A stretch of 12,526 bases of DNA. Origin: a virus (lineage: Duplodnaviria > Heunggongvirae > Uroviricota > Caudoviricetes). Numbering within the stretch: the first letter of the stretch is position 1; each line of letters begins with the position of its first letter. Below the pieces are notes generated by a model, which saw nothing but the letters and a program-made list of their open reading frames with translations, searched no databases and had not been told where the DNA came from. Both the position numbers and the translations under genes were made by a program. This document shows positions 1 through 12,526 of the stretch, piece after piece. The stretch is from the IMG/VR virus record IMGVR_UViG_2671180012_000008; one strand, written 5' to 3'.

Positions 1-38
1 TTAGTGTATGATGGTGTTTTTGAGGTGCTCCAGTGGCT
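1..38 (+). mobile_element. IS1 left-end fragment, just inside the left inverted repeat and running into the insA start
   Basis: The 38 nt TTAGTGTATGATGGTGTTTTTGAGGTGCTCCAGTGGCT match the IS1 left terminal region as I recall it, ending at the GTGGCT that opens insA. Cut by the N-run at 39-48. Confidence 0.7.
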
Positions 39-48
39 NNNNNNNNNN

Positions 49-2097
49 TCCGGTTGCAAAATGGAATTTCGCCGCAGCGGCCTGAATGGCTGTACCGCCT
101 GATGCGGATGCGCCGCCACCAACAGCCCCGCCAATGGCGCTGCCGATACTCCCGACAATCCCCACCATTGCCTGCTTAAGCAGAATTTCTGTCATCATGG
201 ACAGCACGGAACGGGTGAAGCTGCGCCAGTTCTGCTCACTGCCGGTCAGCATCGCTGCCATATTCTGTGCAATACCATCAAAGGTCTGCGTGGCTGCACT
301 TTTTACCTGCGACATACTGTCCGTGGCGCTCTCTTCCCACTCACTCCAGCCGGACTTCAGGCCTGCCATCCAGCTCCCGCGAAGCTGGTCTTCAGCCGCC
401 CAGGTCTTTTTCTGCTCTGACATGACGTTATTCAGCGCCAGCGGATTATCGCCATACTGTTCCTTCAGGCGCTGTTCCGTGGCTTCCCGTTCTGCCTGCC
501 GGTCAGTCAGCCCCCGGCTTTTCGCATCAATGGCGGCCCGTTTTGCCCGTTGCTGCTGTGCGAATTTATCCGCCTGCTGCGCCAGCGCGTTCAGGCGCTC
601 CTGATACGTAACCTTGTCGCCAAGTGCAGCCAGCTGGCGTTTGTACTCCAGCGTCTCATCTTTATGCGCCAGCAGGGATTTCTCCTGTGCAGACAGCTGG
701 CGACGTTGCGCCGCCTCCTCCAGTACCGCGAACTGACTCTCCGCCTTCCACAAATCCCGGCGCTGCTGGCTGATTTTCTCATTTGCTCCGGCATGCTTCT
801 CCAGCGTCCGGAGTTCTGCCTGAAGCGTCAGCAGGGCAGCATGAGCACTGTCTTCCTGACGATCGCCCGCAGACACCTTCACGCCGGACTGTTTCGGCTT
901 TTTCAGCGTCGCTTCATAATCCTTTTTCGCCGCCGCCATCAGCGTGTTGTAATCCGCCTGCAGGATTTTCCCGTCTTTCAGTGCCTTGTTCAGTTCTTCC
1001 TGACGGGCGGTATATTTCTCCAGCGGCGTCTGCAGCCGTTCGTAAGCCTTCTGCGCCTCTTCGGTATATTTCAGCTGTGACGCTTCAGTATCGCTCTGCT
1101 GCTGCGCATTTTTGTCCTGTTGAGTCTGCTGCTCAGCCTTCTTTCGGGCGGCTTCAAGCGCAAGACGGGCCTTTTCACGATCATCCCAGTAACGCGCCCG
1201 CGCTTCATCGTTAACAAAATAATCATCCTTGCGCAGATTCCAGATGTCGTCTGCTTTCTTAAACGCAGCCTCTGCCTTAATCAGCATCTCCTGCGCGGTA
1301 TCAGGACGACCAATATCCAGCACCGCATCCCACATGGATTTGAATGCCCGCGCAGTCCTGTCTGCCCAGGTCTCCAGCGTGCCCATGTTCTCTTTCAGGC
1401 GGCGGGTCTGGTCATCAAACCCTTTCGTTGCGGCCTCGTTCGCCGCCTGCAATGCCCCGGCTTCATCGCCGGAACGCTGCAACTGAGCAACATACGCAAT
1501 CTGCTCCGCCGTCACGTTATGGAACTGGCGTGCCATCGCCGTCAGCCCCGACGTCGGGTCTGTGGTCAGCTTCCCGAAGGCTTCTGCGACCTTGTCCACC
1601 TCCACGCCGGATGCAGAGGAGAAACGCGCCACACTCTGGCTGATGGACGCAATCTGAGCCTCACCGCTTACCCCCGCCTTAACCAGTGCGCTGAGTGACT
1701 CGCTGGTCTGGTTAAACGTCAGCCCTGCCGCCTGCCCGGCTCTGGACAGGACCAGCATACGATCTGCCGTCAGACCCGACTGATTACCGGAAAGGACCAG
1801 CGTTTTGTTGAAATCGGACAGGGTTGAGTTGCCCTGATACCAGGCATACGCCAGCGCACCGGTCGCCACCGCCAGCGAGGTGGCCCCGACCATCGGCAGG
1901 GTGATCGCACCGGCAAGCCCCCTGAACATGGGGATCATCCCGCCGAAGGAGTCCTTCACCTGACCACCCTGTTGCAGCAGGATCAGCCACGGACTCTGCC
2001 CGCCTGCAAGCTGCGTGGCCACGTCGGTGAACTGCGCAGGCAGCATACGCATGGCGGCTTTATACTGCCCGACGGAAATCCCCGCTTTCTGTGCAGC
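49..2097 (-). CDS. H: Lambda-like tail tape measure protein gpH, internal fragment truncated at both ends by N-runs
   Basis: The minus-strand translation runs AAQKAGISVGQYKAAMRMLPAQFTDVATQLAGGQSPWLILLQQGG ... GGTAIQAAAAKFHFATG with a long coiled-coil-like Q/A/K/E-rich middle, near-identical to lambda gpH as I recall it. The Met at 2052 reported by the ORF track is internal; the frame stays open up to the gap at 2098. Confidence 0.92.
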
Positions 2098-2107
2098 NNN
2101 NNNNNNN

Positions 2108-2239
2108 TCAGTCCGTCACCGACGGTGTGAAGGTGAAAGTGAGCCGTGTTCCTGACGGCGTTGCCGGATACAGCATATGGGGGCTGAAGCTGCCGACGCT
2201 GCGCCAGCGCCTGTTCCGCTGTGTGAGTATCCGTGAGAA
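2108..2239 (+). CDS. J: Lambda-like tail tip / host specificity protein J, central fragment (variant 1)
   Basis: Translation QSVTDGVKVKVSRVPDGVAGYSIWGLKLPTLRQRLFRCVSIRE matches the central part of lambda J. It overlaps in content with the next block, so it is a second copy rather than a continuation. Confidence 0.85.
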
Positions 2240-2249
2240 NNNNNNNNNN

Positions 2250-2666
2250 GAAAGTGAGCCGGGTTCCTGACGGCGTTGCCGAGTACAGCGTGTGGGGGCT
2301 GAAGCTGCCGACGCTGCGCCAGCGCCTGTTCCGCTGTGTGAGTATCCGTGAGAACGATGACGGCACGTATGCCATCACTGCCGTGCAGCATGTACCGGAG
2401 AAAGAAGCCATCGTGGATAACGGGGCGCACTTTGACGGCGACCAGAGCGGAACGGTAAACGGTGTCACGCCGCCAGCGGTGCAGCACCTGACCGCAGAAG
2501 TCACCGCAGACAGCGGGGAATACCAGGTGCTGGCGCGCTGGGACACGCCGAAGGTGGTGAAGGGCGTGAGTTTCCTGCTTCGCCTGACCGTGGCAGCGGA
2601 TGACGGCAGTGAGCGGCTGGTCAGCACGGCCCGGACGACGGAAACCACATACCGCTTCACGCAGCT
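2250..2666 (+). CDS. J: Lambda-like J, central fragment (variant 2)
   Basis: Translation KVSRVPDGVAEYSVWGLKLPTLRQRLFRCVSIRENDDGTYAITAVQHVPEKEAIVDNGAHFDGDQSGTVNGVTPPAVQHLTAEVTADSGEYQVLARWDTPKVVKGVSFLLRLTVAADDGSERLVSTARTTETTYRFTQ, near-identical to lambda J. Confidence 0.9.
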
Positions 2667-2676
2667 NNNNNNNNNN

Positions 2677-3109
<433 letters not shown>

Positions 3110-3119
3110 NNNNNNNNNN

Positions 3120-3725
3120 AAGCCGCCCCTGGTTTCCTTTTACAGCGAATAAATAATCACCGCCCTGTTTTTGTATCTTCTCTGCAATATCTTTCTGGCA
3201 TCCCATCGCATCAGTTGTGATGATTTTTCCTTTAATATCCAGCATGTTAAGAAGTTCAGGAATGGCTGTAATCTCATTAGATTTCTCATCCGTCTTGATC
3301 TGTCCGATGACCAGACTGTGCATTGTTGAGAACGCACTAATGACATGAATCGCTCCCCTGCGGCGACTCTTGTCATAAGAGTGCCGGAGCGTTTTTCCAT
3401 CAATTGCAATGACGTCTTTATCATCTGAAGAATGGCAGTCACGCATCCAGTTAATAAAGCACTCGTGAAATTTTGCAGGACTGATACAGGATACAACTCT
3501 GGCAATGGTATCGTGAACAGGAATACCATTTTCAAAATCACCATATTGCTTCAAAAAATCGAGATGTGTTTCCCCAAAATCCTCTATATCTTCCCAACCT
3601 TCTGCACCAGAAATAACGGCACAAATAGTCAACAGTAGAATATCCGATAATTTATGTTCCACATTCCAGGCTTGTCTGTAATCGGGGATAACAGAAATAT
3701 GTTCCATCAATTTTTTAAGTTCCAT
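3120..3725 (-). CDS. ISAs1-family (H-repeat-associated) transposase, N-terminal 202 codons, truncated by the gap at 3110-3119
   Basis: Translation [78 protein letters not shown] ... [15 protein letters not shown] matches the E. coli H-repeat/ISAs1 transposase family. ATG at 3725 is preceded by a strong SD (TAAGGAG, 6 nt spacer). Confidence 0.85.
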
Positions 3726-3770
3726 TTTGTTCTCCTTAATTATGTAAGGAGTATTTGATCCAAGGCAAGA

Positions 3771-3853
3771 TTACGAAAGCCCGCTCCCCGCAAGGACTGA
3801 CGCCAGATAGTTTCTGTCCATGGCTGCTTTTCGCATCTTACGTCTTAACCCTG
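3771..3853 (-). CDS. Probable C-terminal end of an ISAs1-family transposase (last 26 codons plus stop)
   Basis: Minus-strand frame reads GLRRKMRKAAMDRNYLASVLAGSGLS then TAA at 3771-3773, which matches the C-terminus I recall for H-repeat transposases. It lies only 45 nt upstream of the transposase start at 3725. The 5-prime side is cut by the gap at 3854-3863. Confidence 0.5.
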
Positions 3854-3863
3854 NNNNNNNNNN

Positions 3864-4152
3864 CAGTGACCCGGCACATACGGCAACCGCGCCCGGCGGA
3901 TTGAGTGCGAAAGCGCCTGCAATGACCCCGCTGATGCTGGACACCTCCACCCGTAAGCTGGTTGCGTGGGATGGCACCACCGACGGTGCTGCCGTTGGCA
4001 TTCTTGCGGTTGCTGCTGACCAGACCAGCACCACACTGACGTTCTACAAGTCCGGCACGTTCCGTTATGAGGATGTGCTCTGGCCGGAGGCTGCCAGCGA
4101 CGAGACGAAAAAACGGACCGCGTTTGCCGGAACGGCAATCAGCATCGTTTAA
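3864..4152 (+). CDS. D: Lambda-like head decoration protein gpD, C-terminal 95 codons (copy 1)
   Basis: Translation [95 protein letters not shown] then TAA at 4150-4152, matching lambda gpD. Confidence 0.92.
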
Positions 4153-4170
4153 CTTTACCCTTCATCACTA

Positions 4171-4194
4171 AAGGCCGCCTGTGCGGCTTTTTTT
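4171..4194 (+). terminator. Hairpin followed by a T-run in the D-E intergenic spacer (intrinsic-terminator-like)
   Basis: GCCGC (4174-4178), loop CTGT, GCGGC (4183-4187), then seven T at 4188-4194. Sits between the D stop and the E start. Confidence 0.5.
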
Positions 4195-4207
4195 ACGGGA
4201 TTTTTTT

Positions 4208-4216
4208 ATGTCGATG
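4208..4216 (+). CDS. E: First three codons of the major capsid protein gene E, cut by the gap
   Basis: ATGTCGATG lies 55 nt after the D stop, the same spacing and start as lambda E. Only 9 nt are present. Confidence 0.55.
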
Positions 4217-4226
4217 NNNNNNNNNN

Positions 4227-4766
4227 CGTAGTCAACATTCAGATAACGTGTTTCTTCACGTAATTCATTGCCGTCAACCGTTGGTCCCTGCAACTCTTCA
4301 CCGTAATGAGTAAACGATCCCACAGCTTCTGGTATCGCCTCCATTACTTCCTGTGCAATAACGCCAGCATAAGGCATCCCGTTTTCCCTGAGCGTGTAGG
4401 TGTATCCGTTCATTTTACGGATTGCTTTCGTCGCGTCGCTGATAACGAGAATATCGTCTTTAAGGTCGCGGTCTGATGACTGATTCAGCATTGTGCAATT
4501 AATAGCGCCATTTACATCAAACAACTGGCCTGCTGACGTTTTTGCGCATAAAACAGATACGCAGCAGACGTTCCAACCTCAAAAACGTTTTGTCGAGTAC
4601 TGGAACCCCACACCCTGACAGAAAACGGTAGTTCTGCATTACCTGAGTTCTGTAAAACAAAACGATTACCAGTCCCTGATTGCTTTGTAAGGGTTAAATC
4701 AACGGTTGAGTTAACCTCATCCTTGTTGATAGTGAGCGCCTGCGCTTTAGCCCCGTTAACAGCACC
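4227..4766 (-). CDS. Phage tail fibre C-terminal region with an intramolecular-chaperone (endosialidase-chaperone / peptidase S74-like) domain; reading frame interrupted at 4539-4543
   Basis: The upstream frame (4766 down to stop at 4512) reads GAVNGAKAQALTINKDEVNSTVDLTLTKQSGTGNRFVLQNSGNAELPFSVRVWGSSTRQNVFEVGTSAAYLFYAQK. The second frame (4524 down to 4227) reads FDVNGAINCTMLNQSSDRDLKDDILVISDATKAIRKMNGYTYTLRENGMPYAGVIAQEVMEAIPEAVGSFTHYGEELQGPTVDGNELREETRYLNVDY, with the SDRxLK..GxIAQE..PE pattern typical of auto-cleaving tail-fibre chaperone domains. Confidence 0.7.
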
Positions 4767-4776
4767 NNNNNNNNNN

Positions 4777-5127
4777 CTGCGCCGCTGACAACGGCACCTG
4801 ATACAGCCCTGTGGCCTCCAGATTATCCAGATAGAGATTCTGACCGTTACGCCACCAGTCATCCTCGCGATGAAAATCCGGCATCTCAATCCCCGCCAGA
4901 TGGTAAGCATCCCGGAACAGCGTGTAACAGTCCGTCACCCCGTGCTCAAAGCGCCGCCCGGAAAGATGTGGCACACAGCGGAACTTGTGAATCGCCCCCC
5001 GGCAAACCAGCCACCACGGCAAATCACTCTGCACCTGCAGCCGCCGGTCGGCCTCACTCAGCCATGGCAGACCACCGGGGTGGCTGTGGACCAGCGCCAC
5101 AATCTCACCCTGCATTTCTGCCTGCAG
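4777..5127 (-). CDS. K: Lambda-like tail assembly protein gpK (JAB/MPN plus NlpC/P60-type), internal fragment
   Basis: Translation LQAEMQGEIVALVHSHPGGLPWLSEADRRLQVQSDLPWWLVCRGAIHKFRCVPHLSGRRFEHGVTDCYTLFRDAYHLAGIEMPDFHREDDWWRNGQNLYLDNLEATGLYQVPLSAAQ matches lambda K. The HSHPGG motif is the JAB metal-binding signature. Confidence 0.88.
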
Positions 5128-5288
5128 NNNNNNNNNNAGGGATGTTACCTCGCGCCCGACCCGGTAGCCGTAAGGGATAAGCCGAGGGCACCGCGCAGCG
5201 GCGATTTTGTTCGCCAGAGCCCGGGGGTGCAGGGGGCGGCGGCGATTGGCCGCCCCCTGCGCGCTCCTTGCGCCAGTGNNNNNNNNNN

Positions 5289-5423
5289 AAAACAAAAGGC
5301 TCAGTCGAAAGACTGGGCCTTTTGTTTTATCTGTTGTTTGTCGGTGAACGCTCTCCTGAGTAGGACAAATCCGCCGGGAGCGGATTTGAACGTTGCGAAG
5401 CAACGGCCCGGAGGGTGGCGGGC
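5289..5423 (+). other. Distal (post-5S) region of an rRNA operon, including the T1-type terminator
   Basis: Sequence AAAACAAAAGGCTCAGTCGAAAGACTGGGCCTTTTGTTTTATCTGTTGTTTGTCGGTGAACGCTCTCCTGAGTAGGACAAATCCGCCGGGAGCGGATTTGAACGTTGCGAAGCAACGGCCCGGAGGGTGGCGGGC is the E. coli rrn T1 terminator region (familiar from rrnB T1 in expression vectors), with two substitutions in the stem. Confidence 0.85.
5294..5329 (+). terminator. rrn T1 intrinsic terminator hairpin
   Basis: Stem AAAAGGCTCAGTC (5294-5306), loop GAAA, stem GACTGGGCCTTTT (5311-5323), followed by a GTTTTAT U-tract. Confidence 0.8.
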
Positions 5424-5433
5424 NNNNNNNNNN

Positions 5434-6320
5434 TCCAGACTCATAGCGGGATAAAAGCTGACCGTTCGGATCAACCGCCAGTGCATCCCTGTAATGCTCC
5501 CGAACCCTCTGAGCTTTTTCGCTGACACTCATCGCTGTGAATTCTGCTTCACTCATCGTGTCGAAAGGACTGGCGTTATGTGGCTTCAAAGCCTCAAGAA
5601 TTGCCTTCAGGGTGGATTCCTCTCCGTAATGGGCAAGCGCATCATTCCAGTCACCAAAAACCGGTGGCAGCACAATGTCACACTGACACGCTTTTGCAGC
5701 AGCTTCAGCCCTGTTCTGGCCTGAACTATTCAGATCTCGGTCCGCTGCAATAATTAGCTGATACCCCGGATACTTGTTATGGGCAACGCTGGCCAGAGAA
5801 AGAAAGTTGACCGCCGAAAATGCCACCATGACGGCTTCTCCTGTCAGATGATGAATGGTAAGCGCCGTGGCGTAGCCTTCCGCAATCCACATCCTTCTTA
5901 CTGAACTCCCGCTCCCTTCTATCAGATGATAGGCCTCCTTAACCTGACCCCCTTTAAGAAAACACTTGCTACCATTGCCACTGATAAGCTGAATATTCAC
6001 CAGCACCCCGTCAGTGTTATAGAGCGGGACGATCAAATCACCGGGGCGGAACATCACCCCACCGGTTTTATGATCTGAAGTCAGCTCATGGCAAATATGC
6101 TCCGGGAAACCTTTATGTGTAAGATAAGTGTTTCCGGCAGATTCACGCGAGGCTTGCAGCAGTCGCGCGGCAAGTGCTGCCGCTGCATCTTTCCCGCTAT
6201 CGGCATCGGCGGTTAACGTCTTGACTTCGGAATTAGCTATAGAGAGACCATGTGTCAGTCCATGTATCCTGTCAGCTGCTTCACTGATATCCACATTCAG
6301 TGCCCTGGTGACAAGCGCTA
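5434..6320 (-). CDS. Toprim-domain primase-like protein (P4-type / plasmid-type primase family), internal fragment cut at both ends
   Basis: Minus-strand translation contains WIAEGYATALTIHHLTGEAVMVAFSAVNFLSLASVAHNKYPGYQLIIAADRDLNSSGQNRAEAAAKACQCDIVLPPVFGDWNDAL, i.e. the conserved Glu (EGxxTA) and DxD motifs of a toprim fold. The GTG at 6294 used by the track is probably not the real start because the frame is open up to the gap. Confidence 0.6.
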
Positions 6321-6330
6321 NNNNNNNNNN

Positions 6331-6474
6331 TAGTGACCCGGCTCATACCGCAACCGCGCCCGGCGGATTGAGTGCGAAAGCGCCTGCAATGACCCCGCTG
6401 ATGCTGGACACATCCACCCGTAAGCTGGTTGCGTGGGATGGCACCACCGACGGTGCTGCCGTTGGCATTCTTGC
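6331..6474 (+). CDS. D: Lambda-like gpD fragment (copy 2)
   Basis: Translation [47 protein letters not shown] is identical in protein to copy 1 at 3864-4007; the nucleotide differences are all at third codon positions. Confidence 0.9.
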
Positions 6475-6484
6475 NNNNNNNNNN

Positions 6485-6590
6485 CTTATCGTTGGCGTCC
6501 TTCCACTCTTTCGAAAACTCATCCAGTTTGCTGGCGTTATCCTCCGTCAGGTCGACTTTTTCCAGCAGCTCCTTGCCGAGATGGGATTCG
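6485..6590 (-). CDS. J: Lambda-like J C-terminal-half fragment (copy 2)
   Basis: Translation [35 protein letters not shown], a close variant of the J segment encoded at about 2720-2830. Confidence 0.8.
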
Positions 6591-6600
6591 NNNNNNNNNN

Positions 6601-6711
6601 TCATTCATCGTATTCTGCGCACCATTCTGTTGCCCCTTCCGTGCTGACAAGCGCCAGCGGCAGGCCGCGATGGTCGCAGTGGTACAGGTGGATTTTTCGC
6701 GCCGGCGTGTA
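6601..6711 (-). CDS. Rhs core (conserved C-proximal core region), short fragment
   Basis: Translation [36 protein letters not shown] matches the conserved Rhs core of E. coli Rhs proteins. Confidence 0.8.
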
Positions 6712-6721
6712 NNNNNNNNNN

Positions 6722-6830
6722 AAATCAGCCACAGCGCCTCCCGTTATTGCATTCTGGCCAGGCCGCGCTCTGTCATTTCGGCTGCCACACCGGCAGAGAC
6801 ACGAAACGCCGTTCCCGGCAGCACAAATGC
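6722..6830 (-). CDS. FI: Lambda-like FI C-terminus (6744-6830) followed by the start of FII (GTG at 6730-6732)
   Basis: Translation AFVLPGTAFRVSAGVAAEMTERGLARMQ then TAA, 11 nt spacer containing GGGAGG, then GTG GCT GAT TT (M-A-D-F) as in FII. The 11 nt spacing equals the lambda FI-FII gap. Confidence 0.75.
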
Positions 6831-6840
6831 NNNNNNNNNN

Positions 6841-7119
6841 GGGCCAGGTGGTAAGCACTTCCTGCTCAATCTGTTTAACGGCTTCATTCATGGACGGCAT
6901 CTGCGTCTTCTGCGGATGGTTATGCCACAGGGACATCGCCACCAGAAACGCGCCGGTTCTGATGGCGTCTTCCACAGTAAACTTCCGGTTGCTGTCTGAC
7001 TCCGCCTGTTCTGCCTGCCGTTTCATCAGGGCGAGATGCTCAATACGCTGCAGGGCTGACAGTTCAGAAAGCGTGACGGTCACACCGTTATGTTCAAATG
7101 ATTCGGTTTTCAGGAACAT
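6841..7119 (-). CDS. G: Lambda-like tail assembly chaperone gpG, N-terminal 93 codons (copy A)
   Basis: Translation MFLKTESFEHNGVTVTLSELSALQRIEHLALMKRQAEQAESDSNRKFTVEDAIRTGAFLVAMSLWHNHPQKTQMPSMNEAVKQIEQEVLTTWP. ATG at 7119 with SD GGAGAG, 15 nt after the V stop as in lambda. The G-T frameshift site is not within this fragment. Confidence 0.9.
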
Positions 7120-7134
7120 CGCTGACTCTCCGGA

Positions 7135-7521
7135 TTAACTGGCGGTGACGTTGATTTCTGCAACCGCAGCAAGTTCACCATTACCGGATACGACCGGAAT
7201 GTTGACCTTGCCTGCAGCAACACCTTTCACGGTGATGGTCATACCACTGACCGACACGGTGGCTTTTGTTTTATCCGCAGACACCGCACGGAAGCTCTTG
7301 TCGGTTGCGCCCTCCGGCTGGAATGCCACGGTCAGTGTGGTGCTCTGCCCTTTCACTACGGAAGCACTGGCGGGTGTCACCGTCATGCCGGTTGTCGCCG
7401 TCACCGTGCTGCGATCTTCTGCCATCGACGGACGTCCCACATTGGTGACCTTCACCGTGCGGGTGATCACTTCCTTCGCCGTCACCGCCTTACCGATACT
7501 GCTGACCCAGCCACGGAACAC
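7135..7521 (-). CDS. V: Lambda-like major tail protein gpV, C-terminal part including the Ig-like (Big_2) domain (copy A)
   Basis: Translation [127 protein letters not shown] then stop at 7135-7137. Confidence 0.9.
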
Positions 7522-7531
7522 NNNNNNNNNN

Positions 7532-7856
7532 TACGGTGAAGGTCACCAATGTGGGCCGTCCGTCAATGGCAGAAGATCGCAGTACGGTGACGGCGGCAAC
7601 CGGTATGACCGTGACGCCTGCCAGCTCCTCGGTGGTGAAAGGGCAGAGCACCACGCTGACCGTGGCATTCCAGCCGGAGGGCGCAACTGACAAGAGCTTC
7701 CGTGCGGTGTCAGCGGATAAAACAAAAGCCACCGTGTCGGTCAGTGGTATAACCATCACCGTGAAAGGCGTTGCTGCAGGTAAGGTCAACATTCCGGTTG
7801 TATCCGGTAATGGTGAACTTGCTGCGGTTGCAGAAATCACTGTCACCGACAGTTAA
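7532..7856 (+). CDS. V: Lambda-like gpV C-terminal part (copy B, opposite orientation to copy A)
   Basis: Translation [105 protein letters not shown] then TAA at 7854-7856. Confidence 0.9.
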
Positions 7857-7871
7857 TCCGGAGAGTCAGCG

Positions 7872-7969
7872 ATGTTCCTGAAAACCGAATCATTTGAACA
7901 TAACGGCGTGACCGTCACGCTTTCTGAACTGTCAGCCCTGCAGCGTATTGAGCATCTCGCCCTGATGAA
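7872..7969 (+). CDS. G: Lambda-like gpG N-terminal 32 codons (copy B)
   Basis: ATG at 7872, 15 nt after the V stop; translation MFLKTESFEHNGVTVTLSELSALQRIEHLALM. Confidence 0.85.
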
Positions 7970-7980
7970 NNNNNNNNNNC

Positions 7981-8139
7981 GAGCTGCTGCACCATATTCC
8001 TGAACAACTGAGCAAACGAGAGAGGTATACCGACAAATGGCAGCGACGCACACACTCCCTCTGGCGTCACCGGGCATGGCGCGCATCTGCCTTTACGGGG
8101 ATTTACAACGATTTGGCCGCCGCATCGACCTTCGAGTGA
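7981..8139 (+). CDS. K: Lambda-like gpK C-terminal 52 codons
   Basis: Translation ELLHHIPEQLSKRERYTDKWQRRTHSLWRHRAWRASAFTGIYNDLAAASTFE then TGA at 8137-8139. It overlaps the I start by 103 nt in another frame, exactly as in lambda. Confidence 0.85.
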   Translation, partial: ELLHHIPEQLSKRERYTDKWQRRTHSLWRHRAWRASAFTGIYNDLAAASTFE

Positions 8140-8458
8140 AAACGGGGTCCGAAGCCATTCGGGCGCTGGCCACACAGCTCCCGGCGTTTCGTCAGAAACT
8201 GAGCGACGGCTGGTATCAGGTACGGATTGCCGGGCAGGATGTCAGCACGTCCGGATTAACGGCGCAGTTACATGAGACTCTGCCTGATGGCGCTGTGATT
8301 CATATTGTTCCCAGAGTCGCCGGGGCCAAGTCAGGTGGCGTATTCCAGATTGTCCTGGGGGCTGCCGCCATTGCCGGATCATTCTTTACCGCCGGGGCCA
8401 CCCTTGCAGCATGGGGGGCAGCCATTGGGGCCGGTGGTATGACCGGCATCCTGTTTTC
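8037..8458 (+). CDS. I: Lambda-like tail assembly protein gpI, N-terminal 140 codons
   Basis: Translation MAATHTLPLASPGMARICLYGDLQRFGRRIDLRVKTGSEAIRALATQLPAFRQKLSDGWYQVRIAGQDVSTSGLTAQLHETLPDGAVIHIVPRVAGAKSGGVFQIVLGAAAIAGSFFTAGATLAAWGAAIGAGGMTGILF, near-identical to lambda I. Confidence 0.9.
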
Positions 8459-8468
8459 NNNNNNNNNN

Positions 8469-8576
8469 TCCGCCCGGTGTGTCCATATCGAGCAGAATGC
8501 CGTCCACCATCGGGTCGCTGGCAGCCTGTTGCAGACGGGCGATAATGCCGTTGTAACCGGTCATCCCCGAGTACGG
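8469..8576 (-). CDS. C: Lambda-like capsid assembly protease gpC (S49 / ClpP-like peptidase), internal fragment
   Basis: Translation PYSGMTGYNGIIARLQQAASDPMVDGILLDMDTPGG, matching lambda C around the S49 peptidase fold. Confidence 0.8.
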
Positions 8577-8586
8577 NNNNNNNNNN

Positions 8587-8697
8587 TGCCAGCGTCGCGA
8601 GTGCCTCCTGGGCAGTCAGGCTGTCGCCGGACACCGCATCCGTCAGGCGGCTGATCCCAAGCTGGCCTGCAAGCGCACAAAAGAAAACCCGCGCATA
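8587..8697 (-). CDS. C: Lambda-like gpC, more N-terminal fragment
   Basis: Translation YARVFFCALAGQLGISRLTDAVSGDSLTAQEALATLA. It is in the same orientation and order as the previous block, consistent with one gene having a missing internal piece under the 10 N. Confidence 0.75.
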
Positions 8698-8886
8698 NNN
8701 NNNNNNNGATAACTTTCCCGTTATTACCGTTGATTTCCGTGCCAGTGGAATCCTTGCCGTCAACGGTGGTTTTGCCGCTGTTATTCGCNNNNNNNNNNAG
8801 CCAAAGCGCGCAAACTGGAACAGCAACAGGCTAATGCGGAACCAGAAGAACAGGTTGATCCGCGCAAAGCCGCCGTNNNNNNNNNN

Positions 8887-8964
8887 CTTGAGCGCCAGTA
8901 GCGCAGCTTCCTCGGCAACGGCGGCAGGAAATTCCGCGAAGGCCGCAAAAACGTCTGAGACGAA
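8887..8964 (+). CDS. Possible side tail fibre (Stf-like) N-terminal low-complexity repeat region, short fragment
   Basis: Translation LSASSAASSATAAGNSAKAAKTSET resembles the Ala/Ser-rich repeat (..SSAGRAASSATAAENSARAAKTSETN..) of the lambda side tail fibre. Only 26 codons are present. Confidence 0.45.
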
Positions 8965-8974
8965 NNNNNNNNNN

Positions 8975-9137
8975 CCAAAAACAGAGAAAGGAAACGACAG
9001 AGGCCCAAAAGCTCGTTTTCAGCACCTGTCGTTTCCTTTCTTTTCAGGGGGTATTTTAAATAAAAACATTAAGTTACGACGAAGAAGAACGGAAATGCCT
9101 TAAACCGGAAAATTTTCATAAATAGCGAAAACCCGCG
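8975..9137 (-). promoter_or_regulatory. cosB / Nu1 leader region of a lambda-like cos site (terminase small-subunit binding region); Nu1 itself lies beyond the gap
   Basis: The reverse complement reads CTCGCGGGTTTTCGCTATTTATGAAAATTTTCCGGTTTAAGGCATTTCCGTTCTTCTTCGTCGTAACTTAATGTTTTTATTTAAAATACC..., near-identical to the first 180 nt or so of the lambda genome. Confidence 0.8.
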
Positions 9138-9149
9138 AGGTCGCCGCCC
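9138..9149 (-). other. cosN 12-nt cohesive-end sequence
   Basis: Plus-strand AGGTCGCCGCCC is the reverse complement of the lambda cohesive end GGGCGGCGACCT, followed by CGTAACCTGTCGG, the reverse complement of the lambda right end. Confidence 0.85.
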
Positions 9150-9348
9150 CGTAACCTGTCGGATCGCCGGAAAGGACCCGCAAAATGATAATAATTATCA
9201 TCTGCATGTCACAACGTGCATCTACGCAATCAAACCACGTCAAATAATCAATTATGACGCAGATATCGTATTAATTGATCTGCATCAACTTAACGTAAAA
9301 ACAACTTCAGACAATACAAATCAGCGACACTGAATACGGGACAACCTC

Positions 9349-9582
9349 ATGTCAACGAAGAACAGAACCCGCAGAACAACAACCCGCAACATCCGCTTTC
9401 CTAACCAAATGATTGAACAAATTAACATCGCTCTTGATCAAAAAGGGTCCGGGAATTTCTCAGCCTGGGTCATTGAAGCCTGCCGCCGGAGACTGTGCTC
9501 AGAAAAAAGAGTTTCTCCTGAAGCAAACAAAGAAAAGAGTGACATTACTGAATTGCTCAGAAAACAGATCAGACCAGATTGA
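9349..9582 (+). CDS. Small basic ribbon-helix-helix-like protein (77 aa), function unknown
   Basis: Complete ORF ATG 9349 to TGA 9582. N-terminus MSTKNRTRRTTTRNIRFPNQMIEQINIALDQKGSGNFSAWVIEACRRRL has the Arc/MetJ/CopG pattern of a basic tail, beta strand (NIRFP), then two helices. The SD is weak. Confidence 0.6.
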   Translation: MSTKNRTRRTTTRNIRFPNQMIEQINIALDQKGSGNFSAWVIEACRRRLCSEKRVSPEANKEKSDITELLRKQIRPD

Positions 9583-9638
9583 AGCAATTTAGATAATCGT
9601 GCAGACTACGCCCCTCATATCACATGGAAGGTACTACA

Positions 9639-10049
9639 ATGGCTCAGGTTGCCATTTTTAAACAAATATTCGATAAAGTGCGAAAAGATTTAAACTGTGA
9701 ATTGTTTTATTCTGAACTAAAACGTCACAACGTCTCACATTATATTTACTATCTAGCCACAGATAATATTCACATCGTGTTAGAAAACGATAACACTGTG
9801 TTAATAAAAGGACTTAAAAAGGTTGTAAATGTTAAATTCTCAAGAAACACGCATCTTATAGAAACGTCCTATGATAGGTTGAAATCAAGAGAAATCACAT
9901 TTCAGCAATACAGGGAAAATCTTGCTAAAGCAGGAGTTTTCCGGTGGGTTACAAATATCCACGAACAAAAAAGATATTACTATACCTTTGATAATTCATT
10001 ACTCTTTACTGAAAACATACAGAGCACATCACAAATGTTTCCACACTAA
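9639..10049 (+). CDS. DUF1398-family protein (lambdoid putative envelope protein, YbcV-like)
   Basis: ATG at 9639 with SD GGAAGG 7 nt upstream (the track start at 9624 is less likely); TAA at 10047-10049. The C-terminal [42 protein letters not shown] fits the DUF1398 signature I recall. AT-rich coding sequence. Confidence 0.75.
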
Positions 10050-10317
10050 ACCATAACGTCCGGTTTCTTCTACCCCTGCACCGGACTGGCTGACATGAAG
10101 AGCAACCCCGCGTTCAGTTGACGCGTTAATAACCCGGTGTGCATCGTTTTTGATTATTCCCGCACACTCACGCAGAAGGAATTCCCCGTCGGGCTACGGT
10201 CATGGTTAATGCGGGAATACGGCGACGATACAGCGCATGATGTGTCAGGCTTGAATACCTTTATCCGTTAAAAGGGATATCAGTTAAGTTATCCCGTGTA
10301 GGGTATAAACCATTATC

Positions 10318-10344
10318 AAAGCCACTCTGTAGGGAGTGGCTTTT
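10318..10344 (+). terminator. Hairpin with flanking A and T runs (possible bidirectional intrinsic terminator) in the gene-free gap
   Basis: AAA GCCACTC TGTAGG GAGTGGC TTTT: a 7 bp perfect stem (10321-10327 and 10334-10340) with a 6 nt loop, flanked by AAA and TTTT. Confidence 0.4.
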
Positions 10345-10552
10345 GTAATGACAATAAAAAGCCCCGCGAATACGAGGCTAAATCCTGGTATTTGTAATGA
10401 CTGGCTCTTATCTCAACGCAGCCCCTTACCGCGCGCAAGATGCTCAATATCAAGCATCAGCAATGAGATATTTAATCTGGATTCACTCCAGAAGTGATCA
10501 CCACCCTGTCTACAGAGCCAGATGTGAAGGATGATGAGTAAAATTATCGCTA

Positions 10553-10694
10553 TCATCGAAGGCATTGCGTCCTGATATATTCCTGAAGCGTTCTCAGTGC
10601 TGTCTGGTCTCTGATGATTCCGTCCCGGATACCGAGAACGTTTCGTCCAGCAACTGGAGAGAGTTCGACGGTGGCATCATTGCCCATGCCGGAG
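10553..10694 (-). CDS. Rz: Rz-like i-spanin, C-terminal 46 codons
   Basis: Translation SGMGNDATVELSPVAGRNVLGIRDGIIRDQTALRTLQEYIRTQCLR then TGA; aligns in pattern with the lambda Rz C-terminus (..SGVDNAASPRLADTAERDYFTLRERLITMQKQLEGTQKYINEQCR), including the terminal QC-R. Confidence 0.65.
10594..10694 (-). CDS. Rz1: Embedded Rz1-like o-spanin, C-terminal part, in the +1 frame of Rz
   Basis: The alternative frame reads PAWAMMPPSNSLQLLDETFSVSGTESSETRQH then TGA at 10594-10596; the PAWxMxPP stretch resembles the proline-rich lambda Rz1 (PPPAWIMQPPPDW). Confidence 0.5.
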
Positions 10695-10704
10695 NNNNNN
10701 NNNN

Positions 10705-10741
10705 TGCCGATCTGACGTATGTCATTACCTATGAAATGTGA
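10705..10741 (+). CDS. U: Lambda-like tail terminator gpU, last 11 codons
   Basis: Translation [11 protein letters not shown] then TGA at 10739-10741, matching the gpU C-terminus; 7 nt before the V start as in lambda. Confidence 0.8.
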
Positions 10742-10748
10742 GGACGAT

Positions 10749-11038
10749 ATGCCTGTACCAAATCCAGCAATACCGGTGAAAGGTGCCGGAACCACCCTGT
10801 GGGTTTATAACGGGAGCGGCGACCCTTATGCGAACCCGCTTTCAGACGTTGACTGGTCGCGTCTGGCAAAAGTTAAAGACCTGACGCCCGGCGAACTGAC
10901 CGCTGAGTCCTATGACGACAGCTATCTCGATGATGAAGATGCAGACTGGACTGCGACCGGGCAGGGGCAGAAATCTGCCGGAGATACCAGCTTCACGCTG
11001 GCGTGGATGCCCGGAGAGCAGGGGCAGCAGGCGCTGCT
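10749..11038 (+). CDS. V: Lambda-like major tail protein gpV, N-terminal 96 codons
   Basis: Translation [96 protein letters not shown]. The true start is ATG 10749 (SD GAGGA), not the track start at 10719. Confidence 0.92.
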
Positions 11039-11048
11039 NNNNNNNNNN

Positions 11049-11162
11049 CACGCCGCATCCGACATCTAACGCCCGAGCCGGTTGCCTGATGCGACGCTGA
11101 CGCGTCTTATCAGGCCTACACCGCTGTGAAGTGCTCCACCCCGTAGGTCGGATAAGGCGGTT
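11049..11162. repeat. BIME-type cluster of REP (palindromic unit) elements in alternating orientation
   Basis: A complete REP GCCTGATGCGACGCTGACGCGTCTTATCAGGCCTAC at 11084-11119 is flanked by REP-like halves in inverse orientation (ACGCCGCATCCGACAT and CCCCGTAGGTCGGATAAGGCGGTT). This is a typical E. coli chromosomal intergenic repeat. Confidence 0.75.
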
Positions 11163-11172
11163 NNNNNNNNNN

Positions 11173-11427
11173 GACCGTGACCAGTTCAGCCGTATCCTGA
11201 ATCACGGTATCCGGCTGCGCTGATACCACCTCATTTTCATGCCCGGTCAGCACATTTTCCCGGCTGAGAGGGGTGTCCTGACCGGCAGTTTCATCCGTGT
11301 CATCAAGCTCTTCTTCCAGCTCTGCCACACGAAGCGCCAGTTCTTCTTTCGTTCCCGTCAAACTGACATCGCGGTTCAGTTGCTCACCCAGCTCCTGAAG
11401 ACGGGCAATCAGTTCATCTTTCGTCAT
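11173..11427 (-). CDS. FI: Lambda-like DNA-packaging protein gpFI, N-terminal 85 codons
   Basis: Translation MTKDELIARLQELGEQLNRDVSLTGTKEELALRVAELEEELDDTDETAGQDTPLSRENVLTGHENEVVSAQPDTVIQDTAELVTV. ATG at 11427 with SD GGAGGAG, 41 nt after the E stop as in lambda. Confidence 0.85.
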
Positions 11428-11448
11428 GAACTCCTCCACAGAGAGAAA

Positions 11449-11466
11449 ATGGCCCCGAAGGGCCAT
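11449..11466 (-). terminator. GC hairpin in the E-FI intergenic spacer (terminator-like; minus-strand reading is followed by TTTTCTCTCT)
   Basis: ATGGCCC, loop CGAA/TTCG, GGGCCAT: perfect 7 bp stem. It lies between the E stop (11469-11471) and the FI SD. Confidence 0.4.
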
Positions 11467-11468
11467 GA

Positions 11469-11556
11469 TTACGCCAGTTGAACGGACACGAACTCATCAG
11501 GGTCAGCCAGCAGCATCAGCGGTGCTGACTGAATCATGGTGAACTCACGCGCCGGA
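11469..11556 (-). CDS. E: Lambda-like major capsid protein gpE, last 28 codons
   Basis: Translation PAREFTMIQSAPLMLLADPDEFVSVQLA then TAA at 11469-11471. Confidence 0.75.
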
Positions 11557-11774
11557 NNNNNNNNNNAATTCACCACAGCGATGTGGTAACTTCGGTGAGA
11601 TTGTGAAAGTTTGCACTCATCGGGGAAGGGTGAGAACCTTCGACTAAGGTTCGATTCGAGCGAAAGCGAGAGAACGTTGCCACAGGCAACGGCCCGAAGG
11701 GTGAGGAGCGAAGCGACGAATAATCCTTCCCCCACCACCATCTCAAGCATTACCTCGAAATTTGAATTACCCCT

Positions 11775-11835
<61 letters not shown>

Positions 11836-11845
11836 NNNNNNNNNN

Positions 11846-11945
11846 CCGGATAAGCTGCTGCAGCTGATGCGGGTTCTCTTCATTCAGCAGGTTGCCCCAT
11901 TCATCATATTCTGCGCACCACGCTGTTGCCCCTTCCGTGCTGATG
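11846..11945 (-). CDS. Rhs core fragment (second copy, longer into the core)
   Basis: Translation [33 protein letters not shown] matches the conserved Rhs core shortly upstream of the core/toxin-tip boundary. Confidence 0.85.
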
Positions 11946-11955
11946 NNNNNNNNNN

Positions 11956-12266
11956 GCCGAAAGTAAAACGCAGACGGTCGATGTTTGCCGACGTGATGGC
12001 GCGGGTGATCGGCGTGTCATATTTCACTTCCGTACCCAGCACCGTCTCGGAGCCGGAGGATTCAAATCCCTCCGGCGGAGTCTGCTCCTGCTCACCAGCC
12101 CGGAACACCACCGTGACACCGGTGATGTTGGTATTCCCCTCACTGTCCAGCACCGGCGTACTGTTCAGCAGCACGCTTTTTAATCCATCCACCGGACCTT
12201 CAACCGGCCCTTCACTGATGGCGTCTATCACGCTCAGCATCTGGGATGATTTCAGGTTGTCCTTCG
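11956..12266 (-). CDS. J: Lambda-like J, N-terminal-region fragment
   Basis: Translation KDNLKSSQMLSVIDAISEGPVEGPVDGLKSVLLNSTPVLDSEGNTNITGVTVVFRAGEQEQTPPEGFESSGSETVLGTEVKYDTPITRAITSANIDRLRFTFG matches the lambda J N-terminal region. Confidence 0.88.
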
Positions 12267-12276
12267 NNNNNNNNNN

Positions 12277-12396
12277 GTCGGCCTGGAATTTATCCAGCGC
12301 ATCGTGCAGCGGTTGTGGGAACTCATAGTTACCGGTGTAGGTCACGCCGAAAGTCGGCACCACGCCGATGGTGTTTTCGTCACAGGCTTCAATCAT
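12277..12396 (-). CDS. gadA/gadB: Glutamate decarboxylase (GadA/GadB) internal fragment, copy 1
   Basis: Translation [40 protein letters not shown] matches the internal segment of E. coli GadA/GadB (..[24 protein letters not shown]..). The Met is internal. Confidence 0.88.
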
Positions 12397-12406
12397 NNNN
12401 NNNNNN

Positions 12407-12526
12407 ATCGGCCTGGAATTTATCCAGCGCATCGTGCAGCGGTTGTGGGAACTCATAGTTACCAGTGTAGGTCACGCCGAAAGTCGGCACCACGCCGATG
12501 GTGTTTTCGTCACAGGCTTCAATCAT
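12407..12526 (-). CDS. gadA/gadB: Glutamate decarboxylase (GadA/GadB) internal fragment, copy 2
   Basis: Same 40 codons as copy 1 with two synonymous third-position differences (ACC/ACT and GAC/GAT), consistent with the two gad paralogues. Confidence 0.88.

Follow-up and report, generated by a model that had tools for sequence, protein, structure and literature searches.

Composition of the window and the junction block

The DNA considered here, hereafter the window (positions 1-12526, that is, the whole stretch of 12,526 nt that was analysed), carries on its minus strand two pieces of an insertion sequence (IS) transposase gene, the end of one piece being followed closely by the start of the other. 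Both pieces are ISAs1-family (ISEc1/H-repeat) transposase sequence, and they represent two H-repeat copies, here called A and B, placed tail-to-head. They lie on a single 734-bp contig at positions 3120-3853, the junction block, which is bounded by runs of ten Ns (N10) at 3110-3119 and 3854-3863; position 3853, the right limit of the feature as originally noted, is thus the contig end. A BLAST comparison of the full 1291-bp ISEc1 with the window confines all ISEc1 sequence to this block. The preliminary description of the locus placed the two pieces within one uninterrupted block, which holds for the joint itself, although the block extends for only 734 bp between its N10 gaps.

The rest of the window is built in the same way. 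It consists of 33 blocks, 38-2049 bp in length, each spaced from the next by exactly ten Ns (39-48, 2098-2107, and so on to 12397-12406), and one of the listed open reading frames, of 248 aa, runs across such a gap. The blocks are E. coli repeat sequences, among them an IS1 edge, fragments of lambdoid tape-measure (H), J and tail-fibre genes, a Qin/Rac-like prophage lysis region, and an RtT repeat. The stretch at 3120-3853 is a short repeat contig out of a fragmented E. coli draft assembly. Since the window strings together repeat contigs that are unrelated to each other, adjacency across a gap is uninformative, and adjacency close to a block end should not be over-read.

Two further observations concern other blocks of the window. 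The RtT RNA (Rfam RF00391, tyrT-associated repeat) at 11609-11740 on the plus strand is a full-length match of 132.9 bits and belongs to another repeat contig. In addition, a near-duplicate sequence (ttctcacggatactcacacagcggaacaggcgctggcgcagcgtcggcagcttcagccccca...) recurs, with a few differences, in the neighbouring blocks at 2108-2239 and 2250-2666 (minus strand), which have the look of allelic forms of one prophage gene that derive from different prophages and went into separate small contigs on assembly.

Anatomy of the junction

To map the ends of the two copies, we used an ISEc1 reference built from independent copies, located in the SE11 O-antigen locus, in RhsC of strain EcPF16, and in one further Rhs element. 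The element is 1291 bp long, starts with the left terminal inverted repeat (IRL) CAGGGAAAGATCA, and finishes with the right end ...TAATCTTGCCCTG, whose reverse complement, the right terminal inverted repeat (IRR) read inwards, is CAGGGCAAGATTA. The transposase ATG is located 144 nt inside the left end, and the stop codon falls within the right terminal repeat. One of the copies examined (L003:2793-4103) has a perfect 10-bp direct repeat, GCGGGATGCC, on both flanks, which is evidence of bona fide transposition with a 10-bp target duplication; the other copies examined are without such repeats and have rearranged flanks.

Copy A is represented by its 3' end only (3761-3853, minus strand), corresponding to ISEc1 nt 1199-1291. 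Translation of the minus strand from 3851 to 3771 gives GLRRKMRKAAMDRNYLASVLAGSGLS followed by a stop, a sequence identical to the C-terminus of the intact ISEc1 transposase. The 26-codon open reading frame end, with its stop codon at 3771-3773, is thus the end of a transposase, as the preliminary description had proposed. Beyond these codons, copy A retains its IRR, TAATCTTGCCTTG, at 3773-3761 (minus strand), complete up to its tip, and the match to independent ISEc1 copies stops at 3761 in every genomic context.

At this point the tip of the IRR (3761) is joined, with no base in between, to ISEc1 nt 110 (3760), with which copy B begins. Copy B occupies 3120-3760 on the minus strand and covers ISEc1 nt 110 to about 750, namely 35 nt of leader and transposase codons 1-202, and it has neither the IRL nor the first 109 nt of the leader. 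Its first four bases, GATC at 3757-3760 (minus strand), are a Dam site within the TGTGATCnnATAC(T) motif of ISAs1-family leaders discussed later. The ATG of the copy B transposase, at 3723-3725 (minus strand), opens a run of 202 codons that matches DDE_Tnp_1_assoc (PF13808) with E = 4e-34 and DDE_Tnp_1 (PF01609) with E = 2e-17. From the stop codon of copy A to this ATG the minus-strand spacer measures 45 nt (3770-3726), and the arrangement given in the preliminary description, with the start codon at 3725, is correct to the base.

The block is 96.8-98.9% identical in nucleotide sequence to the independent ISEc1 copies compared, with 98.6-98.9% against reference copies over both of its segments, and its RefSeq matches carry the label "ISAs1-like element ISEc1 family transposase". 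ISEc1 nt 751-1198 are absent from the window, which holds fragments only and no complete 1291-bp element with both terminal repeats.

Three origins had been offered for the tail-to-head order: tandem H-repeat copies, a circular IS junction, or a circularly collapsed repeat contig. The mapping of the IS ends, which the preliminary description had itself named as a possible refutation, rules out the circle, the simple tandem dimer and the collapsed contig, in that the IRR is followed by nt 110 and not by the IRL. What survives of the proposal is a relic of an H-repeat tandem.

The joint in complete genomes

The joint is also found outside the draft assembly. Finished E. coli chromosomes contain the 174 nt around it in a single piece with 100% identity, and a 60-mer centred on the junction is covered at at least 80% in 116 of 5426 complete E. 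coli genomes (∼2%). The 174-nt query counted 1668 genomes, a figure that is probably too high, since nearby pieces were joined into one place and RhsC-type tandems would count.

The RhsC-type tandem is another tail-to-head H-repeat joint, observed at L003:6033-6070 (EcPF16, ybfD region) and also in the loci L016 and L019, in which the IRR (TAATCTTTCCCTG) runs straight into ISEc1 at about nt 25 (CTTTTTGTACTAAAT...). Most two-piece matches of the 174-nt query are probably due to this tandem. With a second type of joint at RhsC/ybfD, decayed tandems emerge as a recurring H-repeat feature.

Seven of the loci were opened, those of ATCC 8739, CUVM53, PO06101, 64EVA, 214-4, SUISSEKPC3NDM5, and B-3008, and the order is the same in all seven: Rhs core/extension, a sel1-repeat gene, H-repeat A, the 45-nt spacer, the copy B fragment, and then yafV-ivy-fadE. 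Copy A is a pseudogene in 7/7, having either an internal stop or an interruption by IS1 or ISKpn19. Copy B is likewise a pseudogene in the seven yafV loci, a 375-bp fragment annotated as "ISAs1 family transposase, missing C-terminus". This relic of copy B runs from IS nt 110 to about 515 and is fused to a degenerate IS tail (nt 1263-1289). In ATCC 8739 (L001:6425-6520), copy B is ∼80% identical to ISEc1 over nt 441-519, after which come the degenerate tail of nt 1263-1289 and yafV. The yafF pseudogene of K-12 is a further-deleted remnant of the same yafV-adjacent site, where the segment between the two IS tails was apparently lost in K-12, leaving yafF.

The yafV-adjacent joint is one old event that has been vertically inherited and is decaying; it represents no active tandem dimer and no circle junction, it is functionless there, and the exact locus is already annotated as pseudogenes in RefSeq. 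As for the route, the most economical one would be a deletion with one end at the right tip of copy A and the other in the leader of a copy B lying downstream, which may have been IS-mediated (adjacent) or illegitimate; an adjacent deletion leaves no positive signature. A nested insertion was also considered as the origin of the joint and is unsupported: a synthetic query for its reciprocal left joint (copy B nt 60-119 followed by the IRL) returned only two-piece matches within single copies, and no single-piece reciprocal joint.

Sequence beyond the joint

Regarding the far end of the contig, the agreement with the finished genomes extends through contig nt 1-424, which are identical to the yafV relic; the copy B part of this stretch is nt 94-424 (window 3760-3430). 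Contig nt 162, 191, and 254 carry the relic-type bases, and all canonical copies differ there. From contig nt 425 onwards the yafV relic diverges, with 16 mismatches in the 79 nt of nt 425-503, and then ends. Contig nt 408-734, on the other hand, have 0 mismatches to the canonical RhsC copy L003b, and window 3429-3120 is canonical ISEc1. The far end is therefore probably chimeric, since beyond nt ∼425 the block follows canonical ISEc1 and not the yafV relic, and window 3429-3120 is probably a repeat-collapse chimera. Identical stretches between repeat copies are where short-read assemblers cross over.

The contig would not be chimeric if the source strain carried an intact or longer copy B past the joint, that is, an ancestral and less decayed yafV locus. 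The contig is indeed unbroken over 641 nt of copy B, and the relic of the finished genomes has decayed secondarily, as seen in its diverged stretch and internal deletion, so that a less decayed state must once have existed. Against this, the whole 734-bp block occurs as a single piece in none of the 5426 complete genomes, and the change from relic to canonical sequence takes place within ∼170 nt (contig nt 255-424) that are identical between the copies, a typical site of short-read crossover. We regard an intact or longer copy B in the source strain as a minority possibility.

A far smaller probability attaches to the joint itself being an assembly artefact, either a self-closed repeat contig or a mis-join of two IS fragments. 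Such an origin would suit a window made of tiny repeat contigs, a contig whose far end looks chimeric, and the failure to find all 734 bp in one piece in any complete genome. However, contig nt 1-424, including the joint and the SNPs specific to copy B, are 100% identical to the locus in independently finished genomes, and a self-closed contig would show the full 154 nt from stop to ATG. An artefactual joint is accordingly improbable.

The least probable reading of all, to which we give next to no credit, is that two IS ends abut here, either in a circle excised from the chromosome or in a perfect head-to-tail dimer, an active transposition intermediate as in IS911, IS2, and IS30: the same transposase gene does stand in tail-to-head order on one contig, and TTGCCT-18-CATAAT, which weakly resembles a promoter, extends across the joint, but the IRL and 109 nt are absent, the second copy starting at IS nt 110, the identical joint is a stable yafV-adjacent chromosomal locus in complete genomes with both copies pseudogenes, and the joint-spanning match reaches 9/12, such matches being no commoner in the region than by chance. 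The 45 nt observed between stop and ATG exclude three origins at once, namely the circle, the perfect tandem dimer and the self-closed contig, each of which needs ∼154 nt there, including the IRL.

The leader hairpin of ISEc1

A 7-bp inverted repeat free of mismatches lies in the spacer between the two transposase pieces. Read on the minus strand, CTCCTTA (3751-3745) forms the 5' arm, CATAAT (3744-3739) the loop, and TAAGGAG (3738-3732) the 3' arm, and the whole hairpin (3732-3751) corresponds to ISEc1 nt 119-138. The SD sequence of the transposase gene, AAGGAG at 3737-3732 (minus strand), lies inside the 3' arm, 6 nt before the ATG, and is fully paired, which bears out the pairing that the preliminary description had pointed to. 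Where that description treated the hairpin as a feature of the junction, we find it instead in the leader of every ISEc1 copy examined; it is a property of the ISEc1 leader and not of the joint.

Folding of the 5' untranslated region, which had also been proposed, recovers the hairpin (-8 kcal/mol) in the MFE as well as the centroid structure for all RNA contexts tried, with starts placed inside copy A, at the left end of the IS, or just upstream. For the 31-nt segment around the hairpin the z-score is -6, and 0/200 dinucleotide shuffles reach an equally good fold; the inclusion of long flanks reduces the z-score to between -0.8 and -2. The stem is short, at 7 bp. A perfect 7-bp inverted repeat with a loop of 3-10 nt arises in 1.8% of the shuffles of the 45-nt spacer. 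Rfam 15 at its gathering score has no family over 3726-3773, and its sole match in the window is the RtT RNA. An antisense "terminator-like" element at 3732-3751 was considered as well and was rejected, having a weak T-tail and no conservation in relatives.

Among the variant copies, two intact-looking E. coli ones have changes in the 5' arm (C to T and A to G) that leave the stem paired, through G.U wobbles of the sense strand. The partial tandem copies of RhsC have a further variant, with TAAGGTG and a 1-nt deletion; one pair and the SD are broken in it, and it looks degenerate.

In the transposase mRNA, the 3' arm would pair the SD with the upstream anti-SD. By likeness to IS200, such pairing would reduce the access of the 30S subunit, lower translation initiation, and keep the synthesis of transposase low. 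The preliminary description saw in the hairpin a way to keep read-through transcripts from being translated; whether read-through transcripts or all transcripts would be affected is moot at the yafV joint, because copy B is a truncated pseudogene there.

Conservation among ISAs1-family leaders

One scan of species-representative genomes provided ISAs1-family elements with 44-99% protein identity from Enterobacteriaceae, Vibrio, Photobacterium, Aeromonas, Alteromonadales, Pasteurellaceae, and others. Nearly all of these relatives have a hairpin immediately 5' of the ATG, with a purine-rich SD in the 3' arm and with differing stem sequences. Examples of 5'/3' arms include TATCTCCT/AGGAGATA, ACTCCC/GGGAG, and ATACTCTC/GAGAGTAT, along with AGACTCCT/AGGAGTCT, ACTGGCTTT/GGAGCCAGT, and GATCTTCC/GGAGATC. 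A few Vibrio members have no obvious SD in the 3' arm of the hairpin.

Whether the two arms change together was approached in more than one way. An alignment-free test used 34 leaders, each split at its midpoint, with the halves recombined between elements: cognate halves pair at -7.5 kcal/mol compared to -3.7 kcal/mol for non-cognate ones, a difference that 0/20000 permutations reach, and z = -8.7 when the 21 distinct stem types are counted. A covariance-model alignment, which was fitted to the modelled structure and thus leans towards it, and whose leaders are mutually related, has 86% of its cells paired vs 75% in shuffles, with changes on both sides in 5/7 pairs. Its covariation score is 0.245 vs 0.110 in shuffles (0/500), with slid controls at 0.03-0.08. 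MAFFT combined with RNAalifold on 33 family leaders returned no consensus structure, because the loops vary in length and the 3' arms fall out of register.

Directly 5' of the hairpin, the ISAs1-family leaders share a second element, the TGTGATCnnATAC(T) motif, which contains the Dam site GATC and is nearly invariant. In the motif alignment, ATC is invariant in 33/33 sequences and the flanking T/G/A are conserved at at least 90%. The motif lies ∼30-40 nt 5' of each transposase ATG (loci L009-L087), and the truncated copy B of the junction block begins exactly at its GATC. The relatives recovered all come from Dam-positive gammaproteobacterial groups, with the exception of one cyanobacterial locus (L071), the leader of which has neither motif.

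Many family members also have a conserved TTTGAC ∼20 nt further upstream of TGTGATCnnATAC(T). The distance from TTGAC to TATACT in the family is 20 nt, too far for a standard sigma-70 promoter, and no conserved canonical sigma-70 arrangement was found across the family leaders scanned. Intact ISEc1 copies have a promoter-like TATACA-17-CATAAT (9/12), the -10 of which is the hairpin loop. Scans for promoters showed no excess over chance in ISEc1, the joint region or the family leaders, with matches in the former two no commoner than in shuffles.

These data allow a different view of the inverted repeat, in which it is no RNA brake and has instead a DNA-level role, as a protein-binding palindrome or as part of a promoter or Dam-regulated region, or is a neutral by-product. 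The hairpin stands directly 3' of the nearly invariant GATC..ATAC(T) motif, the ISEc1 loop CATAAT is itself a -10-like hexamer, some family members are without a clear SD in the 3' arm, and the stem has only 7 bp, all of which would agree with such a role. The variation of the stem points the other way, because its sequence differs widely across the family while complementarity is kept, which argues against a conserved protein site. Moreover, the G.U pairs of the stem-keeping variants, formed on the sense strand, would be A.C mismatches on the other strand, and in most members the 3' arm is a purine-rich SD located 4-10 nt from the ATG. We consider a DNA-level or neutral origin of the repeat unlikely. 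A conserved, covarying stem that holds the SD fits, as far as comparative analysis can suggest, a translational brake of the IS200 kind.

The explanation that we favour for the locus as a whole, and hold to be likely, is an inherited chromosomal ISEc1 scar captured on a short repeat contig, together with a leader hairpin that is built into ISEc1 and would act as a translational brake.

Comparison with known insertion sequences

The occurrence of partial H-repeats in tail-to-head order next to Rhs elements has been known from the early 1990s onwards, and Zhao et al. reportedly described the tandem partial H-repeats of RhsC in J Bacteriol in 1993. The junction block shares with the ISEc1/H-repeat of the E. 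coli Rhs elements the transposase domains and the right terminal repeat; it differs in that only nt 1199-1291 are present, fused to about nt 110-750, and in that its joint is the yafV-adjacent one and not that of RhsC.

The circle or dimer joints of IS911, IS2, IS30, and IS21 also bring IS sequence into tail-to-head order. In those systems, however, the IRR and the IRL abut within a few bp and make a strong junction promoter, whereas here the IRL is absent and the locus is a fixed pseudogene. A practical lesson is that, where IS sequence stands tail-to-head, its ends should be located before a circle or a dimer is proposed.

Control by sequestration of the SD is already familiar from IS leaders. 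IS10 and IS50 have a GATC site close to their expression signals, as does ISEc1. ISEc1 also resembles the fold-back inhibition of IS10 and IS50 in that the ribosome-binding site is paired with upstream IS sequence. For that mechanism to work, native transcripts must begin within the pairing region and thereby avoid the inhibition; the scans of ISEc1 gave only promoter-like matches of 9/12, no commoner than in shuffles. For IS200, a stem-loop in the 5'UTR of tnpA sequesters the SD, and experiments have demonstrated that it prevents 30S binding and represses translation (PMC4513863). The ISEc1 leader is alike in having an inverted repeat with the SD in its 3' arm, just 5' of the transposase start. 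It differs in that IS200 encodes an HUH Y1 transposase, and ISEc1 a DDE one, in that the IS200 stem is much longer, and in that IS200 additionally has an antisense RNA and an upstream terminator.

Implications for the ISAs1 family

Full-text literature searches found nothing on the regulation of ISAs1/H-rpt expression, and the searchable literature yielded no description of SD sequestration in the ISAs1 family or of the TGTGATCnnATAC(T) motif. It is conceivable, and we put it forward as a speculative idea, that the two elements form one control module of the family, in which TGTGATCnnATAC(T), with its Dam GATC beside a -10-like hexamer, and the covarying SD hairpin would let methylation (and with it replication) and mRNA structure jointly gate the transposase.

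The ISAs1 family, the regulation of which is essentially uncharacterised, appears to carry a conserved SD hairpin beside an invariant GATC motif, a modest new feature of these elements. Taken together, the hairpin and the motif provide a testable hypothesis for why H-repeats are rarely seen to transpose.

Follow-up and report, generated by a model that had tools for sequence, protein, structure and literature searches.

It was found that the window (the whole stretch of DNA analysed here, 12,526 nt in length) contains the C-terminal part of a lambdoid prophage side tail fibre gene, and that the loss of one A from a run of A residues on the minus strand separates the fibre frame from the frame of a Peptidase_S74 chaperone domain. 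The positions of the break and of the surrounding features are listed in Table 1. To judge from the sequence comparisons described below, the A5 allele is probably a genuine 1-nt deletion from A6, which is private to the lineage of Escherichia coli RU1 and would inactivate the gene. The two reading frames should be annotated not as separate genes but as one pseudogene, a side tail fibre gene with an S74 chaperone domain that is disrupted by a frameshift.

The minus strand from 4560 to 4500 reads GCG TAT CTG TTT TAT GCG CAA AAA CGT CAG CAG GCC AGT TGT TTG ATG TAA. The fibre frame reads ...AAYLFYAQKRQQASCLM and is then terminated by the TAA, while the chaperone frame reads ...CAKTSAGQLFDVNGAINCTMLNQSSDRDLKDDI... 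on the same strand. The first-pass annotation had placed the upstream closure of the chaperone frame at a distance of about 60 nt, and a TGA was indeed found at 4581-4579, 67 nt 5′ of the TAA. It had also proposed that one added base would give a continuous fusion. When one A is inserted into the A run, the frames are joined as ...YAQKTSAGQLFDVNGAINCTMLNQSSDRDLK... (in a longer reading, ...AAYLFYAQKTSAGQLFDVNGAINCTMLNQSSDRDLK...), and the repaired product is the same as the intact homologues except for one Thr/Met polymorphism. Thus, all of its statements about the sequence, including the positions of the A5/T5 run and the TAA, hold on the minus strand. The native part of the fibre frame matches the homologues and T4 gp34-type fibre repeats. 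However, the break does not coincide with a domain boundary; it is located within the C-terminal end of the mature fibre, with 21 codons remaining before that of the catalytic Ser. The supposed split between the fibre body and the chaperone is therefore correct as to the separate frames but not as to the place of the break, which is inside the mature fibre.

Table 1. Features of the window and of the 540-bp piece that carries the frame break. Strand: -, minus;., not stranded.
Feature	Position	Strand	Remarks
IS1 end	1-38		
Tape measure fragment	49-2097		
ISAs1-type DDE transposase fragment (DDE_Tnp_1_assoc + DDE_Tnp_1)	3120-3853		Absent from prophage L004
Decoration/capsid junction	3864-4216		
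N10 spacer, piece end	4217-4226	.	Beyond it: unrelated head decoration/capsid junction
540-bp contig piece, C-terminal part of a side tail fibre gene (Stf type) from a lambdoid prophage	4227-4766	-	Flanked by N10 runs
Peptidase_S74 intramolecular chaperone/autocleavage domain, 83 codons	4227-4476	-	PF13884, E 7.8e-13; cut by the contig end
Last 21 codons of the mature fibre (TSAGQLFDVNGAINCTMLNQS)	4477-4539	-	Now out of frame with the fibre body
C-to-T substitution, Thr to Met	4490	-	Makes an ATG 5 codons before the catalytic Ser
Premature TAA of the shifted fibre frame	4512-4514	-	Direct reading
Fibre frame in its present form, with 76 native codons (GAVNGAK...LFYAQK) and 8 out-of-frame codons (RQQASCLM)	4515-4766	-	Translation
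A5 homopolymer (T5 on the plus strand)	4539-4543	-	Site of the 1-nt deletion relative to A6 in all homologues (alignment)
TGA closing the chaperone frame upstream	4579-4581	-	With the TAA, bounds the 64-nt stretch that must hold the frame change
N10 spacer, piece end	4767-4776	.	Beyond it: gpK-like JAB/C40 fragment, not the upstream fibre gene
gpK JAB fragment	4777-5127		
Toprim_3 primase-like fragment	5434-6320		Absent from prophage L004
Separate 78-bp piece, matching a tail fibre gene of this type in its N-terminal third	8887-8964	-	blastn

Over the 540-bp piece, nucleotide identity is 99.3% with a tail fibre CDS from a prophage of E. coli J31, 98.7% with the corresponding CDS of strain D3, and 95.6% with the side tail fibre gene of phage mEp460. 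These three annotated CDSs are single ORFs of 1101-1202 amino acids. The full-length homologues have a phage_tail_N domain (PF08400, E 3e-72) at the N-terminus and a Peptidase_S74 domain near the C-terminus. In the repaired fragment, the PF13884 match (49 bits versus a cut-off of 22) covers residues 98-149 and starts exactly at the Ser of SDRDLK, where a putative S-x4-K dyad is found at the domain start (Ser codon 4476-4474 and Lys codon 4461-4459). The same Ser-x4-Lys spacing is known for the S911/K916 dyad of the endosialidase endoNF (PMC8326128). The junction also resembles the fibre distal subunit in PDB 6f45 (SSDRRIKKDI). The piece ends at 4227, about 67 codons short of the stop codon of the homologues. 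As for the C-terminal trimerising helix or coiled coil of the domain, one of the homologues (L001) has just a weak coiled-coil type match at residues 1058-1099.

Is the break a chance reading? Each of four aligned sequences carries one extra A as compared with the window. When 33 loci with 87.6-99.3% identity were compared with the 540-bp piece, every one of them showed exactly one gap, always in the A run. Thus, the break is not a chance reading. In all the 33 homologues, the S74 domain resides in the same polypeptide as the fibre; in the window allele it does not, since its fibre frame is terminated by the TAA, short of the S74 domain by 21 codons and one frame. The intact homologues are collinear across this point, as had been predicted, and two separate ORFs at the break were found at none of the 33 loci. 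Together with the PF13884 match, these gaps support the earlier suggestion that a fibre and its intramolecular chaperone were split by the loss of one base in a homopolymer.

The A5 form was not found in the broader collections searched. A 32-mer containing A5 occurs in none of the metagenome contigs, versus 29 contigs for the A6 33-mer, and in all of these 29 contigs the reading frame passes the site and continues for another 171 codons. An 83-nt A5 query against 5426 complete E. coli genomes gave no perfect match, only 83/84 matches. As a control for this genome search, a C4/C5 site at 9611-9614 was used, for which perfect matches exist and rank first. This site, which lies 10 nt upstream of the start of a DUF1398 gene, has C4 in the window versus C5 in the closest full-length reference, strain CUPF06. 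It was considered as a second homopolymer error and rejected; many complete genomes have a perfect C4, which is a natural polymorphism. A scan of the GTDB species representatives matched neither the A5 word nor the A6 word and is uninformative, since the fibre module is absent from that collection. At the protein level, none of the 12 homologue candidates of the truncated 84-aa product ends with RQQASCLM, in a search of low power (word index and clustering), and the exact 84-aa sequence is absent from the clustered protein collection searched. Three short E. coli fibre fragments (P0001-P0003) were seen to diverge right after ...AAYLFYAQK, where either QQTGKTT or TTDGQNLTEPP... follows. Modules may be joined at this position, or the three proteins may be further truncated forms.

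The Thr/Met polymorphism results from position 4490, which is C in 32 of the 33 homologues and T in the remaining one, a metagenome contig (L021) with A6 and an intact ORF. The possibility that the Thr-to-Met change is a new start codon tied to the split was rejected because this intact gene has the same change. By this comparison, the T residue is an older natural polymorphism that predates the frameshift and is unlinked to the break.

How much of the gene is actually present in the window? The window (1-12526) contains 32 runs of exactly 10 N, which separate 33 pieces of 38-2049 bp. These pieces, among which are also gpJ pieces, correspond to scattered parts of a lambda-type prophage (L004), in either orientation, or to repeat DNA of other kinds, including IS fragments. 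The window behaves like a mis-scaffolded chain of repeat contigs in scrambled order, not like a real locus. Since repeat contigs are joined by N10 here, gene order and gene ends read across the spacers are invalid. For example, the apparent stop codon of the chaperone ORF at 4168 falls in the unrelated decoration/capsid piece, and a 132-aa ORF runs across an N10 run. On the 540-bp piece, only 84 fibre-frame codons and 83 chaperone-domain codons are present. Thus, a fibre frame does exist as the first-pass annotation had it, but its "fibre body" is far shorter than was implied, the N10 spacers having gone unnoticed. The phage_tail_N region is not contiguous with the 540-bp piece and is represented by just the 78-bp fragment at 8887-8964, which matches L001 (1186-1259), L003 (889-962), and L004 (5533-5460) at 97% identity in blastn. 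In J31, D3, mEp460, and VTB97584v, the homologous fibre gene is placed after J and lom, while the pieces of the window are scrambled. The methodological lesson is that repeat contigs joined by N10 invalidate any reading of gene order across the spacers.

Two other pieces, 6841-7521 and 7532-7969, are different alleles of one gpG/gpV stretch in opposite orientation. They match L004 at 15953-16633 and 16134-16570 with 98.4% and 93.8% identity, respectively. The presence of two gpG/gpV alleles indicates that the source genome carries at least two related lambdoid prophages, which are interleaved in the window. In a look-up, the partial decoration protein of the piece neighbouring the 540-bp piece matched many unrelated E. 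coli assemblies. The boundary of the decoration piece is a common repeat boundary and does not tie the window to RU1.

The exact truncated 84-aa product is encoded on the contigs JRRW01000269 (seen in at least 20 samples), JRRJ01000091 (in 2), and JRRL01000262 (in 10), which belong to assemblies of E. coli RU1 LB2, MA1, and MA3 (PMC9638481). Thus, at least 32 assemblies, from RU1 and the lines evolved from it, have the A5 allele on short contigs. Where they overlap with the window, these contigs are base-identical to it, including A5 and the rare T at 4490. RU1 is a single isolate from human stool, whose ancestor was sequenced with Roche 454 technology and assembled with Newbler, while Illumina HiSeq was used for the MA clones as well as for the LB and BHI populations (PMC4263409). 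Neither the tail fibre nor any method of assembling the lines de novo is mentioned in the RU1 paper or its supplements. Since at least 32 assemblies from a single strain lineage share the allele, a genuine inactivating frameshift now ranks first among the three alternatives that had been named earlier, followed by a sequencing error and then by a programmed slip.

Could the true sequence be A6, with an under-call in the 454/Newbler RU1 reference or in a common pipeline carried into all the assemblies? 454 data are prone to homopolymer miscalls, while consensus errors between A5 and A6 are rare in Illumina data. The A5 site itself is a homopolymer, the fragmentation of the window into 33 pieces joined by N10 is extreme, and the A5 allele is known from one project alone, from which all the A5 observations stem. 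The RU1 authors themselves mention errors in the 454 reference of the ancestor (PMC4263409). If the line assemblies had been derived from this reference without indel correction, the agreement of the 32 assemblies would not be independent evidence. However, the lines were sequenced on Illumina (PMC4263409), and the contig boundaries vary (343, 339, and 289 bp, versus 540 bp in the window). The 343-bp and 339-bp contigs (JRRW01000269 and JRRJ01000091) differ by 2 nt at both ends. Such a symmetric difference is typical of independent de Bruijn assemblies and is consistent with k values differing by 2, i.e., with de novo Illumina assemblies. The line assemblies thus appear to be independent of the 454 reference. 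The rest of the window also argues against miscalling. It has 48 homopolymers of five or more bases, including A6, A7, and T7, and the other 47 cause no frame break. About 5 kb of its pieces align to the reference prophage with no indel at all, almost all pieces have a frame that is open over their full length or interrupted only at natural boundaries between genes, and no other frame-breaking indel was found in the window. A random read error in the homopolymer is very unlikely, given that at least 32 RU1-line assemblies have A5 and that the lines were read on Illumina. I regard a systematic under-call, too, as unlikely, and the reads would truly carry A5.

It was also considered whether the split is functional. 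In such a case, tRNA-Lys slipping by -1 on CAA-AAA-C would yield a small amount of full-length fibre, or slippage during transcription would restore it; alternatively, translation starting from the ATG at 4491-4489 would produce the chaperone domain separately, for action in trans. The prophage would then have a fibre with a tuned dosage or a fibre in two parts. If tRNA-Lys in the P site slipped by -1, from AAA to AAA, exactly the wild-type protein would result, and the ATG is located five codons before the catalytic Ser. However, with A6 all the 33 homologues have a single frame, and a slip is thus neither conserved nor required. The zero frame, GCG CAA AAA CGU, lacks an X XXY YYZ heptamer; only the P-site tRNA-Lys could re-pair, while the A-site CGU cannot. 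The possibility of a slip stimulated by RNA folding was rejected because the 84 nt downstream of the A run, at -17.8 kcal/mol, fold no better than shuffled sequences (z = -0.31). Transcriptional slippage is not efficient on five A residues, which are too few. As for action in trans, the ATG also exists in the intact L021 gene as an older polymorphism, and the truncated fibre would lack 21 native residues that a trans-acting chaperone could not supply. A functional split is therefore highly improbable.

A genuine deletion remains the best explanation, and the following course of events may be proposed. The loss of one A from the A6 run may have occurred by replication slippage. The wild-type gene encodes one polypeptide of about 1100-1200 amino acids consisting of an N-terminal tail-attachment domain, a fibre shaft, and a C-terminal Peptidase_S74 domain. 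According to the summary in PMC8326128 of earlier work (Schwarzer 2007; Schulz 2010), the S74 domain helps the upstream fibre to fold and trimerise and then, after the trimer has formed, autocleaves via a Ser-Lys dyad. As established for this family, the S74 domain of the wild-type fibre would act in cis, driving the trimerisation and folding of the fibre before cutting itself off at its Ser-Lys dyad. Translation of the A5 allele would leave the native frame after ...LFYAQK, add RQQASCLM, and stop. The resulting fibre, ending with ...YAQKRQQASCLM, would be devoid of the whole chaperone domain and of the last 21 residues of the mature fibre. Since both the chaperone domain and these 21 residues are gone, the folding of a stable trimer is predicted to fail. 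The side tail fibre is thus predicted to be inactivated, and virions of the RU1 prophage would be without side fibres, like those of lambda PaPa. The lesion would be an ordinary gene-killing mutation in a well-known type of prophage fibre gene and has little significance beyond annotation. It may be taken as one more case in which an adsorption gene of a prophage has decayed, here in a natural isolate from the gut, and it parallels the stf lesion of lambda PaPa.

In lambda PaPa, a frameshift in stf abolishes the side fibres, whose synthesis and assembly it prevents; they are not essential, as infection continues via gpJ (Hendrix & Duda 1992, as summarised in PMC12617516). The two cases share a side tail fibre frameshift in a lambdoid phage, and the gene of the present homologues also lies downstream of J and lom. 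They differ in the site of the lesion and in the C-terminal module, and the effect of the A5 lesion on the particle is a predicted one. While lambda Stf relies on a separate assembly protein, Tfa, the fibre type in the window has a built-in S74 chaperone, which is removed by the A5 lesion. The closest relatives, the mEp460 side tail fibre (AFM76057.1), WP_172614105.1, and WP_073545343.1, have the same domain order and 95.6-99.3% nucleotide identity over the 540 bp. In contrast to the split A5 allele of the window, they have A6 and a single ORF of 1101-1202 amino acids.

The chaperone domain itself resembles the intramolecular chaperone autocleavage (ICA) domains of endoNF (phage K1F), the K5 lyases, the T5 L-shaped tail fibre, and GA-1 gp12 in its PF13884 match and, in the homologues, in its location after a fibre shaft. 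The Ser-x4-Lys dyad of the window (SDRDLK) corresponds to S911/K916 of endoNF. Unlike the known ICA domains, the domain in the window is represented by its first 83 residues only and is not fused to its substrate. The A5 site also differs from the -1 frameshift sites of the dnaX and lambda G-T type in having neither a slippery heptamer nor a stimulatory structure, and none of the 33 homologues shows two-frame conservation. Finally, it is unlike a random homopolymer error in that A5 recurs across at least 32 assemblies and is accompanied by no other frame-breaking indel in the window, the C4 at 9611-9614 being a common natural allele.

Follow-up and report, generated by a model that had tools for sequence, protein, structure and literature searches.

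The region from cos to the lysis genes in a lambda-like Escherichia coli prophage, with an empty cargo slot and a conserved non-coding element

The region between cos and the lysis cassette in the viral DNA analysed here (the window, 12,526 nucleotides) can be assigned with high confidence to a standard accessory interval of lambda-like E. coli prophages. Two small genes that both read against the late operon, one of the DUF3950 and one of the DUF1398 family, lie beyond cosN and are followed by a 503-bp gap; this gap consists of four conserved parts (a 180-bp element, a boundary block, the terminator of the lysis cassette and a 50-aa ORF) and is a mosaic of conserved pieces, neither empty nor a decayed gene. 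The module is ordinary, being laid out as nohA-ynfO-ydfO in the Qin prophage of K-12 and as the right end of lambda; thousands of E. coli genomes, and lambda itself, carry annotations of both ORFs in this layout. It lies in one contiguous block (8975-10694), flanked by runs of 10 N at 8965-8974 and 10695-10704, which is matched in 5003 of 5426 complete E. coli genomes; the same layout is found, annotated, in CUPF06 (98.4% identity) and in phage Kati. A preliminary description had observed two ORFs, no ORF of at least 60 aa in the gap, no bor and a hairpin, all of which is confirmed. The features are as follows.

9138-9149: cosN cohesive-end sequence, AGGTCGCCGCCC, the reverse complement of lambda 1-12.
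9349-9582, plus strand: YlcI/YnfO family protein (DUF3950), 77 aa, basic (Pfam PF13132, E = 4.9e-21; NF041551; phrog_949; PGAP name).
9563-9579, plus strand: palindrome like the PdhR box, AACAGATCAGACCAGAT, matched once in the window.
9624-10049, plus strand: YdfO/YbcV-type DUF1398 protein of 141 aa (136 aa if begun at 9639, the ATG chosen by PGAP) (PF07166, E = 1.4e-46; PGAP).
10058-10237, minus strand: conserved non-coding element of about 180 bp, a candidate structured RNA (lambda 46868-47041).
10197-10223, plus strand: relic of the promoter annotated upstream of bor in HK630 (feature of the HK630 record).
10238-10353, no strand: conserved boundary block on the cos side of the cargo slot, found downstream of every cargo type (78 viral contigs).
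10353-10354, no strand: unoccupied cargo (moron) insertion point, between two putative back-to-back terminators.
10360-10379, minus strand: Rho-independent terminator that closes the lysis cassette, AGCCUCGUAUUCGCGGGGCU then UUUUUAUU (terminator scan).
10413-10565, minus strand: conserved 50-aa ORF with a hydrophobic N-terminus beginning MPSMIAIILLIILHIWLC (phrog_11822, E = 3.9e-38; PGAP WP_032318905).
10553-10694, minus strand: C-terminal part of the spanin Rz, cut by the N run at 10695 (Pfam Phage_lysis, E = 6.9e-6; annotated lysis protein).

The plus strand of the window corresponds to the minus strand of lambda, window 9150 aligning with lambda 48502; window 9150-9511 matches lambda 48502-48141 at 94.5% identity, and homology to lambda stops at window 10237 (lambda 46868). 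The right end of lambda (Rz - bor - lambdap78 - lambdap79 - cos) and the DLP12 prophage (borD-ybcV-ybcW-ylcI-nohD) carry, in the same order, homologues of cos, of the DUF3950 core, of the DUF1398 gene (89% aa identity to lambda p78) and of the 180-bp element. They differ from the window by an additional 613 bp with ybcW/p79 between the two ORFs, by another C-terminus of the DUF3950 protein, and by a bor cassette in place of window 10238-10552 (hairpin block, terminator and 50-aa ORF). Both bor and p79 are absent from the window in the lambda alignment, and the equivalence to the bor interval of lambda that had been proposed from position holds. The nohA-ynfO-ydfO region of Qin has the same order, strands and sizes (nohA/Nu1, a 234-nt ynfO-type and a 411-nt ydfO-type gene), is 92% identical over window 8975-10088, and conserves the PdhR-box-like site; however, of the 180-bp element, which is complete in the window, it retains just the first 30 nt or so, and downstream of ydfO it carries gnsB-ynfN-ynfR-ynfQ-cspI on the late strand where the window has an empty slot. 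The preliminary description had set its reading against one in which both ORFs are the ordinary lambda right-arm ORFs and show no variation between prophages; the first part of this is the case, whereas the second is not, the region varying between prophages.

The 77-aa ORF (net charge about +8) is a member of the DUF3950 family, scoring 74.8 bits with PF13132 (cut-off 25) and 35.7 bits with the NCBIfam model NF041551, YlcI_YnfO_N (cut-off 30), and the 136-aa ORF is a member of DUF1398, scoring 157.9 bits with PF07166 (cut-off 22); both families had been named correctly from the sequence. Homologues of the DUF3950 ORF cover it to 100% at 95-96% identity, and its mosaic junction with lambda falls after residue 54. 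The core, IRFPNQMIEQINIALDQKGSGNFSAWVIEACRRRL, is similar to the ribbon-helix-helix motif, and an AF2 monomer model, at a low pLDDT of 62, has an extended N-terminus and helices at residues 19-32 and 37-55, compatible with this fold; a ribbon-helix-helix-like nature is thus plausible from motif and helix pattern, and the protein would probably be a small, dimeric DNA-binding protein of this type. No significant similarity to a recognised ribbon-helix-helix family (Arc/MetJ/CopG) was found: the Pfam scan gave none of these families at E <= 1, the DUF3950 profile had no match among PDB sequences at E <= 10, and Foldseek with the AF2 model had none either; in hhalign against Arc, the strand and helix A come out in register, yet with a probability of 1.3%. 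The literature on DUF3950, YlcI and YnfO offers expression data only, no function, and the same is true of DUF1398, YdfO and YbcV.

The DUF1398 ORF is a close relative of YdfO, aligning to PDB 2HH8 over residues 1-140 with E = 2.2e-73; an AF2 model from a shallow alignment reached a pLDDT of 48. A genome-wide search for DUF1398 across species returned mostly lambda DNA contamination. The PdhR-box-like palindrome sits in the 3' end of the DUF3950 ORF, ahead of the DUF1398 gene, with one match in the window and none in 200 shuffles; an identical site occurs in K-12 ynfO, and the palindrome corresponds to the PdhR SELEX hit AAcaGGTcagACCAgaT (PMC7660256). In K-12, a PdhR site lies at ynfO/ydfO and ybcV is PdhR-dependent (PMC7660256), and ydfO is induced by stress (PMC4077768). 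A consensus scan found no promoter for the two plus-strand genes. They would be non-essential, host-regulated accessory genes, expressed from the prophage. The accessory, host-responsive behaviour of the K-12 homologues (ydfO, ybcV and the PdhR site), together with viable lambda recombinants that carry ybcV::Kan, was counted as support for the reading of the region as a standard accessory interval.

The two genes could also be seen as a functional pair, for example a ribbon-helix-helix antitoxin with its toxin, or a defence module, given that they share a strand, are spaced by 41-56 nt, and have the small basic ribbon-helix-helix-like protein first, and that the DUF3950 ORF has a weak match (E = 0.007) to a HicB-like PHROG. 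However, in lambda and DLP12 about 600 bp with ybcW on the opposite strand come between them, in many contigs DUF3950 adjoins the 180-bp element without DUF1398, and PADLOC gives no match; replacement of ybcV is moreover tolerated, ybcV::Kan having been transferred into viable lambda recombinants (PMC3945230). A type II toxin-antitoxin system combines obligate linkage with a toxic second gene; linkage is not obligate here. A functional pair of either kind is highly improbable.

Downstream of these accessory genes, no ORF of at least 60 aa overlaps 10050-10552, but the gap is not gene-free, as had been described, since it contains the conserved 50-aa ORF; because this takes up 10413-10565, about 363 bp (10050-10412) are non-coding. 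The start of the 50-aa ORF and the stop of Rz overlap by 13 nt. Counterparts of the ORF are Sf6 gp65 and epsilon34 gp67 (98% identical to the latter), and both PGAP and the annotations of phages epsilon34 and mEp460 include it. Its variable sites fall 7/2/11 on the three codon positions, which with 20 sites (p ~0.05) is weak evidence of coding; the ORF would be of the membrane type and coupled to Rz. The other small ORFs of the gap (44, 45 and 53 aa) had no match in Pfam, PHROG or PADLOC, and the 44-aa ORF at 10137-10271 was rejected as a gene because it lacks codon-position bias (3/3/3) and its start is lost in one variant.

The first of the non-coding parts, the 180-bp element, has so far been unannotated. 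In 71 unique copies its conservation boundaries are sharp at 10058 and 10238, and its position is constant, between Rz and packaging genes of four types, with unrelated flanks on both sides; copies are present in lambda, in DLP12, in Stx phages and in roughly two of every three complete E. coli genomes (3588 genomes). On the late transcript it comes just after the lysis cassette and before the packaging genes. It shows no coding signal, having neither an open frame nor 3-base periodicity, and Rfam holds no family for it. Minus-strand ORFs annotated over it (ArgO145 gp69 and mEp460_059) have stops in the window and are not conserved; the label of ArgO145 gp69, 'Rz-like spanin', is in error. The element also contains an inverted repeat, TATTCCCGC...GCGGGAATA, a candidate DUF3950 site.

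In the predicted fold, a stem some 17 bp long is built from two long-range helices, and the loop of a terminal stem-loop reads GGAAGAAA. Pairing is kept in 98.4% of cells on the late-transcript strand vs 81.1% on the other (RNAalifold, pair counts), for a structure predicted from the same alignment that was used for scoring and from related sequences; slid controls are 34-59% paired, and shuffles reach 96.4 +/- 0.2, with 0 of 500 attaining 98.4%. The alifold energy is -27.7 kcal/mol on the late strand vs -14.7 on the other. Six pairs have double changes, while most of the support comes from one-sided, G-U-compatible changes. The element probably folds as part of the late transcript. It is conceivable, at somewhat less than an even chance, that it is a structured RNA acting in cis on that transcript, so far overlooked and common to lambda, DLP12 and Shiga-toxin phages. 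One possibility is that it may act as an RNase III-type processing or stability (retroregulation) site, uncoupling the lysis and morphogenesis messages, by analogy with the sib/RNase III hairpin of lambda; as judged from the predicted structure, both would have a long imperfect stem that immediately follows a gene block in a transcript made by read-through. The likeness is one of predicted structure only, as there is no sequence similarity between the two and no Rfam match.

The element may equally lack any RNA function and be conserved either because it provides a linker of shared homology where modules meet near cos, a place at which lambdoid phages and defective prophages recombine very frequently, or through a role at the level of DNA, such as that of a bor upstream region, a reading that is credible if short of probable. 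Lambda and DLP12 frequently recombine across R-Rz-cos-nu1, an exchange that cos stimulates (PMC3945230), identity between window and lambda is no higher in the element than in the adjoining DUF1398 gene (87.7% over 9566-10237), covariation is mostly one-sided as noted, and the HK630 record has a promoter annotated inside the element. Against this reading stand the sharp boundaries with unrelated flanks across four packaging modules, the strand asymmetry in pairing and energy, and the promoter hexamers, which are conserved only in lambda/933W-type copies. At the promoter site (10197-10223), HK630 and ArgO145 have TGGACA-N15-TACAAT; both hexamers are degraded in the window because CGGTCA...TACGGC replaces them, and a promoter scan found no promoter-like site there.

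Beyond the element lies the boundary block, within which the hairpin AAAGCCACTC-TGTAGG-GAGTGGCTTTT spans 10318-10344 in its core and 10311-10350 when extended. The hairpin that had been noted here is real, folding at -23.4 kcal/mol (z = -6.9) on the plus and at -20.5 kcal/mol (z = -5.6) on the minus strand. With just 3-4 U after the stem, it was not called by the terminator scan; it looks like a bidirectional terminator, and would probably end transcripts of the ynfO/ydfO type that arrive on one side as well as those of cargo that arrive on the opposite side. The second structure, at 10379-10360 on the minus strand, folds at -13.4 kcal/mol and has an 8-bp stem followed by UUUUUAUU, as in an intrinsic terminator; a Rho-independent terminator is annotated at the homologous site in the epsilon34 record, and the structure qualifies as an intrinsic terminator, here that of the lysis genes. 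Where the transcripts run and stop is inferred.

A small RNA had also been suggested for the gap, and the hairpin could mark the end of a small regulatory RNA that is transcribed independently from a promoter of its own: the hairpin is strong, a short U run accompanies it on the plus strand, the relic of the annotated promoter lies about 95-120 nt upstream, and the segment 10225-10350 folds at z = -4.2. However, this z-score is owed solely to the hairpin, 10238-10317 being unstructured (z = -0.3 and -1.0); the relic promoter lacks the final T of the -10 hexamer and part of the -35, and a scan found no sigma-70-like site in the gap. An Rfam 15 scan of 8975-10694 at E <= 1 gave chance-level matches only, the best (mir-578, STnc560 and AbsR28) scoring 18-24 bits, below the gathering thresholds of 50-98, with E = 0.16-0.42. 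No Hfq-bound sRNA in the table of Tree et al. lies at this site in the two Sakai prophages Sp4 and Sp5. Among other catalogued candidates, the Pas sRNAs of prophages lie near Q and holin and the EcOnc08/21 peaks of Sakai Sp4 downstream of Q, in both cases not in the gap. An sRNA ending at the hairpin is very unlikely, the hairpin behaving like one member of a back-to-back pair of terminators. A conserved RNA-like element does exist within the first 190 bp of the gap, a part to which the preliminary description paid no attention.

Between these two putative terminators, the junction 10353|10354 forms a recurrent cargo slot, which is empty in the window. In 79 related viral contigs, this junction holds 143-1577 bp of varied cargo in 66 and 0 bp in 13, so that the preliminary idea of a moron hotspot was right; the cargo of other phages includes Rha, KilA-N, Tad2-like and other genes, and numerous E. 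coli prophages, as well as phage PhiR70_1, have a Rha-family cassette of 670 bp inserted exactly at this point. The uninterrupted allele spanning 10238-10552 is found in 1442 E. coli genomes.

Morons are reportedly a concept that Juhala et al. defined in 2000 for HK97 and HK022. The junction behaves as a site for morons of this type (for example the P22-like Rha or KilA-N cassettes downstream of Rz), related phages having self-contained cassettes here between upstream and downstream terminators, with a shared leader of 150-190 bp. A moron, an autonomous cassette of promoter, gene and terminator, is an extra gene between sequences that adjoin each other in related phages; unlike the occupied genomes, the window has no cassette and represents the empty state. 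The gap had also been thought to hold a degraded moron, and a decayed bor or Rha gene would fit its place, which holds bor in lambda and Rha in many prophages. However, tblastn with lambda Bor against the whole window found no homologue in the gap (best E = 0.7), bearing out the reported absence of bor; the boundaries of the Rha cassette are exact, with no cassette bases left in the window, and the junction is clean, recurring at zero length in the 13 independent viral contigs and in the spanning allele of the E. coli genomes. Decay of a former moron is exceedingly improbable.

As first framed, the finding is of limited importance, the two ORFs and the layout being widely annotated, and the gap, explained piece by piece, is not worth pursuing as a decayed gene or a hairpin sRNA. 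In other phages the slot at 10353|10354 accommodates the regulators Rha and KilA-N as well as a Tad2-like gene of the anti-defence type, and it is therefore an address for mining accessory genes. Should the 180-bp element prove to function as an RNA, the late operon of the best-studied phage, and that of Shiga-toxin phages, would gain a regulatory feature.

The window is a patchwork of fragments linked by ten-N runs, within which 8975-10694 is a single contiguous piece. Apart from the interval between the DUF1398 gene and Rz, it carries the following features:

Features of the contiguous block (coordinates; strand where assigned; identity)
9138-9149; lambda cohesive end (the window + strand is equivalent to the lambda minus strand)
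9349-9582; +; ORF of 77 aa with a net charge of about +8, DUF3950
9624-10049; +; ORF of 141 aa (136 aa from the ATG at 9639, the PGAP start), DUF1398
10553-10694; -; C-terminal part of Rz (Pfam Phage_lysis)

The family assignments of the preliminary description are correct, as Pfam recovers both DUF3950 (E = 4.9e-21) and DUF1398 (E = 1.4e-46). The module is real but ordinary, being already annotated and extremely common: of 5426 complete E. coli genomes 5003 match the 1720-bp block, 841 of these along 80% or more of it, and the best match, in strain CUPF06 (98.4% identity), is annotated alike (nohD, YlcI/YnfO, DUF1398, hypothetical protein of 50 aa, lysis protein). Phage Kati has the same arrangement, the Qin prophage of E. 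coli K-12 has nohA-ynfO-ydfO with the same gene sizes, and in DLP12, also of K-12, the order is borD-ybcV-ybcW-ylcI-nohD. Lambda 48502-48141 aligns with window 9150-9511 (94.5% identity) and lambda 47527-46868 with window 9566-10237 (87.7%); lambda differs in having 613 bp more between the two ORFs, holding lambdap79/ybcW, and a bor cassette in place of window 10238-10552. Both ORFs are thus ordinary lambda right-arm ORFs, one half of what the preliminary description had named as counting against it; the other half, an absence of variation between prophages, does not hold, as prophages do differ in this region. Bor had rightly been placed at the equivalent position in lambda and rightly called missing here: tblastn finds no counterpart of lambda Bor anywhere in the window (best E = 0.7).

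Between cos and the Nu1 start, a BLAST self-match reveals a 63-nt inverted repeat (8982-9044), probably part of the cosB region; a weak Rfam match to mir-578 at these positions arises from this repeat and is spurious. Across the window (1-12526), pieces of lambda-like head and tail genes recur in both orientations; reading of translations suggests, among others, gpD-like pieces (3820-4152 and about 6330-6480), Ig-like ORFs (7135-7521 on the - strand, 7536-7856 on the + strand) and an ISAs1/H-repeat-type transposase-like ORF (2979-3725, - strand).

The DUF3950 protein, YlcI/YnfO in NCBIfam, is one of a small family, which forms 112 clusters among 1.8 billion representatives when clustered at 50% identity and has the conserved core +xIRFPxxLIExIxxxL...NFSAWVIEAC+xKL. 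Its likeliest activity is predicted to be DNA binding of the ribbon-helix-helix (RHH) type, a prediction we favor on balance. The strand and first helix of the core are in register with Arc, in a match below significance; in the AF2 model the N-terminus is extended and two helices are placed as expected for an RHH; and a HicB-like PHROG is matched weakly (E = 0.007). No significant RHH likeness emerges from the Pfam scan, the profile search against PDB sequences, or Foldseek. Beyond Escherichia and close relatives, DUF3950 matches are mostly lambda DNA contamination. Matches of DUF1398 or DUF3950 in unrelated taxa (Staphylococcus, Bacillus, Kitasatospora, Flavobacterium and assorted MAGs; loci L093-L127, proteins P0021-P0120 and P0227-P0345) come from contigs some 3.5 kb long or from the ends of contigs, in lambda right-end DNA that is often frameshifted; they look like sequencing-control contamination, not real distribution.

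The DUF1398 protein shares about 85% identity with E. coli YdfO (NMR structure PDB 2HH8). For the K-12 homologues the literature offers expression data only, no function: stress from an ionic liquid brings strong induction of ydfO, whose overexpression reportedly increases resistance to oxidative stress (PMC4077768); in a pdhR mutant, ybcV and ybcW mRNA are down about tenfold, and SELEX with PdhR placed a site at ynfO/ydfO (PMC7660256). The counterpart of this site in the window is the palindrome AACAGATCAGACCAGAT (9563-9579), at the 3' end of the DUF3950 ORF and just upstream of the DUF1398 gene; this candidate PdhR site suggests host metabolic control of the latter. Lambda recombinants carrying a ybcV::Kan allele have been made, and those tested were reportedly active (PMC3945230); ybcV is therefore dispensable for lytic growth. 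The two genes do not form an obligate pair: in lambda and DLP12 they are separated by ybcW, many phages have DUF3950 without DUF1398, and PADLOC returns no match.

The gap between the DUF1398 gene and Rz (10050-10552) is a mosaic of conserved pieces:

Pieces of the gap, from Rz towards cos (coordinates; strand where assigned; identity)
10413-10565; -; 50-aa ORF, annotated by PGAP, its ATG preceded by AGGA and overlapping the Rz stop by 13 nt
10379-10360; -; canonical intrinsic terminator (terminator scan), followed by UUUUUAUU
10353-10354; junction between the terminator and the hairpin block
10353-10238; conserved block with a strong hairpin
10237-10058; conserved 180-bp element, adjoining the DUF1398 stop codon

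As the preliminary description had it, an ORF scan finds none of 60 aa or more overlapping the gap, and a hairpin lies at 10318-10344. This hairpin is strong, folding at -23.4 kcal/mol (z = -6.9) when read on the + strand and at -20.5 kcal/mol on the - strand. The claim that the gap is gene-free nevertheless does not hold: the 50-aa ORF belongs to phrog_11822 and corresponds to gp67 of Salmonella phage epsilon34 (98% identity), recorded there as similar to the Sf6 gene 65 protein. Its variable sites (7/2/11 by codon position, over 24 distinct nucleotide versions) lend weak support to its being coding. In epsilon34, the site homologous to 10379-10360 is annotated as a Rho-independent terminator. 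Of the two contents proposed for the gap, a small RNA finds no support at the hairpin, and a degraded moron is rejected, as no bor or Rha remnant is present.

The idea of a moron hotspot is upheld. Among 80 IMG/VR contigs encoding the 50-aa ORF, 79 also have the hairpin block; the two neighbors, terminator and block, directly adjoin (0 bp) in 13 of the 79 and are separated by 143-1577 bp of cargo in 66. In phage PhiR70_1, as in many prophages of E. coli, 10353 and 10354 exactly flank a cassette of 670 bp whose Rha-family gene encodes 174 aa, with bases neither lost nor duplicated at the cassette ends.

Cargo between 10353 and 10354 in other phages includes (loci L010-L089)
Rha (Phage_pRha + ORF11CD3)
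KilA-N proteins
Tad2-like (Thoeris anti-defence 2-like) protein
Sf6 gene-66-like protein
T5orf172/MUG113 protein
DUF551
two unknowns

Cassettes with different cargo genes begin with a shared stretch of 150-190 bp, which fits a common leader or promoter; this would make the cassettes look like classical morons between upstream and downstream terminators. Of 5426 E. coli genomes, 1442 have 10238-10552 as an uninterrupted allele, and the window thus represents the common unoccupied state of the slot.

The region may be seen as optional units, each exchangeable independently of the others, that are stacked around two landmarks which stay fixed, the lysis-cassette end and cos. Genes on the + strand would be accessory and read against the late operon; the lysogen probably expresses them under the control of the host, with transcripts ending at the 10318-10344 hairpin. 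On the late (-) strand, following the established model of lambda late transcription, polymerase without Q would stop at the 10379-10360 terminator, and Q-modified polymerase would pass terminator, hairpin, 180-nt element and cos into Nu1. The back-to-back terminators would insulate cargo placed between them, which is perhaps why this slot is favored.

The 180-bp element, which lies within the gap of the preliminary description and outside its reasoning, has sharp ends: when 71 distinct copies are aligned together with the 30 bp adjoining each side, column conservation rises from about 0.45 to 0.9 at 10058 and falls from 0.94 to 0.32 at 10238. It corresponds to lambda 46868-47041 and recurs in DLP12 and Stx phages. 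Of 5426 E. coli genomes 3588 have it, as do 432 phage records, most of them for Escherichia, Stx-converting and Shigella phages; annotations practically never include it, and it has no Rfam match. A covariance model adds diverged copies in E. albertii and related Escherichia, and two shortened versions with the 3' part only. Its position is constant: the lysis cassette precedes it, with the Rz stop often only 13-20 bp away, and beyond it come packaging genes of at least four kinds (Nu1-type, 933W-type terS, HNH plus terS, another terS). Inserted accessory genes are, towards Rz, bor, Rha, KilA-N plus gp50, or the 50-aa ORF and, towards cos, DUF1398 (adjoining the element) and DUF3950. It does not behave as coding: at most 26 of 69 copies keep any one frame open, variable sites lack 3-base periodicity, and indels in the middle part are not multiples of three. 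ORFs annotated over it in some phage records (an 81-aa 'Rz-like spanin' or hypothetical protein, as in ArgO145 gp69, L008 2370-2615) are not conserved and are probably annotation artefacts.

The structure predicted by RNAalifold for the late strand combines two long-range helices in coaxial arrangement (7 and 10 bp) with small internal hairpins and a terminal stem-loop of 7 bp, whose GGAAGAAA loop is conserved. Scored on the alignment from which this structure was derived, standard pairs fill 98.4% of 2156 sequence-by-pair cells (shuffles 96.4 +/- 0.2, 0 of 500 reaching 98.4%; slid controls 34-59%), in sequences that are related and whose changes are mostly one-sided. Double changes occur at six pairs; at one pair of the terminal stem, for instance, 10 sequences have UA in place of GC. 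The same pairs are 81.1% paired on the other strand; polymorphisms are almost all C/U opposite G or A/G opposite U, tolerated on the late strand only. The consensus folds at -27.7 kcal/mol on the late strand against -14.7 on the other, whose best structure lacks the long helices, and parts of the element folded as single sequences do no better than shuffles (z = -0.6 to -1.5). From this modeling, we tentatively regard a functional RNA as possible. Alternatively, the element could be a shared linker without RNA function, kept by recombination around cos, which is intense (PMC3945230). Helix H2, an inverted repeat TATTCCCGC...GCGGGAATA (10154-10165 and 10210-10220), shows a compensatory C-to-G/G-to-C change in HK630; it overlaps the promoter annotated in the HK630 record inside the element, upstream of bor (TGGACA-N15-TACAAT), and so could also be a protein-binding site on DNA. 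The promoter hexamers read CGGTCA and TACGGC in the window and most other copies, and the element is therefore not conserved as the HK630 promoter. This unannotated 180-bp element common to lambda and Stx phages is the only item of the region that might repay work.
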